From Methanobacteriota archaeon (GTDB lineage: Archaea > Thermoplasmatota > SW-10-69-26 > JACQPN01): 64,000 bases of DNA. How positions within the stretch are numbered: the stretch's first letter is position 1; each line of letters starts with the position of its first letter. The notes under the pieces were generated by a model. That model was not told the origin of the DNA. It saw nothing but the letters and a program-made list of their open reading frames with translations, and searched no databases. The position numbers were made by a program, and so were the translations under genes. This document shows, piece after piece, positions 1 through 64,000 of this stretch. The stretch spans positions 12,350 to 76,349 of the forward strand of contig JACQPN010000002.1 of NCBI GenBank assembly GCA_016207515.1, in the 5' to 3' direction.

Positions 1-2
1 GG

Positions 3-791
3 TCAGCGCATCCCCTTGACGGTCCACGCCCGCGCGATGAGCGGAATTGTTCCGTCGGCTCTCGTGGGGAGCCGGTCGCGGATAAGTTCGCGGAGCTTCC
101 CGCGTCGCACCTCGTCTAGTCCCATGCAATAGCCGGGCGCAGGCGCCTGGCCTCCGAGAAAAGGCTTCCAGTAATCGTCGAAGTCCCGGAATACCGTGGG
201 TTGGTCGACGTGCGACGTCACGACGCCAAGCAGCCCAGCGCCTTCGAAGACGCTACGCAAGGCGCCGGGTTCGCAGATGGGGAATCGCACAGCCTCGTCG
301 AGCGTCCTTGCGTCCGCGTCGAGGTCGCAGGCGGCGTCCCAGAAATACCGCATGAGTTCCATCTTCCCCGCGTAGTCCCAGACGTAGGCCGCGACGGTGC
401 CGCCGGGCTTCACCACGCGCCGCATCTCGGAAACCGCCTTTCCTGGATCTGGGACGAAGTTCAACACGAGTCCAGAAACCGCGCCGTCCCACGAACCGTC
501 GGCGGGAAGGGCCCGCGCATCGCCGACTTTGAACTCGGCCCGCTGCTCGCCAGAGCCGAGGTGTCGCGTTGCGTGCTCCACATAGGCCTTCGAAGTGTCG
601 ATGCCGAGGACTTTCTCCGCGCCCGCTCTCAGGAGGGCTTCCGAGAGAGCTCCGGTGCCGCAACCTACGTCCATTACACGCCCACGACCCACGCCGGCCC
701 AGCCCAGGAATCTTGGCGCAAGGAGCCTGCTCCAGCGTCCGACGTACGGCTCGTAAGAATCGCCGCTCGTCCAGGGATCGGTCAAGTGCAC
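3..791 (-). CDS. class I SAM-dependent methyltransferase
   Basis: ORF 3..956 (minus) carries the Gly-rich SAM-binding motif VMDVGCGTG; stop TGA at 3-5; start placed at in-frame GTG (791) because the longer ORF would overlap spt5 by ~110 nt. Confidence 0.75.
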   Translation of the reverse strand: MHLTDPWTSGDSYEPYVGRWSRLLAPRFLGWAGVGRGRVMDVGCGTGALSEALLRAGAEKVLGIDTSKAYVEHATRHLGSGEQRAEFKVGDARALPADGSWDGAVSGLVLNFVPDPGKAVSEMRRVVKPGGTVAAYVWDYAGKMELMRYFWDAACDLDADARTLDEAVRFPICEPGALRSVFEGAGLLGVVTSHVDQPTVFRDFDDYWKPFLGGQAPAPGYCMGLDEVRRGKLRELIRDRLPTRADGTIPLIARAWTVKGMR

Positions 792-846
792 GGGCCGAAA
801 ACGTGAATCGGACGGATAAGCGTGATGGCGGCCGGTGGAACCCGCG

Positions 847-1341
847 CTACTTCGCTTCCTTCTTTTGCAAAACGCGCACGTTGTCCCCGCGCACCGTGAC
901 CGGGATAGGCACCATCGCTTCGAATAGCTCGACGGTGATCTCTTCCTTCCCTTCATCGATGCGCTGTACTCGCGCCTTCTCGCCCTTGAACGGCCCTTGG
1001 ACGAGTTCCACGATGTCGCCTTCCGCGATACCGGCGACCGACGGCTTCGGGGTGAGGAAATGCTCGATCTCCGTGAGCTTCGTCGCTCCTTCGATGAGGC
1101 CTCGGGCGTGCGGGACGCCTTTGATCATCTTCTCGAACCCCTCGCGGTCGTTGCATTCGACGAGGATGTAACCGCGTAGTTCTGCGGGAGCGAGGACCGC
1201 GAGGACAGGTATCCCTTGTTTGGTTGCTTTCGTCACGACCATCTGCGCGACCATCTTCTCCTGGTTGATGGTGGTCTTCAAAGCGTAGATGCCGGCTTGT
1301 TCGGCGGCGACGGTTGGGGAATCCTCGGGCATGTGAAGCAC
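847..1341 (-). CDS. spt5: transcription elongation factor Spt5 (NusG homolog, NGN + KOW domains)
   Basis: 164-aa protein with NGN-like N-terminus (GIYALKTT...ILVEC) and KOW motif ([18 protein letters not shown]). Confidence 0.88.
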
Positions 1342-1434
1342 CTAAGAAGGGATGAAGCGCGGTAGGAGGGATTTTGTATTTATAGGTTCGGGGCGCGTGG
1401 CAACGTCTTAAGCGCCCGCAACCATGGGCGGGTC

Positions 1435-2343
1435 ATGGCCCGCGGCATCGATTCGATCGCAATGGCGAATCTTGAGCAGCACGTTTCCACCGGATTGCCG
1501 ATGGTGAGGAGCGTCCTGGTCTCGTGCGGCGGTTCGCTCACGTATGAGAAGTACTTCGGCCATGGAAGGGCCGACGAACGCGTGAACGTCTGGAGCTGTA
1601 CCAAGAGCTTCGTCTCGATGCTCGTCGGGATCTTGATCAAGGACGGCGCCTTTCCGGCACTTTCAGATCCCGTGGCCAAGATCCTTCCGGATGTTGCCAA
1701 GAAGTCCCACAAGTCGTTTCGCGCGATCACTGTGCGCGACGTGCTTACCATGAGGATGGGTTACGACCTCGAGTTCGGCGACTACGACGTTCTCGGTACC
1801 ATCGGTTCACCGCCCACGACCGCTCCCGGGACCGCGTTTTGCTACAACGACGTCGGCCCGCACATCATCAGCATGATGATCTCCGAGGTCACGGGGAAGA
1901 CCGCCAGCGAATTCGCCGATGAGACGATATTCAAGGAATCGGGGATCGTCGATCCGCCGTGGACTCGCGCGCGCGACGGTCATAGCATCGGCGGCTATGG
2001 GCTTCTCCTCACGCCGCGCGAGATGTTGGGGTTCGGCGGGTTCGCCCTCGCGCGGGGACGCGCGAACGGGAAACAACTCGTCGACGACGCGTTCTTCGAG
2101 GAATCCATCTCGCCGCAAAGCGATGGCGGTTTTCCGGGCGGGAACAGATATGGTTACTTCTGGTGGGTGAGCGACCGTGGAGGGACGCGCACACACTACG
2201 CGTTAGGCTTCGGGGGCCAACTCATCTGTGTCGCACCCGAGAAACAACTCGTGGCCGTCGTCACGTGCACGGACGATTTGGGTGCGGACATCGGTCCAGT
2301 CCAGGACATCTATTTCGACCGCATCCTTCCCGCATGTGAATGA
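1435..2343 (+). CDS. serine hydrolase, beta-lactamase/penicillin-binding-protein-like family
   Basis: 302 aa; S-x-x-K active-site motif (SCTKSF) near N-terminus; TATA-like ttgtatttatagg ~50 nt upstream. Confidence 0.8.
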   Translation: MARGIDSIAMANLEQHVSTGLPMVRSVLVSCGGSLTYEKYFGHGRADERVNVWSCTKSFVSMLVGILIKDGAFPALSDPVAKILPDVAKKSHKSFRAITVRDVLTMRMGYDLEFGDYDVLGTIGSPPTTAPGTAFCYNDVGPHIISMMISEVTGKTASEFADETIFKESGIVDPPWTRARDGHSIGGYGLLLTPREMLGFGGFALARGRANGKQLVDDAFFEESISPQSDGGFPGGNRYGYFWWVSDRGGTRTHYALGFGGQLICVAPEKQLVAVVTCTDDLGADIGPVQDIYFDRILPACE

Positions 2344-2416
2344 CCCCTTCGCGGCACGCCCTGTTGGAATTTGCGGCCGCCGCCCATATATACGCGCGAT
2401 GCCCGTTCCCGGCCGC

Positions 2417-2866
2417 ATGGACCGCACGCGCGTCGGATTCGCCATCGTCGGAGTCGCGCCGCTCCTCTGGGTCGCCGTGAACGTGATGCGAGGCGCTTTC
2501 GAGACGCGTCTCATGCTGGCGCTCCTCATCGGCGCGGTCGGTGCCTTCGTTGCGGCTTGGCGCCATCCCGAGAGACCGACCGTGGCCGCCGCGGGCCTTG
2601 GCGCCGTGGCGCTTAGCATCCTCCTCTTCTACGATCGGGGGATTTTCCTGACCGGCATCGCCTCCGTCGCTGGAGGTCTAGTGGCCGTCGGCGCCGCCGT
2701 GACGGCGGTCGGGCTAGCGCGCTCCACGCGTAGGTTACGACTTGGCGGCGCCGTCGTGGCCGCGTTCGGCGCCCTCGTGTGGATTGCGACGGACGACCTC
2801 GCGTGGCAGCCTGGTAACGTCGCGGCGGCCATAGGATGGATCGTGGTGGCGGCTGAAGCGCGATGA
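2417..2866 (+). CDS. hypothetical integral membrane protein (4 predicted TM helices)
   Basis: Hydrophobic ORF in frame of 2228..2866; TATA-like catatatac at 2385-2393 sits ~28 nt upstream of ATG 2417, suggesting a leaderless start (ATG 2399 also possible). Confidence 0.5.
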   Translation: MDRTRVGFAIVGVAPLLWVAVNVMRGAFETRLMLALLIGAVGAFVAAWRHPERPTVAAAGLGAVALSILLFYDRGIFLTGIASVAGGLVAVGAAVTAVGLARSTRRLRLGGAVVAAFGALVWIATDDLAWQPGNVAAAIGWIVVAAEAR

Positions 2867-2978
2867 GCTTTTTCCAAGGCGATCCGCACCCGGGCCGTTC
2901 GACGAGTGCGCAGTGCAGCAGTTTCGTCAACGTCTTCCCAGAAACCCTTATTACTCCTGCCGCCTCCTGTAGACCGAG

Positions 2979-3221
2979 ATGAAGCGCCGTTTCACGGTCG
3001 TGATTGAAAAAGATCCGGGCGGCGGCTATGTGGCCTCCGTCGCGGAACTTCCTGGTTGCCATACCCAGGGCGACACGCTCAAAGAACTCCGCGCCAACGT
3101 GAAAGAGGCGATAGAATTGTATCTTGAGAACGAGGACCTCGATGCGAAATTCCCCGAATTCGTGGGGATCGAGCGCGTCGCCGTAGCCGGCATCGACCGG
3201 CGAGGACGAAGCGCACGCTAG
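2979..3221 (+). CDS. HicB-like antitoxin / UPF0150 family protein
   Basis: 80 aa; FTVVIEKDPGGGYVASVAELPGCHTQGDTLKEL...EAIELYLE matches the HicB/UPF0150 RNase H-like fold signature. Confidence 0.7.
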   Translation: MKRRFTVVIEKDPGGGYVASVAELPGCHTQGDTLKELRANVKEAIELYLENEDLDAKFPEFVGIERVAVAGIDRRGRSAR

Positions 3222-3454
3222 TGCGCGTCGAGGTCACGGTGTGAGTGGGTTACGACCTCTACCGGCTCGTAGGGTTCTCCGAGTTCTTTCGGCCCTCGGC
3301 TTCGTCGAAATTGGTCCGCCGGCAGCCACATCAACTTGAGGCCGCCCTGCGGCCGGATGGTAGTGGTAGCGCCGTAAACGCGACCGACGTCAAGGGTTGA
3401 TCCAGGTCTCCCAATGGTCATCCGTATCTGTTCACCGGCGTTCCGGTAACTAGA

Positions 3455-5107
3455 TCACGGACACTTCACAAATGGGAAAAGTTCTCTCGACGAAGCAGGC
3501 ATGCCGGGTTCGCCACATGCATCGTTTGAGGCCTCGCTAAGGCCCACCACGTTTCTAGCCCTTACATGGTGGTAGAATACGTTATCTGGCGTAAATGTAA
3601 GATCAAAGGAAATGGCTCCGGCGTTGCTATTGGTTGCTATCAGGCTCGTGTTGTACGTTGTTATGGAAGGCCCAACGCTCCCGATGAGGATCTCATTTCC
3701 GTCACCTCCGATTCGATAAATCCGGTAGCCCAGGAGACCCACGCCTCCCGTGGCATTTGGGGCCGCCCAGGATAGGGTGATTTGAGAAATGCTTGTCGAC
3801 GCCAAGGCTGGCCCTTGTCCAAATGCGACGGGCGTTGCCGTCAAGTTCCATGGTTCTGAGGGCCGAACTGGTGCGACACCGTGGACCGTGGTTCCTGGCC
3901 CTGTCCCCTCCAAAGTGACCGCTCGCACCTCATAGTAATTCGACTCGCCATCGCCCAAATCCTTGTCGCGGTAGGACAACGTGGTGCCGATATCCGCGAG
4001 AAGCGTCATCGCGTCCGGCGAGGAGCCTCGAAAGATGTGGTAGCCGGTGATTGCATGATTGTGACGGAGGGGCTCCTGCCAGGAGAGACTGACTTCCCCT
4101 CGACCAGAGCCTGTTTTCGCAGACAGATTTCCCACGGGATCCAAAGCCTGGTTTGCGGGATCGTACACAACGATATCCCTCAGGCGTTGGTACGCGTCGT
4201 TCCCACCAATTACATATGCGACGCCGTCGCCCCAAACCGCGCTCGTTAGGTCCACGGCGCGTGGCAAACGATCATTCGTCAAGCTGACGAGTCCGGTACT
4301 TGGATCGAACCGCAACACGTCCCACAAATGTGACCCTGTGCCATTCCCTCCGAAAACCAATGCCTCCGTTCCCGTCCACACGCCGCTAATGTGCCGGCGA
4401 CCAGAGGGAAGGTGGCTCGACAAACGTTCAACAGCGCCACTCGATGGTTCGAACCTGATGATTGTTGCCACGGGCCCAATCGCGTCTTGGCCGCCAAGCA
4501 TGTACGCGTATTGACCGTCCCAAACCGTTGCTCCGAAATCGTTCCCCTCGGGCAAGGTTGACGAGAGTGTGACGACCGTGCTGGTATCCGGGTCGTACCT
4601 CAGTATCGTAGGTTGCGGAACTCCGCCAACGTGGCCACCTAGGAGGTAGATGTATTGCCCATCCCAAAAAGCGCCCGCGCCGTAGGTCCGATTAGGAAGG
4701 CGAATGGGCACGAGAGTCAGAGAATCGGTCACTGGGTCGTACTGGAATATCTCGTCAAGAGGTCGGCCAAGCGTGGGCCCGTAGCCGCCAAGCACGAAGA
4801 TTTTTGAACCAGCGGTCACCACTGCAGGATACTCTATGCTGAATGGCAAATTGGTGGCCGTTGCACTCAAGCACCCGGGCGGCTCGAAATACCATATTCG
4901 CTGCATGATGCCACCGAAAACGTACGCGCGGCCGTCGAACCAAGCGGCCCCCGTTGCATCGTTCGGTAGCGGTAATTGGCATTCAGACAGAACCGTCGAG
5001 TCCGCTTTGCCGGTGGGCACAATCGCAAACGCGGCCTGGGCCACGACTATTACGACTATCCAAGTCGCTTGACGCATCCGTTTGGATTTCAAAGACGCCC
5101 CCTTCAC
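3455..5107 (-). CDS. secreted Kelch-repeat beta-propeller protein with two fibronectin type III-like domains
   Basis: 550 aa; N-terminal signal-like hydrophobic segment; repeated Kelch-like blades (..VFGG.., ..LLGG.., ..MLGG.., ..VIGG..) followed by two FN3-like segments. Confidence 0.78.
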   Translation of the reverse strand: MKGASLKSKRMRQATWIVVIVVAQAAFAIVPTGKADSTVLSECQLPLPNDATGAAWFDGRAYVFGGIMQRIWYFEPPGCLSATATNLPFSIEYPAVVTAGSKIFVLGGYGPTLGRPLDEIFQYDPVTDSLTLVPIRLPNRTYGAGAFWDGQYIYLLGGHVGGVPQPTILRYDPDTSTVVTLSSTLPEGNDFGATVWDGQYAYMLGGQDAIGPVATIIRFEPSSGAVERLSSHLPSGRRHISGVWTGTEALVFGGNGTGSHLWDVLRFDPSTGLVSLTNDRLPRAVDLTSAVWGDGVAYVIGGNDAYQRLRDIVVYDPANQALDPVGNLSAKTGSGRGEVSLSWQEPLRHNHAITGYHIFRGSSPDAMTLLADIGTTLSYRDKDLGDGESNYYEVRAVTLEGTGPGTTVHGVAPVRPSEPWNLTATPVAFGQGPALASTSISQITLSWAAPNATGGVGLLGYRIYRIGGDGNEILIGSVGPSITTYNTSLIATNSNAGAISFDLTFTPDNVFYHHVRARNVVGLSEASNDACGEPGMPASSRELFPFVKCP

Positions 5108-5265
5108 AGCCCCAGAAGGAGTCGGCGAGTAGGTAGATAAGCATTATGGCCCGGAATGGACGTCCATCGGACGCCTTACTATAGGCTTTCCGTGCGCGAC
5201 GTTCTCAGGGGAAGGCGCGTTCCGGTGCGGAACCGTCTTTGCCTAGGAGCTTCGTAAATCGTCTG

Positions 5266-6423
5266 ATGCCCCGCGTCGCCGTCGTCGGAGCCGGCCATTC
5301 AGTTTTCGGCGACCGTAACCTTACTCTCCGCCAGCTTTTCCACGAGGCCTTCACCGAACTCGCCTCCAATGTCGATCGCAACTTCGACGCGCGAGACATC
5401 GAGGAGGCATACATCGGTTCCCTCGGGTTCGGCGGCGGCCAACTGGGAAACCTCGGCCCCTTCGTCACCGAGACCTCCGTGTCGCCTTCTATTCCCTGTC
5501 GCCGCGTCGAGAACGCGTGTGCCTCCTCGGGCTATGCGTTTCGCGATGCCGTCCTTGCGGTGAAGTCCGGGGAACGCGACCTCGTCCTCGCGGGAGGTAT
5601 CGAACGGATGAACGACCTCTCGCCGATCCACAAGCGTTTCTGGCTCGGGGTCTCCGGCGACACCGAATGGGAACGCACGGCAGGCCTCACGTTCGCCGGA
5701 GTCTACGCGTTGATGGCCGAGCGCCACATGATCGAGTACGGGACGACACGGGAAGCGCTCGCGGCCGTCGCCGTGAAGAACCACGCGAACGGCGCCAGAA
5801 ACCCGAAAGCGCAGTTCAGGAAGGAGATAACGATGGAGAAAGCGCTCCAATCGGCGGAGGTCGCCTCGCCGCTCCATCTTTTCGACTGTTGCTCCACGAC
5901 GGACGGGGCGACCGCCGTCCTCGTCGCATCCGAGGAAGTGGCGCGCGAATTGACGGACACGCCCATTTGGGTCACGGGTTCCGGAGCGAGTTCGGATCAT
6001 CTGGCGCTCATGTCGCGTAAGTCCTTGACACGTCTCGACGCGACGGCCCGCGCAGCTCGAGACGCGTTCGCGCAGGCGGGGCACACGGAAAGCGATGTGG
6101 ACGTGGCCGAGGTCCATGACTGCTTCACAATCGCGGAAGTGATGGCCGTCGAGGACCTTGGCTTCGTCGCCAAAGGCGAAGGCGGGCGCTTCGCCCTCGA
6201 AGGCCGGGGAAGAATAGGCGGCCGGCCGACGATCAATCCAGGTGGCGGCCTCAAGGCGAAGGGCCATCCGCTCGGCGCGACCGGCACCGGCCAGGTGTAC
6301 GAGGTGTGGAAGCAGCTACGGGGCCAAGCGGGAGAACGGCAGGTGGAGAATGCCGAGGTCGGTCTTACGCACAACGTCGGCGGCTCCGGCGCGAGCGCCG
6401 CGGTCCATGTCCTGGAGCGCTGA
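5266..6423 (+). CDS. thiolase (acetyl-CoA C-acetyltransferase, archaeal type)
   Basis: N-terminal MPRVAVVGAGHSVFG, active-site Cys context (ENACASSG), C-terminal GHPLGATG and NVGGSGAS motifs typical of the thiolase fold. Confidence 0.9.
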   Translation: MPRVAVVGAGHSVFGDRNLTLRQLFHEAFTELASNVDRNFDARDIEEAYIGSLGFGGGQLGNLGPFVTETSVSPSIPCRRVENACASSGYAFRDAVLAVKSGERDLVLAGGIERMNDLSPIHKRFWLGVSGDTEWERTAGLTFAGVYALMAERHMIEYGTTREALAAVAVKNHANGARNPKAQFRKEITMEKALQSAEVASPLHLFDCCSTTDGATAVLVASEEVARELTDTPIWVTGSGASSDHLALMSRKSLTRLDATARAARDAFAQAGHTESDVDVAEVHDCFTIAEVMAVEDLGFVAKGEGGRFALEGRGRIGGRPTINPGGGLKAKGHPLGATGTGQVYEVWKQLRGQAGERQVENAEVGLTHNVGGSGASAAVHVLER

Positions 6424-6425
6424 AG

Positions 6426-7613
6426 ATGGCGGGGGTCGCGTCGTTCGGCATCGCGTATCCTTCCTTCGAGGTACACGTAGATGAGAAGAGGCGCGGCAAG
6501 ACGCGACGGTCCGCCTTGCGGCGGCTCGTGACCGCGTTCGACGAAGACGAGAACACGCTCGCCGTCGACGCGGTCCGCGCGGTGCTGGCCCACACGCGGC
6601 TCTCACCGCGCGAAATGGCCTGCGTGTTCGTGGCATCGACCGCTCGCAAGCCGCGCCCGAGCGCCTTCGGCGAAGCGTTCTCGGAGACCACCGTCCTCGA
6701 TGTCCTCGAACTCACCGGCGTTCCCGTCGTGAGGTTTCCGGACACGCCAATCGGCGCGGCCAAGACGCTGCTTGCGGCGGCGACTCGATCTGGGGACGAA
6801 GACAGACCGATGCTCGTCTTGGCGACCCATGACGCGTCTCGATCGCTTTCCGGCGGCGCTTTGGCGGCCGCGGCCATAGTCACACGGACGGGAACCTGCG
6901 ATCTTTCCCTGCCGACCGGTTTCAAGGGGAGATCGGTCTCTCGCGCACTCGGCGTGGTCGACATGGGGGCAGCGGGCTTCATCGCCGAACTCATGGATGC
7001 TGTCGCCGCGGTCCGAAGCGATCGGTTCACGCTCGCCCCTTCAGGCTCTAAGCGTCCCGTCTTGGGGGTCGGACGGGCCGCAGATGTGCCGGGTGCTTTC
7101 CGCTTCGAGCCCAAGACGACGCCGATCCCGCAGGAGTCCTTCGACCGGTTGCGGGCAATAGGTGTGGAGACCGGGCACATCCACGACAAACCCATGGGGG
7201 CTTTCGTGTCTCAGGCCACGTGGCTTGCCGGCTCCCGGGCCCGCTACCATTTGGAAGGCGCGGTGTGCGGTTCATGCAAGGCCGTGAACTTCCCGCCCAA
7301 CGAGACTTGCAACGAGTGCGGCGCCGGACAGATGGTGACGCTTCGCCTTTCGGGGCGCGGCACGACATACTCGCTCACGAGGATCGGCCGGGGCGGGGCG
7401 CCCGCCGAGTTCGCGATGCAGGAGGCGCTTTCCGGGCCGTATTGGGTGGCGATCGTGGAACTCGACGAAGGGCCGAAGGTCGTTTCACAACTTGCCTGCG
7501 GGTTTGGCGGCGAGCCCACGGTGGGGACAAGAGTCCAGGCGGCTTTCAGGCGCATCTACAAGCAGGACGGGTCTTCGCGATATGGCCTCAAGTTCGTGCC
7601 AAGCGTGCCTTGA
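6426..7613 (+). CDS. DUF35-type Zn-ribbon/OB-fold protein with a long condensing-enzyme-like N-terminal extension
   Basis: ATG 3 nt after thiolase stop; C-terminal CGSC...(FPP)...CNEC zinc ribbon followed by OB-fold-like segment; N-terminal ~260 aa resembles a thiolase-fold enzyme but no catalytic Cys is evident. Confidence 0.75.
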   Translation: MAGVASFGIAYPSFEVHVDEKRRGKTRRSALRRLVTAFDEDENTLAVDAVRAVLAHTRLSPREMACVFVASTARKPRPSAFGEAFSETTVLDVLELTGVPVVRFPDTPIGAAKTLLAAATRSGDEDRPMLVLATHDASRSLSGGALAAAAIVTRTGTCDLSLPTGFKGRSVSRALGVVDMGAAGFIAELMDAVAAVRSDRFTLAPSGSKRPVLGVGRAADVPGAFRFEPKTTPIPQESFDRLRAIGVETGHIHDKPMGAFVSQATWLAGSRARYHLEGAVCGSCKAVNFPPNETCNECGAGQMVTLRLSGRGTTYSLTRIGRGGAPAEFAMQEALSGPYWVAIVELDEGPKVVSQLACGFGGEPTVGTRVQAAFRRIYKQDGSSRYGLKFVPSVP

Positions 7614-7899
7614 GCGTTTTGTGCGTCAGGCCCATTGGTCCGACCAGGTCTAAAGCAGACGTTTTGAGAAAGGTCTTTCCACCGCGCGCCCCCTCGGCGC
7701 CTCCGTGGCGCAATGGCTATGGGCGGCCCTTCTCGTTTTCTTGATGGTCGCGCGGCCGGCTGGCCGGGCCCGAAAAGCGCGCGTACCGCCACGCAAGACG
7801 GTGAAGACCAAGCCGAGAAGGGCGAAGCGCGCCGCGTCCTCCCTCGTCCGGGGCGGGCATCGTGTCGTGGGCCCTAGGCGTGCCGGTGTCGCCCCACCG

Positions 7900-8403
7900 A
7901 TGAGCACCGACGACGATAGAGGGACGTCGGCGAAGCGCGGAACGCCACCAAGCGTCGAACGCAAGAATGCGGTGGACGAGGCGAAGCGGATCCGTGTGCC
8001 CGGACACCAGGCGGGCGAGGATGCCGCGGGTGAGCCGAGGCGGATCCGCGTGCCAGAAGCGATCCTTCGCAAGATGTACGTGGAGGGAAGCCTCGCGAAC
8101 GCCAGGCAATCCGTCGTCTTCAGTCTACGGAACCAGTTCTCGACGGCAACGATCGTTTCGTTCCCGCAGCTCTTGATCGATGGCGCGAGAGTCGCCGTTG
8201 CACGACTCTGCGTGAAGGTCGCGGCCAAATCGACGCTCGCGAAATCCGTCCGCGACTCGCAGCCGTTCGTCTTCGCCAAGAACGATGAGGCTGTCTTCTT
8301 GGTCGATACAAAGCGCCTCGCGGCGGGCGTACACTCCGTACAATTGACGGCGGACACGCGTGAGTGGGGGCGGCTTGTCGTGGAGTTCGAAGCGAGTATT
8401 TGA
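7900..8403 (+). CDS. hypothetical protein
   Basis: ORF 7705..8403; more protein-like than the overlapping antisense ORF 7650..8357 (Ser/Thr/Arg-rich); start uncertain (ATG 7900 chosen); contains an internal direct repeat (RIRVPGHQ / RIRVPEA). Confidence 0.4.
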   Translation: MSTDDDRGTSAKRGTPPSVERKNAVDEAKRIRVPGHQAGEDAAGEPRRIRVPEAILRKMYVEGSLANARQSVVFSLRNQFSTATIVSFPQLLIDGARVAVARLCVKVAAKSTLAKSVRDSQPFVFAKNDEAVFLVDTKRLAAGVHSVQLTADTREWGRLVVEFEASI

Positions 8404-8559
8404 CGGTCTGCGGCTGGCGACCGATAAGGGAGGGCGGATCCGAGGATGGCCGGGTTTACCAGTGCTTTTTCCTGAGCCCGCGCCCTCGAAGCGGTTTTCG
8501 TAGTAAGTAGACAATGCTCAAGACTCCCGGGATGCAGACAGGTACACGCGAGGGTTGCC

Positions 8560-8769
8560 TTGTATCCGCCACCACGGTGCGCCGTCTGCCGAAGGCCGAT
8601 CCTGGAGGGTAGAAGAACCGATTATTTCGGGGTAGGGACACCGCCGCCAAACGCGCGGCACGTCCACGTTCCCGACCAACACCCCCTCGCGCTCCTCCTT
8701 TGCCACGGTTGCGCTTCATTGGCTCGTTCGAGGGTAGAAACGGGACCGTCGTCGTTCGGCCTGGCGTGA
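8560..8769 (+). CDS. small zinc-ribbon protein (CxxC...CxxC), paralog 1
   Basis: 69 aa, TTG start; CAVC...CHGC; shares CxxCxxP[IV]LxGxxxDYF N-terminus with the ORF at 8979. Confidence 0.45.
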   Translation: MYPPPRCAVCRRPILEGRRTDYFGVGTPPPNARHVHVPDQHPLALLLCHGCASLARSRVETGPSSFGLA

Positions 8770-8978
8770 TCACGGGCTCCGTTTTGCCTCGCGTGATGAA
8801 GCCCCGGACTCATGGTTTCGGCGGCGCGCAATCGTACTAGGGGCCGATCCGGCGCATTCACACGCGGGTCGGCATCAGGGCGGCTCGCCCGCGAACACGG
8901 TGGCGACCTTTTCTTAAACATACCGGCAAACGTTAATCACCGCCCCTAGACGACCATCACCCGTCAGAAGGGCGAAGC

Positions 8979-9221
8979 GTGTCAGCGTCCCCAACGTGTC
9001 GAGAGTGCGGCAAGCCAGTGCTTGGCGGAAAGCACGCGGACTACTTCAGTCCCCCAGAGAACACGGGGTGGCTTGGAGAAGCGGAGACCACCGTCGATCA
9101 CGACCGGCGGATCCTGTTGGCCACCGACACTACGAAGCCGGATCCGAGGCTTTGCTTCGATTGCAAGGCCTTGCGGGAGCGTGCTCGCATCGCCGACTTG
9201 GGACGCTTGGCCCGTTCGTAG
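8979..9221 (+). CDS. small zinc-ribbon protein (CxxC...CxxC), paralog 2
   Basis: 80 aa, GTG start; CRECGKPVLGGKHADYF ... CFDC; paralogous to the ORF at 8560. Confidence 0.5.
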   Translation: MSASPTCRECGKPVLGGKHADYFSPPENTGWLGEAETTVDHDRRILLATDTTKPDPRLCFDCKALRERARIADLGRLARS

Positions 9222-9445
9222 ACGGCATCCCACACGGGCGGTTTGTGACCCTTCGCCCCTTCGTTCGATCATTGCTTTGTCGGCGGTCGCCGGCATCCGG
9301 CGCGCGCTGGCGCTCACCGTTTCCTGCCCGTCGACGCGGGCGAGAGGTCCGGCGGCATCGCGACGCGTCGTCTTGTCTTTAGCTTGGCAGCGGGCGCGCC
9401 GGCGCTATGTTCATTAACGATTAGCCGCTTGGCGAAGCGACGCCC

Positions 9446-10765
9446 ATGATCGACCTTTCGAAGCGCCGCTACTCGCTCGCGATAAGTCCCGCCGACGACG
9501 GCAAGGAGGCCGTGGTCGCCGGTTGGATCCACGAGTCGCGCGACCTCGGCGGCATCGCGTTCATCATCCTGCGCGACCGGGAGGGGACGCTCCAGGTCGT
9601 GCTTCCGAAGAAAAAGATCGAGAAGCAGCTGCTCGACCAACTGTTGGGCATCAACCGCGAATCGGTGATCGCGATCCGCGGGAGCGTGAAAGCCTCGCCT
9701 CAAGCGCGTAACGGTTATGAGATATTCCCGCTCGAAGTAGAGGTGCTTTCCCGGGCGGCGGCCCCACTGCCTCTTCCCGTGGCGGACAAGGTGCATGCCG
9801 AGATCGACACGCGTCTCGACAACCGGTACATGGACCTCAGAAAGCCCGAGGTCGCGGCGATCTTCCACGTTCGTAGCGCGATGCTCCGGTCGGCCCATGC
9901 GTTCTTCGCCGAACGCGGTTTCACGGAGATCCATACGCCGAAGATGATCTCCGCCGCTTCCGAGGGCGGGACCGATCTTTTCCCCGTCGCCTATTTCGAG
10001 AAACAGGCGTTCCTTGCCCAATCGCCGCAACTCTACAAGCAGATGATGATGGCGACGGGCCTCGACCGGGTCTACGAGATCGCGTGGTACTTCCGCGCGG
10101 AGGAGCACAACACGCGTCGCCACCTCAACGAATCGACCGCCATCGACGTGGAGATGGCCTACGTCTCTAGCGAAGAGGACGTGATGGGCCTTCTGGAACG
10201 GCTTATCCAACGGATCTGGACGGACATCACGAAGAACGAGACAGCGGCGCTCGCGGCCGTCGGGGCGAAGCCCGTGGTGCCAACGTTGCCGTTCCCGCGC
10301 GTCACCTACGACGAGGCCATTCGACTCGTCAACGAGGCGGGGTTGAAGCTCGAATGGGGCGAGGACCTCGGCACCGAGGGCGAGAAGAAGCTCGGCGATC
10401 TCATGCTCGCGAAGGGGCACGAGTTCTACTTCATAAAGCATTACCCGGCAGCGGCGAAACCTTTCTACGCCTACGTGGAGGACGGGTCGCAGCTGTCTCG
10501 TTCGTTCGACCTCGACCACAAGGGACTCGAAGTCACGAGTGGGGCCCAACGGCAGCACGATTCCGACAAACTCGTGAAGCGATTGGAGGAGAAGGGCCTG
10601 AATCCGAAGGATTTCGAGGCGTACTTGTCCGCATTCCGTTACGGCATGCCGCCGCACGGCGGGTTCGGGTTGGGGATCGAACGTCTGGTGATGGAACTTC
10701 TTGGGGTCGAGAACGTGCGGGAAGCGATACTGTTCCCGCGCGACAGGCAGAGATTGACCCCATAA
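9446..10765 (+). CDS. aspS: aspartate--tRNA ligase (archaeal/eukaryotic type)
   Basis: 439 aa; N-terminal OB anticodon-binding domain, class II motifs (FRAEE, GMPPHGGFGLGIERL). Confidence 0.95.
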   Translation: MIDLSKRRYSLAISPADDGKEAVVAGWIHESRDLGGIAFIILRDREGTLQVVLPKKKIEKQLLDQLLGINRESVIAIRGSVKASPQARNGYEIFPLEVEVLSRAAAPLPLPVADKVHAEIDTRLDNRYMDLRKPEVAAIFHVRSAMLRSAHAFFAERGFTEIHTPKMISAASEGGTDLFPVAYFEKQAFLAQSPQLYKQMMMATGLDRVYEIAWYFRAEEHNTRRHLNESTAIDVEMAYVSSEEDVMGLLERLIQRIWTDITKNETAALAAVGAKPVVPTLPFPRVTYDEAIRLVNEAGLKLEWGEDLGTEGEKKLGDLMLAKGHEFYFIKHYPAAAKPFYAYVEDGSQLSRSFDLDHKGLEVTSGAQRQHDSDKLVKRLEEKGLNPKDFEAYLSAFRYGMPPHGGFGLGIERLVMELLGVENVREAILFPRDRQRLTP

Positions 10766-10954
10766 GGGAGTTTTCGGCGTCGAATCCTGGCTTGAACGAC
10801 CCTCCATGATGAGAATCGACCACGTCTTGCGGGCGCCACCACGTTGGTCGCCTTCTGGGGGGCCCACGGGGCCTCAAGCGGCGGCTTTTTGTATTTGAGG
10901 GTTTCCCTAAACGCTCTTACGCGACGGGTTGCGAGATATGGTCGGTTGCCGCCA

Positions 10955-11485
10955 ATGCCGATCCAAAGGGATGCTACGCCTGTCGCAAGCACATTGTCGC
11001 CGCCGCAGCGGGAACTTCGGGCACGCGGGACGCTAGGTGAAGAGTTGCCTCTCGACTACTTCCGACTCTTTTCGGATAGCCTGGTCACGGACCTTCACAC
11101 TTTGGAGGACGATGCCGTCATCGAGGACCATCTGTTCACCGCGGGCAAACGCGCCGGCGACGTGTTCTCGCGCGTGGTCTCCAAGAACACCATCCACCTT
11201 CCGAAGAAACTGGCCGTCCTTTCCGAGGCCCTATACGATTTCAAGGTGGGGATAGCGAGTTTCAGGATCCAACCTGGCTACATCCGCTTTACGATAACGG
11301 AGTGCGTACACTGCGCTGGCGCGAAACCTTCTGGCCGGGCTTTGTGCCGTTTCGAGGCGGGCATCGTCGCCGGGGCGTTGGAGAGTTTCGTCGAGCGTGA
11401 GATCGACGGTGCTTCCGTCACCGAGACCAAGTGCTGGGGGCTCGGGGACGACCGGTGCGAGTTCACGGTCGCGATGCCTGTGTGA
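10955..11485 (+). CDS. V4R domain-containing protein
   Basis: C-terminal Cys-containing V4R-like segment (CVHCAGAK...CRFEAGIVAGALES...TETKCWGLGDDRCEF); start uncertain. Confidence 0.65.
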   Translation: MPIQRDATPVASTLSPPQRELRARGTLGEELPLDYFRLFSDSLVTDLHTLEDDAVIEDHLFTAGKRAGDVFSRVVSKNTIHLPKKLAVLSEALYDFKVGIASFRIQPGYIRFTITECVHCAGAKPSGRALCRFEAGIVAGALESFVEREIDGASVTETKCWGLGDDRCEFTVAMPV

Positions 11486-11814
11486 GTTTGCCGCGGACCG
11501 TGACACGCGTTGAGTTCCCCTGCCGTGCCAGGGCCGCCACGTCCGTTCCTTCTCGTCGAGGGTCCGGGTCCGCGATGTGAGCGGGGCGCCATGCGGTTTC
11601 TCGGCCGATTCTCCGTTTTTGTGGAACGCCTTTTGACAGACCTGAACCGGTCCTAATCACGGTTGAGGCTCTAAGAAACCGTCTGTCGGGAAACCGGCTT
11701 CCGACCGGCGGCGTGCCGAAAAAAGCGCCCGTATCTCGAATAGGGTCTGAGGAAATTGTATAAATAATCCAAAATCAACGGACCAGCACCGCACGACGCG
11801 GTGGAGGCTGAAAC

Positions 11815-12042
11815 ATGCGACCAAAACACAACCGATTGGAATCCGTCTTGGAGGCAAGCGAGGCACGGTTCGAATCGGGCGAACACCTGGAGGCGCCCGA
11901 AGCGCCGAAAGAGGCAGCGAACGTGGAACACAGGATCCGGTCCGTCGACTCGATCGCCCGCACGATGAGCATCATCAACAGGCACCCGATGCACGTGAAG
12001 GGTGGGTTCGCGGAAGGCACAGACGCCTGGAACAACGCGTAA
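11815..12042 (+). CDS. hypothetical small hydrophilic protein
   Basis: 75 aa; ATG ~50 nt downstream of TATA-like gtataaataatcc (11758-11770); its last codons lie inside the first copy of the tandem repeat. Confidence 0.35.
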   Translation: MRPKHNRLESVLEASEARFESGEHLEAPEAPKEAANVEHRIRSVDSIARTMSIINRHPMHVKGGFAEGTDAWNNA

Positions 12043-12264
12043 GGGGGACCGAGGGCCCGGGAGGGCACGAGGTCGCCCACTTTGGATGCACCCTTTGGCC
12101 CTGGCGCAAACAACTGTTTGCGCGGGGCCGCGCGCACGCCCGGCGTGCGCCGCGGTAAAGGGTGCTGGAGCAACGCGTAGGGGGGACCGAGGGCCCGGGA
12201 GGGCACGAGGTCGCCCACTTTGGATGCACCCTTTTGTAAAGGGTGCTGGAGCAACGCGTGGCGC
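12027..12264 (+). repeat. tandem direct repeat (two full ~70-bp copies plus a partial third) with GC-rich hairpins
   Basis: ctgga(a/g)caacgcgt(a)gggggaccgagggcccgggagggcacgaggtcgcccactttggatgcaccctt at ~12027 and ~12165, partial copy at 12245; palindromes gcgcaaaca-ac-tgtttgcgc and gcgcacg-cccgg-cgtgcgc between copies. Confidence 0.8.
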
Positions 12265-12585
12265 GAAAAAATCCCTGCGAAAACCAACGTCCGAGGCGAA
12301 GAAGGAGAGGCAAACGGGGGCGGGGCATTCTTTCCGCATCAGTGGAACGGGTCGCCCCGCGCGTCCGGCCGCCGGGCATGCACCGGATGCCGGGGCGCAC
12401 GGGGGTTTTCCATGGAGGCAGCGCAATCTTTTGAACGGCCCCGGGCAAATGCCAATGACGATGTTTCCAAACGTGCGCTAAAGCAGGGTTTAATACCCGT
12501 GGAGTCTCCATTATACGCCGCGGGAGCGGAGGACAACGGGAAGCCTTACGTTTTTCCGACCGCGCGGACATGAGGAAATGACTCG

Positions 12586-14109
12586 ATGGATGGGCTGAAG
12601 CTCGTCGTTAGGCTTTTCGACATCGACCTCGGCAAGTACCAGGTGATCCTCCACGAGAAGGACGCCGAGGAGCTCGGCATCCACTCGCAGGACCGCGTGA
12701 AGATATCGCGCTCCGACGAGACGATCACCGCGATAGTCGACACGACCGATTCCTTCATCGAACGCGGGCAGGTCGGGGTCTTTTTCGAGGTCCAGCAAAG
12801 GCTCGAACTGACGGAAGGCAACACGCTCAAGGTCGTCCCCGCCGACAAACCGGCGAGTGTCGCTTACATCAGGAAGAAGATGGAGGGGAAGGACCTCTCG
12901 CGCGAAGAGATAGACACGCTCATCCGCGATGTGGTCGACGGCAGCCTAACAGACATCGAACTCGCGGCCTACGTCACGAGCATCCAGATCCGTGACATGA
13001 ACCTGCGGGAGGTCGAGGACCTCACGAACGCGATGGTGAAGTACGGCGAGGTGATCGATTTCGAGGGCGCCGAGATCTTCGACAAGCACTCTATAGGTGG
13101 CGTGCCGGGGAACAAGATCTCGCTGCTCGTCGTCCCCATTGTGGCGGCGGCGGGGCTGCTCATCCCGAAGACCTCGTCGAGGGCGGTGACGGGTGCGGCG
13201 GGAACGGCCGACATCATGGAACTCTTTTGCAACGTGCGCCTCTCGGCCGAGGAGATCAAACGCATCACGCTCGAAGTCGGAGGTGTCCTCTCATGGGGCG
13301 GTGGCGTGAACCTCGCCCCTGCGGACGACATCATCATACGCGTCGAGCATCCCCTTTCGCTCGATCCCCGCTCGCAGCTCCTTGCGAGTGTCATGGCGAA
13401 GAAGAAGGCGGTCGGGGCGCGTAACGTCGTCATCGACCTTCCGATGGGCGAGGGCACGAAGATCGTCCAACAGGACGAGGCCCGTAAGATCGCCCGCGAC
13501 TTCATCGACCTCGGCGAGAGGCTTGGGATGAAGGTGGAATGCGCGATAACGTACGGTGGGCAACCGGTGGGAAAGGCCATCGGCCCTGCGCTCGAGGCGA
13601 ACGAGGCGTTGCTCGCGCTCAACAACGGCGACGCGCCGCAATCGCTCGTCGAGAAATCCGTCGGCATCGCCGGGATGCTCCTGGAGATGGGCGGCGTCAC
13701 GGCGCGCGGCAAGGGCCGCAGACTCGCCCAAGAGATCCTTGAAAGCGGGAAGGCGCTGCAGAAGTTCGACGAGATAGTCATAGCGCAGGGTGGCATGAAA
13801 CCGAAGGAGCAGGAGATCGGCCGTCACTCGGCCTCGATCCTCGCTCCAAACGGCGGTTACCTCACGGGCGTTGCGAACCGCCGGCTCGTCCACATCGCGA
13901 GGCTCGCCGGCGCCCCAAAAGACGGTGGCGCGGGCGTCGTCCTTCATAAGAAGCGCGGTGACAAGGTGGACACGGAGGAGCCGCTTCTGACGATCTATTC
14001 GAGTTCGGAGTACAACCTCAAGACGGCGCTCGCGGAGGCGAAGCGGGGCGTGCCGGTCACGATCGAAGGCATGGTTCTCCAACGCGTGCCGGACTTCCAG
14101 GAGTTTTGA
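12586..14109 (+). CDS. AMP phosphorylase (archaeal thymidine phosphorylase-family enzyme with N-terminal extension)
   Basis: 507 aa; nucleoside phosphorylase family II motifs (DKHSIGGVPGNKISL, SSRAVTGAAGTAD) plus the ~80-aa N-terminal domain typical of archaeal AMPpase. Confidence 0.88.
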   Translation: MDGLKLVVRLFDIDLGKYQVILHEKDAEELGIHSQDRVKISRSDETITAIVDTTDSFIERGQVGVFFEVQQRLELTEGNTLKVVPADKPASVAYIRKKMEGKDLSREEIDTLIRDVVDGSLTDIELAAYVTSIQIRDMNLREVEDLTNAMVKYGEVIDFEGAEIFDKHSIGGVPGNKISLLVVPIVAAAGLLIPKTSSRAVTGAAGTADIMELFCNVRLSAEEIKRITLEVGGVLSWGGGVNLAPADDIIIRVEHPLSLDPRSQLLASVMAKKKAVGARNVVIDLPMGEGTKIVQQDEARKIARDFIDLGERLGMKVECAITYGGQPVGKAIGPALEANEALLALNNGDAPQSLVEKSVGIAGMLLEMGGVTARGKGRRLAQEILESGKALQKFDEIVIAQGGMKPKEQEIGRHSASILAPNGGYLTGVANRRLVHIARLAGAPKDGGAGVVLHKKRGDKVDTEEPLLTIYSSSEYNLKTALAEAKRGVPVTIEGMVLQRVPDFQEF

Positions 14110-14151
14110 CCCAAGGCCGGGTGTCGCCGATCTAGTAGGCGCGCCTTGGCT

Positions 14152-15432
14152 TCACGCCGGCAGCCGCGCGTAGAATTCGATGATGACGAGCGCGGCGACG
14201 CCGACGGCCGCGGCGGCCGCTATGGGCAAGGCGACGCGCTCGGCCACTTTCTTGTTGGCGGAGCGGACGATTATGAACTTGTTCACGGTGCTCAACGTCA
14301 TCGCGGCCACGGCCGTGAGGGCGGCGACTTTGAGGGGGATCGTGCCGCTCGCGTAAAGGAGCGTAACGGATGCGACGACGGCGGCCGCGTGGATGAAGCC
14401 GCCGAGCGCGGTCGCGTAGACGCCGGATTCGCCCCGTCCCGAGGCGAAGAACGCAAAGCCCGCGAGAAGCGCGAAGAGGGCGCCGAACTTCACGGCCGGC
14501 CAGATGGCGAACGGGTTCTTGAGGGCGATAGTGGCCGCGTCGTCGACGTCGCGGTCATGTTTCAAGAACGACGCTCCTACACAGATGCACGCCATCGCCG
14601 CCGCCGGGATGAGCAGCACCTGCGCGAGGCGGAGACTCGGGTCGACGAAGGCGGCTATGGCTAGGTTGCGCCCAAACATCGCGGCCGTCGCAAGAAGTGT
14701 CCCTGCCGCCGCGTGGGCGACCAGGGAAGGGTTCGCGGCGGCTATCTGGCCGAGGGATGCGGCGGTGGCCTCGGAGTTGACGAGACCGCCGAGTAGGCCC
14801 GCGGCGACGATCCCGCGGCGCGCCCCGATCTGGCGCATACCGATGAACGATGCGAAGGAGAAGGCGGAGACGAAGACGACGATGAGGATTATCGTGCGCA
14901 GGTTCCAGATGCCCCACGGGTCCAGGGGGCCGTCGGGCGAGAGCGGGTAGAGGATGAAGGCGATGGTCACGAATTGGAGCGCGGCGCTTATCTCGTCGTC
15001 GGAGAGGTGGTGCGCTATGAGGTGGAGCCGGCGCTTCGTGAGAAGCAGCCCGGTCGTCATCACGGCTATTATCGTTCCTTCGAGGAGGAATCCGTAGCCG
15101 ACCATTACGCCGACGAGGTAGATCACAAAGATCGACATCGGGGTCGTGAAGCCGGTCTCGCCGAGGAGGTGGCGCACCACGAACATGCTGATGGCGAATA
15201 TGCCGGCCATCGCGAGCCCGAACGCGACGACGAGCCCCGTGTCGGAGGCGATGGCGAGTTGTTGCGTGAGTAGCCCCGCGACGGCGATGAGGGGGAAGGT
15301 GCGCACCCCCGCTATGACGAGCTTCTTGTCCGTGCGGTGCTCGCGTTCGAGCCCCACGAGAAGGCCTGCGCCGACGACGACGGCGAGCTTCACGAGGAAC
15401 TCGAAACTGACTTGAAACTCCAGGCCGGCCAC
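14152..15432 (-). CDS. MgtC/SapB family membrane protein with DUF4010-like C-terminal domain
   Basis: 426 aa, ~10 TM helices; N-terminal LVGLEREHR motif typical of MgtC. Confidence 0.8.
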   Translation of the reverse strand: MAGLEFQVSFEFLVKLAVVVGAGLLVGLEREHRTDKKLVIAGVRTFPLIAVAGLLTQQLAIASDTGLVVAFGLAMAGIFAISMFVVRHLLGETGFTTPMSIFVIYLVGVMVGYGFLLEGTIIAVMTTGLLLTKRRLHLIAHHLSDDEISAALQFVTIAFILYPLSPDGPLDPWGIWNLRTIILIVVFVSAFSFASFIGMRQIGARRGIVAAGLLGGLVNSEATAASLGQIAAANPSLVAHAAAGTLLATAAMFGRNLAIAAFVDPSLRLAQVLLIPAAAMACICVGASFLKHDRDVDDAATIALKNPFAIWPAVKFGALFALLAGFAFFASGRGESGVYATALGGFIHAAAVVASVTLLYASGTIPLKVAALTAVAAMTLSTVNKFIIVRSANKKVAERVALPIAAAAAVGVAALVIIEFYARLPA

Positions 15433-15686
15433 TTTGTCCTCGTCTCTCGAAGGTGGGCCCGTGGCTTAAAATGCGAGAGTCCGAGCACGCAAGATCGCGC
15501 GGTCTCGCCCGTTCTCCGTGGACGGTCTTCTTGCTTAGGCGCCGCACGCCGGTCCATGTGTCCGGACTTCCCGCGGCATGGAGGGTTCCTCGGCCCTTGC
15601 GAGTCCTTGCGGCCACCGGGCCTCCCCGCGTGGGCAGTAGCCTATATTACCCATTACCACATCTTCGCGCCGTCGGAGTGATGTGA

Positions 15687-15905
15687 CTGGCGAAACAGCC
15701 GGGGGAGAACTGCAAGAAGTGCGGGCATTGGGGCTCGTCGCCCGAGTTCGGTTTCGATGACCGGACAGGCTATTGCAACGCCCACGAGAAGCTCACCAGC
15801 GCCGATTACTGGTGCGACCTATTCATCTCAAAAGAGAAGTACCAGAAGCAGCAGGATGAGCTCTACGAGCAGATCGAGTCGGAAAGCGGGGAGTTCGAGG
15901 AATAG
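15687..15905 (+). CDS. putative small zinc-binding protein, no canonical start codon in frame
   Basis: Protein-like frame ...ENCKKCGHWGSSPEFGFDDRTGYCNAHEKLTSADYWCDLFISKEKYQKQQDELYEQIESESGEFEE*; the only nearby ATG (15681) is immediately followed in frame by TGA; not in the ORF track for that reason. Confidence 0.3.
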   Translation: MAKQPGENCKKCGHWGSSPEFGFDDRTGYCNAHEKLTSADYWCDLFISKEKYQKQQDELYEQIESESGEFEE

Positions 15906-15968
15906 TCGCGCTAGTACGTACTTATAGGTATATGCGCCCTTGATTCGATTCCGCTCCACTCGGTAGCA

Positions 15969-15977
15969 TTTTTATAC
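15969..15977 (+). promoter_or_regulatory. TATA-box-like element upstream of small membrane ORF
   Basis: tttttatac ~25 nt upstream of ATG 15999, consistent with a leaderless archaeal transcript. Confidence 0.4.
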
Positions 15978-15998
15978 ACCTCCGGCATCTTCCGGCCG

Positions 15999-16181
15999 AT
16001 GCGTTTCTCCATCTGGACGGCCGTGAGCCTCCTCCTGGTCGTCTTCGCCGTGGTCTTCTACGCGTACATGTACAGCATCACCGGCCGCTGGTTCGAGCAG
16101 GGTGTCTACGCGGTGACGGTGATCCCCCTGGGCTTTGGCCTCGCTGGCCTGTATCTCACGACGCGCGGGAACCCGCAGTAG
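15999..16181 (+). CDS. small membrane protein (2 TM)
   Basis: 60 aa, two hydrophobic helices; TATA-like box ~25 nt upstream. Confidence 0.5.
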   Translation: MRFSIWTAVSLLLVVFAVVFYAYMYSITGRWFEQGVYAVTVIPLGFGLAGLYLTTRGNPQ

Positions 16182-16416
16182 CCGTGCACCGGTCACGGGC
16201 CGCGTAGCGCTGCACTTCCGGCGCGATGGGCTTTTTCCCGGAACATCACGCTCTGCCCGCCAGACCGCTTCGTTCCATGCTGCCAAACCCGATCGGGCTG
16301 GCCGGGTCACCCTTTTCCCAGGGGGACGTCGCGTGCAGGTATGGGCCTTCTCGCCGTCTGATGGCATCGCGAATCCAGGCGTCGGGGTAATCTAGCGGGA
16401 GTGCGATCCACGTCCC

Positions 16417-17865
16417 GTGCCCACCGAGTGGACGGAGAAATACCGCCCAAAGACCCTTGCCGACGTGGCGGCCAACGCAAAAGCGCTCGCCGATATGAAG
16501 GCGTGGGCGGATAGCTGGGAAGCGGGCGTACCGGAGAAGCGCGCTCTCCTTCTTTCAGGCGACCCCGGGATAGGAAAGACCTCGGCCGCCCATGCGCTCG
16601 CCCACGACATGGGGTGGGGAGTGATCGAGTTGAACGCGTCCGATTCGCGTAACGAAGAGGCGATCCGGCGAGTCGCGGGCGCGGGTTCGAAGCACCGCGG
16701 GTTCGGTGCCGACGGTAGCTTCGTGAAGGACACGAACGCCGGCCGCACCCTCGTCATCCTCGACGAGGCGGACAACGTCTTCGGCCGCGAGGACCGGGGC
16801 GGCGTGAAGGCGATCGCGGAGACCATCCGCGAGACGGCGCAACCCATGATACTCATCTGCAACGACCAGTACGAGTTGCAGCGACGCGGCGCCTCCCTCG
16901 TCAACCAATGCAAGGTCGTGAAGTTCAGCCACGTGATGAAGAACGCGATCCCTCCAGTGCTTCGGAACATCCTGAAGGCCGAGGGGATGACGGCGGAACC
17001 GGAGGCGCTCATCAACATCGCGGAGCGTAGCGGCGGCGACCTTCGAAGCGCCATAAACGACCTTCAGGCGTTGACGGCGGGAAAGACCGAGTTGAAGGCC
17101 GCCGACGTCGAAGCAATCGGCTTCAGGGACGCCCGCGCATCCATCTTCGACGCCGTGCGCGAGATATTCAAGTCCGAGAAGATCGACTCCGTGCGCACGG
17201 TGCTTTTCGACCTCGACGAAACGCCCGACATGCTACTCCTCTGGCTCGACGAGAACCTTCCATTGGAATACAAGGACCCGGCGGATCTGGTCGAAGGCCT
17301 CGCGTGGCTCTCCCGCGCCGACACGTTCCTCGGGAGAACGGTGCGGACCGGGAACTACGGCCTGTGGCAGTACGCGAAGGAGACAGCGGCGTTCGGGGTC
17401 ACCGTCGCCAAACGCCGGCGCTACCCCGGCTTCACGCCCTACCGGTTCCCGACCTACCTCAAGAAGATGTCCACCGCCAGGGCGATACGGGAGACGAGAA
17501 AGTCCGCTTCGCGCAAAGTAGGCGAGGCGCTCCACGTGGGCCGGCGCGTCGCCCGAAACGACGTGTTCCCGTTCCTACGCACACTCTTCACGAATGTCCC
17601 GACGCTCGGGGGCAAGTTCGTCCACGACTTCGACGTGGAGGACCACGAGTTGGCGCTCATCATGGGGTCGGGCGTCGATTCGAACGAAGTGAAGGCGGTG
17701 CTTGAGGAAGCGAAGAAGATCAAAGCGCTTCCAACGGCGAAAGGAGCGCCTACGCCGGAGCCCGAACCCGTGGAAGAGCCCGAACCGGCCGAGGAAGCAC
17801 CCCCACAAGAAGAGGAGCCGGAAAAACCCGCCCCGAAGAGGCAGAAGAAACTCATGGAATTCTAG
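16417..17865 (+). CDS. rfcL: replication factor C large subunit
   Basis: 482 aa; AAA+ Walker A (GDPGIGKTS), Walker B (ILDEAD), acidic C-terminal tail ending KRQKKLMEF (PIP-box-like). Confidence 0.92.
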   Translation: MPTEWTEKYRPKTLADVAANAKALADMKAWADSWEAGVPEKRALLLSGDPGIGKTSAAHALAHDMGWGVIELNASDSRNEEAIRRVAGAGSKHRGFGADGSFVKDTNAGRTLVILDEADNVFGREDRGGVKAIAETIRETAQPMILICNDQYELQRRGASLVNQCKVVKFSHVMKNAIPPVLRNILKAEGMTAEPEALINIAERSGGDLRSAINDLQALTAGKTELKAADVEAIGFRDARASIFDAVREIFKSEKIDSVRTVLFDLDETPDMLLLWLDENLPLEYKDPADLVEGLAWLSRADTFLGRTVRTGNYGLWQYAKETAAFGVTVAKRRRYPGFTPYRFPTYLKKMSTARAIRETRKSASRKVGEALHVGRRVARNDVFPFLRTLFTNVPTLGGKFVHDFDVEDHELALIMGSGVDSNEVKAVLEEAKKIKALPTAKGAPTPEPEPVEEPEPAEEAPPQEEEPEKPAPKRQKKLMEF

Positions 17866-17921
17866 GTGCGCAACGCAAACGCTCTTCAACCACCGCTAGG
17901 CTATAGGAGGTTCGAGAACAC

Positions 17922-18107
17922 ATGGACAAACCCCAAGACCAGAGGGAGTACGTGATCTACACGTGCTACCCGATAGAAGAGTGCGGCTTCTCCGTGAGAA
18001 GCCACAACGAGGAGGAAGTGGTGGACATGGCGGTCATCCACGCCGAGAAAGGGCATAAGATGCGAGTCTCCAGGGCGGGCGTCAAAGGATTGATCAAGAA
18101 AGGGTAG
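17922..18107 (+). CDS. DUF1059-like small metal-binding protein, copy 1
   Basis: 61 aa; C..P...CGF.V.SH.EEEV......HAEKGH pattern. Confidence 0.65.
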   Translation: MDKPQDQREYVIYTCYPIEECGFSVRSHNEEEVVDMAVIHAEKGHKMRVSRAGVKGLIKKG

Positions 18108-18157
18108 GCGCCAGAGGATTCGAAGGCTTTTTTTGGGGCGAACGCTTGGGCCCACGC

Positions 18158-18340
18158 ATGGACGAGCCTACGCCAAAGAAATTCCACGTCTTCGTTTGCT
18201 TCCCGATCACCGATTGCGGCTTCACGGTGAAAAGCCACGACGAGGACGAAGTCATCGAGACGTACCTCCACCACGCCGAGAAGGTGCATGGAAAGAAGGC
18301 GTCGAAGGCGATGGCCAAGGGAATGATCAAGGTGGAGTGA
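18158..18340 (+). CDS. DUF1059-like small metal-binding protein, copy 2
   Basis: Paralog of 17922..18107 (FHVFVCFPITDCGFTVKSHDEDEVIETYLHHAEKVHG); ATG 18158 chosen (TTG 18146 possible). Confidence 0.65.
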   Translation: MDEPTPKKFHVFVCFPITDCGFTVKSHDEDEVIETYLHHAEKVHGKKASKAMAKGMIKVE

Positions 18341-18439
18341 GGCGGGCGGCGTTCGCCCCAAACGGGCGAAGACTTATCCGTCCGCGGCTAGCAGTCCTCT
18401 TTGCCGAGCCGCATGTTACAAATACGTCATACGACAAAT

Positions 18440-18760
18440 ATGTCTCATTCAATGTCTCGCCTGAAAGAGCCTCCCGCGTTGCCGAAGACGATCCGTGGGC
18501 CAGCCCCCACCCTGACGACACTACACGCGATCGAGATCATTCTCCGCAAGGCCGACAGTCGCGGGGAGGGTCCTTTGCCTTTGGCCGAGATAAAGCGACG
18601 GATGAAGGCCAAGAGCGTCAGGCATTCGACGATCCGCACGTGCGTGGACGAACTCCAGCGGCTGGGTCTCGTGCTGTACGCTCCACGAAGAGGCGTCATG
18701 TGGACCTACAACCCTGACCCCGCCTTCTGGGCGAAGAAAGGTTTCATCGAACTCCGGTGA
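18440..18760 (+). CDS. winged-helix DNA-binding protein, candidate antitoxin/regulator
   Basis: ORF 18401..18760; wHTH-like core (LAEIKRRM...HSTIRTCVDELQRLGLV); stop overlaps the next start (GTGA). Confidence 0.5.
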   Translation: MSHSMSRLKEPPALPKTIRGPAPTLTTLHAIEIILRKADSRGEGPLPLAEIKRRMKAKSVRHSTIRTCVDELQRLGLVLYAPRRGVMWTYNPDPAFWAKKGFIELR

Positions 18761-19080
18761 GCGTGCCGGGCGTGGCCGCGCGAATCGTCCGAGTCACGGT
18801 GGACTTGCGCATGATGCGTCGCGCCGGAGGACCGCAAGCGAGGGCGCTCAGGCGGCTCAAGCCGCGACTTGAGGCCACTCCATATCTTGGCGAGAGAATC
18901 CGTGACGACTTGATCCCGTCGAGATTCCGACACATGCGGCACGTCCACAGGCTTGCCTTACCGCAAGGGTGGCGGGCACTCTATTCTGTCTCAACGCAAG
19001 AAGGAAGGTCAGAGGTCGCCATTTTCTGGATCGGGTCCCACCCGGAATACGATCGTCTCCTCGGCTACAAACGAAGTTGA
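18757..19080 (+). CDS. RelE/ParE-superfamily toxin-like protein
   Basis: 107 aa; C-terminal GWRALYSVSTQEGRSEVAIFWIGSHPEYDRL follows the RelE/ParE pattern; translationally coupled to the upstream wHTH gene. Confidence 0.5.
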   Translation: MSVPGVAARIVRVTVDLRMMRRAGGPQARALRRLKPRLEATPYLGERIRDDLIPSRFRHMRHVHRLALPQGWRALYSVSTQEGRSEVAIFWIGSHPEYDRLLGYKRS

Positions 19081-19136
19081 ATGTTCGGAACCTGCCGACG
19101 CCATGTTCCAGGTCAGGTCGAAGCTACTGGCGGATC

Positions 19137-20240
19137 CTACCGCCTCGTCACTATCGTCAGTATGTCCTCGTCGTTCAACTCGTGGTCGAGTCCCACCGTC
19201 TGCTCCGCGAACTTGGCGCTCGTTCCCGTGACTATCGCGTAGCGGAACTTGCGCCGCCATTCGCGGTGTATCATGTCGCAGACGGTTCCGACGTCGCTAC
19301 CCGACTTCAGCACAAGCGCGTCCTTGAAGTCCGGTTCCTTTCCCGGCGGCTTCATGAAGACGCGTATGAAGCGGAGTTTGGCGTAGATGGCCTCTCTCAG
19401 TTCGTCGAGGCCGGTGCCTTTGGAGGCTGAGACCGGGACGGTGTGCCAGCCATGCCACTTCTTCTTCAGCGAGTTGAGTTCGCTCGCCGTTATTGCGTCC
19501 ACCTTGTTTATGGCGATGAACGACGGGACGTAGATGCGGTTGCCGCTCACGTAGTCGATGAGCTGCTCCACCGTCGCATCCTGACGGACGATGACATCGG
19601 CGTTGATCATGCCGAACTCCGACATGACGTCGCGCACAAGTTCCTCATTGAGGTGCGATAGTTTCACGGTGGCGTTGAGGCCGATGCCACCTTGTTTCTT
19701 GTGGACGATGCGGATGTTCGGGGGCTTCTCGTTCAATCGGATCCCTGCGTCGCGCAGTTCTTCGATGAGGACTTCCATGTTGTCTGGGCGCAAGGCATCC
19801 ATGATGAGCATGACGAGGTCGCAGTTTCGGACGACCGCGAGGACCTCGCGGCCGCGGCCCTTGCCGCGGGAAGCCCCTTTGATGAGTCCGGGTAGGTCGA
19901 GGACCTGGATCTTCGCTCCGCGGTACTCAAGTAGGCCCGGGATCACGTCGAGTGTCGTGAATTCATAGGCGGCCACCTCGGAATCCGCGTTCGTGAGTCG
20001 GTTGAGCACGGTGGATTTGCCCACACTTGGGAAACCGACGAGGGAAACGGTCGCGTGCCCGCTCTTCTTGACCGCATAGCCGCCGCCGCCTCCGCCGCCT
20101 TGGGACGCCCGGCGCACCTGCTCGTCGCGCATCGCGGAAAGTTTTGCCTTCAGCTTCCCGATGTGGTGGCTGGTCGCCTTGTTGTACTTGGTCTTGGAGA
20201 TCTCCTCCTCGACCGCCTTGATGTCGTCGTCGATTGTCAT
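19137..20240 (-). CDS. developmentally regulated GTP-binding protein (DRG/Obg-family GTPase with TGS domain)
   Basis: 367 aa; G1 GFPSVGKST, G3 DLPG, glycine-rich loop, C-terminal TGS-like domain. Confidence 0.92.
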   Translation of the reverse strand: MTIDDDIKAVEEEISKTKYNKATSHHIGKLKAKLSAMRDEQVRRASQGGGGGGGYAVKKSGHATVSLVGFPSVGKSTVLNRLTNADSEVAAYEFTTLDVIPGLLEYRGAKIQVLDLPGLIKGASRGKGRGREVLAVVRNCDLVMLIMDALRPDNMEVLIEELRDAGIRLNEKPPNIRIVHKKQGGIGLNATVKLSHLNEELVRDVMSEFGMINADVIVRQDATVEQLIDYVSGNRIYVPSFIAINKVDAITASELNSLKKKWHGWHTVPVSASKGTGLDELREAIYAKLRFIRVFMKPPGKEPDFKDALVLKSGSDVGTVCDMIHREWRRKFRYAIVTGTSAKFAEQTVGLDHELNDEDILTIVTRR

Positions 20241-20559
20241 CTGGTTCTGGGCACGCTGTTAAGGGCAGGTTTGCTAAATAAGAATCGAACGAAGGCCCGG
20301 TGTTTCGCGTCGCATGGGCGAAGGGAAGGGGGCGAGTCGTCACCCGTCGTCGGCCGGCGGCGGCCATGGGCAGAGGCCTTGAACGGACCCCATGTCCAGG
20401 CAGTCGGCGGGCCGTCTTGTCATCGGGACGGCGGGAAATCCTTCTCCCGACCTGTGACCTGTGAACGTTCCAATCTTCTCCGGTTGATTGTTCGCGACAA
20501 TGTATAAATAACCTGAAACCCAATAGTTGTAGTAATAATCAATTGAAAGGTTGATACTT

Positions 20560-20796
20560 ATGGACAATGGGCCGGGCACTTCAGTACCTTCGGACGACGC
20601 GGAACCCCTGAAGGAAGTCAAAGTCAAGATTCCGCTCGAATACCACGTGAAACTACACTCGATGAAGGTGCTCACGGGTCAACAGATCAGTGACACGATA
20701 ACCGACGCGCTGAGATCCTATTTCTTGAAACGCGACGGGCCGCAGAAACTTGAGCACGCGGAGCCGTCGGAGCTGCTTGACGGCGTCACTGGGTAA
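20560..20796 (+). CDS. small hypothetical protein, possible ribbon-helix-helix regulator
   Basis: ORF 20551..20796; TATA-like tgtataaataacc at ~20500; beta-strand then helix pattern (VKVKIPLEYHVKLHSMKVLTGQQISDTITDALRSYF). Confidence 0.4.
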   Translation: MDNGPGTSVPSDDAEPLKEVKVKIPLEYHVKLHSMKVLTGQQISDTITDALRSYFLKRDGPQKLEHAEPSELLDGVTG

Positions 20797-20868
20797 GCGG
20801 TACAAGTCTTCCGGTCATTCCGTCGCGGACTCCGTTTTTTCGCCCGTTATTCTCGTAGCTTCCGCGCC

Positions 20869-21885
20869 CTAGGGAGGCCCGGACTCCGGCCAAGGCGCCG
20901 AGCGGAACAGGCTCGTCTTCTGGACGCACAGATTCGCCTTGTCCCCTCCCGTCTGGTTCGCCCCGAAGTGGTGGTTCCAGAAGTTCATGCGCCCGTCGAG
21001 GGTCCGCGAACAGAAGGTGCTCTCCCCGAAGACCCCGTACTCGGCGTTCTTCACGAGGTTGTTCGTGTTCACCCTCACGCCGTCGGAGAAGAGCTCCGCC
21101 CGCACGCCGATGCGGTTCATGTAGAACGTGTTGTTGATCACGCTCGCGTTCGTCGCCCCCGAGTCGAGGAACGCTCCGATGTCGCTTCCCGACACGTTGT
21201 TGCGGTAGATGACGCTAGAGCCCGCCGATGCGAGGTGGATGCCCCATGTCCGGCTTCCGTTGATGCGGTTGGCCTCGATGACTATCGATGCGGGCGGCGG
21301 GAAACCCCCCACGCGGACACCGGTCGCATAACCGCTGATGTTGTTGCCGGAGACGATGAACGTCCCGGGCGTGCTCACGATGTCGATCCCGCGCAGGTCG
21401 ACGGTGCAGCCGGGGCACACGAACGCGTTATCGTTGATAGTGACGTTCGTCGCGTTCGCGTAGACGAGGAGCCCCTGTGTCATCGCGTTGTTGCCGACGA
21501 TCCGGTTCTCTTGGACGACGAAATGCTCGCGGGTCCCGTAGAATTGGATGGCCGCGGCGAACCGGCATCCCGTGGCCGGCGTGTCGAGCGGGTAACCGTC
21601 CGTTATCGTCCACAACGCGACGATGTACGGCAGATCCTCTGTGCCGTCACCGGCAACGATGCCGTACTTCTCCAAGCGTTCGAGCGGCGTCTTCGAGGAG
21701 AGGTCTTCGTACACGCAAATGGGCGCATGCGTCGAGATCGTCACGCCGAGGGGCGCCGCCTCCGCGTGGGGACCCGCGCCCCCGACGAGTAGTATCGTCA
21801 CAATGCCGAGAAGCGTCGGAACGGCCGTCTCTCGCACGCGATACGCATGCGTCGCGGACGGTTCAACGTTCGCGCGGCAGAGCAT
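20869..21885 (-). CDS. secreted right-handed parallel beta-helix repeat protein (NosD/pectin-lyase-fold like)
   Basis: 338 aa; N-terminal signal-like segment; repeated N-x-[IV]-x-G-N/N-N-x-x-G motifs typical of beta-helix repeats. Confidence 0.78.
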   Translation of the reverse strand: MLCRANVEPSATHAYRVRETAVPTLLGIVTILLVGGAGPHAEAAPLGVTISTHAPICVYEDLSSKTPLERLEKYGIVAGDGTEDLPYIVALWTITDGYPLDTPATGCRFAAAIQFYGTREHFVVQENRIVGNNAMTQGLLVYANATNVTINDNAFVCPGCTVDLRGIDIVSTPGTFIVSGNNISGYATGVRVGGFPPPASIVIEANRINGSRTWGIHLASAGSSVIYRNNVSGSDIGAFLDSGATNASVINNTFYMNRIGVRAELFSDGVRVNTNNLVKNAEYGVFGESTFCSRTLDGRMNFWNHHFGANQTGGDKANLCVQKTSLFRSAPWPESGPP

Positions 21886-22002
21886 ATCCTCTCTCTAAAG
21901 GAACGGCGTCCGTCGTACCAAGGGACAGCAGACGCGCCCGGTCCAGTACGGTAGCCGGGTCCTATGGAACACCGGCGCCTATCGAACGCCCAGGCCGCTT
22001 TC

Positions 22003-25000
22003 TCACGTCATGTCGTAGTGCGTAGTGCCGGCGCCTTCCGGCGAAACGTAGAACGCCTTGACCACGTTCTGCCCTGCTTGCGGCCGCAGGGGAAGCGTCG
22101 GTGGACTGAGGTTGCTTCCCACTATCCACCCGTTGAGCGAGATCAAGTGCCACCCGGGCAAGTACAGGCCTGCGCCGGCACCGGTATCCACGTCAAAGCC
22201 CACCGTGAACGTCGCGCGGCCGCCAGCGTCGGTCGTAAGGTCGAGTTTCAAGTCGGTGCGGGCCGTGAGCGGTGGCATGCCCGTCTCGACCACCGGGACG
22301 GTCCTGACGGCCCCAGTATAGGATACGTCGAACACGAGCGCCTCGCCTTCGACGGGCACTCCGTCGATGAAGACGACGCTCACGTTGCCCGTGACGGGCT
22401 TCGTGGGGTCGTTGAAACTGTCCGAGCGTCCCTCATCGTACGTCTCGAAGGGCGGCACCGGGACGATGCCGACCGTCGACGCCACGACGCCGACCTCCGC
22501 GTCCTGATCGAGGATTATCGTGTACGTCTTCTGCAAAGCGATCCGCAAGGGGTCCACTTCGACGGAGCGCGTCGCGAGGCCCATTTGGTAGCGCGCGACG
22601 ACGAACGTGCCGCCGGGGTTTATCGTGAGCCTTACTTCCAGCATGTCGTTGGCGCCCCACTCCCCGATGCCGAACGAGGCGTTCGCCCAACCGTCCGCCG
22701 TCACTGCGATCTCCGAATCGCCCGTCGAAAGCGTCGCTCCGGTCGAAAGGTCAACGTAGGCGAGCGCATACACGCTCGAGGTGAGGTTGAACGGCCTATC
22801 GCCGGGCGAGTGCACGAGGCGAAGCTCCACATCAAAGTTCGTCCCGCCGTAGACGCGGATCGTCTTTGAAACGGTCGAGGTCGCCCCACCCGTATCCGTG
22901 ACCCGGAGGCTCACCACGTAACTCGCCGACAGGGTGTAGGCGTGGCTCGGGCTCTGAGCCGTAGAGTTCGACCCGTCGCCGAAGTCCCACAGGTACTGGA
23001 GCGGCAGGTTCTCGGGGTCCGTCGAGGCGTCGATGAACTGGACGGCGACGTTCTCCACGGGTTGGACCGTCGCTACCGTGAAGTCGGCGGTCGGGAGCCC
23101 GTTGGCGACCGATACCGCGTGGACGATGACCGTCGAACCGCCGTCGTTGTCCGTGGCGGTCAGCGTGACATTGTAGGTGCCGATCGCGGAGAACGAGTAG
23201 TTGACGTCCGGCCCCGACGCGGTCCCGTTCGCGTCCCCGAAGTCCCAATCGAGGGTCACGACACTTCCATCGACGTCGAGTGCGGTCGAGTGGAACTCGA
23301 CCACCTGGGCCGCGATGGGAGAACCGGGGTTGAAGTTGAAATCCGCGCTCGGCGGCGCGTTGACCCGTATCGTCGTGTTCGTCGTCGACGAGCCGCCCGA
23401 ATTGTCGGTGACCGACAAGGTGACCGTGAACTGGCCGGCCGACGCAAACGAGTGGTTGACGATCGCGCCGCTGTCCGTCGTCGGCGTGTCGCTGAAGGCC
23501 CAAAGGCGCGCGACGATGCTGCCGTCCGGATCGGTGGAGGTGTCGGTGAAGAAGACCGTCTCGCCGATCTGCGGCACAGTCGGCCCGTACGTGAAGCTCG
23601 CGACCGGTAGCCGGTTTCGCACCGTGATGCTCGCGGAGGCGGAGGCGGACGCGCCCAGGTCGTCGGTCACCGTGAGGGTCACGACGTACACGCCCGGGTT
23701 CACGTAGGCGTGCGTGGTGTTGCGGATCGTGGAGTTGCTGGCGTCCCCGAAGTTCCAAAACCACGATACGATGGTCCCGTCGGGGTCAGAGCCCGTCGCG
23801 TTCATGTAGACGGTCTCGAAGGTGAGGACGTTGGCGGAGTTCGCCGTCCATTGCGCCGACGGCGGCCTGTTCACGGCGACTATCTTCGTCACGGAGCCCG
23901 TCGCACCGTCGTCATCGGTGACCGTGAGTGTGACCGAGTAGGCTCCCGAGCCGGGAAACGTATGGGACGGGTTCGCGTCGGTGCTTGTCGGGAGCGTGTC
24001 ACCGAAGTTCCAGAGATAAGAGACTACGACGCCGTCCGGATCCGAGGCTAGCTCCGTGAAGTTGACAGGTTCGCCGCGCCTTGCGACCGCGGGCGACCAT
24101 GAGAAGTCCGACACGGGGCCCCGGTTGAGGACCTGCAAGTTCACAAGGGCCGTGTTCGAGTAGCCGTCATCGTCGGTCACGGTGAGGCTGACGGTGTAGT
24201 TGCCGGAGTTCGCGTACGAATGCGTGGGGTTCGATGCGGCGGAGCCGTTCCCGTCGCCGAAGTCCCAAAGGAGCGACACGATGACGCCGTCTGCGTCCGT
24301 GGACGTGTCGTTGAACTGGATCGTCTGGCTAGTGAAGGGCACTGTGGGCGTGCGGGTGAAGCTTGCAAGCGGTGCCTGGTTGCCGACGTACATGCGCGTC
24401 TGCGTCGTGTTCGTTGCGCCATCGTCGTCGGTCACCGTGACGCTCACCGTGTAGTTGCCGTCGTCTGCGAACGAGTGGATCGGGGCTTGTACGGCGGACG
24501 TGTTCCCGTCGCCGAAATCCCAGAACCGGGTGACGATCGTCCCATCCATGTCGGTGGACGTATCGGAGAATTGGACCGGGCTCAGGTCGACTGGGAACGG
24601 AGGCGTGAAGGCAAACGACGCGACTGGAGCCCGGTTCAGGATAGTGATGTTCAGGGTCGTGGAATTGGAGAGAAGCGTGTTGTCCGTGTCGGTGAGGGTG
24701 ACTGTGTAGACGCCGTCGTCGACGTACTGGTGTTTGACCGTTATTCCGAGGGTCCCGCTGAGGTCCGTGTGCGTCGCGTGAACGATGGTGACCGGCTCGT
24801 TGTAGGCTGGGTCGTTGGCGCCGGGGTTCTGGAGATTGGCGTTGAGGTGCCCGTCGCCGAAATCGAAGCGGGAAAGGACGATGACGCCGTCGTCGGTGGA
24901 AAGGTCCGTGAACCTGATGTTGGTGAAAGTGTAGACGCCGAAGAACGGGGAGGCCTGGAGGAGCATCGTGGGCGGAGGGAATGATACGCATGTCTGCGGG

Positions 25001-26154
25001 TCGTTCTCGTCCACACAAAGGGGGCCTCCGAGGAGCGTCTGGTTGTGGCCAGCACCGGCACCCTGGGGGGAAACGATCTGGCGCGCGTATCCGTCGAGTG
25101 AGAGCCGCGCTTCGCGGGGGCCCACCTTGAAATAGGTCAGGACGCCGACGAAATCGGACACCGCGAATACGTTGTCCACTTTTCCCCACGATTCATACCA
25201 AACGCTGAGGTCGAAGTTGTTCTCGTCGAAGCTGATCGTGACGTTTCCGGTGGTCTCATTGTTGAACTGTCGCGTTTCCTGCGTCGTCGGCGTGAACTGG
25301 ATAAGCCCGATGGGCTGGTCCATGTAAGTGTAAGAATCGAGCGGCTTGCCATCCACTACGACCGCCGAGACGGGGATGTTCTTCGTGACATCGCCGCCGA
25401 TTGTCCTCTCTGTCTGGAGCCTCGCGAACCCGCCGGGGTTGAGTTCCACACCCGTCACTTTCTGGCTGTCGACGATGACGAAGGCGATCTTCGTGGTCTC
25501 CTCGTCCAAAGCACCCTTCGCGTCGGCCAACGAGTCGAGCGACTGCTTCGCATGTGCCTTGTTGTTCGTCGAGACTTGCTTCAGGTCCGACTCCGCGAAC
25601 ATCGCACTGTGCATGGTCCCGTCGAGATGGAGTTCCGCGCGCGTGGTGCCCGCGTTCGAGACACCATACTTGCCTTCGAAGTGGCGTAGCGTGATCACGT
25701 CCATCGGCGTGAGTTTCAGTTCGCGGTCCCCGACGAAGAGGCGCGCGTTGTCGCCGCTTTTGGTCCCGACCTTGAAGATCAGTTTATCGACTTTGCCCGT
25801 CCCCCAGAAATCGGATTCGATCTTCGCGCCGTTCAATTCCGCGAAAAGCACGGAGACGCCGCCATACGCGTCTCCGCCTGGACCTTGCGCCGTGTAGACG
25901 CGAAGGTCCGTCGGGACGCTCGAGACGTCGATCCCTGTCTCGCCGCCGGCGAACTGCGAGTAGGTGGCGGTGAACTGGGAAAAGAGCAGGCTGCCGATGA
26001 CGACCATGATGGCCAAAAGTTGCTTTATCAGCAAACTGGCCGCCTCCGCCCGTTCCCTCTTTCCAATCCTGCCCGCTCCTTCGACCTGCCGCTTAAGAGT
26101 GCCATGGGGACGGTCGATAGATAACCGGTTCTGCGTCACTCCAGTTGGGAACAA
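22003..26154 (-). CDS. giant cell-surface protein with ~8 tandem PKD domains
   Basis: 1383-aa ORF; ~8 repeats of the PKD signature W[DN]FGDG...H.[YF]...G; N-terminal hydrophobic signal-like segment (true start probably near 26007). Confidence 0.85.
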   Translation of the reverse strand: MFPTGVTQNRLSIDRPHGTLKRQVEGAGRIGKRERAEAASLLIKQLLAIMVVIGSLLFSQFTATYSQFAGGETGIDVSSVPTDLRVYTAQGPGGDAYGGVSVLFAELNGAKIESDFWGTGKVDKLIFKVGTKSGDNARLFVGDRELKLTPMDVITLRHFEGKYGVSNAGTTRAELHLDGTMHSAMFAESDLKQVSTNNKAHAKQSLDSLADAKGALDEETTKIAFVIVDSQKVTGVELNPGGFARLQTERTIGGDVTKNIPVSAVVVDGKPLDSYTYMDQPIGLIQFTPTTQETRQFNNETTGNVTISFDENNFDLSVWYESWGKVDNVFAVSDFVGVLTYFKVGPREARLSLDGYARQIVSPQGAGAGHNQTLLGGPLCVDENDPQTCVSFPPPTMLLQASPFFGVYTFTNIRFTDLSTDDGVIVLSRFDFGDGHLNANLQNPGANDPAYNEPVTIVHATHTDLSGTLGITVKHQYVDDGVYTVTLTDTDNTLLSNSTTLNITILNRAPVASFAFTPPFPVDLSPVQFSDTSTDMDGTIVTRFWDFGDGNTSAVQAPIHSFADDGNYTVSVTVTDDDGATNTTQTRMYVGNQAPLASFTRTPTVPFTSQTIQFNDTSTDADGVIVSLLWDFGDGNGSAASNPTHSYANSGNYTVSLTVTDDDGYSNTALVNLQVLNRGPVSDFSWSPAVARRGEPVNFTELASDPDGVVVSYLWNFGDTLPTSTDANPSHTFPGSGAYSVTLTVTDDDGATGSVTKIVAVNRPPSAQWTANSANVLTFETVYMNATGSDPDGTIVSWFWNFGDASNSTIRNTTHAYVNPGVYVVTLTVTDDLGASASASASITVRNRLPVASFTYGPTVPQIGETVFFTDTSTDPDGSIVARLWAFSDTPTTDSGAIVNHSFASAGQFTVTLSVTDNSGGSSTTNTTIRVNAPPSADFNFNPGSPIAAQVVEFHSTALDVDGSVVTLDWDFGDANGTASGPDVNYSFSAIGTYNVTLTATDNDGGSTVIVHAVSVANGLPTADFTVATVQPVENVAVQFIDASTDPENLPLQYLWDFGDGSNSTAQSPSHAYTLSASYVVSLRVTDTGGATSTVSKTIRVYGGTNFDVELRLVHSPGDRPFNLTSSVYALAYVDLSTGATLSTGDSEIAVTADGWANASFGIGEWGANDMLEVRLTINPGGTFVVARYQMGLATRSVEVDPLRIALQKTYTIILDQDAEVGVVASTVGIVPVPPFETYDEGRSDSFNDPTKPVTGNVSVVFIDGVPVEGEALVFDVSYTGAVRTVPVVETGMPPLTARTDLKLDLTTDAGGRATFTVGFDVDTGAGAGLYLPGWHLISLNGWIVGSNLSPPTLPLRPQAGQNVVKAFYVSPEGAGTTHYDMT

Positions 26155-26274
26155 GCGAGCGTCCCTGGCCGGTCCGGCCGGGCGCGGGGAACACCCGGGA
26201 CGCGGGCTTGGGTTAATACGTACCGACGAGACGTTGGCGCATCACGCGTGGGATGCGCGGCCGAGCCCCCATTG

Positions 26275-27021
26275 CTACGGTCGCATCTTCTTGGCCGCCG
26301 AAGTCTGGCGCACCCTTTCGTAGAGAAGGACGGCAGCCGCGTTCGAAACGTTCAGGGATCCGACGTGGCCGCTCATCGGGATGTAGACGGTGAGATCGCA
26401 GAGTTCCTCCGAAAGCCGTCCCATGCCGCTGCCTTCGCTTCCGAGAACCAGCGCGAGGGGCCCGGTAAGGCGCTCTTCGAAGTAGGGTCTCTTCCCGTGG
26501 ACGGCCACACCCGCGATCCAGACTTCGTGGCGTTTCAGTTGGCGTAACGCGGTCGGCACGGATGATGTTGTAGATACAAGTACGTACTCGGTGGCGCCGG
26601 CGCTCGATTTCACGACCGTGGGCGTAAGCCCCGCGGCGCCGCGTTCGGGGATGATCACCCCGTGGGCGCCCGCGCCCTCGGCGCTTCGGATGACGGCGCC
26701 GAGGTTGTGGGGGTCTTCGACACCGTCGAGGACGACGATGAGCGGGTCCTCGCCGCGTTGCTTTGCCCGCGCAAGGATGTCCTCGATGGAGACGGTGCCT
26801 CGCGGCTCGCAGTAGGCGAGGACCCCTTGGTGGACGCCGCCGAACTCCTCATCCAGTTTGCGGCGGCTCGCGGGTATGACGTCTATTCCCCGCTCTGCGG
26901 CGAGGCCGAGGATCTCCTCGCTTCCCCGAGTCTCGCGAGCGAGCAGTATCCGTCGGATGGAGCGGCCACTTTTCAACGCCTCCTTCACCGGGTTCACGCC
27001 CGCCACGATCTCGAGGGACAT
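26275..27021 (-). CDS. SpoU/TrmH-family RNA 2'-O-methyltransferase (RlmB-like)
   Basis: 248 aa; SPOUT motifs (VVLDGVEDPHNLGAVIRSAEGAG, LVLGSEGSGM, SLNVSNAAAVLLYE). Confidence 0.9.
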   Translation of the reverse strand: MSLEIVAGVNPVKEALKSGRSIRRILLARETRGSEEILGLAAERGIDVIPASRRKLDEEFGGVHQGVLAYCEPRGTVSIEDILARAKQRGEDPLIVVLDGVEDPHNLGAVIRSAEGAGAHGVIIPERGAAGLTPTVVKSSAGATEYVLVSTTSSVPTALRQLKRHEVWIAGVAVHGKRPYFEERLTGPLALVLGSEGSGMGRLSEELCDLTVYIPMSGHVGSLNVSNAAAVLLYERVRQTSAAKKMRP

Positions 27022-27144
27022 GCTTTCGTCGCATGTCGGTCGGGCGGAAAAAGACGCCCGTCGGACGATGTTGCGGCAAAGCGTCGCGCTGGCATTCTAA
27101 AATAACATTTGCTACAAACGTGGCATCTCTTCGAATCTGCCGAA

Positions 27145-27158
27145 AACAATATATTGTT
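27145..27158 (+). promoter_or_regulatory. perfect 14-bp palindrome overlapping the putative TATA region of the PadR gene
   Basis: aacaatatattgtt ~27 nt upstream of ATG 27185; second inverted repeat accttg-N5-caaggt spans the start codon. Confidence 0.45.
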
Positions 27159-27184
27159 CGTCGGTATACCTTGCTATCCAAGGT

Positions 27185-27598
27185 ATGGCCGATCTGACTG
27201 CTAACGCGGAGCCCGCCGGCTCCGCTAAGCGCCGCGGCGTCTCCGACTCCACGAGCGCCGACCTCGAGCGCTGGATGCGCGAACTAAGGAAAGGCTCGAC
27301 GAGGCTTGCCCTCCTCGCGGTCCTCTCCGAGAAGGAGACGTACGGGTACGGGATACTCACAGAGCTTCGCAAGAAAGGAGCCGTCGCGTGGGGCTCCACC
27401 GAAGCCACCGTCTATCCGCTGCTGCACGACCTCGAGTCCGCGGGTTTTCTGTCCAGCCGCTGGGTCGCCACCGACACCGGCGTCCCGCCGAGGAAGTACT
27501 ACAAACTCACCGCGACCGGAGTGGAGCTTCTCCAAGCACTACGAGGCGCCTGGAGACAGTACAAGGACGAGATGGACACCCTAGTGGGAGGCCCTTAG
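27185..27598 (+). CDS. PadR-family transcriptional regulator
   Basis: 137 aa; wHTH with LALLAVLSEKETYGYGILTEL...GSTEATVYPLLHDLESAGFL...RKYYKLTATG. Confidence 0.9.
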   Translation: MADLTANAEPAGSAKRRGVSDSTSADLERWMRELRKGSTRLALLAVLSEKETYGYGILTELRKKGAVAWGSTEATVYPLLHDLESAGFLSSRWVATDTGVPPRKYYKLTATGVELLQALRGAWRQYKDEMDTLVGGP

Positions 27599-28324
27599 AT
27601 GGAAATAGACCAAGCCGCAAAGAGACTGCTCGAGGACTACGCCGACTCCGTCGCGAGGCGCTCTGGGCTACCTGACCGCGAGCGATTGGACGCAAGACTC
27701 GAACTCTACTCGCACCTCTTCGACGTCGCCTCCACGCGTGTCTCGGCCGAAGGCGGCTCGATAATAACGCAAGACCACGCTAGACTCGCGATCCACTCGT
27801 TAGGGACCCCGGATGAAGTGGACGCCGCCTTCTTCGCCCCGAAACGGGCGAAACTCGAAAGGGCCCCGTTCACGCCCCGCGCGATCGCGTACCTCATCGA
27901 CTTCGTCATCGTCGCCATCGCGACCGGACTCGTCGTCCGACCGCTCGTGAGCATCATCCTCGACCCCGTAGGTTACTCGTGCTCGATCGACCCCTTCCAG
28001 TTCCGCTGCAGCGCCGGTACGCCGATCCTCGGGGCGTTCCGGGGCGCCGACGAGCTCTTCGGCATACTCTACTTCGCGCTCATCTTCGCGGCCTTCGAGG
28101 CGACCCGGGGACAGACGCCCGGAAAGATCGTCATGCAACTGCGCACCGCAACGGAGCACGGCGGCCCCGTTGGCTGGAAGGCGGCGTTCATCAGGAACTT
28201 CACGAAAGGGTTCCCGCCGCTCGTCCTCGCGGACACGCTCCTCGGTCACTTCGCGTTCGGTGACAAGAAGGAGCGCGTCTCCGACAGGTACGCCGGGACC
28301 GTCGTCGTAAGGGAGGTGCGGTGA
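27599..28324 (+). CDS. RDD-family membrane protein with N-terminal soluble domain (PadR-associated)
   Basis: ATG directly follows PadR stop; C-terminal TM region with RxD...D pattern (RAIAYLIDFVIV...RNFTKGF...DRYAGTVV). Confidence 0.7.
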   Translation: MEIDQAAKRLLEDYADSVARRSGLPDRERLDARLELYSHLFDVASTRVSAEGGSIITQDHARLAIHSLGTPDEVDAAFFAPKRAKLERAPFTPRAIAYLIDFVIVAIATGLVVRPLVSIILDPVGYSCSIDPFQFRCSAGTPILGAFRGADELFGILYFALIFAAFEATRGQTPGKIVMQLRTATEHGGPVGWKAAFIRNFTKGFPPLVLADTLLGHFAFGDKKERVSDRYAGTVVVREVR

Positions 28325-28448
28325 TGACGCGCGGAATTGTCACCGACATGGCGTTGGCCATTTTTCTCTCGGGATGCGTGGGACCGGCGCCGCCACAAGA
28401 CGGCGCGGCAAGCGGCCGAGGCGGACCCGAAGCCCGCGCGGCAATGCC

Positions 28449-28799
28449 ATGACGGCGCGAAACCGTTCTCGCATCGTCGCCGGTGCTTTGCTCGTCTTTC
28501 TCATCGCCGGTTTCGCCGGGCTCTACTACGCTGACCTCGCGATGGAGCGTTGGCGGCCTTGGCAAAACGATCGGGACTCCGAACACGTCCCGCCGGGGTG
28601 GACGTGGCCGGTGCTCATTGGCCTTGGCCTCGTTCTCGGCTTGGCCGTGGTCCTCATCATGGGAATCGTCGCCTTGGTGATGGTGCTTGCGTTCTTTTCT
28701 CCGTTTCTTCTCCTAATCGGCGTCGTTTGGCTCCTCACCCGGGATGGGCGGCGTCAGCCGCGGCCCGCGGATCATGGCTGGAGCAGCAAGCTGCCGTAG
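28449..28799 (+). CDS. hypothetical membrane protein (3 TM)
   Basis: ORF 28374..28799; start placed at ATG 28449 before the first hydrophobic helix. Confidence 0.45.
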   Translation: MTARNRSRIVAGALLVFLIAGFAGLYYADLAMERWRPWQNDRDSEHVPPGWTWPVLIGLGLVLGLAVVLIMGIVALVMVLAFFSPFLLLIGVVWLLTRDGRRQPRPADHGWSSKLP

Positions 28800-28892
28800 G
28801 ACCTTGCGAAGAAGGATGCCGCGCGTTCGGCGAGAACAGGGCCTTGGATCACGGTTCTCTAATCGGACCGCCCCAGGAGGAAATCGCGCCTT

Positions 28893-30878
28893 CTACTTCC
28901 CACCGTTCTTGTCCACACTCGGGCCCCCGAGCGATAGCCCGCCCGTCTGCCTGACGTACATGATCTTCGAAAGGCGCGCGGTGCCGCCTGCCGAGCCGTC
29001 CACGTATGCCATGTGGATGAGGCCGTCCTTGTCGGCCTGTATCTGGAAGAAGTCGAGGAGGTTACGTGCGTTTCCGCACGCACTCCCGCGCATGCAGACA
29101 GGCCCGTACTGGATGAGTTCGGGGCTTGCCGCGGATTCGACCCACGTCGCGTCGTCGTCCAACCCGTTCTCGGTGATCGCGAGAATCGTGTACCACTCGC
29201 CGAGCACTTTCTCCGGGTGTCCGACGAAGGCCGTACCATAGAAGGAGAGCGCGACCTTGCCGGCAGCCCCAGCGGTGAGCCACGGGAGAAGGTAGGTCCC
29301 CGGGTTGTTGTTCACTTTCTGCGGCGGCGACCACGTGGCGCCCTTGTCCGACGAGTGGGATATCCAGATGCTCAGGCCGCCGTTCGAATCCGTCTCGTCG
29401 CTCCACGCCGTGTAGACGTTACCGCCCGCGTCGGCCGTTACGACGGTGAAGATGTGGCAGGGGAAGCAAAACGACGTGTTCGTCTCGCCGTTACGCTTCG
29501 CGACGTTATGCCACACGAACGTCTTTCCCATGTCCGTCGACGTCGCAACCCCGGGGCCGTCGTCGTTGCATCCTGCAAGATAGAGCGTGCCGTCGGGGGC
29601 CCGTGCCAGATTGCCTCTGAAACAATCGTCTTCGGGGATGATGGTCCGGCCGGAGAACGTCTTTCCCCCGTCGAAAGAGTGTGTCACCGTCGCTCCGTCG
29701 CGTCCGTTGAAGCCGAGCCACACGTGGTCCGCCCCGTCGACGACGAGCCATTGGCGATCCGCCGAGTAGGGCGCTCCGATCGGGAGGCCGGGCGCGGCGA
29801 CTGGCAGCGCGGGCGGGGAAACGGGGTAGAACGAGGCCGGGTTCGGCTGCGCCGGGTACTGCGCTCCACCGGGGTTCGTGAACCAAGTCTTTCCGCCGTC
29901 GTGGCTTGAGGAAACGGTCTCGCCGCTTCCCCCTTGCTGGTCAGAGAAATAGATGGTGTCCTCGCCGGTGACCGCTACGTCGGAGTCGCCGCCGCCAACC
30001 GTGTATATGCTACCGGGATCGGAGAGCGCGCCCATCTGGTCGCTTCGGACATCGTGGTGGATCTTGATCCGCGTGAAACTCATGCCGCCATCCATCGACT
30101 GCCACAACGATTCTTGGGGACCCGTGGGCGCGGCGACGTAGATCGTGCCCTTGGGGCTCACCGCGATCGAAGGCTCGCCGGTGCGTTTTTCGGCATCGAC
30201 AAGGACCGGCGTCCCGAATTGGAGAGGCGCCTGTGTCCCGACCGGGACGGGAGAGCCCAAGATGGGCAGGGTGACGTTTCGTAGCGTGAGGCGCGCGGCG
30301 AAATCCACGGGGACGGCGTCGCCGATCCGTGAGATGGCGCTCACGCGGAGGCGCCAGTCACGCACTTCGGAACGATCCCCGTAAAGTGTCGCCCAGCATT
30401 CGCCGGCCCGTGCATTCCGGCCGATCGACGGCGCGCCGCACCAGGTCGTCCCGGACTCGTTGAGGACCCGGAAGCCTAGCGTCGCGGCACCGTCCATCCA
30501 CGTGAGGTTTCCTTGGACGATGGTCACGTCCGGGGGAAGGGTGAAGTCGAGGTCGACGTAGTTCAACGGGTCATCCGGTAGCCTTGGTTTCGAAACGCTC
30601 GAAGGGATCGGGACGGGAAGCGGGACCGGGGTCGGCCCAGTGTCCGGCCGCCAGATCGCGGCCGGTGGCGTCACCTTGCCGCTCCAGACGAGTACGACGG
30701 AGTCGCCGACGACCGAGATCTGTGCCCCGACGGCCTCGACGACGGGGGCGAGGTTCACGGGTAGCGACGTGTCCGTGGGCGTCATGGAACTTGTCGGCGA
30801 GACGCAGCCCGCGAGGCTCACGCCAAGAAGCGGCAAAACGATCGCAAGCGTGGACAGTCCCCGGACGTTCTTCCCCAT
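28893..30878 (-). CDS. secreted lipoprotein with BNR/Asp-box repeats (sialidase-like beta-propeller)
   Basis: Signal peptide plus lipobox (LAGC); four Asp-boxes (SHDGGKTW, SFDGGKTF, STDMGKTF, SSDKGATW); start at ATG 30878. Confidence 0.8.
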   Translation of the reverse strand: MGKNVRGLSTLAIVLPLLGVSLAGCVSPTSSMTPTDTSLPVNLAPVVEAVGAQISVVGDSVVLVWSGKVTPPAAIWRPDTGPTPVPLPVPIPSSVSKPRLPDDPLNYVDLDFTLPPDVTIVQGNLTWMDGAATLGFRVLNESGTTWCGAPSIGRNARAGECWATLYGDRSEVRDWRLRVSAISRIGDAVPVDFAARLTLRNVTLPILGSPVPVGTQAPLQFGTPVLVDAEKRTGEPSIAVSPKGTIYVAAPTGPQESLWQSMDGGMSFTRIKIHHDVRSDQMGALSDPGSIYTVGGGDSDVAVTGEDTIYFSDQQGGSGETVSSSHDGGKTWFTNPGGAQYPAQPNPASFYPVSPPALPVAAPGLPIGAPYSADRQWLVVDGADHVWLGFNGRDGATVTHSFDGGKTFSGRTIIPEDDCFRGNLARAPDGTLYLAGCNDDGPGVATSTDMGKTFVWHNVAKRNGETNTSFCFPCHIFTVVTADAGGNVYTAWSDETDSNGGLSIWISHSSDKGATWSPPQKVNNNPGTYLLPWLTAGAAGKVALSFYGTAFVGHPEKVLGEWYTILAITENGLDDDATWVESAASPELIQYGPVCMRGSACGNARNLLDFFQIQADKDGLIHMAYVDGSAGGTARLSKIMYVRQTGGLSLGGPSVDKNGGK

Positions 30879-31040
30879 GGTACGCCTCTTCAAGAGAAGA
30901 GCCGTTGGAGCCTTATCATTGTTCATGTATGAGGGTTGGTCAATCGAAGGCAAGAAAGGGCCTGGGCGCAGAGAATCCGTTGCTGTGACGTGATCCTCTG
31001 GCAATCGGGGCGTGCTCTACCCGACGATCTCCGGCCTTCT

Positions 31041-32495
31041 TCAAAAGAGCGTCTTTTGCAACCTGTGCTTCTCCCCAGGTATCTCCACGGGGTACTCGCC
31101 CGTGAGACATCCGAGGCACAAGTCGCCATTGTCCATGCCGATGGACCTTACGAGACCTTCGACCGAAAGGTAGGCAAGCGAGTCGGCTCCGATGAACGCC
31201 GCTATCTCTTTTTCGCTCCTCGACGCGGCGATGAGTTGTTCGCGGGTCGGCATGTCGACGCCGAGATAGCAAGGCGACTTTATCGGAGGCGAGCCGATCC
31301 TAAGATGCACTTCCTTCGCACCCGCCTCACGTAAGAGCGTGACGATGCGTCGCGTCGTCGTGCCGCGCACGATCGAATCATCGACGAGCACGACGCGTTT
31401 TCCTTTGATGACAGAAGGCACGGGGTTGAGCTTCAACTTCACGCCGATGTCGCGCGCCTGCTGTTCCGGCATGATGAAGGTGCGGTGGATGTAACGGTTC
31501 TTCATCAGGCCCTCCATGAACGGGATGCCGCTCTTGCGGGCGAACCCCAGCGCGTGCGTGCGGCCGGAGTCCGGGACGGGAACGACCACGTCGGCCCGTG
31601 CCGGGGCCTCCTCTGCGAGGATCTCGCCCAAGCGGATGCGCACGTCGTGGACGTTCTTCCCGTCCATGACGCTGTCCGCGCGGGCGAAGTAGACGAACTC
31701 GAACTGGCAATGGGCCGTCGATTCGGCGGCTGTCCCGGGAAACGCCTTCAACCCCTCCTCCGAGATCTCCACGATCTCGCCCGGTTCCATGTCCCGCAGG
31801 AACTTCGCGGAGACAACGTCGAGTGCGACACTCTCGGAAGCTGCGACGAATCCGCCATCGGGAAGCTCCCCGATGCAAAGCGGCCGTATCGCGTGAGGGT
31901 CGCGCACCGCATAGACGCGGTCCTTGAACAGGATGATGAACGAGTAAGCACCCGAGAGCCGCTTCATGACGCTTCGGATCGCCCGAACGACGTTCCCCGT
32001 CTCCGACAATTCGTTCGCGATCATGCGGACCGCGACCTCCGAGTCGCTCGAAGTCTGGAACGCCCAACCTTTGGCTTTCAGTTCCTCGCGCAGTTTTTTC
32101 GAATTCGCGATGTCGCCGTTGTGGCCGAGCGCCAGTTCCCCGTGCGAGGTCGTGACCGTGAACGGTTGCGCGTTCTCCAACGCCGATGCCCCCGTGGTCG
32201 AATAACGGACGTGGCCGATCCCTACGTTCCCGTCGAGCGTTTGGAGCACTTCCGGAGTGAAGACGTTCTCGACGAGGCCCATCCCGCGGAAGGTCTGCGT
32301 GCGCCCGGGTCGTACGCCGGGCCCGCCGTTGGTCCTCTCCTCGCCGGCGGAGGACCCGTTGTGCACCGCGATGCCCGACGATTCCTGGCCACGGTGCTGA
32401 AGAGACCGTAGACCATAGAAGATGAGGAGCGAAACGGAGCCCGACTTCGAAGCGATTCCGAAGATGCCGCACTTGTCCTTGGCTTCGCCTGGCAC
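31041..32495 (-). CDS. purF: amidophosphoribosyltransferase
   Basis: 484 aa; N-terminal CGIFGI glutaminase nucleophile after a short propeptide, PRTase motif VVLVDDSIVRGTT. Confidence 0.92.
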   Translation of the reverse strand: MPGEAKDKCGIFGIASKSGSVSLLIFYGLRSLQHRGQESSGIAVHNGSSAGEERTNGGPGVRPGRTQTFRGMGLVENVFTPEVLQTLDGNVGIGHVRYSTTGASALENAQPFTVTTSHGELALGHNGDIANSKKLREELKAKGWAFQTSSDSEVAVRMIANELSETGNVVRAIRSVMKRLSGAYSFIILFKDRVYAVRDPHAIRPLCIGELPDGGFVAASESVALDVVSAKFLRDMEPGEIVEISEEGLKAFPGTAAESTAHCQFEFVYFARADSVMDGKNVHDVRIRLGEILAEEAPARADVVVPVPDSGRTHALGFARKSGIPFMEGLMKNRYIHRTFIMPEQQARDIGVKLKLNPVPSVIKGKRVVLVDDSIVRGTTTRRIVTLLREAGAKEVHLRIGSPPIKSPCYLGVDMPTREQLIAASRSEKEIAAFIGADSLAYLSVEGLVRSIGMDNGDLCLGCLTGEYPVEIPGEKHRLQKTLF

Positions 32496-32645
32496 TGGGT
32501 CCCATTATTCTGAAGGACGCCGCCTTTATACGGGTTTCGTAGGCGGGTCGCGGGTCGTGGGACCGACGCCCTCGAAGGCGGCCTGAGAAGCGCTGCCGGA
32601 CGCCTTTTCCGGGGGAAGGGTTCAAGTATCCACAGGGATACAGGC

Positions 32646-33494
32646 GTGAACCAAATGACCGACCGCGTTCTCTTCGCCGTAGCGGCAATGGCCATCGTCC
32701 TTTCGGGCACCGTGAGCGCCGGCACCGAAAAGGCGCCCGAGCTCGTGGACGCTGCCATGGACACGGCCCGGCCCGACGAATCGCAATCCACGGACATCAT
32801 CGCGGGCTGGATCGAGAAGGAGGAAGAGGCGTCGTTCACGACCGTCATCAAGGTCCAGACGCTCGACTTGAACCTCGCGGCTGTGACCGGTTTCTCATTC
32901 GCGTTCAAGTACCGCGGCCTCGACTACGCGACGTCGGCCTTCCTCATCCCGGGCTCGCCCCCCGACTTCTCCTACGGTCACTGGGACGAGGATGCGGGCT
33001 TCACCTACGATTCGAACGCGACCACAGGCACGGTCACCGCCGGGTCCCCCGGCTACGTACGCGTCGTGTTCAAGAAGGACCACTTCACGTCGGAGCCCCA
33101 CGGCAACGCCGCTGCGGTCGCCTACAAGGACCCGCCGACCATCGAGAAGATCGCGGTGACGACGATCGACGGCAAGGCCTTCACGCCTCTCATCCTGCTC
33201 TTCCTCGTGAACGTCGACCCCTTTAGCGTCGCGCCGGCCCTTAGCTCGCCTCCGCCGGCGCTTTACAATTCAGACTCCGCCACCGCCACGAAGAACTACG
33301 TGATGACGCTCGGGGTCCCCGACGCGCCCGTCGTCGAGCCCTTGCTGGCCATCGAGCCGTTGAACGCGTCTGGCCATACCGAGCCGCTCTCCGATGATGC
33401 GACGGCGCCGCCGGTCGCCAATACGCCGGGCCCAGAGGCCTGGATGCTCGCGGCGGCGCTATCGGCGGCCATTGTCATAAGGCGTCGCCGGTAG
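32646..33494 (+). CDS. secreted protein with C-terminal membrane anchor (PGF-CTERM-like sorting signal)
   Basis: N-terminal signal peptide; C-terminus TPGPEAWMLAAALSAAIVIRRRR (Pro-Gly motif, hydrophobic helix, Arg cluster). Confidence 0.6.
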   Translation: MNQMTDRVLFAVAAMAIVLSGTVSAGTEKAPELVDAAMDTARPDESQSTDIIAGWIEKEEEASFTTVIKVQTLDLNLAAVTGFSFAFKYRGLDYATSAFLIPGSPPDFSYGHWDEDAGFTYDSNATTGTVTAGSPGYVRVVFKKDHFTSEPHGNAAAVAYKDPPTIEKIAVTTIDGKAFTPLILLFLVNVDPFSVAPALSSPPPALYNSDSATATKNYVMTLGVPDAPVVEPLLAIEPLNASGHTEPLSDDATAPPVANTPGPEAWMLAAALSAAIVIRRRR

Positions 33495-33581
33495 AGCAGG
33501 CCGTCGTCCTTTCCTCGGCGGCCCCGCGCTCACTTTCGAACATCCCCCCTTAGCCTTAAGACGGGCCTTTAGGTTCCCATC

Positions 33582-34061
33582 TTGATGGCCATGGCCCTCA
33601 AGAAACCCGTCGGTGTGAACGTGATGCTTGGAGTCGAGAACGTCGAGAAGACCGCGCACTTCTGGGAAGAGAACTTCGGGGCGAAGATCCGCGACCAGAT
33701 GAAGGCCCCAGATGGGACCTGGGTCCACGCGGGAACGAAGTTCGGCGAGTCCTACATCATGTGGGCCACGATCTCGCAGCCCGGAAGCATGAAGAAGGAG
33801 GACTGGCAGGCGTGGTCGGCAAAGCCTCGTTACAACGGCGTCAACGTCTACGTGAACGTGAAGAACGTGACGAAAGTCTGGGAGACGGCGAAGGCGAATG
33901 GAGCAGAGATCCGCGAACCCCTCACGGACCAGTTCTGGGGAGATCGGAACTTCACGTGCGTCGACAACAACGGCATCCTGGTGACCTTTGCCGAGAAGGT
34001 GAAGAACGTGACCGCGAAGCAGATGGCGAAGGCGCTCAAGGAATCGGGCCGCCCGCAGTAA
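33582..34061 (+). CDS. VOC-family (glyoxalase/bleomycin-resistance fold) protein
   Basis: 159 aa; beta-alpha-beta-beta-beta module pattern, conserved H/E metal-ligand positions. Confidence 0.7.
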   Translation: MMAMALKKPVGVNVMLGVENVEKTAHFWEENFGAKIRDQMKAPDGTWVHAGTKFGESYIMWATISQPGSMKKEDWQAWSAKPRYNGVNVYVNVKNVTKVWETAKANGAEIREPLTDQFWGDRNFTCVDNNGILVTFAEKVKNVTAKQMAKALKESGRPQ

Positions 34062-34209
34062 GCGTTTGGTAATACTGGTCCAACCCTCCGCTCATGGCGT
34101 AATCGCGGGACATCGTCGATTGCGCCCTGAGGCCGGCGGTGAGCGTCCGCGCGCCGCATGTCTTCGCACGGCTGGTTCTGCAGGTTCTCGAGGCCCGGTG
34201 TCGTCTGGT

Positions 34210-34635
34210 TCATGCCTGTTTCTTGCGACCCTTGGTCGGACTGAACGAGATGACCTTGATGCCGAGCTTTCTTGCGGCCTGCAACTGCCTGTCATCAGCG
34301 GAGACAAGGGTTCCTCCGGTGGAGACGGCTGCCTCTAGGTACTCCGCGTCGTAGTACGTCACGCCGGTGGCGGCATCCCAGACGCGATCGTCGTCGGTGT
34401 TCAACGGAATCAGGTCGATTCCGAGGAAGACGGCGCGGTGAAGCTCCTTGGCCTCGGCGACCTTCAGGTCGCGACACTCTTTCTGTATGACCCGTCCGAG
34501 CTCGCTGTATGCGATGTGTGGAGCTTGAAGCGCCATGCCTTTCGCCGAGGTTTCGCTAAGCCAGGCCCGAAACTCCTCCGATCCCGCCTCATCGAGGAAC
34601 GATTTTGCCAAAGCGCTGGCATCCAAGACGAACAT
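34210..34635 (-). CDS. vapC: PIN-domain toxin VapC
   Basis: ORF 34210..34707; start MFVLDASALAKSFLDE (PIN acidic residues D5, E/D ~40, D ~100). Confidence 0.8.
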   Translation of the reverse strand: MFVLDASALAKSFLDEAGSEEFRAWLSETSAKGMALQAPHIAYSELGRVIQKECRDLKVAEAKELHRAVFLGIDLIPLNTDDDRVWDAATGVTYYDAEYLEAAVSTGGTLVSADDRQLQAARKLGIKVISFSPTKGRKKQA

Positions 34636-34636
34636 C

Positions 34637-34846
34637 CTAGTGCTCCTCGCGAGCTTCCCGTACGACGTCAGCCACGGGACGACTTGCGGGCCGCCGGTAC
34701 TTCGCAAGGGTGGCGTTGCGACGATCGATTCGGAGTCTTTCTGCGAGCTTCGTGAGGTCCTCCTTCACGGTCTCGGCGATCTTGACTCCCGCCTCGTCGA
34801 GCTCGTGCTGTAGCGCATCTGGAATACGCACGCTGATTACACCCAT
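34637..34846 (-). CDS. vapB: ribbon-helix-helix antitoxin VapB (CopG-like)
   Basis: 69 aa, MGVISVRIPDALQHELDE...; stop 1 nt from vapC start. Confidence 0.75.
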   Translation of the reverse strand: MGVISVRIPDALQHELDEAGVKIAETVKEDLTKLAERLRIDRRNATLAKYRRPASRPVADVVREAREEH

Positions 34847-35005
34847 GTGTTTACATGGTTGTAAGACAAGATAAAGTTTACTGCTGGTTCTTACGGCCCA
34901 GGAGGGAAGTTGGTTGCACGGCGTGGGCGCCTTCGCGACCGACGTGCGAACCCGCCGACACCGCCGGTTAGTTATTTATACTTCGTCAGCGCACGTATAC
35001 ATTGT

Positions 35006-35209
35006 ATGCCAGAAGACACGATGCTTCGCGTCCCAGTGGCGGTTCGCGAGCGCCTGCGACGCTACGGCGTGAAGGGCCAGACGTACGCCAACATCCTGAC
35101 GAACCTGATGGACGAGTTTGACCATCGAGAGTTCGTGAAGGAACAAATCGCTTTGTTGGATGAGGCGATCGAGGAGAAGCCGCGCCTAGTTAACCTTCGA
35201 GACCTCTGA
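35006..35209 (+). CDS. antitoxin (RelB/ParD-like) of RelE module
   Basis: ORF 34910..35209, start placed at ATG 35006 (MPEDTMLRVPVAVRERLRRYG...); stop overlaps the toxin start (ATGA). Confidence 0.6.
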   Translation: MPEDTMLRVPVAVRERLRRYGVKGQTYANILTNLMDEFDHREFVKEQIALLDEAIEEKPRLVNLRDL

Positions 35210-35475
35210 TGCCTTACCGGGTGATCCTCGGGCGGCGCGCCGAAAAGAACCTTCGCGCGCTACGTGCCGATGAACGGGCGCGAGTCAAGGACGCTCTCCT
35301 CGTGCTGGAGGAAGACCCGATCCACCCCAGGCCCGGGGCGGACATCAAGCGGCTCAAGGGCACAAGACGCCTCTACCGCGTGCGCGTAGGCCCGTGGAGA
35401 GCCATCTATGGCATTCACGATGGCGACGTAATTATCACGGACTTCTTCAGGAAGAAGCGCGGATACGACATCTGA
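35209..35475 (+). CDS. relE: RelE/ParE-family toxin
   Basis: 88 aa; YRVRVGPWRAIYGIHDGDVIITDFFRKKRGY matches the RelE core. Confidence 0.8.
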   Translation: MPYRVILGRRAEKNLRALRADERARVKDALLVLEEDPIHPRPGADIKRLKGTRRLYRVRVGPWRAIYGIHDGDVIITDFFRKKRGYDI

Positions 35476-35617
35476 TCTGTCCATGCAGACGATGCAGATC
35501 GTCTTGGGGCGGACGGCCGCGCACCCTTGAACGCGAGACGGTTTCCAGCGTCGAAAACCCGATCTGCAGCGAGAGAATCCGCAAGTTCTATCGTCCGTCT
35601 CGGGGTAAGCGGGAAAC

Positions 35618-36847
35618 ATGGATCGTTCCAGCGGCCGCGTCCAAGTCGGCCTCGCGTTCCTCATCGTGTTCGTCGCGGGCTGCCTCGGCCCGCCGCCGAC
35701 GGGCGATGACGACGACGATGGACGGGACGAAGACCCTTCAACGGACCGACCGGGCGTGGGCGACAACGACGCTTCCGAGCATTTTGCGTCCGATGATGAC
35801 GGGTCTAACGAGGAGGGCGGCGACGACGACCCCGACGCCGCGTTCGAACGCGTCGAATGGAACCGCCGCATCAATGCGTCGTTTGCTCCGGTCGACTGCC
35901 CGAGGCCGCCCCGGCGCGAGTACAATGACACGTACTACAAGGGCCCGCTCATCGACACGCACATGCACATCCCGCACCTTCCCGATTCCCCGATCGGCGA
36001 GCCCGTGCCCGACGAGAAGATGCACCCCATCGCCGGTGTCAACGTCCGCATGGGCGAGATCGCGTGCCTCCTCAAGTGGGAGGGGACCAAGAGCGCCGTA
36101 TCGTTCTTCCCGGTATTCCCTCACATCGACTGGCAATCCCTCGAAGTCGTGAACCGGACGATGTCGCTCTATCCCGACCTCTTCATCCCGTTCATCATGG
36201 CGCCAGCCGCGAACGACGACCCACCGACCGTTGACGAGGGGCCACTTCGCGGAATGCTTGAGGTACATCCAGGGCTCTTCCGCGGCTATGGGGAAATCGG
36301 TCTCTACTCCCGCTCCGAAGGCGGACGCGACTTGAGGCCGGACGACCCCATCCTCAAACGCGTCTATCTCGTCCTCCGCGAACACAAGCTCGTCGCCTAC
36401 CTCCATCCCGGCGACGGCCACGCAGCCTCACTCGACGCGGTCCTCACGGAGAACCCGGACCTCAACCTCATCGTCCACGGAGACCAGATCGCGCCCGCTA
36501 TCGGCGCGTTGATGGACGCACACGACAACGTGTTCTTCACCGCGAACGACCTCTACGGCGACCAGTACCTGCTTCACCAGCGCGAGAACGCGACGACGTT
36601 CCTCGAAAAGACGAAGGACTTCGGCCCAATGCTTAGAAAGGATTGGGACGACTGGAAAGCGATCATCGAAGCGCATCCCGACCAGTTCATGTGGGGCACG
36701 GATCGGGGCGGCGTCGCGGTGTGGACGTACGACCACGCGGTCGGCGACCGGCTCTCGGATTACGGGCGCGCTTTCATCGGAGGACTCGATCCGGCCGTGC
36801 AGGAGAGGTTCGCTTTCAAGAACGCCGAGAGGCTGTTTTCGCGGTAG
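35618..36847 (+). CDS. secreted lipoprotein, amidohydrolase-superfamily (TIM-barrel metal-dependent hydrolase) domain
   Basis: Signal peptide plus lipobox (FVAGC), acidic low-complexity linker, then metal-binding His motifs (DTHMHIPH, HPGDGH, IVHGDQ). Confidence 0.7.
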   Translation: MDRSSGRVQVGLAFLIVFVAGCLGPPPTGDDDDDGRDEDPSTDRPGVGDNDASEHFASDDDGSNEEGGDDDPDAAFERVEWNRRINASFAPVDCPRPPRREYNDTYYKGPLIDTHMHIPHLPDSPIGEPVPDEKMHPIAGVNVRMGEIACLLKWEGTKSAVSFFPVFPHIDWQSLEVVNRTMSLYPDLFIPFIMAPAANDDPPTVDEGPLRGMLEVHPGLFRGYGEIGLYSRSEGGRDLRPDDPILKRVYLVLREHKLVAYLHPGDGHAASLDAVLTENPDLNLIVHGDQIAPAIGALMDAHDNVFFTANDLYGDQYLLHQRENATTFLEKTKDFGPMLRKDWDDWKAIIEAHPDQFMWGTDRGGVAVWTYDHAVGDRLSDYGRAFIGGLDPAVQERFAFKNAERLFSR

Positions 36848-37038
36848 CCGTGCGACGAGCCGCCGCGGGTCTTGGGGCGCCGAGCGCCAACCCTCTTGGC
36901 GACGCATGCCCGAGGGCAAACGAATGGACGCGCTTCAACGCCTGTGCTATAAATACCTCTCCGTGCATCGAAACGAGTGACGTCCAACTCGCCGCCTGAC
37001 AACCGGTGCGGGGCGACGCATCGTGCCAAGCGGAGTAG

Positions 37039-38187
37039 TTGAATTTGGACCTCGCCTGGAACCCGCTCGGCGCCATCGGCATCGTGGTGGGCGTCCTCGC
37101 TTGCGCCATGGCGGCGCTCGTGTGGAAGGCGCGGGCCGACCGGGCCCAAAACCGCTGGCTCGCGGCCTACCTCTTCGGCAACGGCTTGTACTTCGTCGCC
37201 TACAACGGCCTCCGACTCTTCGCGACCGATCCCCGTGACGCCTACGCGCTCATGGCCTCAGGTTGGTCGGTGAATCTGCTGTCCGTCGGAGGATACTTTG
37301 CCTTCCTCTCTACGTTGGATTCCCCTCTCGTCTCTTGGATGCGAAGGTACCGGATCGTGTGGGCCGTGATGGGCGGCTCTGCCCTGGTCGCGGCATATGT
37401 CGTCGTCCAGCCGGGTGCTTGGTTCCCGGGCGTGCAGCCACTCGGTGGTTTTTCGGGATGGGGCGCAGTCTCCTCCCCGCTTAGAAACCTCGTCCTCCTG
37501 GTCCTCACGGGCCTCTTTATCTTTTCCGCAGCGCCGGCGATCGACGCTTGGCGCCGAGCGAAGACGCCGCTCCTACGTCGCCAAGGTTGGATCTTTGGCG
37601 CCACGTTCGCGACGACATCGCTCGGTTGGGCGGCCTTCATAATATGGTACCTGGCCTCGGGAACGGGCACATTCACGCCGTTTGTCGTGGTCGTCAATTT
37701 CCTGTGGCAGGCCCTGCTTTCGCTTGCCCTCTCCCTTGGCCTTGCGTACGGGATCCTGAAGACCCAACTTTTCGACGTCGACATCAAGCTCAAGTGGACG
37801 TTGCGAAGCGGCACGCTCGCGGGCGCCTTCTTGGGCGTTTTCTTCGTGGCAAGCGAGGCAGCGCAATCGGTACTCTCCGCACAACTCGGTCCCATTGTCG
37901 GGCTCGTCGCAACGGGTGCTCTCGTGTTCGCGTTGGCACCGCTCCAGCGCGCCGCGGACAGGATCGCGGACAAGGCCATGCCGCGCGTTTCGGACGACGC
38001 CGAGTACAGGACGGTGAGAAAGCGCGAGGTGTACGCCGCGGCCGTCGAGAGTGCTCTCGAAGAGGGCGACATACGCCCGAAGGAGCGCGGGATGCTCGCG
38101 ACACTTGCGGACCAGCTTGGGCTAGGTCCGAAGGAGATGCACGAGATCGAGGTTGAGGCGCGTTCGGAAAGAGCGCGGGTGGCGTAG
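37039..38187 (+). CDS. array member A: polytopic membrane protein (~9 TM) with conserved C-terminal module
   Basis: 382 aa, TTG start; seven N-terminal TM helices, then conserved TM hairpin (FFVASEAAQ...ALVFALAPL) and cytoplasmic helical tail. Confidence 0.75.
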   Translation: MNLDLAWNPLGAIGIVVGVLACAMAALVWKARADRAQNRWLAAYLFGNGLYFVAYNGLRLFATDPRDAYALMASGWSVNLLSVGGYFAFLSTLDSPLVSWMRRYRIVWAVMGGSALVAAYVVVQPGAWFPGVQPLGGFSGWGAVSSPLRNLVLLVLTGLFIFSAAPAIDAWRRAKTPLLRRQGWIFGATFATTSLGWAAFIIWYLASGTGTFTPFVVVVNFLWQALLSLALSLGLAYGILKTQLFDVDIKLKWTLRSGTLAGAFLGVFFVASEAAQSVLSAQLGPIVGLVATGALVFALAPLQRAADRIADKAMPRVSDDAEYRTVRKREVYAAAVESALEEGDIRPKERGMLATLADQLGLGPKEMHEIEVEARSERARVA

Positions 38188-38316
38188 ATGCCCCTCTCGC
38201 CGGGTTTCCTCGTCACGCAGGCGACTACCCTCCTTCTCGTCGTGCTGGGCGCGTTCGTCCTGACCGTGCGACCGCGCACGCGTGCGCCGGCTTTCCCGGT
38301 CACGGAGGCGGCCTGA
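38188..38316 (+). CDS. array fragment B1: 42-aa ORF carrying only the family N-terminal TM motif
   Basis: ATG immediately after A stop; LLLVVLGAFVLTVRPRTRAP matches the N-terminal LG...L[RK]PRT motif of C-G; likely gene remnant or split gene. Confidence 0.35.
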   Translation: MPLSPGFLVTQATTLLLVVLGAFVLTVRPRTRAPAFPVTEAA

Positions 38317-38832
38317 GTGCACTTGCTCGACGCCGTGGGGCTCACCGACTCCGTTTCGGTGCTAGTGTTCACTCTCCTGGGCCTTTGGGTCCTTTCGCTT
38401 CGCTGGCGTTCGGCCACGAACATCACGTTCGCCGTCTGCGCGATCGCTTTCTCGGCGGGCATAGTCCCGGTCAATCTTTTCACCGCCCGGACTCACTTGG
38501 ATCCCCCCATATCCGCCGCCGCGGACGTCGTCGCGAAGCGCGCCGTCTCGATCACGCGCGACGGCGATCCCGTCCCGTGCCCCATCCCGACGCTGCCTTG
38601 CGACGCAGCGCCGCGCGGCGCGCCGATCCTGCCCGACGACACCCGATACTCGCTCGTCATCGGCGACTACGTCGCGCTCGGCGGCGACGGATACGACAGG
38701 CTCCCCGACCTCGGTGCGAGCGGCGCGCTCGAAGCGGACGTGCTCATTGAGCACCTCGAGCGCCTCGGCACGGTCGAGCCGCGCGTCGACGGCCGCGTGT
38801 GGCACGTCGCGCGACTTCAGGGGGTGCCCTGA
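38317..38832 (+). pseudogene. array fragment B2: family-like N-terminal TM segment fused in frame to a 5'-nucleotidase C-terminal-domain-like tail
   Basis: GTG after B1 stop; N-terminal TM (LVFTLLGLWVLSLRWRS), C-terminal YSLVIGDYVALGGDGYDRL...VDGRVWHV resembles the 5'-nucleotidase C-terminal domain; no conserved family C-terminal module. Confidence 0.35.
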
Positions 38833-40073
38833 TGCACTTGCTGGGCGAGGCCTGGTTCTCGTGGGTCTCCTTCGTGGTCGCCGATGTGATCCTCGTTGCG
38901 CTCGGCATTCTCGTGCTCCGGCTCAAGCCGCGGACGCCGGCGAGCTGGGCTCTTGGCGTCTTCGCGACCGCCTGGGGAGCCAACTTCATCGTGGCGCTCG
39001 CGCCGTTCTTCTTCGACATCGACCTTTCGAGGCCAGGGTATCTGGAGGGTCAAACCCTTCTTCGCGTCGTCCTGAGAGCCATCTCCGCCGGCGGCCTCGT
39101 GGCGATGATGCTGACCTTCCCGCGGGCCCTGCCGCGAGCCGAGCGCCGCGCCCTCGTCGGGCCCGCGATCTTTGGCGCGGTCTGGGCGTTTGTGCTCATC
39201 GCCCCGCGATGGGCGATCCCACCGTGGGCGCTCCTCGACGTGGGAACCGCGATTGTCGGGTACGGGTTCGTCTGGGCGTACCTGCTGCTTCTCACGTCCC
39301 GGTGGCGGCGCGCGACCGACGCGGGCGAACGGCACCAGATCGTGCTCACGTTCGTGGCGCTCGCGCTGGGCGTCAGTTTCCAAGCGGGACAATACGCGGG
39401 AGGCGCGAGCCAGCTCGCTTCGTCAGGCGTCCTGACGTTCGTGACCCAGCTTGCCCCACCCGTCTGGCTTGCGGTCGTCTGGCTCCGGGGGGCCCACGGG
39501 GCGCAAGCGCGCGTCGAGCGGAATCTCGCCATCCTCCCGCTCGCGCTCGCGTTCGTGGGATTCCTCGTGGGGAGGAGGAGCCCCTACGATCCCTCGGGCC
39601 TCCTCGCCCTTGGCACCGTCGCGATCCTCACCTATGCGATCGTGCGTCACCAAGTCCTCGGCATCGACGTCAAGCTCCGCTTCGCCATCAGCAAGTCCAC
39701 GGTCGCGGCCGTGTTCATCGCGGTTTTCTTCGTCGCGAGCGAAGCGGCGCAGCAGTTCTTCGGCGAAGCGTTCCAATCCAATTACGTGGGCATCCTGGCG
39801 GCGGGTGCTCTCGTGTTCGCGATCGCGCCGTTGTCGCGCCTCGCGGACCGGATCGCGGAGAAGGCGGTGCCGGTTCCCACGGCACCTCCGGAGCCCACGG
39901 GGCTACCTTTTCGCGAAAAGCTCTACCGGGATGCAGCGCGCTACGCGCTCCGAGACGGCACGATGACACGCATCGAGGAGTTGCATCTTGCCCAGCTTGC
40001 CGCCGAGCTCGGGCTGCGCGCGGATCGGGCGGTCGAACTGCGCCATGAGATCGAGGAGGAGATGAGGGCGTGA
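38832..40073 (+). CDS. array member C: polytopic membrane protein with conserved C-terminal module
   Basis: ATG overlapping B2 stop (ATGA); module ISKSTVAAVFIAVFFVASEAAQQFFGEAFQSNYVGILAAGALVFAIAPLSRLADRIAEKAVP plus tail YRDAARYALRDGTMTRIEELHLAQLAAELGL. Confidence 0.8.
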   Translation: MHLLGEAWFSWVSFVVADVILVALGILVLRLKPRTPASWALGVFATAWGANFIVALAPFFFDIDLSRPGYLEGQTLLRVVLRAISAGGLVAMMLTFPRALPRAERRALVGPAIFGAVWAFVLIAPRWAIPPWALLDVGTAIVGYGFVWAYLLLLTSRWRRATDAGERHQIVLTFVALALGVSFQAGQYAGGASQLASSGVLTFVTQLAPPVWLAVVWLRGAHGAQARVERNLAILPLALAFVGFLVGRRSPYDPSGLLALGTVAILTYAIVRHQVLGIDVKLRFAISKSTVAAVFIAVFFVASEAAQQFFGEAFQSNYVGILAAGALVFAIAPLSRLADRIAEKAVPVPTAPPEPTGLPFREKLYRDAARYALRDGTMTRIEELHLAQLAAELGLRADRAVELRHEIEEEMRA

Positions 40074-41356
40074 TCGTTTTCCACACGGAGTGGGACGCGA
40101 TCGTGAACGCGATTACGGCCGCGATCCTCGCGGGGTTCGGAGCCTGGATCTGGGCGCTTCGGCCGCGGACCCGACTCACCCGTATGCTCGCGCTCTTTGC
40201 CGTCGCGCACGGCGTTCTCTACACGTACATCAACTTGGTCGAGGTCCTCCCTGTGGGAGGCCCCGCTTGGATCGCGGATACGCTCCTCCGGGGCGCGCTC
40301 TTCGGGGCCGCCGCGTGGGGTCTGCTCGCGATGGGACGCGAAGTCCTGCGGCCTCTCGGCCCCGGGAGCGATCGTCTCTGGAAGGTCGCCGTCGCGACCG
40401 TCGGGATTCTCGCGGTCGTAATCACGGGCCCGGTGCTTTTTGGCCTCCCCGATTCCTCCCCTCTCGCCTGGGTCGCGATCGCCGCCGAGCTTTTCGGCCT
40501 CGCAACGTTCATTCTCGGATTCACCGCCCTTCCGGTCGTGTTTGTGTGGCTCTACCGGCAGCCCCTCGGGGAGGACGTTGAGCGGACGAGGCGCAACGCC
40601 ATCGTGATGAGCAACGCGCTCGTCCTCTGGCCGGCGCTCTATGGGATTGAGGCCGCGATCGGGGGCGGTATCGGCGGATACCTAGTTCTCATCGGTGTGG
40701 TCGCGCTCGGGCTCCTCTGGCTGGCCAACATCGGAGTCGATCCCCGGACAGCCCGCGAGGCTCGCGACGCGGCGCTTCTCGCCTTCGCCCTGCTCCTCAT
40801 CGGAACCGTCGACAGACTGATCCTCTCCGACGCGCTCGGCTACTCTCGCGCAGAGGGCCCGTTCTATGGAATCGCGCGCCTCCTGACGGTCGTCGCGCTC
40901 TCCTACGCCGTCCTGAAGCACTCCGTGCTCGGCTTCGACGTGAACCTACGCTTTGCAATCAGCAAGTCCACCATCGCCGCCGTCTTCGTCGCCGTCTTCT
41001 TCGTCGCGAGCGAAGCGGCGCAGCAGTTCTTCGGTGAAGCGTTCCAGTCGAGCTACGTGGGCATCCTGACGGCGGGTGCGCTCGTGTTCGCGATCGCGCC
41101 GTTGTCGCGGCTTGCGGACAGGATCGCTGAGAAGGCGGTGCCGATCGCGGAGGGCCGTCCCGCCGCCACGACGGCGAAGGAGGAAGCGTACAAACGCGCG
41201 TTGCGCATCGCGCTGCGGGACCGCAAGCTCACGCGCGAGGAGGACATCCACGTGCACGAGCTCGCGGAGCACCTCGGCATCGGCGCAGGCCGAGCGATGG
41301 CATTGCGTGTAGAGATTGAACGCGAATTGGCCGCATCGACCGGAGGCGGGACTTGA
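40070..41356 (+). CDS. array member D: polytopic membrane protein with conserved C-terminal module
   Basis: GTG overlapping C stop (GTGA); C-terminal module nearly identical to C and E2 at protein and DNA level. Confidence 0.8.
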   Translation: MIVFHTEWDAIVNAITAAILAGFGAWIWALRPRTRLTRMLALFAVAHGVLYTYINLVEVLPVGGPAWIADTLLRGALFGAAAWGLLAMGREVLRPLGPGSDRLWKVAVATVGILAVVITGPVLFGLPDSSPLAWVAIAAELFGLATFILGFTALPVVFVWLYRQPLGEDVERTRRNAIVMSNALVLWPALYGIEAAIGGGIGGYLVLIGVVALGLLWLANIGVDPRTAREARDAALLAFALLLIGTVDRLILSDALGYSRAEGPFYGIARLLTVVALSYAVLKHSVLGFDVNLRFAISKSTIAAVFVAVFFVASEAAQQFFGEAFQSSYVGILTAGALVFAIAPLSRLADRIAEKAVPIAEGRPAATTAKEEAYKRALRIALRDRKLTREEDIHVHELAEHLGIGAGRAMALRVEIERELAASTGGGT

Positions 41357-41595
41357 CGATTCCGCTCGGCCGGATCCTCAACCTCGCCGGGAGCTCGGTG
41401 ATTGTGCTGCTCGGGCTCGCCGTCGCATTCCTTGGCCGAGGACGAGGTCCAGACCTTGGAGTGACTCGGTTCTCCATCGGCATCGGCGGGCTCGCTCTCG
41501 CGAAGCGCCACATGCGCGACCTTGTGGCCACCTGGGCGGGAGAGGACGCAACTGGTCGCGAAGCGGCGCCCGACTTGGAGGCGCGGTCCCCGTGA
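41353..41595 (+). CDS. array fragment E1: 80-aa ORF with family N-terminal TM motif
   Basis: TTG overlapping D stop; LAGSSVIVLLGLAVAFLGRGRG matches the family N-terminus; ends at TGA overlapping the GTG of E2. Confidence 0.4.
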   Translation: MTIPLGRILNLAGSSVIVLLGLAVAFLGRGRGPDLGVTRFSIGIGGLALAKRHMRDLVATWAGEDATGREAAPDLEARSP

Positions 41596-42932
41596 ATCTG
41601 CTCTCCGGGGCCCTCGTGCCCGCCTACGCCGGGACCCTCACAAACCTGCTCCTCGCTGCGGCTCTCCTCAGGTGGGGCCCAAGGCGGGGGGCATCGGTCT
41701 GGTTCGTCGCTTTCCTGGTCGCGGACGGCGTTGGCCTGGCGCTCAACGCAATCGAGAACCACGTCTTCCAGACCTTCGACGCCACCACGTCGAGCGCGTC
41801 AGAGATCGAAGCGACACGGGCGCTACTCACGGGGCTCGATGTCGCCGTGGGCGTTCTGCTCGTCTCTGCCCTGTTCCTGATCGTTTTCGCAACGATCGAA
41901 TTCTTGGGGCGCGCCCCGCGATGGCTGGCACCGGCGGTCCTCGCGACCGCGAGCACGGCGGCGCTCTGGGGGATTCTCGACCCTCCCGCAGGATACTTCC
42001 TCCGCGAGGGCCGCCTCATACACGTCGTCGACTCCTCCTATTTCTTCCTCACAACGCTTCCTGCCTTCGCAAGCCAAGGCGTCGCGCTTCTCGTGCTCGC
42101 GCGGCGACCAGCCGGCGATCCCAGCTCACCCACGCGCCGCTCTCACCTCCTCCTTGGCATCGGTCTCCTCGTGTATCCTCTTCATCGTGGCGCCTATCTT
42201 GTGGTGGACTACTTCCTCGACCCGCTGTCTGTAGCGCGAGTAACTGCCTCCAATCGGTTCGTCCTGCTCGGCGAGCTGGCGACCGCCGTGTTCCTCCTCT
42301 TCGCCGCCTACCTTGCCATCATGCGGCTTGCACGCACACATCCCGAGCACGCGGGCCTCGTTCTCGCGGCCGGCGTGGGCCTCGGCTCCGGGATACTGCG
42401 TGCCCTGACGGATGCGCTCCCGTCCTACTTCTATTTCGGCGTCGCGAACCTCGTGCTGCCGCTCGTCGCTACGTACGCGCTGCTCCGGCACAACCTGTTC
42501 GGTCTCGATTTCAGGGTTCGGTGGGCGATCTCGAAGTCCACGATCGCGGCGGTCTTCATCGCCGTCTTCTTTGTGGCGAGCGAGGCGGCGCAGCAGTTCT
42601 TCGGCGAAGCGTTCCAATCCAATTACGTTGGCATCCTGGCGGCGGGTGCTCTTGTGTTCGCGATCGCACCGTTGTCGCGGCTTGCGGACCGGCTCGCTGA
42701 GAAGGCGGTGCCGGTGGCCGCCGGAACCGGGCCCGTCGAGGCGAGCGCGTCCGACACGCGCGGAGCCGACGCGTACCGACACGCGGTGCGCTTGGCGCTT
42801 CGCGACCGGCGCCTCACGCCCGGTGAAGAGGTCGCTTTGGCGCACGTCGCGCAGGGTCTCGGACTCACGCCTGTTGAGGCCATTCGGCTCCGCCACGAGG
42901 TCGAGGCGGAGACCGGGAAGGAGGTGCGCTAA
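41592..42932 (+). CDS. array member E2: polytopic membrane protein with conserved C-terminal module
   Basis: In-frame part of ORF 41316..42932 starting at GTG 41592; C-terminal module identical over long stretches to C and D. Confidence 0.75.
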   Translation: MNLLSGALVPAYAGTLTNLLLAAALLRWGPRRGASVWFVAFLVADGVGLALNAIENHVFQTFDATTSSASEIEATRALLTGLDVAVGVLLVSALFLIVFATIEFLGRAPRWLAPAVLATASTAALWGILDPPAGYFLREGRLIHVVDSSYFFLTTLPAFASQGVALLVLARRPAGDPSSPTRRSHLLLGIGLLVYPLHRGAYLVVDYFLDPLSVARVTASNRFVLLGELATAVFLLFAAYLAIMRLARTHPEHAGLVLAAGVGLGSGILRALTDALPSYFYFGVANLVLPLVATYALLRHNLFGLDFRVRWAISKSTIAAVFIAVFFVASEAAQQFFGEAFQSNYVGILAAGALVFAIAPLSRLADRLAEKAVPVAAGTGPVEASASDTRGADAYRHAVRLALRDRRLTPGEEVALAHVAQGLGLTPVEAIRLRHEVEAETGKEVR

Positions 42933-42990
42933 ACTGGCTCTCGACGCGCGGTTCGTAATCACCGCAGGAAGCGGCGCGCTATGGGGCCTC

Positions 42991-44166
42991 ATGGGTGTCG
43001 TGATCCTCGCACTCGGCAGGAGCCGACGGGAGAACGTGGCGCTGGGGGCCCTCGCCCTATCGTTTGGTGCGATGTTCGTGTCGAACAACCTCGCCTTCGA
43101 GCCCGGAGCTGACGCGCTCCCAGTCATGTGGGGCTCGGCCCTCTTGGCCGTTGTCGCCGGTCTCGCCGCCCTCGCCGTGGCATGGACGACAGAGGGCCTC
43201 CCACGCGCGCCGGTCGTCGTCGCGGGAGCCGTCGGGGCCGCTTGGCAGCTCCTCGTGCCGATGGGACCCGTGTACGCGGCGGTGAACGCGGCGCGCTTCC
43301 CGCAGCCCGTGGCGGCGGCGTTCTTCACGAACGTCGCGTCTCCGCTTTTCGTCATCGCGTTGGCGCTCCTCATCGGGCTCCTTGCCGCCTTCGCCCTCGC
43401 CCCGAGGAGACTCGCGATGGGTGATCCGCGCCGTCCGCCGCGAAGGCTTCTGATGTACGCGTTCGGCCTCTACCTCGCGTACTCGATGGGCGCCAACGTG
43501 GTCGCGTACGACTTGAGCGGCTATGTCGTACTCTTCCCACTCGTCGTCGCACTTGCGGTGGCGCTGCTCGTCGCTGGCGCCGCGCCGGGCGGGCTGCCCG
43601 AACGTGACGGGGCGCTCGTCATCCTCGCGGCGGGCCTCGCCGGCGCGATCTCCGAGACCTGGGGAGGGGCGACCACGTCGGGCCTTGGCGTCGGCATCCT
43701 CCGCATCGTCGGCGTTGCGGTCCTTGCGTACTCCGTGTTCCGCTACGACCTCCTCGGCGTGCCGCTCCCGCGTATCGCCGAACACCGCGGCAGCCTTGCG
43801 ATGGCCTCGCTGGCCTCGCTCTTCATCGTCGCGCAGATCGCGGAGAACTACCTCAGCGCGGAGTACGGCCTCTTGATGGGTGGCGTGGTGGCGGGCGCGC
43901 TCCTCTTCGCCGCGAACCCCATACAACGGGCGATGGAGAGGACGACCGCTCCGGTCGGGCCCCATCGTGCTCCGGCGACGGTCGAGCGCCGCGAGGAGAG
44001 CGAGCGTGCCTACAGGGTGGCGTTACGCCGCTTCCTCGTTGACGGGGATATCAGCGCGGAGGAGGAGATCGCCTTGGCCCACCTTGCGGATGAGGCGGGC
44101 GTGACGGTGCGGCGAACAATCGAACTCCGCCACGAGGTCGAGCGCGAGTTGGGGAGGCGGGGCTGA
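42991..44166 (+). CDS. array member F: polytopic membrane protein with conserved C-terminal module (start uncertain)
   Basis: First in-frame ATG after E2 stop is 42991; homology to G begins at CTG 42934 (LALDARFVITAGSGALWGL vs VLDLSAASLVRAGSGVLFL), so the start may be non-canonical or lost. Confidence 0.7.
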   Translation: MGVVILALGRSRRENVALGALALSFGAMFVSNNLAFEPGADALPVMWGSALLAVVAGLAALAVAWTTEGLPRAPVVVAGAVGAAWQLLVPMGPVYAAVNAARFPQPVAAAFFTNVASPLFVIALALLIGLLAAFALAPRRLAMGDPRRPPRRLLMYAFGLYLAYSMGANVVAYDLSGYVVLFPLVVALAVALLVAGAAPGGLPERDGALVILAAGLAGAISETWGGATTSGLGVGILRIVGVAVLAYSVFRYDLLGVPLPRIAEHRGSLAMASLASLFIVAQIAENYLSAEYGLLMGGVVAGALLFAANPIQRAMERTTAPVGPHRAPATVERREESERAYRVALRRFLVDGDISAEEEIALAHLADEAGVTVRRTIELRHEVERELGRRG

Positions 44167-45417
44167 TTGGTTCTCGACCTCAGCGCGGCTTCGCTCGTTC
44201 GCGCGGGAAGCGGTGTACTGTTTCTCCTTGTCGGGCTCGCGATGATCGGCCTCGGTCGTCGGAAGCGCGAGAACCTGGCCGTCGGTGTGGCGGCAGTCGC
44301 GTTCGGCCTTGCTTTCGTCGTCAACAACATCGATCCGTCAGGCTCGGTCGTCGCGCAGATCGTGCTTGCCCTGGTTTGCGCCGCCGCGCTCGCCGTGCCG
44401 GTGGCTTCCTCGAAAAGGGCCGCCGCGTTCACGGCATTTGTCGCGCTGTCGCTTGTCGGACTCCTCGCGCTATCGACGCCAGCCCAAGTCGTCGGCTTCG
44501 CGGGAGTTCCCATCCCACCTGAGGCTTGGACGGGTTATTACCAGTCCCTCTTCGGCTACCTCCCAATGGTGGCGGCGGTCCTTGGGTACGCTCTGATGCA
44601 GGCGCTGCGATGCAGTAGCGAGTCGGACGAGTGCAGCGCCCGGGCATCAGCGCTTCTTGTCGCCGGGTGGGGGATCTATCCTGCCTTCCTCACGGGCGGA
44701 CAGGTTGCCATCGTTGCGACGCTTCGGTTCGGGCTGACGCCTCCCGGGCTCGCGACCACGGGCGTCCTTGCCCTCGCCGTCGCGGTCATCGTGGCGATGC
44801 TCCTCTACTCGACGCGCCGCACGAAGAGAGCCCGTAATGTCGCGTGGCTTCTCCTGGCATGCGAACTGGCCGGGATGGTGGATCAGGGCTTGGGCGGGAC
44901 CTATGTCACTCCATGGGTCGGTGTCGCGCGCTCGATTGGTGCGGTGATGATTGCGGTGGCGGTCTTTCGCGAGGCGGCACTAGGTTTTGAACTCGGTCTT
45001 CCGACGATCCGCCGCGGAACGACGGCGACGGTGGTTCTCGCGGGCTTCTTCATCGTCGCCCAGATCGCGCAGAACTTCTTGAGTGATGAGTACGGGCTGG
45101 TGATGGGGGGCGTGGTCGCGGGAGCGCTGCTTTTCGCGGCGAACCCCATCCAGCGCGCGATCGAGAGGGACTGGGCCGACCGTGCGCAAGCCACCACATC
45201 AGCGGCGTTTCCCATGGCAAGGGGGGCGCCGGCCGCCGCGACGGCGAGCAAGGAGGAGGCGTACCGCAACGCGCTGCGTATCGCGCTACGTGACCGCGTC
45301 CTCACGGAAGACGAGGAAGTCCAACTCGCGCATCTTTCCGACGAATTGGGCCTCACGCATAGGCGGGCAAGAGAGATCCGAAACGAGGTGCAGCGCGAGG
45401 CCGGGGCGCGGGAGTAA
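44167..45417 (+). CDS. array member G: polytopic membrane protein with conserved C-terminal module
   Basis: TTG right after F stop; C-terminal module FFIVAQIAQNFLSDEYGLVMGGVVAGALLFAANPIQRAIER plus tail EEAYRNALRIALRDRVLTEDEEVQLAHLSDELGL. Confidence 0.8.
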   Translation: MVLDLSAASLVRAGSGVLFLLVGLAMIGLGRRKRENLAVGVAAVAFGLAFVVNNIDPSGSVVAQIVLALVCAAALAVPVASSKRAAAFTAFVALSLVGLLALSTPAQVVGFAGVPIPPEAWTGYYQSLFGYLPMVAAVLGYALMQALRCSSESDECSARASALLVAGWGIYPAFLTGGQVAIVATLRFGLTPPGLATTGVLALAVAVIVAMLLYSTRRTKRARNVAWLLLACELAGMVDQGLGGTYVTPWVGVARSIGAVMIAVAVFREAALGFELGLPTIRRGTTATVVLAGFFIVAQIAQNFLSDEYGLVMGGVVAGALLFAANPIQRAIERDWADRAQATTSAAFPMARGAPAAATASKEEAYRNALRIALRDRVLTEDEEVQLAHLSDELGLTHRRAREIRNEVQREAGARE

Positions 45418-45680
45418 CGACGTCCAATGCAAGGCACGTCCTCGGGGCCCCCTCTGGTCGGTCCTTTACCGCGCGGGAGGACAGGGGTCCCAACTCGCGT
45501 TGACCCTGCCATTACCGAAGACGTGTAACAGGTACGAATTGAACGGTACACCGTGCGGTGCGTGCGAACGGAACGGTCCCTCTAGCCGAGATTGCGACGC
45601 CTCACGCGAACGGCCGCGGCGAATCGCGCCCTCGTTATTTTCATATAGAAGAACCATTCTATAACGCTTCCGTGACGTAG

Positions 45681-46232
45681 ATGCCCACCAATCTTCCGGA
45701 CGACTGGCGAAAGAGGCGCAAGGAAGGCGACAAGGACCCCTTCTTCGAGATGTTCGGCGACATGGACGCTGAATTCGAGCGCATGCGCGTCTACATGAAC
45801 AAGATGATGGAGGACGCGATGAAATCGCCCGGAATGAAGCTGGGCGAGCCGTACGTCTACGGTTTCAGCCTCAAAGTAGGCCCCGACGGAAAGCCGCGCA
45901 TCCAGGAGTTCGGGAACACGAAGCCCTTGGCGACGGCACCGGAGGAGGCGGGCCGCGAACCGCTCACCGACGTCATCGAGGACGAAAAGACCGTCTCGGC
46001 CACGTTCGAGATCCCCGGCGTCGAAAAAGACGAGATCCAACTCCACGTCACGGAGGACAAGTTGACGATACGCGTGAACACGCCCAAGCGGAAGTACCAC
46101 AAGGAAGCGGACCTACCGGCGCGAGTGAAGCCCGAGACGACGGAGGCGACGTACAACAACGGAGTCCTCGACGTAGTGATCCAAAAGGCGGCGGAGAAGG
46201 CGCCGGCGGGAAAACGCGTGCAGATTAAGTGA
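45681..46232 (+). CDS. small heat shock protein (Hsp20/alpha-crystallin family)
   Basis: 183 aa; alpha-crystallin domain (TVSATFEIPGVEKDEIQLHVTEDKLTIRVN ... ATYNNGVLDVVIQK); TATA-like elements 20-40 nt upstream. Confidence 0.9.
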   Translation: MPTNLPDDWRKRRKEGDKDPFFEMFGDMDAEFERMRVYMNKMMEDAMKSPGMKLGEPYVYGFSLKVGPDGKPRIQEFGNTKPLATAPEEAGREPLTDVIEDEKTVSATFEIPGVEKDEIQLHVTEDKLTIRVNTPKRKYHKEADLPARVKPETTEATYNNGVLDVVIQKAAEKAPAGKRVQIK

Positions 46233-46293
46233 ATCACGCGCGTGGCCATTGTCGGTCAGAAGGTCGGTTTCTGTCCCCGACTCCTGTGTCGCC

Positions 46294-47175
46294 TTACTTG
46301 ATTTCGGCTGGCCTCAGGCTGTAGCATCGCCCCGGTCCCATGTCGTAGTGCACGAGTTGCGCCGCGCCGCCGCTTTCCCCAAGTATCGACCCGGACTCGA
46401 CCTGGTAGTTCGCAAACGCGGATAGGCCGATGAAGGGGGCCAGCGTGAGATCGAGCGCACCGGTGACGGCGCGCTTGGAAACGGTGAAGAGTCGGTACGA
46501 GACCTCCTCTCCCCCAGTGCTGTTCGCAACAGGGCCGCGGAAAGAGAACGTGAGGTCGCCGAAAGCCGCCCTTGCATCGATGGACTCGACGCCGGGCGCA
46601 GTTACCGAGGCTTGGGAGGTCGTTGTGACCTTGTCGACGGATAGATTTCGCGCGGCGTAGGCCTTGACGAGGTCGGCCGAGGCCACACCGTGGCGCAGGA
46701 ACACGCGGTAATTATTGATTTCGGGGACGCGGTACGAATCGGGTGGATCCGCGTAGACATAGACGAGCGATTCCTGGTGGTTCTTGATCTCTCCATCGGG
46801 GGTGAGCGCCCGCGAACACCGGGTGACGACGAGTGCGCCCTGGGCCGTCCCCGGCGCTCCGCCCGCGAAGGGGACTGGCTCGAAGCCGGGCGGGAGGAAC
46901 GCGGCGACGCGTTCGGCCTGGAAGGCGACGGCCGCCACCAGGAGCGTGCACCCTTCTCCAGTCATGTTCCAAACGACGGCTGGAGCGAGGCTAGCGTTGC
47001 CGTCCTCCATCTCGTCACCAGCGGTCGGCGTCCCCGGGTCTGTCGAAGTGTCGCCCGCCGTGCCATCGCCGCCGGGAGTTCCGTCACCGCGCGGGGATTC
47101 GGGCTCACCCAAGCATCCGGCGAATGGCGCCAGGAGCATGATCGTGCTGATAAAGAGACTGAAGACCCGGTCCAT
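46294..47175 (-). CDS. secreted lipoprotein, hypothetical
   Basis: ORF 46294..47199; signal peptide plus lipobox (LLAPFAGC), Gly/Thr/Asp-rich linker. Confidence 0.6.
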   Translation of the reverse strand: MDRVFSLFISTIMLLAPFAGCLGEPESPRGDGTPGGDGTAGDTSTDPGTPTAGDEMEDGNASLAPAVVWNMTGEGCTLLVAAVAFQAERVAAFLPPGFEPVPFAGGAPGTAQGALVVTRCSRALTPDGEIKNHQESLVYVYADPPDSYRVPEINNYRVFLRHGVASADLVKAYAARNLSVDKVTTTSQASVTAPGVESIDARAAFGDLTFSFRGPVANSTGGEEVSYRLFTVSKRAVTGALDLTLAPFIGLSAFANYQVESGSILGESGGAAQLVHYDMGPGRCYSLRPAEIK

Positions 47176-47244
47176 TTCTTGGTTTCCCTTGTGCCTCACG
47201 AAGACCGCCGAATCTTATCTCGTTTATGGCAAGCGAGTATCGGG

Positions 47245-48621
47245 TCAGGCCGTCGTCAACCGCGCGCCCGTGATGACGTGGCCATTCCCGTGTCTGGCGT
47301 TCCACACGGCAAAAGCGCCTTGACCTTCGGCAAGTGCCACGAGCCCCATGTAGTCGCCCGTCGTTCGAGTCGTGCCTTCGTGCGCGTCGAGCGTGATGCG
47401 CTCCGACATGTTGCCATTCGCCGCGATGGCTACGGCCCGAAGGGTGGCGCTTAGTGTGGTCCCTTCGCCCATCGGGAACCAGTAGGTGACGATTGCGCTC
47501 CCGTCGCGCGTGGCCGCGAGAGCGGGCGATGTCCGGGCGGCGGCCTGCGTCGACTCGATTTCGATGGCTACGCTCCATGTTCGCCCGCCGTCGTCCGACC
47601 AGCGCAGCGTCACGATCTGCGGCACGTCGGGCTGTCCGTTCGTTTCGCCCGTCATCGGGTAGGCCATGTAGATTCGCTCGCCGGTCGGCCCCGGCCCGAT
47701 GGTCTTTGCGAGGACCGGGAATTTCGTCGTGCTGTCGATCGACGTGTTCGTCGTCCATGATGCGCCCCTGTCCGTGGAGACGGCTAAATGGATCTTAGCA
47801 TCGTCCGTCTCTCGGTACGAAACGACGCATGATCCGTCGTCGAGCACGAGCGGGAACGCCCCGGAGGAGACGCCCCGGTAGATTTCGCTCGGCGGCGACC
47901 ATGTCCGGCCGCCGTCTGTGGAACTCGCCGCATAGGTCTGCGTACAACCCTCGAAGCAAGCGGACGTCCGTTGCTCGTTGCGGTTCCACGCCATGAGGAC
48001 GGTACCGTCCGCGCCCGAGGCTAGCCATTGTTTGTCGAATTCGATGCGGCCTGCACCGTAGGCGGGCGAAACCGCGTCCGAGCCTTGCTGCAGGATGCTC
48101 GCCTCGGGGAAGCTTTGACCACCGTCCGAAGAGCGCCAAAGCGCGATCGAGGCTGCGGTCGAGGCGATGCCCCGCCCGTCCACGGATTCAAAATTGAAAA
48201 CGAGGGCGGTGTACAGGACGGTCCCATCGGCTAGGATGAGGACGGCCGGATCGTCCGCGTGGTCGTATGCGACGAGAGGATGGGTCGGCGGTGCGTCGCG
48301 TCCCATGGGAAGCCGCATCGTCGCCCAAGTGGCGCCACCGTCCTTGCTCACGTGCGCGAGCGGCCACGAGTACGGCTTGCCTTGCGCGTCGAACCCCTGG
48401 TCCATGCTGGCAGCGACGATCGTTTTCCCGTCCCGGGGGTCGGCCGCGACCGCGGGTTCCCAACGCGTGCCCTTGTCGATGACGACGGCGCACGGCGAGG
48501 GGCAGGAGAGGACAGGGCGGTGGTCTGGTTCCGGCTGCTGTTTCCGTGTTTGCTCGGCGCATCCGCTCACGACGACCAGTATGAGGACCACGAGTGTGAT
48601 CGGGGCACGCGGGCTCTGCAT
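47245..48621 (-). CDS. secreted lipoprotein with BNR/Asp-box repeats (sialidase-like beta-propeller), paralog of 28893..30878
   Basis: ORF 47245..48804; start ATG 48621 before signal/lipobox (VVVSGC); Asp-boxes SKDGGATW, SSDGGQSF, STDGGRTW, STDRGASW, SDDGGRTW. Confidence 0.8.
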   Translation of the reverse strand: MQSPRAPITLVVLILVVVSGCAEQTRKQQPEPDHRPVLSCPSPCAVVIDKGTRWEPAVAADPRDGKTIVAASMDQGFDAQGKPYSWPLAHVSKDGGATWATMRLPMGRDAPPTHPLVAYDHADDPAVLILADGTVLYTALVFNFESVDGRGIASTAASIALWRSSDGGQSFPEASILQQGSDAVSPAYGAGRIEFDKQWLASGADGTVLMAWNRNEQRTSACFEGCTQTYAASSTDGGRTWSPPSEIYRGVSSGAFPLVLDDGSCVVSYRETDDAKIHLAVSTDRGASWTTNTSIDSTTKFPVLAKTIGPGPTGERIYMAYPMTGETNGQPDVPQIVTLRWSDDGGRTWSVAIEIESTQAAARTSPALAATRDGSAIVTYWFPMGEGTTLSATLRAVAIAANGNMSERITLDAHEGTTRTTGDYMGLVALAEGQGAFAVWNARHGNGHVITGARLTTA

Positions 48622-48925
48622 CAATCCGGGGAGGCGTAGACAGCCCCCCTCCTTATCGGTTCCGCCAACGACGGTCACAACAGGCCCGCCGGGATAGGGG
48701 CCACCGACGATTGCCACCCTCTTCCACGAGCCGGTCGCGCGGGGCGAGCGCGAGACGCGACGAAGGTCACCCGCCCCGAGACCTCTCGACCTCGTTCCCA
48801 GCACCGCAGTGGTCGACAGCTCACAAGCGCTTCCTCTCGATTGCCCGGCTTCGCCTCGCAGCGTGTGAACTCCGGCGGTAGCGCTTTAACGGATTGTTCT
48901 ACTACTGAGCTCAAGGATCCGGGGG

Positions 48926-49282
48926 ATGGTCGTGACCGAACATCGAATCTTCTCCATGCCGTTTGCGCAAGTGTATCCGCTTTACATCCAGAAGGCCGAA
49001 CGCAAGGGACGCACGAAAGCGGAAGTCGACGAGATCATCGGCTGGCTTACGGGCTACACGTCGAAGGGCCTTCAGCGACAGCTTGACGCCCAAGCGGACT
49101 TCCGGACATTCTTCGCGGAAGCGCCGAAGATGAATCCGAACGCGTCCCGGATCAAGGGCGTGGTCTGTGGCGTGCGCGTCGAGATGATCAAAGATCCTCT
49201 TATGCGAAAGATCCGATGCCTGGACAAACTGGTCGACGAACTCGCCCGCGGCAAGGCCATGGACAAGATCCTGCGAAAGTAG
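48926..49282 (+). CDS. DUF2200-family protein
   Basis: 118 aa; [37 protein letters not shown] matches the DUF2200 signature. Confidence 0.7.
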
Positions 49283-49589
49283 TTCGAGGCGTCCACGGGT
49301 TGCCGGTAGATGCGACGGGGCTTCGGCCGGTCTCTTGGCGGAGTAGTGCATTTCCACGCGGTCGGGCACGAGGTTTCGGTAAACCTGCCCGCCATTCGAG
49401 TGCCCCGCTCGCGCGTCCCGGCTCGCCATCCAAGGTGCGTGCGGTCAGTCGCCAAGCACTCGAGCGGCATGCGCAAGCAAGGCAAGACCACCAAACGCTT
49501 AAATAGAAGAGCTGCTTTACTGCGCCTTACTCGCGAGGCTTCCTATCTTAGGAAACCCCGCGTACCAAGAAGAATTTGGTGATTCAAAC

Positions 49590-51218
49590 ATGATGGCAGG
49601 AGGACAGCAGGTAATTATCCTAAAGGAAGGCACCCGCCGCGATCGCGGAAAGGGCGCACAGTCGAACAACATCCTCGCAGCTAAGGCTGTTGCAGAAGCG
49701 GTCCGCTCGACACTTGGGCCCAAGGGCATGGACAAGATGCTCGTCGATTCGATGGGCGACGTCGTCATCACGAACGACGGAGCGACGATCCTCAAAGAGA
49801 TCGACGTCGAGCACCCCACGGCGAAGATGATCGTGGAGGTCTCAAAGACCCAGGACGAGCAGTGCGGCGACGGCACGACCACAGCGGTCGTCCTCGCTGG
49901 TGAACTCCTCAAGCAGGCAGAAGACCTCATCGAGGACGTCCACCCGACGCTCATCACGGCCGGCTACAGGCTCGCAGCCGACAAGGCCATCAAGGTCTTG
50001 AACGACATCGCGAAGCCCGTGACGCTCTCCGACACCGCCACCCTAGTGCGCATCGCCCGCACCTCGATGGCGTCGAAGTCGACGAGCACCTACTCCGAGC
50101 ACCTCTCGACGATCGTCGTTGACGCGGTCACCGCGGTCGCAGAGAAGACCGGCAGCGAATGGAAGGTCGACAAGGACAACATCAAGATCGAGAAGAAACA
50201 CGGTGGCTCCATCGAAGACACCGAGCTCATCGAGGGCATAGTCCTCGACAAGGAGAGGGCCAACAGCAGGATGCCCTCGACCGTCGCGAGCCCGAAGATC
50301 GCCCTCATAAACGCCGCCCTCGAGATCAAGAAGACCGAGGTCGACGCGAAGATCGAGATAACGGACCCGAACCAGCTCCAGGCGTTCCTCGACGAGGAAG
50401 AGCACACCATCAAGAAGCTCGTCGACTCCGTCGTCGCGAGCAAGGCCAACGTCGTCTTCTGCCAGAAAGGTATAGACGACCTGGCGCTTCATTACCTCGC
50501 GAAGGCCGGCATCTACGCCGTCAAGTCCGTCAGCGAGAAGGACATGAAGAAGCTCGCAAGAGCGACTGGCGCGAAGATCGTCAACAACCTCAAGGACCTC
50601 ACCTCGAAGGACCTCGGCACCGCCGGGAACGTCGAGGAAAGGAAGATCGCCGATGAGGAGATGACCTTCGTGACGGGCTGCAAGGGTGCGAAGGCCGTGA
50701 CCATCCTGGTCCGCGGCGGCACCGAGCACGTCATCGACGAAGTCGAGAGGAACCTCGACGACGCCATCGGTGTCGTGCGCTCGGCCGTCGAGGACGGAAA
50801 GATCGTCGCCGGTGCAGGTGCCCCGGAGATCGAGGTCGCCCTCGCGCTTCGGAAGTACGCAAGCTCGGTCGGGGGCCGCGAACAGCTCGCCATCGAGCGC
50901 TTCGCATCCGCACTCGAGATAATCCCGAGGACACTCGCGGAGAACGCCGGTCTTGACGCGATAAACGCGCTCGTGGACCTTCGTCAGGCCCACGAGAAGA
51001 AGCAGACCTACGCCGGTCTCGATTTAGACACGGGCAAGGTCGTCGACGCGTGGAAGGCCAACATCCTTGAGCCTCTCCGTGTCAAGACCCAGGCCATCCA
51101 GTCCGCAACCGAGGTCGCGACGATGATCCTAAGGATCGACGACGTGATCGCGGCCAAGGCGTTCACCCCCCCGCCCCCGGGCGCGGGCGGCGAACACGGC
51201 GGGATGGGCGATTACTGA
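49590..51218 (+). CDS. ths: thermosome subunit (group II chaperonin)
   Basis: 542 aa; [34 protein letters not shown]-terminal GGM-like tail. Confidence 0.95.
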
Positions 51219-51822
51219 GCATCGACCCAGGTTCCAAAACCAGGCGGGTTCCGGATGAGGGGCCCGCCATTATTCTTTTTTCTCCCATGATTGATGCCTG
51301 TGAGTGCCCTGAGTGTAGGTCGTGCGGGGGGCGCCCTGAAATAGCCCTGACGTCAATTCATTGTGATTCGCATTCAGAGCCGTTCGTCCGCTTTTCAGGT
51401 CAAGTCCTTCACTTTTGCAAGCCGTGCTTTGCGAATCATCTGACGGCCGTGCAATCACGCTCGTCGATTTGTTGTGCCAACGATTTGGTGCACCTCTCGT
51501 CGCACCGATTCGTCAACGCGAGCGGCGTTGAATATTTTCTCCGCTGACGCTGGTCCGTCTTCGAAAACGTGGCGGAACCCGCTGAAGGATTCGGGTTTTC
51601 CACCTTGGTGGTATGGGAACCTGGGGTGCGGAGTATCGGCATAGAATAGTAACAAGCACGAGGCCCGATCCGTCGCCGTTATTATGTGAAGGTCACCGGC
51701 ATTTCCAGAGCCGAAGGACGGCCATGACGTTTCAAGGGGTGAGGGGTGCAAACGATTTGGTGCCAAAAGGCGCCGTTACAAGCCTTTATGGCTCCCGTCC
51801 AGGTTCAGGTCTCGGTGACCGA

Positions 51823-52149
51823 ATGAACCACTACGTTTTGCTAATGACGCTCGTTGTAGTATGCGCTGGATTTTTGTCGGGGTGCGTGAGCCCAATCAGG
51901 GCTGGTGACCAATTGCCGCTTGGCGGAGGAATGAGTGCCGCGACAATTCCGCAGCCAAATTGTGGCGGCGCTCGATTTGCGGTTGTGGAAACCTTCGAGT
52001 TGGATCATCCAGGGTATCCAATTGAGAGTGTTAACAGTACGCTCAATGGAATGGCCGACAGGGGCTTCGTCCTGATAGCGATGACCGAGGTCGCGGGGGG
52101 GGATGGCTCAGGTCACCATTACTCCATGGTTTTCCAGTGTGCAAGATAG
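51823..52149 (+). CDS. hypothetical small lipoprotein
   Basis: In frame of ORF 51613..52149; MNHYVLLMTLVVVCAGFLSGC signal/lipobox; lies in lower-G+C segment. Confidence 0.35.
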   Translation: MNHYVLLMTLVVVCAGFLSGCVSPIRAGDQLPLGGGMSAATIPQPNCGGARFAVVETFELDHPGYPIESVNSTLNGMADRGFVLIAMTEVAGGDGSGHHYSMVFQCAR

Positions 52150-52300
52150 GCTGCGAGGAACGGCATCTTGCAAGGCCCCAACGGCAACTGGGGTCCTCCA
52201 GCGACACCTTAGCCCCACCGACGCCGTCCAACTCGTCTACCAACTCTACGGCCTCACGGAAGATGAAATCAAGGTCGTAGAGGCCGCCTCATCGCGATGA
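52103..52300 (+). pseudogene. remnant: 3' end of a restriction-modification-type DNA methyltransferase gene
   Basis: C-terminal peptide ...PTDAVQLVYQLYGLTEDEIKVVEAA* resembles the conserved C-terminus (LVYELYGLTEEEI.IVE) of N6-adenine MTases of type IIG RM / BREX PglX type; no upstream catalytic domain present. Confidence 0.4.
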
Positions 52301-52801
52301 GCGGTTCCTGATCGGCGCCCCGCCCACCGTGTACCGTTCGGCATCTCTCGTCTTCGTGACCTTCTTGAGGGTGAACTTCCCGAGGTTGGGAGTGTACGCC
52401 ATCCTGAAGCTCACGTCGAAGAGATGAAACAAGGGTTCTCGACCGATCAACGGGAGCGATGGAAAGCCGGGTTGGTTCAATGGGATTTGGAAGGGCGCTT
52501 CGAATGACTCGCGTCGCCCCGTTTGTTCGAGGGTCACGGTGAGGCGTGCGACACCTATTTCGAAGCTGTTCGCGACCGACATGGCCCGATCGACGGGTAG
52601 TTTTTCCACGTCAATGCCGAGGAGGCCCTCCGCCATTTCTCGGGGGATCATGGAAAAATCCGCTCCCGAATCAAGGAGGAGGTCGGTGAGGAACCTACGA
52701 TTGCCAAGCGCGAGGCGGCATGCCATGACCGGTCTCTGAATGACTCCACCTCGGCCGATGGGGTACGCCTTGAAGGCGTACGAAAAATTCACATCGGCCA
52801 A
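52289..52801 (-). CDS. retropepsin-like aspartic protease (clan AA)
   Basis: 170 aa; DSGAD catalytic motif (LLLDSGADFSMIP). Confidence 0.7.
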   Translation of the reverse strand: MADVNFSYAFKAYPIGRGGVIQRPVMACRLALGNRRFLTDLLLDSGADFSMIPREMAEGLLGIDVEKLPVDRAMSVANSFEIGVARLTVTLEQTGRRESFEAPFQIPLNQPGFPSLPLIGREPLFHLFDVSFRMAYTPNLGKFTLKKVTKTRDAERYTVGGAPIRNRSSR

Positions 52802-52804
52802 AGG

Positions 52805-53014
52805 TTACACCGTGATGTAGCCTTCAGGGACCATCACGACGTAGGGTTCCTTGCCTGGCGCTTTTTCTTGAGTCGCCCGAATGACGTCCTGGAGACTCTT
52901 GTCGACGGCGATAATCTCCTGGTCGACTACGGACACCCACTTTCCAACGAATTGACGGAGGTTCTGTTTCGCGAACCATTCGCTGTTCTTTTCGAGGGAA
53001 CTCTCGTCTTCCAT
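52805..53014 (-). CDS. small DUF5678-like protein paired with the retropepsin-like protease
   Basis: 69 aa; FVGKWVSVVDQEIIAVDKSLQDVI; directly upstream of and co-oriented with the protease. Confidence 0.5.
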   Translation of the reverse strand: MEDESSLEKNSEWFAKQNLRQFVGKWVSVVDQEIIAVDKSLQDVIRATQEKAPGKEPYVVMVPEGYITV

Positions 53015-53188
53015 CGGTGCGTCTCCTGGTGGTGCCCATGGCGGCGACCGTTATATAAGTCTGTTCCCGGAGCCGTTAAACGTTTCCGCGAAGCGCCTTC
53101 CGGGGGCGTCGCGTGCAAGAGAAGGAAAAAAATCGGCGGGTCCGCACGGGAACCCGCCACCAAACTTTTTCTGGCGCCCTTTTCGGTC

Positions 53189-53485
53189 TTAGACGCCGCC
53201 CCGTTTCGTGGTCGTGCGCGCTTCGATGAAGTCGCCGACCCAGACGCCGGCGATGAACAGTATCGTGAGGATCACGATGCTGACTATCGTTCCAGCGACG
53301 TCGTTCGCGAAACCTAGCGGGCTCGTGGAGGTCGTGTAACCGAGCACCGCGAACAGGACGCCGACGACGGCCCCGATGAGGAGGCCCATCTTCAGCATGT
53401 TCGTCTTGTTCTGCGTTCCCGGTGTCCACCAACCGTAGATGAGGCCGCCTAAGAATATCAGGAGGCCCCATGGGAGGTCTGCCAT
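53189..53485 (-). CDS. small membrane protein (3 TM)
   Basis: 98 aa, three hydrophobic helices. Confidence 0.5.
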   Translation of the reverse strand: MADLPWGLLIFLGGLIYGWWTPGTQNKTNMLKMGLLIGAVVGVLFAVLGYTTSTSPLGFANDVAGTIVSIVILTILFIAGVWVGDFIEARTTTKRGGV

Positions 53486-53709
53486 CAGATCACCACAGGC
53501 CGTTCGGCTCCCATGTGTAATAACGTTGGCCCTCCATACGGCGAAAGGCTGCAGCCCCTCCCGGCTTGATGCCGTTCACGATGACTTCAATCCGGTGATG
53601 CGACGGTCGGCCTTCGTCGATTGTCGTGTTCGGTTTCTTTGTAACGAGTGGTTGGATGCCTCGTCGCCCCTGTCTCCGTCGCGTTCTCCCTCGATGGCCA
53701 GGCAGGCCG

Positions 53710-54537
53710 TCACGACGAAAACGCGACGCCCGTTCCTTCGAACGCCTCCCTGAGTTTTTCCGCCATCTTGCGATACGTGGAACCATCCGTGACGAGCGCC
53801 GCCGTATTCTCGAACTTCGTGCCCCGCGTGCGCGCCGTGAGGACGGGAACCACATTCGGGAGATAATTCCAACCCGAGAAGCAGACCCGCCTCACGCCGG
53901 CCTCCACCATCGCATGTGCAATGTCCGTCTCATCCAACCCGCCGGTCAGCGGATAGGCCGGCATCAGGTTCGCGTAAGTCTCGACACCTGCGTCGGCAAG
54001 GAAGCGAAGCGCCTTGAGTCGCCCCTCGATCGGCGGGGCCCGGGGCTCGATCACGGCGCGTGCCTCGTCGTCAAGTGTCGGCACGCTGAGCCCGACCGCG
54101 ATGTCCGAGAACCTCCGGAAGAGATCGGTGTCGCGACGTACGAGAGGGCTACGTGTGAGTACGCGGAGGGGCCAGTGGTTGCGAAGGAGGATTTCGAGGC
54201 AGCGCCGTGTCATGCGCGCTTCGCTTTCAATCGGCTGGTAGGGGTCCGTCGCGGACGATAGGAAGACCTGGTCCTTGTCGAGCGTCTTGAGTTCTCGCGC
54301 AAGGACGGTCGGCAGGTTGCGTTTCACCACGACGTAGGAACCCCATTTCGGTCGCTCGAGGTGTGCCACGTCCGGCACGTAGCAGTAAGTGCACGCGTGA
54401 GAGCACCCCAGGTACGGGTTCAACGCCCAATGGTCGTACGGGTGGGGCATCCGGTTGAGGGCGCGCTTCACTTCCACCTCGCGCACCTCCGTCGAGCCGA
54501 ATTCGGCCGGCGTGACGAGTTCGTCCCGCGCCATCAT
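53710..54537 (-). CDS. radical SAM domain protein (spore-photoproduct-lyase/DNA-photolyase-like family)
   Basis: ORF 53710..54651; CxxxCxxC cluster (CSHACTYC); start uncertain (ATG 54537 chosen). Confidence 0.75.
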   Translation of the reverse strand: MMARDELVTPAEFGSTEVREVEVKRALNRMPHPYDHWALNPYLGCSHACTYCYVPDVAHLERPKWGSYVVVKRNLPTVLARELKTLDKDQVFLSSATDPYQPIESEARMTRRCLEILLRNHWPLRVLTRSPLVRRDTDLFRRFSDIAVGLSVPTLDDEARAVIEPRAPPIEGRLKALRFLADAGVETYANLMPAYPLTGGLDETDIAHAMVEAGVRRVCFSGWNYLPNVVPVLTARTRGTKFENTAALVTDGSTYRKMAEKLREAFEGTGVAFSS

Positions 54538-54998
54538 GGCCTGGCAGAACGCCTCGATGGAAGTCTGGGAAGGCCGATGGGCGCGTCCGAGCACGCTGTG
54601 AAGGGAATCATCCACTACGCGAAGTCCAGCGGAGGCGGGCACACGGGACACGAAGTCACTGGGGAAGAAGTGTCCACGCTTGGGGTGCCCGAAGCTGCAT
54701 CAAAGGGGGCAGGAGGGCGGCGGCCGTTTGGCGAACTGGGCCGCCGCCCATCCGTTCAAAGTTACGCTGTTGCCGATCCCCCCGAGGAGGTTTTCTGAAT
54801 CTTCGCCACGGCAGATGTGACCAAGGCACGCCCCGTCGGATGAAGAGGCGAAGCGCGTGGACCTGCTGCCGCAGGGGAAAGGCTACCTTTCAAGAGCGCG
54901 CCACCCACGCCGAAGGGCGCCCCTGATGCCTTCTGAGGCCCAGCAAAGGTTAATAAGGGGTTCAGGATTAACCGGGCATGCCCGCCGCGGTGCTCCTT

Positions 54999-55304
54999 AT
55001 GGCCGAGTCCACACCATCTCAAAGTGATTTCACGCGGTTCGAGAAGGCGCGCGTCATTGGTGCCCGTGCACTACAGATCGCGCTCGGCGCTCCGACGCTG
55101 CTTGATACGACCGACTTTGACCCCGTCAGACTCTCGCACATGGAATTCAACGAGGGCATCATCCCGATAACGGTCGTCCGCCAGCCGCGCGTCAGCAAGT
55201 TCCGGCGGCCGGTGCGGGTCGCCCGCACGGGGATCGCGGCCGACCTCGACCTCGTCGAGGAAGATGAGCCGGCGCAGGATTGGCCCGAGGCCGGGGAACA
55301 TTAG
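54999..55304 (+). CDS. rpoK: DNA-directed RNA polymerase subunit K (Rpo6/omega homolog)
   Basis: FEKARVIGARALQIALGAP core motif; acidic C-terminal extension. Confidence 0.8.
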   Translation: MAESTPSQSDFTRFEKARVIGARALQIALGAPTLLDTTDFDPVRLSHMEFNEGIIPITVVRQPRVSKFRRPVRVARTGIAADLDLVEEDEPAQDWPEAGEH

Positions 55305-55461
55305 AGAGGCGGCGCCAAGGGCGATTCGGGACCACGGTGACCATTCCCGACAGGAATTCCCTGTTGAACAAGCGCCGCGAGTGAAAGTCGACCCCGTCCC
55401 GTTTTCAAGGCCCATGTTTTCCGCAAGGCACATATCCAGCTAAAGCGGCTAGCGCGTCCCG

Positions 55462-55827
55462 ATGCGTCTGAACCTGAAGCCGTACAGGATCTACGTCTCG
55501 GGGTTCATGGCGATCGTCGGCTCGCCGGTCCTTATCATCGGTTTTCCCGCGTATTTCTGGTTCGTCGACAAGAGCCCCGATCCCCAGAACCTTAAGCTCT
55601 TCTTCGGGGGCATCGGGCTCATGGTGGGCGTCCTCGTCCTTGTCATGTACGGCCCGAACTTCCACGCCCTTTGGAGGAAACGGCTGCGTTTCCGGGAGTT
55701 GACCTCGGGCGCCAAGAAATCTGATTTCCTGCGTAACATCCAGGAGTTGGACGAGATCGCAAGGACCTTGGGCGGGAGTTACCCCAGGCGTTTGCGTGAG
55801 ATGCGCGAGGGCCAGAAGAGGAAATAG
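55462..55827 (+). CDS. small membrane protein (2 TM) with basic C-terminal tail
   Basis: 121 aa, two hydrophobic helices. Confidence 0.5.
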   Translation: MRLNLKPYRIYVSGFMAIVGSPVLIIGFPAYFWFVDKSPDPQNLKLFFGGIGLMVGVLVLVMYGPNFHALWRKRLRFRELTSGAKKSDFLRNIQELDEIARTLGGSYPRRLREMREGQKRK

Positions 55828-55861
55828 GTCAACGGACAAGCGAGCGGTTGGTTGGTTCGAG

Positions 55862-55955
55862 TGGCCGGGTGTTCGGTGCGGGTGCGCGGTGTTCGGTTCG
55901 AGTGAGGGGCGCTTCGGTTCGAGCGAGCGGACGTTCGGCGCGAACCAGCGCGAAT
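55862..55955 (+). repeat. five degenerate ~14-nt direct repeats with ~20-bp periodicity upstream of mcm
   Basis: ggttcgagtg / gttcggtgcgggtg / gttcggttcgagtg / cttcggttcgagcg / gttcggcgcgaac. Confidence 0.5.
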
Positions 55956-56143
55956 CCGCCGAAACTATCGGCGACCCCCGAATCCAAGGCCTAAATGGCG
56001 CGTTGCCACATCAATAGTGCAACGCGTCCTGACACCCCATGGTTTCCACTCCAATAACGGGTAACGACTTTCTCCTTACGGAGTGAGCCGGCCACAAGTT
56101 TGCGTTGCTCGTGCAGGTTCATCAGGAAGCGCACCCTACTCCC

Positions 56144-58306
56144 ATGCCCCGACGACGAAACGAGGAGGTGACCGATACGCCCGAAGCGAGGACCCAATTC
56201 AGTGAATCGCAGCTCACGCAAAGCTGGGAACGCTTCCTGCGAAAGTACGCCAAAGCGCTCATCAACGAAGCGGTCCAGGAATACCCGCAGAAAAGGAGCA
56301 TCACCGTCCGCTTCCTCGACATCGACCGTCACGACCACGAACTCGCCGAGTACCTGATAAAACACCCCTACCACGCCATCCGAGCGGCCGAGGCGGCGCT
56401 CAAGGCGATGGACGCGCCGTGGCTCACAGAAGAGCGGCCCAGCCTCCGTTTCCGCTTCGAAGGCCTCCCCGACAGTTACAAGATAGGCATCCGGAGCCTC
56501 AGGGCGGAGGACCTCGGGAAAGTAGTGGCGCTCGAAGGCATCATCAAGAGAACGACGGAGGTCAGGCCGAGGCTCGAAGACGCGATCTTCGAATGCCTTC
56601 GATGCAAGGCCAACATCAAGGTGTCGCAAGACGAGCATCTGACCTTCAAGGAGCCTTACGAGTGCTTCGAGGAACAAGGCGGGTGCGGCAGGTCGCCCGG
56701 CTTCAAGCTCATACAGGAGTCGTCACGTTTCATCGACCAGCAGCGCATCGAAGTGCAAGAGGGCTTCGACAAGCTGCGAGGCGGCGACCAGCCCCAGAAG
56801 ATAAACGTCTATTGCGAAGAGGATCTCGTGGGCCGCTTCTCGCCCGGCGACAGGGTCGTGGCCAACGGCATCTTGAGAAGCAGCCAACGGAAAGTCGGCG
56901 GAGCGAAGTCCACCGTGTTCGACCTCCACGTCGAAGGCATCAGCATCGAGCGCTCCCGCGAGGAGTACGAGGACGTGAAGATCTCCCCCGAGGACGAGGT
57001 GGCGATCGAACGGTTGGCCCAGGACCCGGAGCTTTACACCAAGATGATCGACAGCATGGCCCCCTCCATCTACGGCATGAGAGAAGAGAAGGAGGCGCTC
57101 GTCTTGCAACTGTACGGCGGGGTCGCGAAGAAACTGCCCGACGGGAACCGTTTGAGGGGCGACATCCACATCCTTCTTGTAGGCGACCCCGGTGTCGCAA
57201 AGTCGCAGCTTCTCCGGTACGCCTCGTCGCTTGCGCCGCGTGGCATCTACACGTCCGGAAAATCAAGCAGTGCGGCAGGGCTCACCGCGGCGGCGGTGCG
57301 CGACGAACAGGACGGGCGATGGGCGCTTGAGGCCGGGGCGCTGGTGCTTGCCGACGGCGGCATAGCGTGCATCGACGAGATGGACAAGATGGAGGAGACC
57401 GACACTTCCTCGATGCACGAGGCCATGGAGCAGCAGACGATCAGTGTCGCCAAGGCCGGGATAACCGCGCAGCTCCAATCGCGGTGTTCCATCCTCGGGG
57501 CGGCAAACCCCAAGCTCGGGCGCTTCGACCCGTTCAAGAACATCGCGGAACAGATCGACATGGATCCTCCGCTTCTTTCGAGGTTCGATGTCATCTTCCC
57601 GCTCACGGACAAGCCCGAACCGAAACGCGACACGGCGCTCGCAGCGCACGTCTTGTCGACGCACCGCGCCGGTGAGATAGTGGAGTACAGGAAGGGAAAG
57701 CCCGAAGGTGCCTACAGCGAAGCGGACGAGGAGCGTGCATTGTTAAGGGCAAAACCGCCGATCGAACGCGGTTTCCTTAGGAAATACGTCGCCCACGCGA
57801 AGAAAAGTTGTTTTCCGGTCATGCAGGAGGAGGCGCTCGAACGGATCCGTGACTACTACGTGAACCTCCGTCGCCAAGCGGGTGCGGAGGCCGGCGAGCG
57901 CGGCCCCGTGCCGATGACGCCTCGCCAGCTGGAGGCCATCGTGCGTCTTGCCGAATCCTCGGCGCGCGTGCGTCTTTCAAACGAGGTCCGGATCCAGGAC
58001 GTGGACAGGGCCATCGGTATCGTAGAGTATTATCTGCGCAAGGTCTCCGGCGGGACCGGTGTGATGGACATCGACGTCATAGCGACCGGTATCAGCCACG
58101 ACCAGCGGGAACGCATCAACATCGTGACAGAGATCATCCGTAGCCTCGAAGTCGGGCGAGACGGTGCTCCCTTCACGGAAGTGATCGCCGAGGCGGAAAG
58201 GCGTGGGATCCCCGTGGACAAGGCGCGAGAGACCGTTCTTCGGCTCAAGGAGCAGGGACGCATCTACGAGCCAAGAAGCGACCACTTCAGGCTAACGCAC
58301 GGTTGA
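56144..58306 (+). CDS. mcm: MCM replicative helicase
   Basis: N-terminal Zn-finger (CLRC...C...C), Walker A (GDPGVAKSQ), Walker B (CIDEMDKM), arginine finger region, C-terminal wH. Confidence 0.95.
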   Translation: MPRRRNEEVTDTPEARTQFSESQLTQSWERFLRKYAKALINEAVQEYPQKRSITVRFLDIDRHDHELAEYLIKHPYHAIRAAEAALKAMDAPWLTEERPSLRFRFEGLPDSYKIGIRSLRAEDLGKVVALEGIIKRTTEVRPRLEDAIFECLRCKANIKVSQDEHLTFKEPYECFEEQGGCGRSPGFKLIQESSRFIDQQRIEVQEGFDKLRGGDQPQKINVYCEEDLVGRFSPGDRVVANGILRSSQRKVGGAKSTVFDLHVEGISIERSREEYEDVKISPEDEVAIERLAQDPELYTKMIDSMAPSIYGMREEKEALVLQLYGGVAKKLPDGNRLRGDIHILLVGDPGVAKSQLLRYASSLAPRGIYTSGKSSSAAGLTAAAVRDEQDGRWALEAGALVLADGGIACIDEMDKMEETDTSSMHEAMEQQTISVAKAGITAQLQSRCSILGAANPKLGRFDPFKNIAEQIDMDPPLLSRFDVIFPLTDKPEPKRDTALAAHVLSTHRAGEIVEYRKGKPEGAYSEADEERALLRAKPPIERGFLRKYVAHAKKSCFPVMQEEALERIRDYYVNLRRQAGAEAGERGPVPMTPRQLEAIVRLAESSARVRLSNEVRIQDVDRAIGIVEYYLRKVSGGTGVMDIDVIATGISHDQRERINIVTEIIRSLEVGRDGAPFTEVIAEAERRGIPVDKARETVLRLKEQGRIYEPRSDHFRLTHG

Positions 58307-58399
58307 TGCGCCTCTGGCGCTTGGCGCGAAGCCATCTTCTACTGGCTCAACCTATAAATACAACGACGGCTAACCGGGCTCGCTCAGGTTCGTGATAGA

Positions 58400-58804
58400 T
58401 TGTCTTACGTTGATCTCTTGAAGCGCGGGCGAAGCCAGGTGCCGGACAAGGTGAAAGGCGACATTCGGTTCGAGATGCCGAAGGCGGAGACGCTCGATGA
58501 AGGGAAGGCAACGGTGATCTCCAACTTCAAGCAGATCTGCGATTCGCTCCGGCGTGACCCGGACCACGTCTTGAAGTGGCTTCAACGCGAGTTGGGCGCA
58601 CCGTGCGTGAATTCAGGAGGCCGCGCGATCATCCAAAGGAAGCTCGGTCGCAACGCCGTGAACGAGAAGATGGAGGAGTACTTGCGCGAGTACGTTCTCT
58701 GCAACGAGTGCGGAAAACCCGACACGCATTTCGAGAAGGACCACCGCGTCCATATCCTCCGCTGCGAGGCGTGCGGCGGGCACCGCCCCTTGAAATCGGG
58801 GTAG
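58400..58804 (+). CDS. translation initiation factor 2 subunit beta (aIF2-beta)
   Basis: 134 aa, TTG start; C-terminal C2-C2 zinc ribbon (CNECGKPDT...CEACGG). Confidence 0.85.
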   Translation: MSYVDLLKRGRSQVPDKVKGDIRFEMPKAETLDEGKATVISNFKQICDSLRRDPDHVLKWLQRELGAPCVNSGGRAIIQRKLGRNAVNEKMEEYLREYVLCNECGKPDTHFEKDHRVHILRCEACGGHRPLKSG

Positions 58805-58807
58805 CGG

Positions 58808-59104
58808 ATGTTCCGGGCAAAGGTCTACAAGCAAGGCAACGAAGTGCTCGTCGCCGCCTCGGACGACGACATCGTCGGGAAAGTCTTTCGCGAAGGGCGG
58901 CTCCACATCAAGGTGAGCGCCGAGTTCTACGGCACCGAGACCGTCGAGGCGGATTTCCTCCTAGGCCAACTTCAGGCGTGCACGATCGCGAACCTCGTCG
59001 GAAGACGGGTCGTCGGGTTGGCGCTCGAATACGGTTTCATCGATGCCGCGAACGTCATCTACATCGACGGCGTGCCCCATGCCCAGATGGCAGTGATGAG
59101 GTGA
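58808..59104 (+). CDS. DUF424-family protein
   Basis: 98 aa; KVYKQGNEVLVAASDDDIVGKVFREG ... IANLVGRRVVGLALEYGFIDAANVIYIDGVPHAQ. Confidence 0.7.
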   Translation: MFRAKVYKQGNEVLVAASDDDIVGKVFREGRLHIKVSAEFYGTETVEADFLLGQLQACTIANLVGRRVVGLALEYGFIDAANVIYIDGVPHAQMAVMR

Positions 59105-59108
59105 CTCG

Positions 59109-60137
59109 ATGTTCTGCGTGAAGTGCGGGAAGGAGGCGGAACTCTTCGACGCGCTCTGCGCGTCCTGCTTCATCGATGAACAGGACCTTCTCAAGGTCCC
59201 CGACCACGTGGACCTCGAGATATGCGCGCACTGCCACAGCAGGAAACGCGGATCCCGTTGGCTCGAGCCGAAAGGCGAGCTCAACCCCGCCCTTGAAGGC
59301 GCGGTGAAGGATTCGTTGACGCTGCACGCCGATGCCAAGTCGACGCTGCGCTTCCACGTGAAGGAGGAGGACCCCCGTAATTTCCTCTTCACAATCCGTG
59401 TCGAAGGCACCCTCCGGGGGATACCGTTCGCCCGGTCCGCGACGACGAAGGGCCGGCTCAAGTACGGCACGTGCACGAGCTGCAGCCGACGCTTCGGCGG
59501 TTACTATGAGGCGATCGTGCAGCTTCGCCGCGAGGACAACCCGTTGACGAGACCCGAGATGGAGACGCTCGTCGACCAAGCGTCCACCGTCGTCGAGCGC
59601 CTACGCGAGGAGGGCGACCCGAACGCGTTCATCCTGAAAAGCGAGGAAGAGCACGGCGGCCTCAACCTCTACATGGGGACCACGAACGCGGGCCGGATAG
59701 TCTCGAAAGCCATCCAGGCGCGTTACAAGGCGCGTCTAACCGAATCGCCCGAACTCGTGGGCCGTCGCGAAGGCCGCGACCTCTATCGTGTGACCTTCGG
59801 CGTGAAACTGCCCGCTTGGGGGGTCGGCAGCGTCCTTGTCATCGACGACAATGTCCTTCTTGTGCGTGGGTTGACCGTGAGGTCCGCCCGTATGCTGAAC
59901 CTCGACACCGGCGAACAGATATCGATGGACCGGTCGAAACTCGGCCGCGTGCATCTACTTGACCGATCCGCGACGAAGGAAGCGGTCGTCGTCTCCGAGA
60001 GCGAACGTGAGTTCCAGGTCCTCGATCCCGACTCGATGCGGACCGTCGATCTCAAGAAACCCCCCGGGTTCCCCAGGGGCCGCAAGACCGTGAAGGTCGT
60101 CCGCCTCGAAGAGCGGCTCCTGCTTCTTCCGGAATGA
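59109..60137 (+). CDS. NMD3-family protein (archaeal homolog of the 60S export adaptor)
   Basis: 342 aa; N-terminal Cys clusters (CVKCG...CASC, CAHCHS, CTSCSRRFGGYYEAIVQLR). Confidence 0.85.
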   Translation: MFCVKCGKEAELFDALCASCFIDEQDLLKVPDHVDLEICAHCHSRKRGSRWLEPKGELNPALEGAVKDSLTLHADAKSTLRFHVKEEDPRNFLFTIRVEGTLRGIPFARSATTKGRLKYGTCTSCSRRFGGYYEAIVQLRREDNPLTRPEMETLVDQASTVVERLREEGDPNAFILKSEEEHGGLNLYMGTTNAGRIVSKAIQARYKARLTESPELVGRREGRDLYRVTFGVKLPAWGVGSVLVIDDNVLLVRGLTVRSARMLNLDTGEQISMDRSKLGRVHLLDRSATKEAVVVSESEREFQVLDPDSMRTVDLKKPPGFPRGRKTVKVVRLEERLLLLPE

Positions 60138-60195
60138 AGGCCGCCCATGGATCCCCAAGGCAAAAGCTAAACGAGGCGTCCCGGATTCCCGCCCG

Positions 60196-60810
60196 ATGGA
60201 AAAAGCGGACGTCCTCGTGGCCCTCGTCGGCGTCATCGTCTTGGCGGCGGCAGGCGCCGGGATAGCCTTCTTCCAGGTCGTGCCCCAGCCCACGGAATTC
60301 CGCATAACCTGGGCATCGTCGCAGGTCGCCTTCGCTCCCCAATCTGGCACCTCTACCGGCGAGACGCCGGCACAATTCACTTTCAACGTGAACGCGACGA
60401 ACGTCACGAGGATCGATTTTACCGTGAGCGTCACTGGAGCGGGCCCACGCACCGCCGACGACACGGTGAGCGTCGAGGTGACGGGCCCGATGAACCGGAG
60501 GTTCACGACCACGGCGCAACTCACCGGGCAACAGACGTCGACGGTCGAGCTCCGGCTTGACGGCGAGTTACGCGCCCCGCCGTCGACGACGGGGCCGGTG
60601 TACTCGTTCACTCAAGGCGACGCCGAGCGCCAGGTCTTCGCGTCCTTCTCGGACACGAACGCCACCGGCGCATGGACCGTCCGCGTCACGGCGACGACCA
60701 CGGCGGCCGTCCCGAATTTCCACACGGAAGGCCACTCGATCGCGGTCTCCGGCGCGCTCATGAGGTTCGACGCGACGGTCACAAGCGCGGGCCCGACGAG
60801 GACCCGGTGA
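60196..60810 (+). CDS. hypothetical secreted/membrane-anchored protein (Thr-rich)
   Basis: 204 aa; N-terminal TM/signal segment (LVALVGVIVLAAAGAGIAFF), Thr/Val-rich beta-type body. Confidence 0.5.
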   Translation: MEKADVLVALVGVIVLAAAGAGIAFFQVVPQPTEFRITWASSQVAFAPQSGTSTGETPAQFTFNVNATNVTRIDFTVSVTGAGPRTADDTVSVEVTGPMNRRFTTTAQLTGQQTSTVELRLDGELRAPPSTTGPVYSFTQGDAERQVFASFSDTNATGAWTVRVTATTTAAVPNFHTEGHSIAVSGALMRFDATVTSAGPTRTR

Positions 60811-60877
60811 TGCGTCGCCCGGTTCGCTGCGCTGACCCGCCGTGACCTTCAAGTAGCCGCCCACGTCTTCGTCGCCG

Positions 60878-61978
60878 TTGAACGCGACGGCCCCGGAGTT
60901 CCATAATCTCAGGGAGGTGGAGGCCCTCGCACGGTCCATGCTCTCGCAGACCGCGTACGATTACGTCATCGGTGGAAGCGGCGACGAAAGGAGCGTGCGC
61001 GAGAACGAGGCCGGTTACGCGCGGTTGAGGCTCGTCCATCGGGTCCTACGGGACGTTTCCCGCCGCGATTGTTCGACCCGGGTCCTCGGCCAGCGCATCT
61101 CACTGCCCGCGATGGTCGCCCCCACGGCCTTCCACAAGTTGATGCATGCTGAAGGCGAGGAGGCAAGTGCTCGCGGGGCGGCGGCCGCCGGAACCGTTTT
61201 CATCGCCAGCACTCTTTCGAACACATCGCTTGAGGCCATTGCGTCCGCCGCGGCGGGGCCCAAATGGTTCCAACTCTACGTCTACCGTGATAAAAAACTG
61301 ACAGAGTCGCTCGTCTCGCGCGCTGCGTCCTCCGGGTACAAGGCGCTGGTGCTCACGGTGGACACGCCGACGTGGGGAAGAAGAGAGCGGGACCTGCGAA
61401 ACCGCTTCACGCTTCCACAGGGCCTGCAGCTTGCGAACTTCACCGGAATCCCCGCTGGACGTCTCTCGGCCGCCAAGGAGGGAAAGAGCGGTCTCGCCGC
61501 GTACCTTGACGAGCAGAGGAAACCGGACCTCACATGGGCGGACGTCGAGTGGCTTAAGGACGTATCGGGGCTCCCGATCGTCCTCAAGGGCATCGTGCAT
61601 CCCGACGACGCGAAGGCGGCGGTCGAACATGGAGCGGCCGCGATCATCGTCTCCAACCACGGTGGGCGCCAACTCGACGCCGGGGTGGCCACGATCGACC
61701 TGCTCCCCGGGGTCGTCGCCGCCGTCGATGGGAGGTGCGAGGTCTACGTCGATGGCGGCGTGAGGCGGGGCACGGACGTGTTGATCGCGCTAGCACTCGG
61801 CGCAGATGCGGTGCTCATCGGGCGACCGATCCTTTGGAGCCTCGCGATCGCCGGCGAGGCGGGCGTCGAGCGCGCGTTGAGGCTTCTACGCGACGAGTTC
61901 GACTCGGCGATGGCGCTTGCGGGATTCAAGTCGCCAGACGAGGTCACGAAGGATGCGGTCCGCGCTTCGCCGCTCTGA
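60878..61978 (+). CDS. FMN-dependent alpha-hydroxy acid dehydrogenase/oxidase (lactate/glycolate oxidase family)
   Basis: 366 aa, TTG start; motifs AYDY, LTVDTPTWGRRERDLRN, IVSNHGGRQLD, C-terminal TIM-barrel FMN-binding region. Confidence 0.85.
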   Translation: MNATAPEFHNLREVEALARSMLSQTAYDYVIGGSGDERSVRENEAGYARLRLVHRVLRDVSRRDCSTRVLGQRISLPAMVAPTAFHKLMHAEGEEASARGAAAAGTVFIASTLSNTSLEAIASAAAGPKWFQLYVYRDKKLTESLVSRAASSGYKALVLTVDTPTWGRRERDLRNRFTLPQGLQLANFTGIPAGRLSAAKEGKSGLAAYLDEQRKPDLTWADVEWLKDVSGLPIVLKGIVHPDDAKAAVEHGAAAIIVSNHGGRQLDAGVATIDLLPGVVAAVDGRCEVYVDGGVRRGTDVLIALALGADAVLIGRPILWSLAIAGEAGVERALRLLRDEFDSAMALAGFKSPDEVTKDAVRASPL

Positions 61979-61989
61979 CGAGGCCTACG

Positions 61990-62880
61990 TCAGAGTTCAA
62001 CGGAGATCCGGTAGACCTTTTCCGGGTTTTCCTTGTGTATTTTCCAGAGTGCGTCGGTCGCGAAGATCCCCTTTTCGACGAGTTCATTAGAGCGGCGCGG
62101 CACGGTCTTCGGTCCCAATACCGCGCCCGTCGCGGTCCCAGGAAGGATCTTTCCATCTTCCATCCGCGGTTCGTCCGTGTAATCCGTCTCCATCATGAAG
62201 CGCGTCCCCTGGCGGGCCGCTTCTTCCGCCTGTCCCTTCCCCACGATGACGCTTGGGAAAAGGCCGTGGTTCAGCTTCTCGTCGACGATCGCGGGCGAGT
62301 AATGTTTCACCATCCGCTCCACCGGGAATCCGACTTCCCTTCCGATGCGGGCAAGATCTGCGAAGACTTCGGGCGTCGCCGACTCGGTGTGAAGTATCGG
62401 CGCCACGCCAAGGTCGCGGCACAGTTCCAATTCGAGACGCATGAGGTCGTTGCTTACCCGCCCGACATCCTCGCTCACGGGGTAGTGAGGGCGCCCCGCC
62501 TCCCCCATCGCGACCGCCTTCCCTTCGCGGACGAGCTCGGCGGCGCGGCGTATGGCGGCCTCCATCACGATGCGTGACTCCTCAAGGCTCATCCCCGTCT
62601 TCATCATCTCGGTGAGTTCCGCCGGATGTGGGCAGAGTGCTACGAAGACGGTCACGCCCTCGACGCTTCGGGCGATCTCCGCGAGGCGAAGTGTGACATC
62701 GAGCGCCTCGTGTTGCTTTTCGACGGTGTTTGCGACCGTGCGCCCGTAGGGTTTGTGAACGAGCATCATGTGCGTCCCCCCGGCGCGGACGAACTCTTTC
62801 ACGGCCTCCGCTTTCCGACCGTCGGGGTCAAGGTGGAAGTGGTTGTCGAAGACGGGGTAGGCCGGCCGGGGCGGACGCAT
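61990..62880 (-). CDS. TatD-family metal-dependent hydrolase
   Basis: ORF 61990..62916; FDNHFHLDP N-terminal metal-binding motif; start placed at ATG 62880. Confidence 0.7.
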   Translation of the reverse strand: MRPPRPAYPVFDNHFHLDPDGRKAEAVKEFVRAGGTHMMLVHKPYGRTVANTVEKQHEALDVTLRLAEIARSVEGVTVFVALCPHPAELTEMMKTGMSLEESRIVMEAAIRRAAELVREGKAVAMGEAGRPHYPVSEDVGRVSNDLMRLELELCRDLGVAPILHTESATPEVFADLARIGREVGFPVERMVKHYSPAIVDEKLNHGLFPSVIVGKGQAEEAARQGTRFMMETDYTDEPRMEDGKILPGTATGAVLGPKTVPRRSNELVEKGIFATDALWKIHKENPEKVYRISVEL

Positions 62881-63189
62881 TGCCCAGCAACCGCCGAACG
62901 GGATTAAACGTTGCATGAATCATTGTTCGGTTTTTCCCCACCAGGACCGGTGGTTTTACGTTCCTAATTTCGATGCATGCGTAGTCGGTTAAGCCCATGT
63001 CTCCCTTATGAACTCACTCCTGTGGGGCGCGCATTGCACCTGGAGGCCTCCGGCGAGCGCGATCGCTTCAAGGCCGCACAATGTGCCGGCGCCTCCTGAG
63101 AAAGCCGGCGGTTCACAACGTTTGACGCAAATCCTCCTTATAAGCAAGGTTTCCTTAACCGACAACGGATGAATTTCGATGGGGTGTTC

Positions 63190-64000
63190 ATGAGGGCCGT
63201 CCCGGCTTGTCTCGTGGTCCTTGGGGTCACGCTAGGCGGTTGCGTCCAGAGTATTGACGGATCCCGAGACACGGTAGTTTTTCCGTGGTGGGTGGCCCCG
63301 GCCAATGTGACGATCGAACTTCGGATGTCAGACCATTTCGTTCCGTACGGAGGAGACCTGACGACCACGGTCGTGGTCACTAACCACGGTCCCGGGGCAG
63401 TTGAATACCCATGGAGTTGCGGCGGCGCACCGTTCCTGTGGTTCGAGGTCATGAATGGTTCCCGCGTGATCGATGGAGAAGACCTGGTTGCATGTACCGT
63501 CCCGGCAAAGTCGCCCCTACGGGTTCTTGCACCGGGAGCATCCGCAGAACATACGCGGCGGTTCGAGGGCCGCTGGTTTGGGGCGGTGCCCGAAAACCTT
63601 GCGCCCGGGGGTGAATATCGCGTCGTGGGAAGGTTCGGCTACTGGCCCGTTCTGACTTACGATCCGAATGTCGCGGCCACGGTACGTGAGGCGAACTCGA
63701 CCTTCGTGTGGGAGGGATGGAATGCAACGAAGCACACTCCGCAATTCCGGTTCTGGCTTGATTCCAACGAGACCGAGTTCTTCCCAGGCACGTCGGTTGC
63801 GATTGTGGCGCATCTTCAGAACACTTGGGACAAGGCCATTCTCGTGAATACGGCCTGCGATAATCCGTGGGTCGTCTTCAAACTCCACCGTGGAATCGTT
63901 CAATTGGGTGCAATGGAGTCTGGTCTAAGATGCCTCGCTCGGACTCCGGTCGTCGTTGAACCGGGGGCCTTTCTCGAACATTCATTTAGTTGGAACGGGA
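63190..64000 (+). CDS. secreted lipoprotein with two repeated beta-sandwich-like domains (3' partial, runs off window)
   Basis: Not in ORF track (no stop inside window); hand translation from ATG 63190 gives MRAVPACLVVLGVTLGGC... open to position 64000; internal repeat V.VTNHG...YPWSCGG / IVAHLQN...NTACDNPW. Confidence 0.6.
   Translation, partial: MRAVPACLVVLGVTLGGCVQSIDGSRDTVVFPWWVAPANVTIELRMSDHFVPYGGDLTTTVVVTNHGPGAVEYPWSCGGAPFLWFEVMNGSRVIDGEDLVACTVPAKSPLRVLAPGASAEHTRRFEGRWFGAVPENLAPGGEYRVVGRFGYWPVLTYDPNVAATVREANSTFVWEGWNATKHTPQFRFWLDSNETEFFPGTSVAIVAHLQNTWDKAILVNTACDNPWVVFKLHRGIVQLGAMESGLRCLARTPVVVEPGAFLEHSFSWNG

Follow-up and report, generated by a model that had tools for sequence, protein, structure and literature searches.

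A thiolase encoded next to an eroded, tetrad-less HMG-CoA-synthase-like domain fused to DUF35 in a Thermoplasmatota-related archaeon

Results

A thiolase gene and, immediately behind it, a gene that joins a shortened HMG-CoA-synthase-like (HMGS-like) domain devoid of the catalytic Glu-Cys-His-Asn tetrad to a DUF35 module lie side by side on the forward strand of the window, i.e. the whole 64-kb stretch of DNA analysed here. We consider it probable that this two-gene operon encodes a heteromeric thiolase, composed of one enzyme and a non-catalytic structural subunit. While the architecture itself is precedented, its spread among Thermoplasmatota, the shortening of the HMGS-like part and the purifying selection on the remnant are new.

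The thiolase gene (5266..6423, + strand; ATG at 5266, TGA at 6421-6423) encodes a protein of 385 aa identical to NCBI MBI4392284.1, which Pfam, NCBIfam and structure matches place among the archaeal acetoacetyl-CoA / SCP2-type thiolases. Both Thiolase_N (E=3e-22) and Thiolase_C_1 (E=1e-46) were detected by Pfam. The NCBIfam model PRK06064 ('thiolase domain-containing protein') scored 456.8 bits, above its cut-off of 420, and AcCoTHIOL_METTL, the M. thermolithotrophicus equivalog for acetyl-CoA acetyltransferase, reached 408.7, below its cut-off of 600. The nearest solved structures are P. furiosus 7YVY (E=3.5e-77) and 6ESQ_A, the thiolase chain in the HMGCS complex (E=9e-76). The catalytic motifs Cys85-Ala-Ser (CAS), His284-Asp-Cys-Phe287 (HDxF) and Gly333-His334 (GHx) are intact, and the Cys, HDxF and GH residues are invariant in all partner thiolases examined (83/83); most likely, the thiolase is the only predicted catalytic subunit of the pair. 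The HDxF motif was lost in PhlC and MucB, which gained acceptor-binding residues, of the Friedel-Crafts C-acetyltransferases PhlACB (P. protegens) and MucABC (Streptococcus), whose PhlA and MucA are full-length and carry no DUF35 fusion. A C-acetyltransferase of this type is ruled out by the HDCF retained at residues 284-287 of the window thiolase.

The start codon of the fusion gene is located 2 nt beyond the thiolase stop, and a single ORF at 6426-7613 (ATG at 6426, TGA at 7611-7613) carries both the HMGS-like part and DUF35. A preliminary description had located the two genes correctly but had assigned 396 aa to the second one; its product comprises 395 aa and is identical to MBI4392285.1, recorded under the name 'OB-fold domain-containing protein' in a MAG labelled 'Euryarchaeota archaeon'. 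Within the 3' end of the thiolase gene, a Shine-Dalgarno-like GGAG was read from the sequence at 6414..6417 (+ strand), 8 nt upstream of the fusion ATG, and its position suggests that translation of the two genes may be coupled. Given that the same architecture is present in identical copies from three independent Logan assemblies, and that an orthologue of 76% identity on a separate JGI contig shows the same arrangement, the fusion is not an assembly artefact.

Profile matches and residue comparisons support the assignment of the N-terminal region of the fusion as a catalytically dead, shortened HMG-CoA-synthase-like domain. The homology of residues 1-260 surfaced only when NCBIfam, an HMM built for this purpose and a comparison of folds were used: neither Pfam nor phmmer against PDB sequences yielded a match, two NCBIfam archaeal HMG-CoA synthase models matched residues 1-77 weakly (E=9e-6 and 5e-5), with the NCBIfam HMGCS models reaching 22-25 bits on the fusion at cut-offs of 244-353, and the purpose-built HMM of the HMGS-like family aligned over its positions 2-158 (E=1.2e-14). 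These matches bear out the earlier impression that the N-terminal ~260 aa are condensing-enzyme-like.

Residues 1-165 (6426..6920, + strand) were assigned by the family HMM and NCBIfam to the N-terminal half of the HMG-CoA-synthase-like thiolase fold. Residues 166-262 (6921..7211, + strand) represent a remnant of the C-terminal half plus a linker; the helix with 'G-D-x-G-A-A' (179-195), two strands and, at 236-242, a terminal helix are left of this half. About 100 residues of the C-terminal half, including the His238 region, are gone (HMM positions ~159-262 absent); a complete HMGS-like thiolase fold of ~340 aa is absent in the window fusion, whose domain is shortened by one-third. A profile search of 1.84 billion proteins returned 64 matches, every one of which aligned over the N-terminal half. 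AlphaFold, provided with 12 family members as input (three sequences gave a pLDDT of 41), predicted a compact and confident fold for the two-domain fusion (pTM 0.88).

With respect to the reference tetrad (Mt E82, C114, H238, N270), the catalytic Glu is replaced by Thr72 and the Cys by Asp106 or Pro108, the His falls within the deletion, and Asp179 occupies the Asn270 position according to MAFFT (a region left unaligned by hmmalign). The tetrad is missing in the window fusion, in 64/64 relatives from the profile search and in every Thermoplasmatota fusion from the genome scan. No Cys is present at the active-site position, as had been noticed before; C66 and C158 are the only cysteines in residues 1-262, and neither is conserved among relatives. 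The JGI name of relative P0003, 'hydroxymethylglutaryl-CoA synthase', and the fact that the fusion is the sole HMGS-like gene in the 64-kb window could be taken to indicate a non-canonical but active HMG-CoA synthase that condenses acetyl-CoA and acetoacetyl-CoA by other residues. However, with the entire tetrad and any conserved Cys missing and the His-bearing region deleted, this activity is close to excluded, all the more since the archaeal complex is inactivated by mutation of the tetrad and no HMG-CoA is made by the P. fluorescens fusion, which likewise lacks it (PMC12960953).

The DUF35 module was delimited by Pfam and 6ESQ matches to residues 263-395 plus the stop codon (7212..7613, + strand). 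Residues 271-375 match zf-ChsH2 and OB_ChsH2_C above the Pfam thresholds, and a rubredoxin-like Zn ribbon with Cys281, 284, 295 and 298 (nt 7266-7319), all four invariant in the alignment of relatives, precedes an OB fold. The closest DUF35 is that of the M. thermolithotrophicus thiolase/HMGCS complex (6ESQ_E, E=9e-19), and Foldseek retrieved 6esq_G/F/E for the module (E~1e-11, target TM 0.85, 37% identity). Searched separately, the two parts of the protein thus led to different families, residues 1-260 to HMGS-like ones (NCBIfam and family HMM, none in Pfam) and residues 271-375 to the DUF35 Pfams. Both the DUF35-like character that had been ascribed to the C-terminal ~130 aa and the suggested union of a degenerate synthase-like, putative scaffold with DUF35 agree with these data, in that tetrad loss, HMGS-family match and DUF35 match coincide in one ORF.

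The pairing of thiolase and fusion is widespread in Thermoplasmatota archaea, which is new relative to the bacterial report. The order thiolase-fusion is kept in relatives of 30-76% identity, in contrast to most bacterial fused loci in the genome scan, where the fusion comes first and the thiolase second. In the GTDB-representative collection, which is without the window's genome, the best match to the window fusion was 33% identical. HMM coverage among the relatives forms an erosion series from positions 2-339 over 2-165 and 111-167 to undetectable in two loci (L026 and L027), and at least nine distant loci from a metagenome scan for short-form relatives displayed further eroded forms. Short forms occur at no fewer than three places in a neighbour-joining tree (no bootstrap), from which the HMGS-like part has apparently been shortened several times independently. 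The N-terminal half of ~165 residues is kept in independent short forms.

Pairwise dN/dS, determined by the Nei-Gojobori method for one sequence pair, the window and its L002 orthologue, was 0.057 for the thiolase and 0.076 for DUF35. For the HMGS-like residues 1-262, omega was about 0.33-0.40 over 262 codons (dS ~0.6) and therewith five- to six-fold above the two other values; the remnant is relaxed yet still constrained by purifying selection. This omega and the repeated shortening could mean that the N-terminal domain is not needed and on its way to loss. Residues 1-260 would then be a functionless leftover of the fusion, and DUF35 would be the sole partner of the thiolase, an arrangement known from ordinary thiolase/DUF35 pairs, which are common in archaea without any HMGS (bioRxiv 10.1101/2024.07.05.601840); the graded erosion down to undetectable and the scattered short forms in the unbootstrapped tree fit this explanation. 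We nevertheless regard it as quite improbable, given that omega is clearly below 1, that the fusion copies showed neither frameshifts nor stops, that the N-terminal half persists in independent short forms, and that a compact fold is predicted.

Discussion

In the heteromeric thiolase that we favour, the enzyme would catalyse reversible thiolysis or Claisen condensation, with acetoacetyl-CoA or another short 3-ketoacyl-CoA as the substrate, and the Zn-ribbon/OB module would clamp it as DUF35 does in the archaeal thiolase/HMGCS/DUF35 complex. Formation of a complex between thiolase and fusion is suggested by homology and gene adjacency. The N-terminal domain would be a dead descendant of HMG-CoA synthase, diminished by its tetrad and by part of its C-terminal half, and most likely retained for structure alone, namely for dimerisation via the N-terminal half and packing on the thiolase; it may also form one wall of a shared CoA pocket.

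The pairing of an ACAT with an inactive HMGS-DUF35 fusion has been characterised from P. fluorescens (Nat Commun 2026, PMC12960953). The complex performed acetoacetyl-CoA thiolysis without formation of HMG-CoA, and ~1,000 'minimal' HMGS-ACAT-DUF35 loci were reported from a survey in which only bacterial genomes were mined (PMC12960953). The caveat raised in the preliminary description, that the architecture might already be known, is therefore justified by these loci as far as the precedent is concerned, but not for the shortened archaeal form. As in PfACAT/HMGS-DUF35, a thiolase with Cys, HDxF and GHx adjoins a tetrad-less HMGS-like domain fused N-terminally to DUF35. The window pair differs in that it is archaeal (Thermoplasmatota-related), has the thiolase first where most bacterial fused loci of the genome scan begin with the fusion, and possesses an HMGS-like domain that is ~100 residues shorter. 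Since an active synthase is missing, no channelling would pull the condensation, and the pair can be expected to behave like that of P. fluorescens, with thiolysis of acetoacetyl-CoA and no HMG-CoA.

The archaeal complex 6ESQ consists of three separate polypeptides with a fully active HMGCS of 349 aa, whereas the synthase in the window is fused to DUF35, dead and truncated. The thiolase motifs and the four-Cys Zn-ribbon/OB DUF35 are shared with this canonical mevalonate-entry complex, but the tetrad is not. An SCP2-type thiolase fold together with a Zn-ribbon/OB DUF35 is also found in the benzoylsuccinyl-CoA thiolase BbsAB, the aldolases Ltp2-ChsH2 and Sal-Shy, and the KT/DUF35 of a proposed archaeal fatty-acid synthase. 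However, their partners are without an HMGS-like domain, and the DUF35 of HMGS-less pairs is more distant from that of the window (E=1e-6 to 0.02 versus 9e-19 for 6ESQ_E).

The closeness of both thiolase and DUF35 to components of 6ESQ would also be compatible with a role at the entry of the mevalonate pathway, in which the thiolase supplies acetoacetyl-CoA to a separately encoded active HMGCS and the dead HMGS-DUF35 offers a platform for docking or regulation, to which the product of the gene directly downstream may also belong. This small gene (7900..8403, + strand; 167 aa; called in three assemblies) encodes a stand-alone 'HMG-CoA reductase N-terminal domain' (HMG-CoA_red_N, PF25653), matched at E=9.4e-14 with 52.4 bits (cut-off 27) over profile positions 1-114 of 115. 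It is possibly associated with the pair and hints at a mevalonate connection, which counts against our preferred explanation. Moreover, the archaeon requires HMG-CoA, and no thiolase or HMGS-like gene besides this pair was detected in the window (HMGS side by HMM and phmmer). A search with a canonical HMGCS profile produced at least 8,000 matches, in methanogens and DPANN; among the matches listed, none could be recognised as coming from this MAG.

Despite these points, we judge the mevalonate-entry role unlikely, given that the endergonic thiolase condensation needs channelling into an active HMGCS (6ESQ; PMC12960953) and that the bacterial analogue formed no acetoacetyl-CoA from acetyl-CoA (PMC12960953). 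In addition, no relatives of the HMG-CoA_red_N protein were found beside the fusion at the other loci examined; a word-index search with it retrieved only the protein itself, and it had neither a PDB relative nor an NCBIfam match. Longer relatives in Thermoplasmata do not adjoin mevalonate genes; there, the pair has a second thiolase and two enoyl-CoA hydratases as neighbours, a context of acyl-CoA metabolism. Beta-oxidation genes are absent from the window's own neighbourhood, a point against the explanation that we prefer. A further reading, which we hold to be highly improbable, regards the eroded HMGS-DUF35 as a minimal adaptor that would link the thiolase to other mevalonate enzymes and, with the HMG-CoA_red_N protein, belong to an alternative entry metabolon. 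In its extreme version, a canonical HMGCS would be lacking and HMG-CoA would be made by an unrecognised enzyme; in its modest version, the recurrent truncations would mark the minimal half-thiolase-fold needed from a dead partner.

The heteromeric thiolase proposed here would represent, in archaea and in eroded form, a type of complex whose first description, from bacteria, dates from 2026. According to a recent proposal, the path to new bacterial acyltransferases began with the loss of HMGS activity in thiolase/HMGS/DUF35; this loss is now seen in archaea too, whose lipid synthesis depends on the active complex as its entry. As illustrated by the JGI name of P0003, annotation is at risk: Thermoplasmatota MAGs commonly encode proteins of this kind, and counting the fusions as HMGCS would render the mevalonate pathway falsely complete or hide a real gap. 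Finally, the relatives constitute a natural deletion series from a full-length dead HMGS over half a fold to nothing detectable, with thiolase and DUF35 strongly constrained throughout, which reveals the dispensable part of a pseudoenzyme scaffold and may be of use for engineering minimal thiolase complexes.

The gene pair and its thiolase

Both genes lie on the + strand. The thiolase gene runs from the ATG at 5266 to the TGA at 6421-6423 (385 aa), and the gene for the fusion protein, an HMG-CoA synthase (HMGCS)-like part joined to DUF35, from the ATG at 6426 to the TGA at 7611-7613, with a GGAG at 6414-6417 (+ strand) 8 nt ahead of its start. The preliminary description had rightly placed this gene after the thiolase but gave its product 396 aa; the ORF map and junction sequence give 395. 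Identical proteins are in NCBI under MBI4392284.1 (thiolase) and MBI4392285.1 (fusion protein), assigned to a 'Euryarchaeota archaeon' MAG, and the same pair was found in three independent Logan assemblies. GC by codon position is 0.65/0.55/0.78 in the fusion gene and 0.68/0.50/0.78 in the thiolase gene, a likeness indicating that the former is a normal coding region throughout.

The thiolase matches Pfam Thiolase_N and Thiolase_C_1 and scores 456.8 bits against NCBIfam PRK06064 (cut-off 420) and 408.7 bits against the NCBIfam equivalog for the M. thermolithotrophicus acetyl-CoA acetyltransferase, below the cut-off of 600. Among solved structures it comes closest to P. furiosus thiolase 7YVY (E=3.5e-77) and to 6ESQ_A, the thiolase of the M. 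thermolithotrophicus thiolase/HMGCS/DUF35 complex (E=9e-76). The archaeal thiolase (ACAT) motifs CxS, HDxF and GHx (PMC12960953) are all present as Cys85-Ala-Ser, His284-Asp-Cys-Phe and Gly333-His334, and Cys85, His284-Asp-x-Phe and Gly-His334 are kept in 83 of 83 partner thiolases.

A reduced synthase fold joined to DUF35

Residues 1-260 of the fusion protein had no match in Pfam or, by phmmer, among PDB sequences; two NCBIfam archaeal HMG-CoA synthase models gave weak matches (E=9e-6 and 5e-5) to residues 1-77. The profile search proposed earlier as a check, run with the N-terminal region against 1.84 billion representative proteins, yielded 64 matches, one class of them ~325-350 aa and the other ~440-500 aa long. 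One match of ~345 aa pairs with the archaeal HMGCS 6ESQ_I (E=1e-40) and with PhlA (2e-37), so the family is HMGCS-like. An HMM built from its ~335-aa members matched the fusion protein with E=1.2e-14, HMM positions 2-158 corresponding to residues 1-152 and positions 263-282 to residues 179-198, with no match between positions 158 and 263. The AlphaFold model, with a 12-sequence family alignment as input, was confident (pLDDT 85.2, pTM 0.88). The fold retains its N-terminal half; what remains of the C-terminal half is the G-D-x-G-A-A helix, the terminal helix and two strands, and ~100 residues are missing. Residues 1-260 are a real, though reduced, thiolase fold of the HMGCS type; NCBIfam, family HMM and model thus bear out the condensing-enzyme likeness first proposed.

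The catalytic residues were compared with the M. thermolithotrophicus HMGCS sequence, in which mutation of the tetrad E82/C114/H238/N270 abolishes activity (PMC12960953). In the fusion protein the Glu position is Thr72, the Cys position is Asp106 or Pro108 depending on the alignment used, and the His region is deleted; the Asn position is Asp179 by MAFFT, in a region left unaligned by hmmalign. Residues 1-262 contain just two cysteines, C66 and C158, neither of them conserved even among close relatives, in agreement with the earlier remark that an active-site Cys is lacking. Judged by its sequence, the N-terminal domain is almost certainly not an active HMG-CoA synthase.

The C-terminal ~130 aa had been taken for DUF35, and they are: residues 271-375 match Pfam zf-ChsH2 and OB_ChsH2_C, and the best solved relative by sequence is the 6ESQ DUF35 (E=9e-19), ChsH2, PhlB and BbsA being much weaker matches. 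The 6ESQ DUF35 chains are also the top Foldseek matches (E~1e-11, target TM 0.85, 37% identity), and the Zn-ribbon Cys 281, 284, 295 and 298 are invariant across the family alignment. The idea of a degenerate synthase-like scaffold fused to DUF35 was essentially right.

Selection was assessed on a single pair, the window genes and their orthologues on the contig L002, by pairwise Nei-Gojobori omega (dS ~0.5-1.0 across the compared regions). Omega was 0.057 for the thiolase and 0.076 for DUF35 (residues 263-395), as against 0.33 for HMGS-like residues 1-262 and 0.40 for residues 1-165. On this one pair, the remnant is far less constrained than its neighbours, yet not neutral, as expected for a structural, non-catalytic domain.

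Distribution and erosion of the synthase-like domain

The tetrad is missing in all 64 profile matches, the long ones of which bear a C-terminal Zn-ribbon/DUF35. A GTDB scan with one genome per species gave 80 loci, annotated with local HMMs. The nearest relatives among them are Thermoplasmata, Thermoplasmatota and Methanomassiliicoccales MAGs (loci L003-L017), in which a thiolase (E~1e-140 against that of the window) is directly followed by an HMGS-like-DUF35 fusion, in every case without the tetrad; among the loci scanned, canonical E-C-H-N turned up only in lineages other than these, in HMGCS genes that are not fused (L028, L030, L050, L074, L079). Unfused thiolase/HMGS-like/DUF35 three-gene clusters without the tetrad occur in uncultured archaea (L010, L024), Bathyarchaeota (L025), Baldrarchaeum (L029) and Desulfurococcales (L042), and on the bacterial side in Alphaproteobacteria (L018-L023) and Ammonifex (L019). 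As these stand-alone proteins are also tetrad-less, inactivation is not tied to fusion and extends over several archaeal phyla.

Thermoplasmatota fusions are mostly long (~470 aa, HMM coverage 2-339). The short forms (367-395 aa) are the window protein, the orthologue P0002 (76% identical to it), P0043 and those of L003, L006 and L017; in these, HMM coverage is restricted to the N-terminal half. Remnants are smaller still at metagenome loci among the matches listed, with only HMM positions ~111-167 detectable, and at L026 and L027 the local HMMs detected no HMGS-like domain upstream of DUF35. A neighbour-joining tree scatters the short forms over at least three separate places; since this tree carries no support values, repeated, independent shortening is only suggested. 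A related 442-aa tetrad-less fusion (P0003; 10001-11329 of L001, JGI 3300036851) carries the JGI name 'hydroxymethylglutaryl-CoA synthase', an annotation trap when the mevalonate pathway is reconstructed from Thermoplasmatota MAGs.

Relation to known systems and possible function

PhlA and MucA also lack the E-C-H-N tetrad, and HMGS, ACAT and DUF35 are co-encoded at 1,030 bacterial loci (PMC12960953, Nat Commun 2026). In the P. fluorescens representative, a tetrad-less fused HMGS-DUF35 lies beside an ACAT with Cys, HDxF and GHx; the complex forms neither HMG-CoA nor acetoacetyl-CoA from acetyl-CoA and cleaves acetoacetyl-CoA thiolytically, dependent on the HDxF His (PMC12960953). The window pair fits the sequence definition of this type but differs in that its HMGS-like fold is incomplete. 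A PhlACB/MucABC-like identity was rejected because the thiolases of those systems have lost HDxF, which the window thiolase keeps. In the literature searched, an HMGS-DUF35 fusion is mentioned in PMC12960953 only, a survey of bacterial genomes that mentions no truncated or archaeal inactive forms. The window system is of this kind, described only recently, in which a thiolase is paired with an inactive HMGS-DUF35; it is an archaeal, internally truncated variant, one member of a visible erosion series.

We propose that the thiolase would be the sole catalyst and the fusion protein a structural partner: its DUF35 would act as a clamp, and its dead half-synthase would maintain the quaternary contacts that the ancestral complex had. 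As no active synthase would draw condensation forward, the likely activity is thiolysis, or else interconversion of short 3-ketoacyl-CoA that runs freely in both directions. Around the long fusion and thiolase of L007 (2370-9996; Thermoplasmata/Methanomassiliicoccales MAGs), a conserved cluster, syntenic in L008, L015 and L016, has genes for two enoyl-CoA hydratases and one further thiolase, together with two glyoxalase-family proteins, a luciferase-like oxidoreductase and an amidohydrolase. The gene content suggests a module for degrading acyl-CoA, a context in keeping with acyl-CoA catabolism.

The neighbours of the pair in the window (Kelch/fn3 surface protein, HicB-like protein, Spt5, AspRS, V4R protein) are uninformative on its role, except for the next gene downstream (7900-8403, + strand, 167 aa; NCBI 'hypothetical protein HY556_00615'). 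Besides a low-complexity N-terminus, its product has the whole of the PF25653 domain ('HMG-CoA reductase N-terminal domain', E=9.4e-14), which stands alone, unaccompanied by the reductase catalytic domain; the protein had no homologues in a word-index search and no PDB or NCBIfam match. As this gene directly follows the pair, a role linked to mevalonate survives as a competing explanation, although at no other locus among those listed was a PF25653 gene found beside the fusion. The 64 kb of the window contain no canonical HMGCS gene. As HMG-CoA is needed for archaeal lipids, the genome would be expected to encode an active HMGCS outside the window.

Other features of the window

The gene for the predicted Kelch/fn3 surface protein (550 aa; 3455-5107, - strand) directly precedes that of the thiolase, in opposite orientation, and is absent from L002, which indicates a lineage-specific insertion adjoining the operon. 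A second predicted surface protein (1,383 aa; 22003-26154, - strand) has at least seven PKD domains. No Rfam family or tRNA match was found in the whole window. Between 37039 and 45417, five large ORFs (382, 424, 428, 538 and 416 aa) had no Pfam match in a scan that left out a 171-aa ORF and a 302-aa minus-strand ORF; relative to the remainder of the window, GC there is unusually high (0.67-0.68) and AT skew strongly negative (-0.17 to -0.26). Finally, two 70-nt direct repeats (12017-12259), 97% identical and 138 nt apart, with a 24-nt sub-repeat, sit in an ORF-poor stretch (~11600-12580) that spans about 1 kb and has no convincing gene.

Follow-up and report, generated by a model that had tools for sequence, protein, structure and literature searches.

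Proteins of fewer than 100 amino acids with paired Cys patterns abound in archaea. Many members of the 'CPxCG-related' class, which Tarasov et al. (2008) defined by a motif, are unannotated; within the very small archaeal proteins, those with Cys/His patterns account for about 8% (PMC2253796). A precedent for a function is Brz of Halobacterium salinarum, which is encoded just upstream of bop and controls bop transcription (PMC2253796). In Haloferax volcanii, C(P)XCG microproteins such as HVO_2753 and HVO_0758 are functionally diverse, many being orphan or narrowly distributed and having pleiotropic or unknown functions (PMC11241148, PMC10716476). Only some of these proteins bind zinc: of 14 haloarchaeal C(P)XCG proteins that were purified, 5 contained no zinc, and some carried another metal (PMC11241148).

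Here, we examined a comparable pair of small genes, ORF1 and ORF2, in the window, i.e. the whole 64-kb stretch of archaeal DNA that was analysed. Its source is a metagenome-assembled genome (MAG) labelled 'Euryarchaeota archaeon' at NCBI and related to Thermoplasmatota. Both ORFs lie on the plus strand inside the 1,042-nt gap (8404-9445) that separates a gene for an HMG-CoA reductase N-terminal domain from aspS (Table 1). The initial annotation, made from the sequence alone, had given the coordinates, strand, TTG and GTG starts and lengths of 69 and 80 aa correctly, and had placed the pair in an otherwise empty 1-kb gap downstream of a hypothetical gene. The gap is real, but ORF2 already figures in the NCBI annotation, and the upstream gene is not hypothetical, as its product is a stand-alone domain protein matching PF25653. 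Further upstream lie a thiolase gene and a gene for a 395-aa protein (5239-6423 and 6306-7613), the latter protein ending in a DUF35/ChsH2 zinc ribbon and OB fold. The thiolase, DUF35 and HMG-CoA-reductase-N genes form an unusual mevalonate-pathway-related cluster.

Table 1. Features in and around the gap upstream of aspS (window coordinates). Promoter and Shine-Dalgarno functions are putative.
Feature	Position	Strand	Remarks
Stand-alone HMG-CoA reductase N-terminal domain protein	7900-8403	+	167 aa; PF25653, E = 2e-13
Conserved A/T-rich box GGTTTTCGTAGTAAGTAGACAATG, candidate archaeal TATA/BRE promoter	8493-8514	+	45-67 nt 5' of ORF1
GAGGG, putative Shine-Dalgarno-like element	8550-8554	+	5 nt before the TTG of ORF1; kept in L003
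ORF1	8560-8769	+	TTG start; 69 aa; 7.5 kDa; CxxC at residues 7-10 and 48-51
Non-conserved spacer, ORF1 to ORF2 promoter-like box	8770-8905	.	50% identity, 31 gap columns vs L003
Conserved A/T-rich boxes TTTCTTAAACATA ... AACGTTAATCA, candidate promoter	8910-8940	+	38-70 nt 5' of ORF2
AGAAGGG, putative Shine-Dalgarno-like element	8966-8972	+	6 nt before the GTG of ORF2
ORF2	8979-9221	+	GTG start; 80 aa; 8.8 kDa; CxxC at residues 7-10 and 59-62
Non-conserved spacer, ORF2 to aspS promoter-like box	9222-9395	.	40% identity, 45 gap columns vs L003
aspS, archaeal-type aspartyl-tRNA synthetase	9446-10765		3' neighbour of the gap

The ORF1 protein is Pro-rich and basic (pI 9.3) and contains four cysteines. 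The ORF2 protein, also with four cysteines, is near-neutral and has a basic amphipathic helix at its C-terminus, after the second CxxC. Alignment of the two confirmed the common N-terminal signature and the second CxxC pair that had first drawn attention to them, within the motif M-x3-P-x-C-x2-C-x2-P-[IV]-L-x-G-[KR]-x2-D-Y-F ... L-C-x2-C. BLASTP aligned the two proteins with 13/31 identities (E = 1e-6), and profile-profile comparison of the ORF1 ortholog pair with the ORF2 ortholog pair using hhalign gave E = 4.4e-6 and a probability of 87%. The proposed paralogy is thereby borne out at the sequence level, at least across the N-terminal module. Furthermore, the duplication appears to be old, since the motif and the logic of the Cys spacing are all that ORF1 and ORF2 have in common, their DNA being unlike.

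Small open reading frames are abundant in the window, which at 63% GC holds 332 six-frame ORFs of 50-120 aa. A CxxC...CxxC pattern occurs in four of these, two of which are the adjacent, same-strand ORF1 and ORF2. When 460 small ORFs of the window were all compared with one another by BLASTP, the pair ranked 5th, behind other repeats of the window that include one Pfam-confirmed tandem gene pair. A profile built from four sequences revealed no third copy of ORF1 or ORF2 in the window.

A second tandem pair of small paralogues was observed at 17922-18107 and 18146-18340, both on the plus strand, encoding 61 and 64 aa. Their products share 44% identity over 59 aa (E = 1e-17) and match Pfam DUF1059 with 26.7 and 27.7 bits (cut-off 21.1). 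The 482-aa gene directly 5' of this pair (16417-17865) we take, by eye, to encode the large subunit of replication factor C. We also observed a putative Cys-rich ORF of 86 aa at 51287-51547 on the plus strand (MIDACECPECRSCGG...CKPCF...), which has no Pfam match and directly follows a 542-aa gene (49590-51218) that presumably, again judged by eye, encodes a thermosome/chaperonin subunit.

Evidence that the two ORFs are protein-coding came from one pairwise comparison between the window and a close relative, the 1,244-nt JGI metagenome contig L003, which is the only independent relative found and was reached through the single protein-database match of ORF2. The Logan contigs L001, L002 and L087 match the window at 100% identity and therefore add nothing to this comparison. 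In L003, the length, start codon and stop of ORF1 and ORF2 are unchanged, and all four cysteines of each ORF, eight in total, are kept. Nucleotide identity reaches 84% for ORF1 and 86% for ORF2 with no gap column in either, and the 453 nt of the ORFs are free of indels, vs 76 gaps among the 316 columns of the spacer alignment. Substitutions accumulate at third codon positions (5/10/19 by position in ORF1 and 6/5/23 in ORF2, compared to 4/3/19 in the aspS control), an excess with P = 0.006 for ORF1 and P = 5e-5 for ORF2. The Nei-Gojobori dN/dS ratio is 0.23 for ORF1, 0.11 for ORF2 and 0.08 for aspS, vs 0.6-2.6 in shifted frames, and the corresponding dS values (0.46, 0.54 and 0.38) are mutually consistent. 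Codon changes in ORF2 are 21 synonymous and 9 non-synonymous, and its GC3 of 0.74 is gene-like, neighbouring genes ranging from 0.73 to 0.82. The strongest constraint at the protein level lies in the middle of ORF2, with 2 changes in 33 residues (dN/dS = 0.065). These signs of purifying selection on both ORFs sustain the proposal that the pair are real genes: as judged by this comparison, ORF2 is certainly protein-coding, and ORF1 very probably so.

The case of ORF1 can be read differently, with ORF2 as the only functional gene and ORF1 as a duplicate that is decaying or lacks a function and has kept its frame open by chance. ORF1 begins with TTG, its GC3 of 0.66 is a weak compositional coding signal relative to its neighbours, 15 of its 69 residues differ from L003 with dN/dS rising to 0.41 in the middle third, no pipeline calls it, and chance frames of its length are common at this GC content. 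Against this, the frame has the same length, start and stop in both genomes and, together with its upstream region, spans 280 nt without indels between spacers full of them. Selection on its sequence is evident from the overall dN/dS and the third-position bias, and is strongest across the motif (dN/dS = 0.11), which is complete and retains every cysteine. We consider it unlikely that ORF1 is such a relic.

According to another explanation, the conserved islands are non-coding, serving as promoters, operator sites or a small RNA, and both ORFs are chance frames in GC-rich DNA. Chance ORFs are indeed plentiful in the window, and the non-coding blocks adjoining ORF1 and ORF2 are also 77-94% conserved. 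However, codon-position periodicity and low dN/dS are found in the ORF1 and ORF2 frames only, and the two ORFs resemble each other as proteins without resembling each other as DNA. A structured RNA or leader was likewise rejected: an Rfam search gave no match, even at E = 1, and folding stability showed no excess (z-scores of +1.8 and -1.2). A non-coding origin of the conservation is thus largely refuted and, in our view, very improbable.

The region 5' of each ORF is itself conserved, unlike the spacers: the block at 8490-8559 upstream of ORF1 is 80% identical to L003, and the block at 8906-8978 upstream of ORF2 is 77% identical, both without indels. TATA-like boxes stand at comparable distances 5' of other genes of the window. 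Judging from sequence and position, the A/T-rich boxes and purine-rich elements listed in Table 1 are candidate promoters and Shine-Dalgarno sites. The spacer that separates ORF1 from the promoter-like box of ORF2 is unconserved, indicating that ORF1 and ORF2 are separate conserved islands rather than one frameshifted gene. A single frameshifted gene spanning both ORFs was rejected on this ground and because the spacer indels are not multiples of three and L003 has a long open frame that is interrupted in the window. The lack of conservation of the second spacer argues against a conserved aspS leader RNA. With unconserved spacers on either side, two independent transcription units are likelier than one operon.

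Two repeated oligonucleotides were observed in this region. A 14-mer, AGAAGGGCGAAGCG, which contains AGAAGGG, occurs exactly at 7816-7829 and 8966-8979. The 9-mer GGCGAAGCG is present in 14 copies in the window vs 2.6 expected, 8 of the 14 lying within 6187-9439, and two copies directly precede the start codons of ORF2 and aspS. No wider motif was seen in the flanks of the 9-mer copies. Its excess may be an effect of codon usage (Ala-Lys-Arg) or may mark a real site.

Automatic annotation has treated this pair poorly, as the initial annotation had anticipated for small zinc-ribbon proteins. ORF1 is called by no pipeline, and calls at ORF2 differ: NCBI lists the full-length protein of 80 aa as hypothetical protein HY556_00620 (MBI4392287.1), JGI a shortened form, and the gene caller used on Logan contig L001 an antisense ORF of 104 aa on the minus strand (call at 8982-9296) in place of ORF2. 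The NCBI genes flanking HY556_00620 are HY556_00615 and HY556_00625, and the three protein accessions are consecutive, which shows that ORF1 has no NCBI annotation. Furthermore, the ORF1 sequence is missing from a collection of 15 billion proteins and is annotated nowhere. Exact look-up of ORF1 and ORF2 as translated from the raw window returned no record; residue 1 was read there from TTG or GTG and may differ from that of recorded proteins.

The JGI call (L003 522-725) begins at an internal GTG of ORF2 (V14) and loses the first CxxC. Among the 13 ORF2 codons 5' of this GTG, 3 differ from L003 synonymously and 1 non-synonymously, and this stretch is paralogous to ORF1. Both facts argue that the long form carrying the first CxxC is right; the truncated start would drop half of the ORF2 metal site. 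The antisense ORF (8982-9317), if it were the real gene in place of ORF2, would have in its favor the prediction by a gene caller. Read in that frame, however, the codon changes relative to L003 are 4 synonymous and 26 non-synonymous, GC3 is 0.62, and the 5' third falls in the indel-rich spacer upstream of aspS, whose lack of conservation argues against it. Its L003 counterpart differs in length and ends, and both NCBI and JGI call the plus strand. This makes an antisense gene extremely unlikely. Our analysis thus documents ORF1 as an unannotated gene and corrects two faulty automatic calls of ORF2, and the locus exemplifies how microprotein genes go missing from GC-rich archaeal MAGs when their start codon is TTG or GTG.

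Beyond aspS, amid overlapping repetitive ORFs, a sequence of at least 46 nt was observed as a direct repeat at 12027-12072 and 12165-12210, the two copies being 96% identical. Both Logan contigs stop exactly at this repeat (12027-12210), indicating that it breaks short-read assemblies.

Searches for homologues outside L003 gave no relatives. No family in Pfam, NCBIfam, PHROGs or PADLOC matched ORF1 or ORF2 at threshold. In a word-index search of 5.8 billion proteins, ORF1 retrieved none, and the matches of ORF2 were limited to its own cluster, which consists of the NCBI protein and the fragment called by JGI. A profile HMM run against 1.84 billion cluster representatives returned the ORF2 cluster and a TPR/CHAT protein, which was rejected as spurious because its 'LGxEHPDYA' repeats mimic 'LGGKHADYF'. 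The best 80 archaeal aspS loci of GTDB genomes contained no motif and no tblastn match, nor any analogous Cys4 ORF 5' of aspS, and a metagenome scan by peptide patterns gave no match. Degenerate DNA motif scans of metagenome and viral collections yielded three chance matches with very short open frames, two of them the same sequence, and tblastn of ORF2 against plasmids and phages yielded none. A profile search of the PDB gave only sub-threshold LIM-knuckle matches, and Foldseek comparison of the ORF2 model with the PDB returned nothing with E below 6.

The neighbouring aspartyl-tRNA synthetase (AspRS) has no relative above 70% identity among the 5.8 billion proteins or 185,579 GTDB species-representative genomes; synteny differs in the nearest genome (AspRS 70% identical), and the next AspRS matches, at 60-64%, are from Thermoplasmatota MAGs. 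The ORF1-ORF2-aspS synteny is conserved over a very short evolutionary distance only. Tblastn and profile searches, as proposed at the outset, led to no relative other than L003 and to no known family, and the family first suggested is seen in two closely related genomes. As far as present data go, the sequences of ORF1 and ORF2 mark them as an orphan family of a sparsely sampled archaeal lineage.

Single-sequence AF2 models of the two proteins were of low confidence (pLDDT of 59 and 48). In both, a beta-bridge surrounds the first CxxC, prediction of the middle is poor, and the second CxxC marks the exact start of a helix; in ORF2, pLDDT is about 71 for the knuckle and about 80 for helix 60-78. 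With low confidence, these models suggest an arrangement closer to a treble-clef than to a classical two-hairpin zinc ribbon. The zinc-ribbon label given initially is thus not upheld, as no zinc-ribbon family matched at threshold and the second CxxC opens a helix in the models. The middle of ORF2, although modelled as disordered, is probably structured or an interface, as it is the most constrained part of the protein.

Whether a metal occupies the four cysteines is a question that AF2 fails to answer for such Cys4 sites (PMC11241148). Zinc binding by both proteins is the probable outcome. The genes could also be genuine while the Cys4 site lacks structural zinc, holding iron in a rubredoxin-like redox centre, nickel, cobalt or nothing. 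The purified haloarchaeal proteins that lacked zinc or carried another metal set a precedent for this (PMC11241148), and nothing in the sequence of ORF1 or ORF2 fixes the identity of the metal. Conversely, the Pfam scan listed no rubredoxin or Fe-S family with E up to 1, and, in contrast to rubredoxin, the CxxC pairs are separated by a long variable insert (37 and 48 residues). We regard a site without zinc as improbable.

The best explanation, to which we assign a probability of roughly 60%, is that ORF1 and ORF2 are a lineage-specific tandem pair of separately expressed genes for Cys4 metal-binding microproteins. The pair would have arisen by tandem duplication, each gene being expressed separately. 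Each protein would coordinate a single metal ion, probably Zn2+, through its two CxxC pairs: an N-terminal knuckle, set within P-x-C-x2-C-x2-P-[IV]-L-x-G-[KR]-x2-D-Y-F, and a C-terminal pair that would cap an alpha-helix. The rare TTG start, weak GC3 and higher dN/dS of ORF1 count against this explanation. Following the precedent of Brz and other archaeal zinc-finger microproteins, the proteins may act as small binding modules that contact nucleic acid or another protein and serve as regulators or adaptors. By analogy, a regulatory role is conceivable but doubtful.

No functional tie of ORF1 or ORF2 to aspS or to the mevalonate-pathway genes was found. We consider quite remote the idea that the two are zinc microproteins that cooperate, for example as a heterodimer, and serve a neighbour as dedicated local regulators or cofactors. 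That neighbour could be aspS or its product, a non-discriminating aspartyl-tRNA synthetase, or else the thiolase/DUF35/HMG-CoA-reductase-N cluster. If true, such a cooperating pair would be a Brz-like intergenic regulator system born by duplication. Unless it can be tied to aspS or the isoprenoid genes, the pair has little wider importance, the Cys4 site being the sole functional clue.

Compared with described systems, the tandem microprotein pair is closest in kind to the CPxCG-related class, as both proteins are under 100 aa (69 and 80) with paired Cys patterns, and both genes are intergenic and of the kind that often goes unannotated. The likeness to Brz is one of position, ORF1 and ORF2 lying upstream of aspS in the same orientation as Brz relative to bop, and any regulation of aspS would be hypothetical. 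No sequence similarity to Brz or to any member of the class was found. The class is defined by motif rather than homology, and neither ORF fits the full definition: ORF2 has a CPxCG-like pattern in CRECG (CxxCG), whereas ORF1 has none (CAVCR, CHGCA), and the class spacing of 7-40 includes the 37 of ORF1 (C10-C48) but not the 48 of ORF2 (C10-C59). The Haloferax C(P)XCG proteins resemble the pair as very small archaeal proteins with four cysteines in two CxxC pairs. The pair falls outside their definition, as the 80-aa ORF2 protein has only one CxxCG and ORF1 none; a trailing Gly is present in 1 of the 4 CxxC motifs of the two ORFs and a Pro in 0 of 4, and the pair belongs to a GC-rich non-haloarchaeal lineage.

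At the structural level, ORF1 and ORF2 recall treble-clef and zinc-ribbon Cys4 modules through the 'C-x2-C-G-K-P-[IV]-x-G' knuckle and the modelled position of the second Cys pair at a helix N-terminus. The best sub-threshold matches were Cys-knuckle families, namely DksA/TraR, double zinc ribbon and LIM. The DksA/TraR C4 finger (PF01258) scored 15.2 bits with ORF2 against a cut-off of 24.9, over residues 6-14 only, and did not match ORF1. The Cys pairs of DksA/TraR are 17 residues apart, and the spacings of 37 and 48 in ORF1 and ORF2 are far above this value. The double zinc ribbon PF18912 (DZR_2) scored 13.5 bits with ORF1 against a cut-off of 27. The best PDB profile match, the PINCH LIM domain (E = 0.048), covered the knuckle only, and a LIM domain requires eight zinc ligands in two fingers, whereas each ORF provides only four cysteines. 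Set beside these systems, ORF1 and ORF2 are an ordinary orphan example of the small zinc-finger-type proteins common in archaea.

Follow-up and report, generated by a model that had tools for sequence, protein, structure and literature searches.

An open reading frame of 75 codons (ORF75), situated 5' of the deoA gene for AMP phosphorylase, is a real gene that encodes a small protein and has a conserved promoter, and the repeat array that follows it arose by tandem duplication of its 3' end. The window, as referred to here, is the whole 64-kb stretch of DNA that was analysed. We favour, at a probability of roughly 0.7, a joint explanation that combines a real small gene, tandem duplication of its 3' end, a putative 3'-end module and recombination between the copies. 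Under this explanation, a dedicated BRE/TATA promoter would drive transcription of ORF75, and translation would begin at an ATG led by a Shine-Dalgarno sequence. Local tandem duplication of the 3' end would have created the array, of which the first copy alone would be translated, and a 6-nt CCTTTT insertion would have remodelled a non-coding copy of the coding segment into a hairpin with a U4 tract. Both hairpins and the U tracts would act on the RNA, in termination and/or 3'-end stabilisation, ahead of deoA and its separate promoter. The copy number would change, and the copies would stay alike in each genome, through unequal recombination or gene conversion among the direct repeats. The data set out below show that the gene is real, that its promoter and both hairpins are conserved and that the duplication has the anatomy and homology described; the terminator role, the recombination dynamics and any functional link to AMP phosphorylase are what we infer from them. 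Coordinates are collected in the table.

Table. Features of the ORF75-deoA region (positions in the window) and the evidence or remark for each.
Feature	Positions	Strand	Evidence or remark
Archaeal promoter: purine-rich BRE-like GGAAATT, then TATA box TGTATAAATAATC	11750-11770	+	conserved in L001
Shine-Dalgarno sequence GGAGG, 7 nt 5' of ATG	11803-11807	+	GGAG at the corresponding position in L001
ORF75, protein-coding gene, 75 aa	11815-12042	+	NCBI hypothetical protein HY556_00635
Segment X1, founder copy, last ~55 nt of the CDS (GATGCAC...CTGGAACAACGCGTAA)	11988-12042	+	alignment and repeat family D1/D2
Stem-loop SL1, copy a: GGG-G-GACC-GA-G-G-GCCC-GGGA-GGGC-A-C-GA-GGUC-G-CCC	12043-12078	+	folding
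Palindrome, copy a: arms GCACCCTTT (12088-12096) and AAAGGGTGC (12157-12165)	12088-12165	+	sequence, folding
Tail copy 2, CTGGAGCAACGCGTAG (..CWSNA*), in the ORF75 frame, behind the ORF75 stop	12165-12180	+	repeat alignment, translation
Stem-loop SL1, copy b, identical to copy a	12181-12216	+	repeat alignment, folding
ORF117, spurious, non-gene	12220-12573	+	codon score -0.09, GC2/GC3.59/.62
Intact palindrome GCACCCTTTTGTAAAGGGTGC: 9-bp arms, U4 tract in loop	12226-12246	+	putative terminator/3'-end hairpin
Tail copy 3, CTGGAGCAACGCGT then GG, stopless, end of array	12246-12259	+	repeat alignment, translation
deoA promoter block, TATA TTTAATAC at 12489-12496	12473-12520	+	conserved in L001; right bound of the ORF75 unit
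deoA, AMP phosphorylase, conserved neighbour of the family	12586-14109	+	TIGR03327 at 710 bits

The TATA-like box and the start codon named in the initial annotation are both present. The box (gtataaataatcc, 11758-11770) overlaps a BRE/TATA block (GGAAATTGTATAAATAAT, 11752-11769) lying 46 nt 5' of ATG 11815. This promoter block, CTCTGAGGAAATTGTATAAATA(A/T)TC, is kept in the related locus L001 despite diverged flanks, with one substitution in 23 aligned columns. Its TATA island is among the longest AT-rich islands of a window with 63% GC, and the box matches the local consensus found 5' of other genes in the window. Transcription probably starts near 11788-11792.

ORF75 ends with TAA at 12040-12042 and its product with GGFAEGTDAWNNA* (sequence and ORF list). 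Scored against the confident genes of the window, a check proposed with the initial annotation, its codon usage is gene-like: the codon log-odds of 0.255 corresponds to the 99th percentile of off-frame windows (mean -0.57) and to the 11th percentile of genes (mean of confident genes 0.46). GC content at the three codon positions is.60/.45/.79, as compared with about.64/.45/.82 in confident genes. At its N-terminus the product has a short conserved motif (K4, R7, L8, L12), followed by an acidic linker that is variable; residues 40-75 (RIRSVDSIARTMSIINRHPMHVKGGFAEGTDAWNNA) make up a conserved C-terminal domain. Its length and the distance from ATG to the domain are equal in L001. Codons 40-75 differ from L001 by 11 nucleotides, distributed 0/0/11 over the codon positions, and R7, L8 and L12 are kept through different codons (CGA/AGG, TTG/CTC). 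In the first 39 codons, by contrast, changes have reached saturation at every codon position (24/21/27), and in this comparison the linker (codons 13-39) carries no signal of purifying selection. Owing to this saturation, and to an in-frame GTG (codon 37) with GAGG 5' of the conserved domain in both genomes, a shorter product started at the GTG may exist.

The homologue search likewise proposed for the 75-aa peptide gave relatives at the protein level. P0002, also of 75 aa, is 57% identical (E=3e-15), and P0003 (E=1e-4) was all that HMMER added when run exhaustively on 1.8 billion proteins. Three further small ORFs, of 50-52 aa, occupy the interval from the aspartyl-tRNA synthetase gene (AspRS) to deoA in L008, L009 and L010. 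Among six-frame ORFs of the compared loci, these three match the family HMM at E 1e-28 to 5e-30, and the HMM as a whole matches only ORFs of the small family (E 1e-21 to 5e-30). The core motif of the family, R.V.S....MS[IL][IV][NK]..P.H[IV]KG[GA][FY], is found in 42-52-aa ORFs beside deoA on four other Thermoplasmatota/Methanobacteriota contigs. Scans of genome and metagenome contig collections gave no relative other than a SAR81 contig that was already known. A weak match at 2740-2988 of L012 was considered as a family member and is not homologous. Absence of homologues together with atypical codon usage had been named beforehand as grounds against the gene; both came out opposite. With its gene-like codon score, C-terminal differences at third positions only and homologues linked to deoA, the 75-aa ORF is real, as originally supposed.

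It could be argued that the frame of ORF75 is open by chance, within a gene for a non-coding RNA, and that RNA rather than protein is conserved. A run of 47 nt (11950-11996) is identical in L001, with no synonymous changes (Fisher p=7e-4), which hints at constraint at the nucleotide level, and the 3' region is strongly structured on folding (z = -3.95). However, the 0/0/11 pattern in the C-terminal half effectively refutes this idea, and so we regard it as scarcely credible. The gene-like codon usage and the residues kept through different codons speak against it too, and P0003 and the ORFs of L008-L010 resemble ORF75 as proteins, not as DNA. Nor is there an Rfam match: the whole window gave none at gathering thresholds, and for 11600-12650, with E up to 10, the best was RsmW at 20 bits versus a gathering score of 52. 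No tRNA or tmRNA gene was found in the window.

All members of the family that were found (6/6; 42-75 aa) have deoA as a neighbour. The gene of P0003 is convergent with deoA. In the more distant deoA loci L011-L013 the small ORF is absent. As a separate observation, a gene for type III RuBisCO lies upstream of deoA in L011 and L012 instead. ORF75 has no match in Pfam, NCBIfam, PHROGs or a PDB sequence search and no similarity to the deoA protein; the L008 member has a single marginal PHROGs match, to a family whose function is not assigned. AlphaFold2, run on an alignment of three sequences, gave a pLDDT of 61, with helix 44-56 alone moderately confident. AMP phosphorylase, ribose-1,5-bisphosphate isomerase and type III RuBisCO form the archaeal AMP/nucleotide salvage pathway. 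A previously unnamed family of 42-75-aa proteins without a Pfam, NCBIfam or PDB relative, tightly linked to deoA in a Thermoplasmatota/Methanobacteriota lineage, is a concrete candidate for a role in this salvage.

The 3' end of ORF75 had been described as part of a duplicated element. The duplication is present and beyond chance: two copies of 70 nt (12027-12096 and 12165-12234) share 97% of their positions, the 24-nt sequence GTAAAGGGTGCTGGAGCAACGCGT occurs at 12155 and again at 12236, and a chance test of both repeat cores gave no match in 100 shuffles. Its extent needs correction, as the alignment carries the homology upstream to GATGCAC at 11988 and the unit begins about 40 nt further upstream than first noted. 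One unit comprises the last ~17 codons (GATGCAC to stop), stem-loop SL1 and CTTTG; there are about 2.4 units in the window and about 1.6 in L001, and the repeats are spaced by 138 and 81 nt. The C-terminal coding segment was indeed duplicated together with the downstream hairpin, an arrangement also seen in L001. Translation across the array in frame gives ...DAWNNA* ...GKGCWSNA* ...CKGCWSNAWREK, and re-encoding of GCWSNA*, ascribed earlier to the downstream copies in general, therefore applies to copy 2 and not to copy 3, in which TGG replaces the stop. In the Logan assemblies of the runs SRR12113385 and SRR12113390, contigs are interrupted at precisely the points at which 31-mers lose their uniqueness: the equivalent of 12072 is the last position of L002 and L003, and that of 12205 the first of L006. 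Since these independent contigs break at the repeat edges, the repeat is no assembly artefact.

Could the unit have been left behind by a mobile element, integrative and site-specific or else miniature, that targeted the 3' end of the gene and brought along a replacement C-terminus? The direct repeats would then be attL/attR-like and the window would represent a tandem double insertion. Both L001 tail copies are intact coding ends that differ silently only, copies within a genome are closer than orthologous copies, the array is confined to one clade of the family, and a hairpin-rich insert of ~60 nt sits in the loop of one palindrome; each of these would fit. We nevertheless consider such an element quite unlikely. 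The repeats are no more than 64-123 nt apart, and neither terminal inverted repeats nor short target-site duplications are present. The neighbours of the array encode AspRS, a V4R-domain protein, deoA and an MgtC-family protein, and no integrase or transposase was found among them. BLAST of 11990-12270 against the 64-kb window returned local copies only, and viral contigs gave no match. Moreover, the palindrome derives from duplicated CDS, as is predicted by tandem duplication and not by import.

The "hairpin element" of the initial annotation exists and is two things, a stem-loop and a palindrome derived from duplicated CDS. The stem-loop, SL1, folds with a tandem GA/GA internal loop and a GNRA tetraloop; L001 keeps this architecture with helix GACC/GGUC changed to GGCC/GGCC and a changed loop. 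In the palindrome, a CCTTTT insertion of six nucleotides in the non-coding copies turns the duplicated segment that codes for MHVKG into a perfect hairpin, 9 bp long and carrying a U4 tract. This tract (CCCTTTTGT, 12230-12238) lies on the sense strand and has an equivalent site in L001. The first palindrome copy has T3 only, and between its arms stands an insert of ~60 nt (12097-12156) holding two perfect 8-bp GC hairpins (12104-12123 and 12132-12150). The 64-kb window has 11 perfect hairpins whose arms reach 8 bp or more, 3 of them within 143 nt here.

The intact palindrome and the preceding CTTTGGAT are identical in L001 at 29 of 29 positions, which suggests that the hairpin may serve as a terminator or 3'-end module of ORF75. 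Archaeal terminator signals consist of U4 tracts, and more tracts lead to stronger termination (PMC8716108). GTTTTG or GTTTTC also stands directly after the stops of other genes in the window. A simple scan for promoters and terminators of the bacterial type found nothing; such a scan seeks a hairpin followed by a T run and is not applicable to archaea, and the U4 tract of the array sits, unlike in that type, inside the hairpin loop. Relatives of the 42-52-aa form have no comparable hairpin or repeat element, and the element is hence not required by the small-ORF family.

The position of these structures also allows the view that palindrome and stem-loop are cis-regulators of deoA, as DNA operator or RNA leader, with the small ORF as leader or regulatory partner. 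The perfect 9-3-9 palindrome is 100% conserved in L001 while the surrounding spacer has diverged, the small-ORF family always adjoins deoA, and a V4R-domain protein similar to the regulator MsvR is encoded just upstream. This view appears unlikely, however. About 245 nt of unconserved, indel-rich sequence separate the palindrome from the deoA TATA box, and the palindrome is missing from relatives with the same synteny and deoA promoter; boxes analogous to the deoA TATA are found in L008-L010. A leader role is impossible in L004, where small ORF and deoA converge, and the GA/GA and GNRA features speak for an RNA structure on the plus strand rather than for a site in the DNA.

The ORF at 12220-12573, which spans the third copy, had been suspected to be spurious, and the data agree: next to its codon score of -0.09, it is unconserved in L001, where non-triplet indels break it, it overlaps the conserved deoA promoter, and a protein-family search returned no family match. 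In annotation, neither this ORF nor the long antisense ORFs across the spacer should be called genes. A related thought is that the downstream copies are translated by recoding, i.e. stop-codon readthrough, frameshifting or ribosomal bypass between the repeats. One frame of 759 nt runs from 11815 to 12573 with two stops only (TAA 12040, TAG 12178), the stop-proximal hairpins and matched direct repeats recall those of phage T4 gene 60, and a perfect coding tail is kept in the second copy of L001. Yet the readthrough segments are non-coding in composition (scores about -0.1, GC2.62-.78), and the spacer alignment contains non-triplet indels. In L001 the second copy lies in the +1 frame and the zero frame stops after 18 codons. 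Bypass from copy to copy would yield an identical protein and thus no benefit. We consider recoding very improbable.

Several other candidates were rejected. A CRISPR array does not fit "spacers" that are identical to each other (97%), two to three repeats only and the spacings given above. For an archaeal bulge-helix-bulge (BHB) intron the 3-4-3 motif is missing, the tail copies of the window pair only via the palindromic ACGCGU, and those of L001 (AACGCUUGA, AACGCCUAG) cannot pair at all. Neither the window nor L001 has the 3-nt bulge of an L7Ae-binding kink-turn, and in both the GA/GA loop of SL1 is a symmetric 2x2. Differences between copies are not adenine-specific, as they would be in a diversity-generating retroelement. 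A self-cleaving ribozyme and a replication origin were considered for the array and dismissed as well.

We return to tandem duplication of the 3' end followed by recombination between the copies. The tail copies are more alike within a genome than when compared with their orthologues: AAG (K) is present in both L001 copies and GCG in all copies of the window. The untranslated second tail copy of L001 still encodes EGTEAWKNA* exactly, with 2 to 4 silent changes on its own lineage. A purely decaying duplicate fails to account for this; recurrent recombination between the copies, or a recent history as the functional end, is required. In a simulation, six random substitutions preserved EGTEAWKNA* in 0 of 200,000 trials; this is the wrong null, because changes in the translated copy are constrained anyway and only the 2-4 silent changes may be counted. 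For these, p lies between 0.002 and 0.05 as a rough, uncomputed estimate. Sequences that carry the domain above marginal similarity to ORF75 amount to three independent ones, of which two only carry the repeat.

A more ambitious idea may be formulated: the small protein could be a dedicated partner of AMP phosphorylase (regulator, assembly factor or small subunit), and the array a maintained, exchangeable 3'-end cassette. The partner part is suggested by the fact that all six family members adjoin deoA, in two different orientations. If the cassette were real, every copy of the tail would from time to time serve as the functional end of the gene, which would explain the silent-only changes in the untranslated copy of L001, and CDS would be recycled on a small scale into a terminator hairpin with coding-competence kept. 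We see this as a tentative proposal with a low chance of being right. The array as such is a tidy but ordinary case of local genome evolution and repeat dynamics. It offers a base-by-base record of how the 3' end of a CDS was duplicated and remodelled by a single 6-nt insertion into a conserved U-tract hairpin, and thereby a clean case of putatively regulatory sequence born from a CDS.

Some features of the region are shared with known systems. Archaeal micro-proteins (<80 aa) resemble ORF75 in being short, leadered, without a detectable domain, restricted to a narrow lineage and easily missed by annotation; the ORF75 family differs from others in its strict tie to AMP phosphorylase at all six loci. 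Integrative elements at gene 3' ends (att sites in tRNA or protein genes, as with archaeal integrases of the SSV and pTN3 types) leave direct repeats that include the 3' end of the gene, with the upstream copy intact, as is the case here. Unlike such integrations, the array has neither integrase nor cargo, the distance between repeats is 64-123 nt, and its palindrome is derived from the gene. REP/BIME elements and archaeal MITE/PATE elements, for which an effect on mRNA stability or termination has been proposed, are likewise GC-rich hairpins clustered in 3' spacers, sometimes in tandem. They are dispersed in tens to hundreds of copies, whereas the array has no other copy in 64 kb and is homologous to CDS.

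Tandem or microsatellite-like arrays under concerted evolution also consist of head-to-tail units with a fractional last copy and a copy number that varies between close relatives. In contrast to these, the present array starts inside a CDS and includes its stop, and one copy was remodelled into a conserved hairpin. Archaeal terminators generally do not need a hairpin. The serial U tracts of the array, placed between the stop codon and the next promoter, are similar to archaeal U-tract terminators. In Methanococcus maripaludis such terminators, assisted by aCPSF1, are described by Term-seq (PMC8716108), to which the U4 in CCCUUUUGU and the U3 in CACUUUGG may be compared. The array departs from this type in that a perfect 9-bp hairpin holds the U4 in its loop, after a second stem-loop.

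ORF75, a 75-codon open reading frame, lies in archaeal DNA of 63% GC content between the genes for AspRS and a V4R-domain protein on one side and a 544-nt spacer and deoA (AMP phosphorylase) on the other, all on the plus strand (see table). The nearest named homologues of the AMP phosphorylase are found in Thermoplasmatota MAGs. The initial annotation had proposed ORF75 as a possible small gene, to be checked by codon usage and homologue search, and both checks were performed. Codon log-odds, trained on 24 confidently called genes, gave ORF75 a score of 0.255, which ranks at the 99th percentile against off-frame windows and at the 11th among true-gene windows of 75 codons; its GC1/2/3 (.60/.45/.79) is in line with genes. 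A 1-kb Logan contig of a relative (L001), with the same synteny of small ORF and deoA, encodes a homologue of 75 aa (P0002) with 57% identity and an equal distance between ATG and domain. In codons 40–75 the two genes differ exclusively at third positions (0/0/11 by codon position). Together, codon score, third-position differences and family homologues show that ORF75 is a real gene. All alternative ORFs overlapping this region look non-coding by composition, including 12220–12573, which had already looked dubious in the initial annotation and is indeed spurious, and three antisense ORFs of 170, 198 and 251 aa (11671–12571, minus strand), rejected as GC-rich artefacts.

Features of the ORF75 locus, the duplicated unit and related small ORFs
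Feature	Position	Strand	Remark
AspRS	9446-10765	+	
V4R-domain protein	ends 11485	+	
TATA box gtataaataatcc	11758-11770	+	ahead of ORF75
Shine-Dalgarno GGAGG	11803-11807	+	7 nt 5' of ATG 11815; absent from the initial annotation
ORF75	11815-12042	+	NCBI: hypothetical protein HY556_00635
deoA promoter block CGTGCGCTAA.G.AGG.TTTAATAC.CGTGG.GTCTCCAT.ATA	12473-12520		conserved in L001
deoA TATA box TTTAATAC	12489-12496		within deoA promoter block
deoA / AMP phosphorylase	12586-14109	+	TIGR03327, 711 bits
X			last ~17 codons, MHVKGGFAEGTDAWNNA*
SL1			36-nt stem-loop
CTTTG			short sequence closing the unit
Small-family ORF	L008 2722-2874		adjacent to deoA
Small-family ORF	L009 1316-1468		adjacent to deoA
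Small-family ORF	L010 1764-1922		adjacent to deoA

Change in the N-terminal 39 codons is saturated between the two genomes (24/21/27 by codon position), and K4, R7, L8 and L12 are nevertheless retained. R7, L8 and L12 are encoded by different codons (CGA/AGG, TTG/CTC), which argues for translation from ATG 11815. On the other hand, both genomes carry, immediately 5' of the conserved domain, an in-frame GTG preceded by GAGG (window 11923–11925, L001 170–172), and the linker between the two starts evolves at a near-neutral rate. Hence, a shorter isoform of 39–44 aa, which would resemble the short family members, could also be made. Within the domain, 47 nt (11950–11996, codons 46–61) are 100% identical in both genomes, whereas 11 of the 21 other codons are altered at the third position (p=7e-4 by Fisher's test, or about 0.007 counting four-fold codons alone). 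This suggests an additional nucleotide-level constraint, which might lie in an RNA structure or a target of antisense RNA, or might reflect a tract of recent recombination. The AlphaFold2 model of the protein is poor (pLDDT 61), with one helix at residues 44–56.

Exhaustive HMMER search added a 42-aa family member from a Methanobacteriota MAG (P0003), whose gene (L004 1532–1660) converges on the 3' end of a deoA gene. Small ORFs were also sought on contigs carrying the nearest deoA homologues (about 70% identity), and three of these contigs (L008–L010) have ORFs of 50–52 aa between AspRS and deoA, reading M..FR.V.SYVTQMSLVKNCPSHIKGAY..., the same motif as RIRSVDSIARTMSIINRHPMHVKGGFA; in L009 the small ORF is separated from deoA by a further ORF of 175 aa whose N-terminus is hydrophobic. 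The family HMM selects exactly these small ORFs among all six-frame ORFs of the compared loci. The small ORF is absent from the more distant deoA loci L011–L013, and its place upstream of deoA is taken by type III RuBisCO in L011 (1624–2919) and L012 (1451–2716), two distant Thermoplasmatota loci, the latter with a V4R-domain gene nearby. No Pfam, NCBIfam or PDB relative was found, and the small protein belongs to no named family. Of modest interest is this new small-protein family, with its strict linkage to AMP phosphorylase.

The TATA box and start codon proposed for ORF75 were located as annotated when the sequence was read. The promoter block CTCTGAGGAAATTGTATAAATA(A/T)TC is almost unchanged in L001 with diverged flanks, and this alignment shows a conserved ORF75 promoter. 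The corresponding comparison for deoA, together with analogous boxes of the type CCCGAA..TTCAAATA in L008–L010, shows an independent, conserved deoA promoter. Elsewhere in the window, a TATA box (acaatgtataaataacc, 20499–20512) almost identical to that of ORF75 adjoins further AT-rich islands (20530–20561), and this site may be a strong or divergent promoter region. The V4R-domain ORF (10844–11485) probably starts at ATG 10955 and not at TTG 10844, matching the 176-aa product of the Logan contig calls; at 10886–10896 there is a TATA-like ctttttgtatttgagg, and the protein is weakly similar to MsvR, a redox regulator (NCBIfam E=3e-10, which falls short of the cutoff).

Repeat search revealed two 70-nt copies (12027–12096 and 12165–12234) with 97% identity and the 24-nt GTAAAGGGTGCTGGAGCAACGCGT at 12155 and 12236. 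The repeat cores exceed chance (0 matches in 100 shuffles), with no other copy within the 64-kb window. In Logan assemblies from two runs of this organism, contigs break precisely where a k=31 graph is predicted to at the repeat edges: L002 and L003 terminate 30 nt past the ORF75 stop, and L006 starts at the first 31-mer with the TTTT that distinguishes copy 2. Hence, the repeat is present in the reads and is no MAG assembly artefact. ORF75 ends in DAWNNA* (TAA 12040–12042), as annotated, and translation in its frame continues as ...DAWNNA* GGPRAREGTRSPTLDAPFGPG...GKGCWSNA* GGPRAREGTRSPTLDAPFCKGCWSNAWREK...; the claim that the repeat copies re-encode GCWSNA* in frame thus holds for copy 2, whereas copy 3 has lost the stop.

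The proposed duplication of the C-terminal segment together with the downstream hairpin is borne out, with homology starting at GATGCAC (11988), about 40 nt 5' of the exact repeat. The unit comprises X, SL1 and CTTTG, arranged as X1-SL1-CTTTG / X2-SL1-CTTTG / X3 in the window (2.4 units) and X1-SL1-CTTTG / X2 in L001 (1.6 units). This layout shows a tandem duplication starting inside coding sequence. Compared to coding X, the non-coding copies have a deletion of 22 nt (window) or 7 nt (L001) and a 6-nt CCTTTT insertion, which converts GCAC|GT.AAGGG.G to GCACCCTTTTGTAAAGGGTGC, a perfect 9-bp hairpin with a U4 tract in the loop. This palindrome and the preceding CTTTGGAT are identical at 29/29 positions in window and L001, while the nearby spacer is barely alignable. 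SL1 also shares its architecture (outer 3 bp, mismatch, 4 bp, GA/GA internal loop, apical helix, small loop), with GACC/GGUC changed to GGCC/GGCC and the GGGA tetraloop to an AAC loop. The alignments show both hairpins conserved, and in SL1 the tandem G.A pairs and GNRA loop speak for a structure in RNA of the plus strand. Also of modest interest is the palindrome as a clear case of a conserved hairpin evolved from duplicated coding sequence. In the window, 3 of 11 perfect hairpins (arms of at least 8 bp) cluster in 143 nt here. An insert of about 60 nt (12097–12156), consisting of two perfect 8-bp GC-rich hairpins (12104–12123 and 12132–12150), occupies precisely the loop of the first palindrome copy; it is missing from copy 2 and L001, occurs nowhere else in the window, and shows no target-site duplication.

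Tail copies resemble each other within each genome (AAG/K in both L001 copies, GCG in all window copies). This similarity and the differing copy number (1.6 vs 2.4) suggest that the direct repeats undergo unequal recombination or gene conversion with each other. The untranslated second tail of L001 (369–398) encodes EGTEAWKNA* exactly, its six differences from the translated tail (275–304) all being silent or stop-to-stop; it lies in the +1 frame, which precludes translation by simple readthrough. This pattern suggests intermittent coding constraint on the spare copy. When the window serves as outgroup, at least 2 and up to 4 silent changes fall on its lineage (p somewhere between 0.002 and 0.05, a rough, uncomputed estimate). 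The intact spare tail would be explained by recurrent recombination that lets any one of the tail copies take over as the functional end; alternatively, the spare tail may once have been the end of a functional allele. Since the spare tail is still coding-exact, a cassette or integrative element retains a small probability.

We hypothesize that transcription begins near 11790, that translation of the mRNA yields the 75-aa protein, and that the structured, U-tract-bearing 3' region would terminate and/or stabilise the transcript ahead of the deoA promoter. U4 tracts are a recognised archaeal terminator signal, with more tracts giving more efficient termination (PMC8716108). GTTTTG or GTTTTC directly follows the stops of several other window genes. 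In unit 1 the insert destroys the U4 tract, leaving CCCTTTGG, so that in the window only the second, intact palindrome would be a good terminator.

The defining tests of an Rfam family, a dispersed mobile repeat (MITE, REP or PATE; further copies sought in the 64-kb window and in viral contigs), an integrative-element att pair, a CRISPR array, a BHB intron and a K-turn were each negative for the repeat region. The locus is thus an archaeal gene for a small protein, in which the 3'-end and putative terminator region were duplicated locally. In structure, this region is like a tandem duplication under concerted evolution; in function, it may be likened to an archaeal U-tract terminator with accessory hairpins.

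Follow-up and report, generated by a model that had tools for sequence, protein, structure and literature searches.

Tandem-duplication footprint at the 3' end of a conserved small gene upstream of AMP phosphorylase in an uncultured Thermoplasmatota archaeon

Upstream of the AMP phosphorylase gene, the 64-kb stretch of DNA analysed here (further referred to as the window) carries a sequence unit of about 70 bp twice in full, together with several strong hairpins. Three readings were offered for this structure in the original prediction, made from the sequence alone: a structured non-coding RNA, a duplicated terminator or attenuator, and a recombination footprint. Which of them fits the locus is the question of this study. 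The recombination-footprint reading is strongly supported by three observations: a single-unit state in a related contig, homology of the units to the 3' end of the adjacent ORF, and a hybrid-like middle 14-nt repeat. The feature is an ordinary tandem-duplication footprint with an unusually tidy history, and not a new RNA gene or a mobile element. Judging from sequence comparison, it is probably a small evolving tandem array, in which the 3' end of a conserved small gene was duplicated together with its 3'-UTR hairpin.

The repeat lies between two genes of the plus strand. The AMP phosphorylase gene (12586–14109; Pfam PF02885, PF00591 and PF07831) has homologues of that name; the best non-self matches of its product are about 70% identical and come from uncultured Thermoplasmatota. 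A gene for an MgtC/DUF4010 protein follows on the minus strand. On the other side is a small conserved ORF (11815–12042, 75 aa, locus tag HY556_00635) with the conserved core starting near the GTG at 11923, preceded by genes for a V4R-domain protein (10844/10955–11485) and AspRS (9446–10765). The repeat had been placed in a 1.1-kb intergenic region. This figure is too long because it includes the small ORF, a real conserved gene; the true gap between the small-ORF stop and the AMP phosphorylase start is 543 nt. We consider the small ORF a real gene given its synteny and its alignment with relatives, where homologous proteins of about 50 aa are encoded between AspRS and AMP phosphorylase. The order AspRS, small ORF (50–52 aa), AMP phosphorylase is preserved in three uncultured Thermoplasmatota (L006, ORF at 4722–4874; L007, 1316–1468; L008, 1764–1922), and in the alignment of these proteins with that of the window the residues M, S, P, H, K and G of the core motif are invariant. 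The space after the small ORF is just 125–160 nt in L006 and L008.

The family of the small protein comprises 22 members, all unannotated, and yielded no match in Pfam or NCBIfam. Its members are about 50 aa long and have the core motif V.SYVTQMSLVKNCPSHIKGAY. The block 11746–11766 (plus strand, TCTGAGGAAATTGTATAAATA), a putative promoter block upstream of the window ORF, is TATA-like and forms a 21-nt perfect run between the window and the related contig L009 described below; it is a putative archaeal TATA box. The V4R gene (10844–11485 in the window, 259–789 in contig L013), with a weak MsvR-like match, follows AspRS and precedes the small ORF both in the window and in the organism of L009 and L013, and is missing from this position in L006 and L008. 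In L007, a 175-aa secreted-looking ORF is instead found after the small gene and before that for AMP phosphorylase. Gene gain appears to concentrate in this spacer.

Contig L009 is a 1013-nt Logan contig from a related uncultured Thermoplasmatota archaeon, containing the small gene (77–304) and the start of a close AMP phosphorylase homologue. Its small protein (P0142) is 57% identical to that of the window over all 75 aa, with the C-terminal half nearly identical, and both versions share a 36-aa N-terminal extension. The V4R gene found in the same sample (L013) has 83% identity. Further relatives were searched for with the V4R protein, which gave only this contig, and with AMP phosphorylase, which gave only a 47%-identical locus. 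The original prediction proposed comparison with the syntenic region in related genomes. L009 carries one unit only, between the same two genes; the element is absent from L006–L008. The order of elements in L009 is the ORF end (...GGCACCGAAGCTTGGAAGAACGCTTGA), a diverged hairpin A, the sequence CTTTGGATGCACCCTTTTGTAAAGGGTGC, identical to hairpin B of the window, and GGCACGGAAGCCTGGAAGAACGCCTAG. The last of these matches L009's own ORF end at 22 of 27 positions. Despite a divergence of about 29% and a 3-nt loop indel, hairpin A in L009 has a similar three-helix architecture. Positions 12218–12246 of the window are identical to L009 at 29 of 29 positions. Only one perfect run in the 1.2-kb comparison exceeds this, 47 nt within the small ORF, and the maximum within the AMP phosphorylase coding region is 21 nt. 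Beyond the array, 12260–12470 is unalignable with L009 and contains indels. The 47-nt run (11950–11996) spans about 15 synonymous sites, which suggests a nucleotide-level constraint (RNA structure or an antisense transcript) or a recent conversion.

The copy structure was largely as predicted. The unit occurs twice in full, as U1 (12027–12096) and U2 (12165–12234), which agree at 68 of 70 positions; the direct-repeat search of the window aligned them without gaps at 97% identity and a spacing of 138 nt. The same search found a 24-nt exact repeat (12155–12178 and 12236–12259, 24/24) at a spacing of 81 nt, whose second copy consists of the spacer S (GTAAAGGGTG) and the first 14 nt of the unit (12246–12259). 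The third, partial copy is thus present, and the range claimed for it (12245–12264) was slightly too long. U1 begins within the last five codons of the small ORF and holds its end, again as predicted. The initial 14 nt of the unit recur on the plus strand as the direct repeats DR1 (12027–12040, CTGGAACAACGCGT), DR2 (12165–12178) and DR3 (12246–12259), the latter two both CTGGAGCAACGCGT. The layout of the locus can be written as P / U1 / I / S / U2 / T / S / DR3 / Q, where I is a 58-nt insert (12097–12154). A 34-nt core occurs twice in the window and was found in none of 100 shuffles, and the repeat search detected no comparable local direct repeat elsewhere in the 64 kb.

As read from the sequence, the locus is a tandem array of three units on the plus strand, copies 0, 1 and 2. 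Copy 0 (11988–12084, delimited by local alignment) is the functional one and comprises the final 55 nt of the ORF, GATGCAC...TAA, followed by hairpin A and CTTTG. Copy 1 (12085–12222) is 138 nt long and combines an 80-nt unit with the 58-nt insert; it is supported by the repeat search, the alignment and R1, a covariance model built from the units. Copy 2 (12223–12259; repeat search and alignment) is partial and reads GATGCAC, CCTTTT, GTAAAGGGTG and CTGGAGCAACGCGT. Tandem Repeats Finder gave no report at the array because the 58-nt insert breaks the period. Directly past the array is an A6 run (12266–12271; T6 on the minus strand), not kept in L009; to any transcript of the minus strand it would present an archaeal T-stretch terminator.

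Hairpin A, an imperfect hairpin of 12 bp, is predicted by folding at 12043–12078 in the first copy and at 12181–12216 in the second (both plus strand). Hairpin B is intact at 12226–12246 (plus strand), where the inverted match GCACCCTTT / AAAGGGTGC, correctly noted before, provides the arms of a perfect 9-bp stem with the 3-nt loop TGT. In the first copy (12088–12165, plus strand) the arms 12088–12096 and 12157–12165 are predicted to close a three-way junction around the 58-nt insert. These 79 nt fold with −56.2 kcal/mol (z = −5.4), and R1 aligns them as hairpin B with a 59-nt loop insertion. The insert itself is GC-rich and made up of hairpins H1 (12097–12129) and H2 (12130–12154), within which the two GC-rich hairpins reported between the copies were recovered at 12104–12123 and 12132–12150, each with a perfect 8-bp stem. 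It is specific to the window, being absent from U2 and L009, and neither a second copy nor a related sequence was found in the 64-kb window. The number of perfect hairpins of at least 8 bp in the window (11) falls within the range in shuffles (4–13); three of the 11 cluster within 143 nt (12104–12246). The folding energy of the region corresponds to z-scores of −4.6 (plus strand) and −4.8 (minus strand). Two other insertions specific to the window relative to L009 were observed in the same spacer. The one at about 12343–12388 is GC-rich, hairpin-prone and similar in composition to the 58-nt insert (12128–12148 vs 12357–12377, 76%); the one at about 12444–12471 is not GC-rich.

Local alignment revealed the source of the unit: from GATGCAC at position 11988 onwards, the final ~55 nt of the ORF have a homologue in the downstream copy. 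The ORF reads GATGCAC / GTGAAGGGTG / GGTTCGCGGAAGGCACAGACGC / CTGGAACAACGCGTAA, and the copy reads GATGCAC + CCTTTT + GTAAAGGGTG / (deletion) / CTGGAGCAACGCGT. Within L009, the alignment of the ORF 3' end with the downstream copy scores 47.5, above all 2000 shuffles. The same holds for the window ORF against the L009 copy (score 44), whereas the window ORF against 12218–12300 scores 29.0, matched by one of 2000 shuffles. Common to all three alignments are GATGCAC, the 6-nt gap and GTAAAGGGTG. The 6 nt were gained by the copy, since the wider protein family has no gap at that position. Hairpin B, by this comparison, is duplicated coding sequence whose perfect palindrome appears to have been completed by the 6-nt insertion.

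The relative age of the events follows from the differences between the copies. One U1/U2 difference (a at 12032, g at 12170) equals the pre-existing difference between DR1 and DR3; this accounts for one of the two, so that only one substitution in about 81 nt is new. The loop TTTTGTAAA is identical in U2 and L009, which marks the 58-nt insert as derived and later than the duplication. The 14-nt repeat in the middle has the appearance of a hybrid formed by crossover, in line with the inherited DR1/DR3 difference. Overall, near-identical copies stand head to tail, a lower-copy state exists in L009, and the copies come from adjacent native sequence. The repeat did not truncate the small gene, as both proteins stop at the same residue (AWNNA* in the window, AWKNA* in L009) and have the same length. 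Truncation of the small protein by an insertion was rejected on this ground.

The following history, in four steps, was read from sequence comparison; two independent lineages are available, and the order of events, as well as any selection, rests on one outgroup. A unit of about 97 nt, which begins with GATGCAC in the ORF, includes the stop codon and hairpin A and ends with CTTTG, would have been duplicated before the window and L009 lineages split; the final ~55 nt of the gene would thereby be present once more downstream, as non-coding sequence. This first duplication is placed before the split because it is common to both. Insertion of CCTTTT into the copy would then have turned GCAC/GTAAAGGGTG into the 9-bp palindrome of hairpin B, a change of the type produced by template switching at quasi-palindromes, and internal deletions would have shortened the copy by 22 nt in the window and 7 nt in L009. 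A further 81-nt unit, giving U1 and U2, may have been added very recently and solely in the lineage of the window, by slippage or unequal recombination between the 14-nt repeats CTGGARCAACGCGT; the crossover can be placed within CAACGCGT between misaligned DR copies. Finally, the 58-nt GC-rich double hairpin would have been inserted exactly in the hairpin B loop of the first unit.

Tandem duplication through unequal recombination or replication slippage between short direct repeats is a textbook mechanism. The locus resembles it in the head-to-tail near-identical copies, the hybrid middle repeat and the lower-copy relative, and differs in that a functional gene 3' end is part of the unit and that one copy gained a 58-nt insert. 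Perfection of quasi-palindromes by intramolecular template switching is known from Ripley-type mutations. The 6-nt insertion likewise turns an imperfect inverted repeat (GCAC...AAGGGTG) into a perfect 9-bp palindrome, but here the mechanism is suggested by its product only, and the event is ancient, being shared with L009.

Several other explanations have to be weighed against a duplicated gene end. The window comes from a metagenome-assembled genome, and short-read assemblies break exactly at the repeat, so that the duplication might be an artefact joining two strain haplotypes, with and without the 58-nt insert. In two runs, independent Logan contigs (k=31) that include the flanking genes are interrupted within the repeat, with L003 and L004 breaking off at 12072 and L001 beginning at 12205; the junctions of the insert, S and U2 are seen in the window assembly only. 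These break points are the last 31-mer with the U1-specific base 12042 and the first 31-mer with the U2-specific base 12235. As they coincide with copy-specific 31-mers, the identical 54-nt core has two left and two right contexts in these independent read sets. Moreover, the junction of S and U2 (GTAAAGGGTG/CTGGAGCAACGCGTAGGGGGG) should be impossible to obtain from haplotypes that both have the ORF flank left of the unit, and a de Bruijn assembler with k of about 21 or more would require the junction k-mer in the reads. We infer that the duplication is real and regard an artefact as the least probable of the explanations considered, barely credible. The unit, or at least the 58-nt insert, might also be a miniature mobile or REP-like palindromic element inserted with target duplication: direct repeats flank the unit, the insert consists of two GC-rich imperfect palindromes placed exactly in the hairpin loop, and other GC-rich insertions specific to the window lie nearby (~12343–12388). 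However, the 64-kb window has no second unit or insert copy, the core of hairpin A (an exact 24-mer) gave no matches in genome or metagenome contigs, the hairpin B pattern gave none in viral contigs, terminal inverted repeats are absent, and the supposed target duplication is 55 nt long and includes hairpin B itself. This origin is therefore very improbable. A MITE or IS-derived element was rejected as no other copy exists in the window or the scanned collections and the flanking repeat is 14–55 nt of gene sequence. The insert resembles bacterial REP/BIME elements in being a doublet of GC-rich imperfect palindromes downstream of a gene, and differs in being single-copy within the 64 kb examined and in having an archaeon as host; such elements are defined by many intergenic copies per genome. 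The locus is not CRISPR-like, as stated initially: a CRISPR has at least three repeats of 24–48 nt with unique spacers of similar length, and here there are 2.3 copies of an 81–138-nt unit with no unique spacers except one 58-nt insert. A diversity-generating retroelement (repeat of at least ~100 nt, adenine-specific mismatches, nearby reverse transcriptase) was discarded, given that the repeat includes non-coding hairpins and the mismatches within L009 are C/G and T/C.

It could further be argued that the unit is a functional structured RNA, either an ncRNA or a cis-regulatory 3'-UTR element, and that its duplication was adaptive. The very stable fold on both strands, the 29/29 conservation of hairpin B with its flank, and the hairpin A architecture retained in L009 speak for this. 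Nevertheless, the Rfam covariance search proposed in the original prediction gave no matches at gathering scores in the whole window; with E up to 10 on 11400–12700 the best overlapping match was RsmW with 20.1 bits against a cut-off of 52 bits. RNAalifold on the three units found no compensatory pairs, and the two lineages give no clean covariation. Model R1 recovered only U1, U2 and L009, with no more copies in the window or L005–L012, and the element is absent from L006–L008 and the rest of the window. In addition, hairpin B comes from duplicated coding sequence and the second unit is only about one substitution old. ARAGORN and the Rfam tRNA model detected no tRNA or tmRNA. With Rfam null and two genomes only, the structured-ncRNA claim gained no positive support, and we consider this reading improbable. 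Hairpin B might instead serve as a palindromic DNA operator (9-3-9) for a dimeric regulator, e.g. the neighbouring V4R/MsvR-like protein, for its palindrome is perfect and conserved in sequence including the loop, and the V4R-domain gene with its weak MsvR match is just upstream. Yet it lies about 230–420 nt from either promoter block, and the 58 nt that interrupt its first copy would abolish a double-stranded DNA site there. An operator is thus extremely improbable, and a duplicated gene end remains the preferred explanation of the array.

The terminator and attenuator parts of the original prediction fared differently. A separately conserved promoter-like block (12472–12521, plus strand, TTTAATAC / CCATTATAC) precedes the AMP phosphorylase gene downstream of the repeat and is kept in L009 amid unalignable spacer; hence the repeat is not the leader of this gene and is unlikely to act as its attenuator. 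Duplication of a terminator or 3'-UTR hairpin would be a plausible reading. The perfect conservation of hairpin B over 29 nt, exceeding any run in the AMP phosphorylase coding region, argues that it is under constraint. Hairpin B may be functional, most plausibly as a 3'-end or terminator hairpin of the small-gene transcript. In the proposed mechanism the array is non-coding, and hairpins A and B with short U-tracts form a putative 3'-end (termination or stabilising) module, which would insulate the small gene from the independently promoted AMP phosphorylase; the duplication would add a second module.

In the GC-rich archaeon Haloferax, T-stretches are the intergenic terminator motif, 503 mapped 3' ends have a hairpin upstream, and one hairpin put to the test ended 59% of transcripts; in several genes, termination at more than one site results in different 3'-UTR lengths (PMC7237163). 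The array resembles such archaeal 3'-end signals in that hairpins directly follow the stop codon and are followed by short T runs; the duplication would give consecutive candidate sites. The T runs here are only 3–4 nt long, an archaeal T-stretch terminator being taken as a run of about five or more T at a mapped transcript 3' end: T3 after hairpin A (12081–12083 and 12219–12221) and T4 (12232–12235) in the hairpin B loop. A bacterial-type intrinsic terminator, in which a T run comes immediately after a GC-rich hairpin, was rejected, since TGGAGCAAC follows hairpin B, the sequence behind H1 and H2 is GC-rich, and the host is an archaeon. Programmed recoding (read-through, frameshift or bypass) was rejected as well: relative to the ORF, the downstream copy lies in frame 0 in the window, but in L009 it is in frame +1 and followed by a stop. 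The same applies to a fusion ORF joining 11815 with 12260–12573, given that the downstream 'ORF' is not conserved in L009; it also has no Pfam or NCBIfam matches.

Not only the stem of hairpin B but also its loop and 5' flank are perfectly conserved, which points to a sequence-specific constraint beyond what a generic terminator needs. One may ask whether hairpin B (CTTTGGATGCACCCTTTTGTAAAGGGTGC) is a sequence-specific functional element that arose from duplicated coding sequence and could be recognised by a DNA-binding protein or by a factor for RNA processing or termination. We consider this rather unlikely. If true, selection would have preserved all 29 of 29 positions in two lineages between which the surrounding spacer cannot be aligned, and the likeness to a tRNA-Leu intron described next would hint at a recurrent recognised motif, not coincidence.

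The hairpin B pattern gave three matches in metagenomes (L010, L011 and L012), all in unrelated contexts, and none in viral contigs. L010 and L011 look bacterial, and the L012 match lies within a tRNA intron. As relatives of hairpin B all three were dismissed as convergent or chance matches, because the search pattern forces similarity. The L012 region (2383–2511, minus strand), on an unrelated archaeal metagenome contig, is an intron-containing tRNA-Leu with the anticodon loop CUUAG; in its intron of about 43 nt the hairpin with its flank matches the hairpin B region at 30 of 32 nt (GCACCCTTT..AAAGGGTGCATCCAAA, tRNA sense). The AT-rich intergenic regions L010 1196–1243 and L011 11413–11459 share AAAGTTCTTTGGATGCACCCTTTC...GAAAGGGTGC, and this recurrent hairpin has no Rfam match.

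The locus reveals no new RNA class, defence system or mobile element. It does draw attention to a conserved uncharacterised protein of about 50 aa, always encoded just 5' of AMP phosphorylase in this group of Thermoplasmatota. The array itself may serve as a worked example, in which the 3' end of a gene would have been duplicated, the spare copy reshaped into a perfect hairpin, the array re-expanded, and one loop supplied with a structured insert. In this way it illustrates, on a small scale, how archaeal coding DNA can give rise to structured modules of the 3'-UTR or terminator type.
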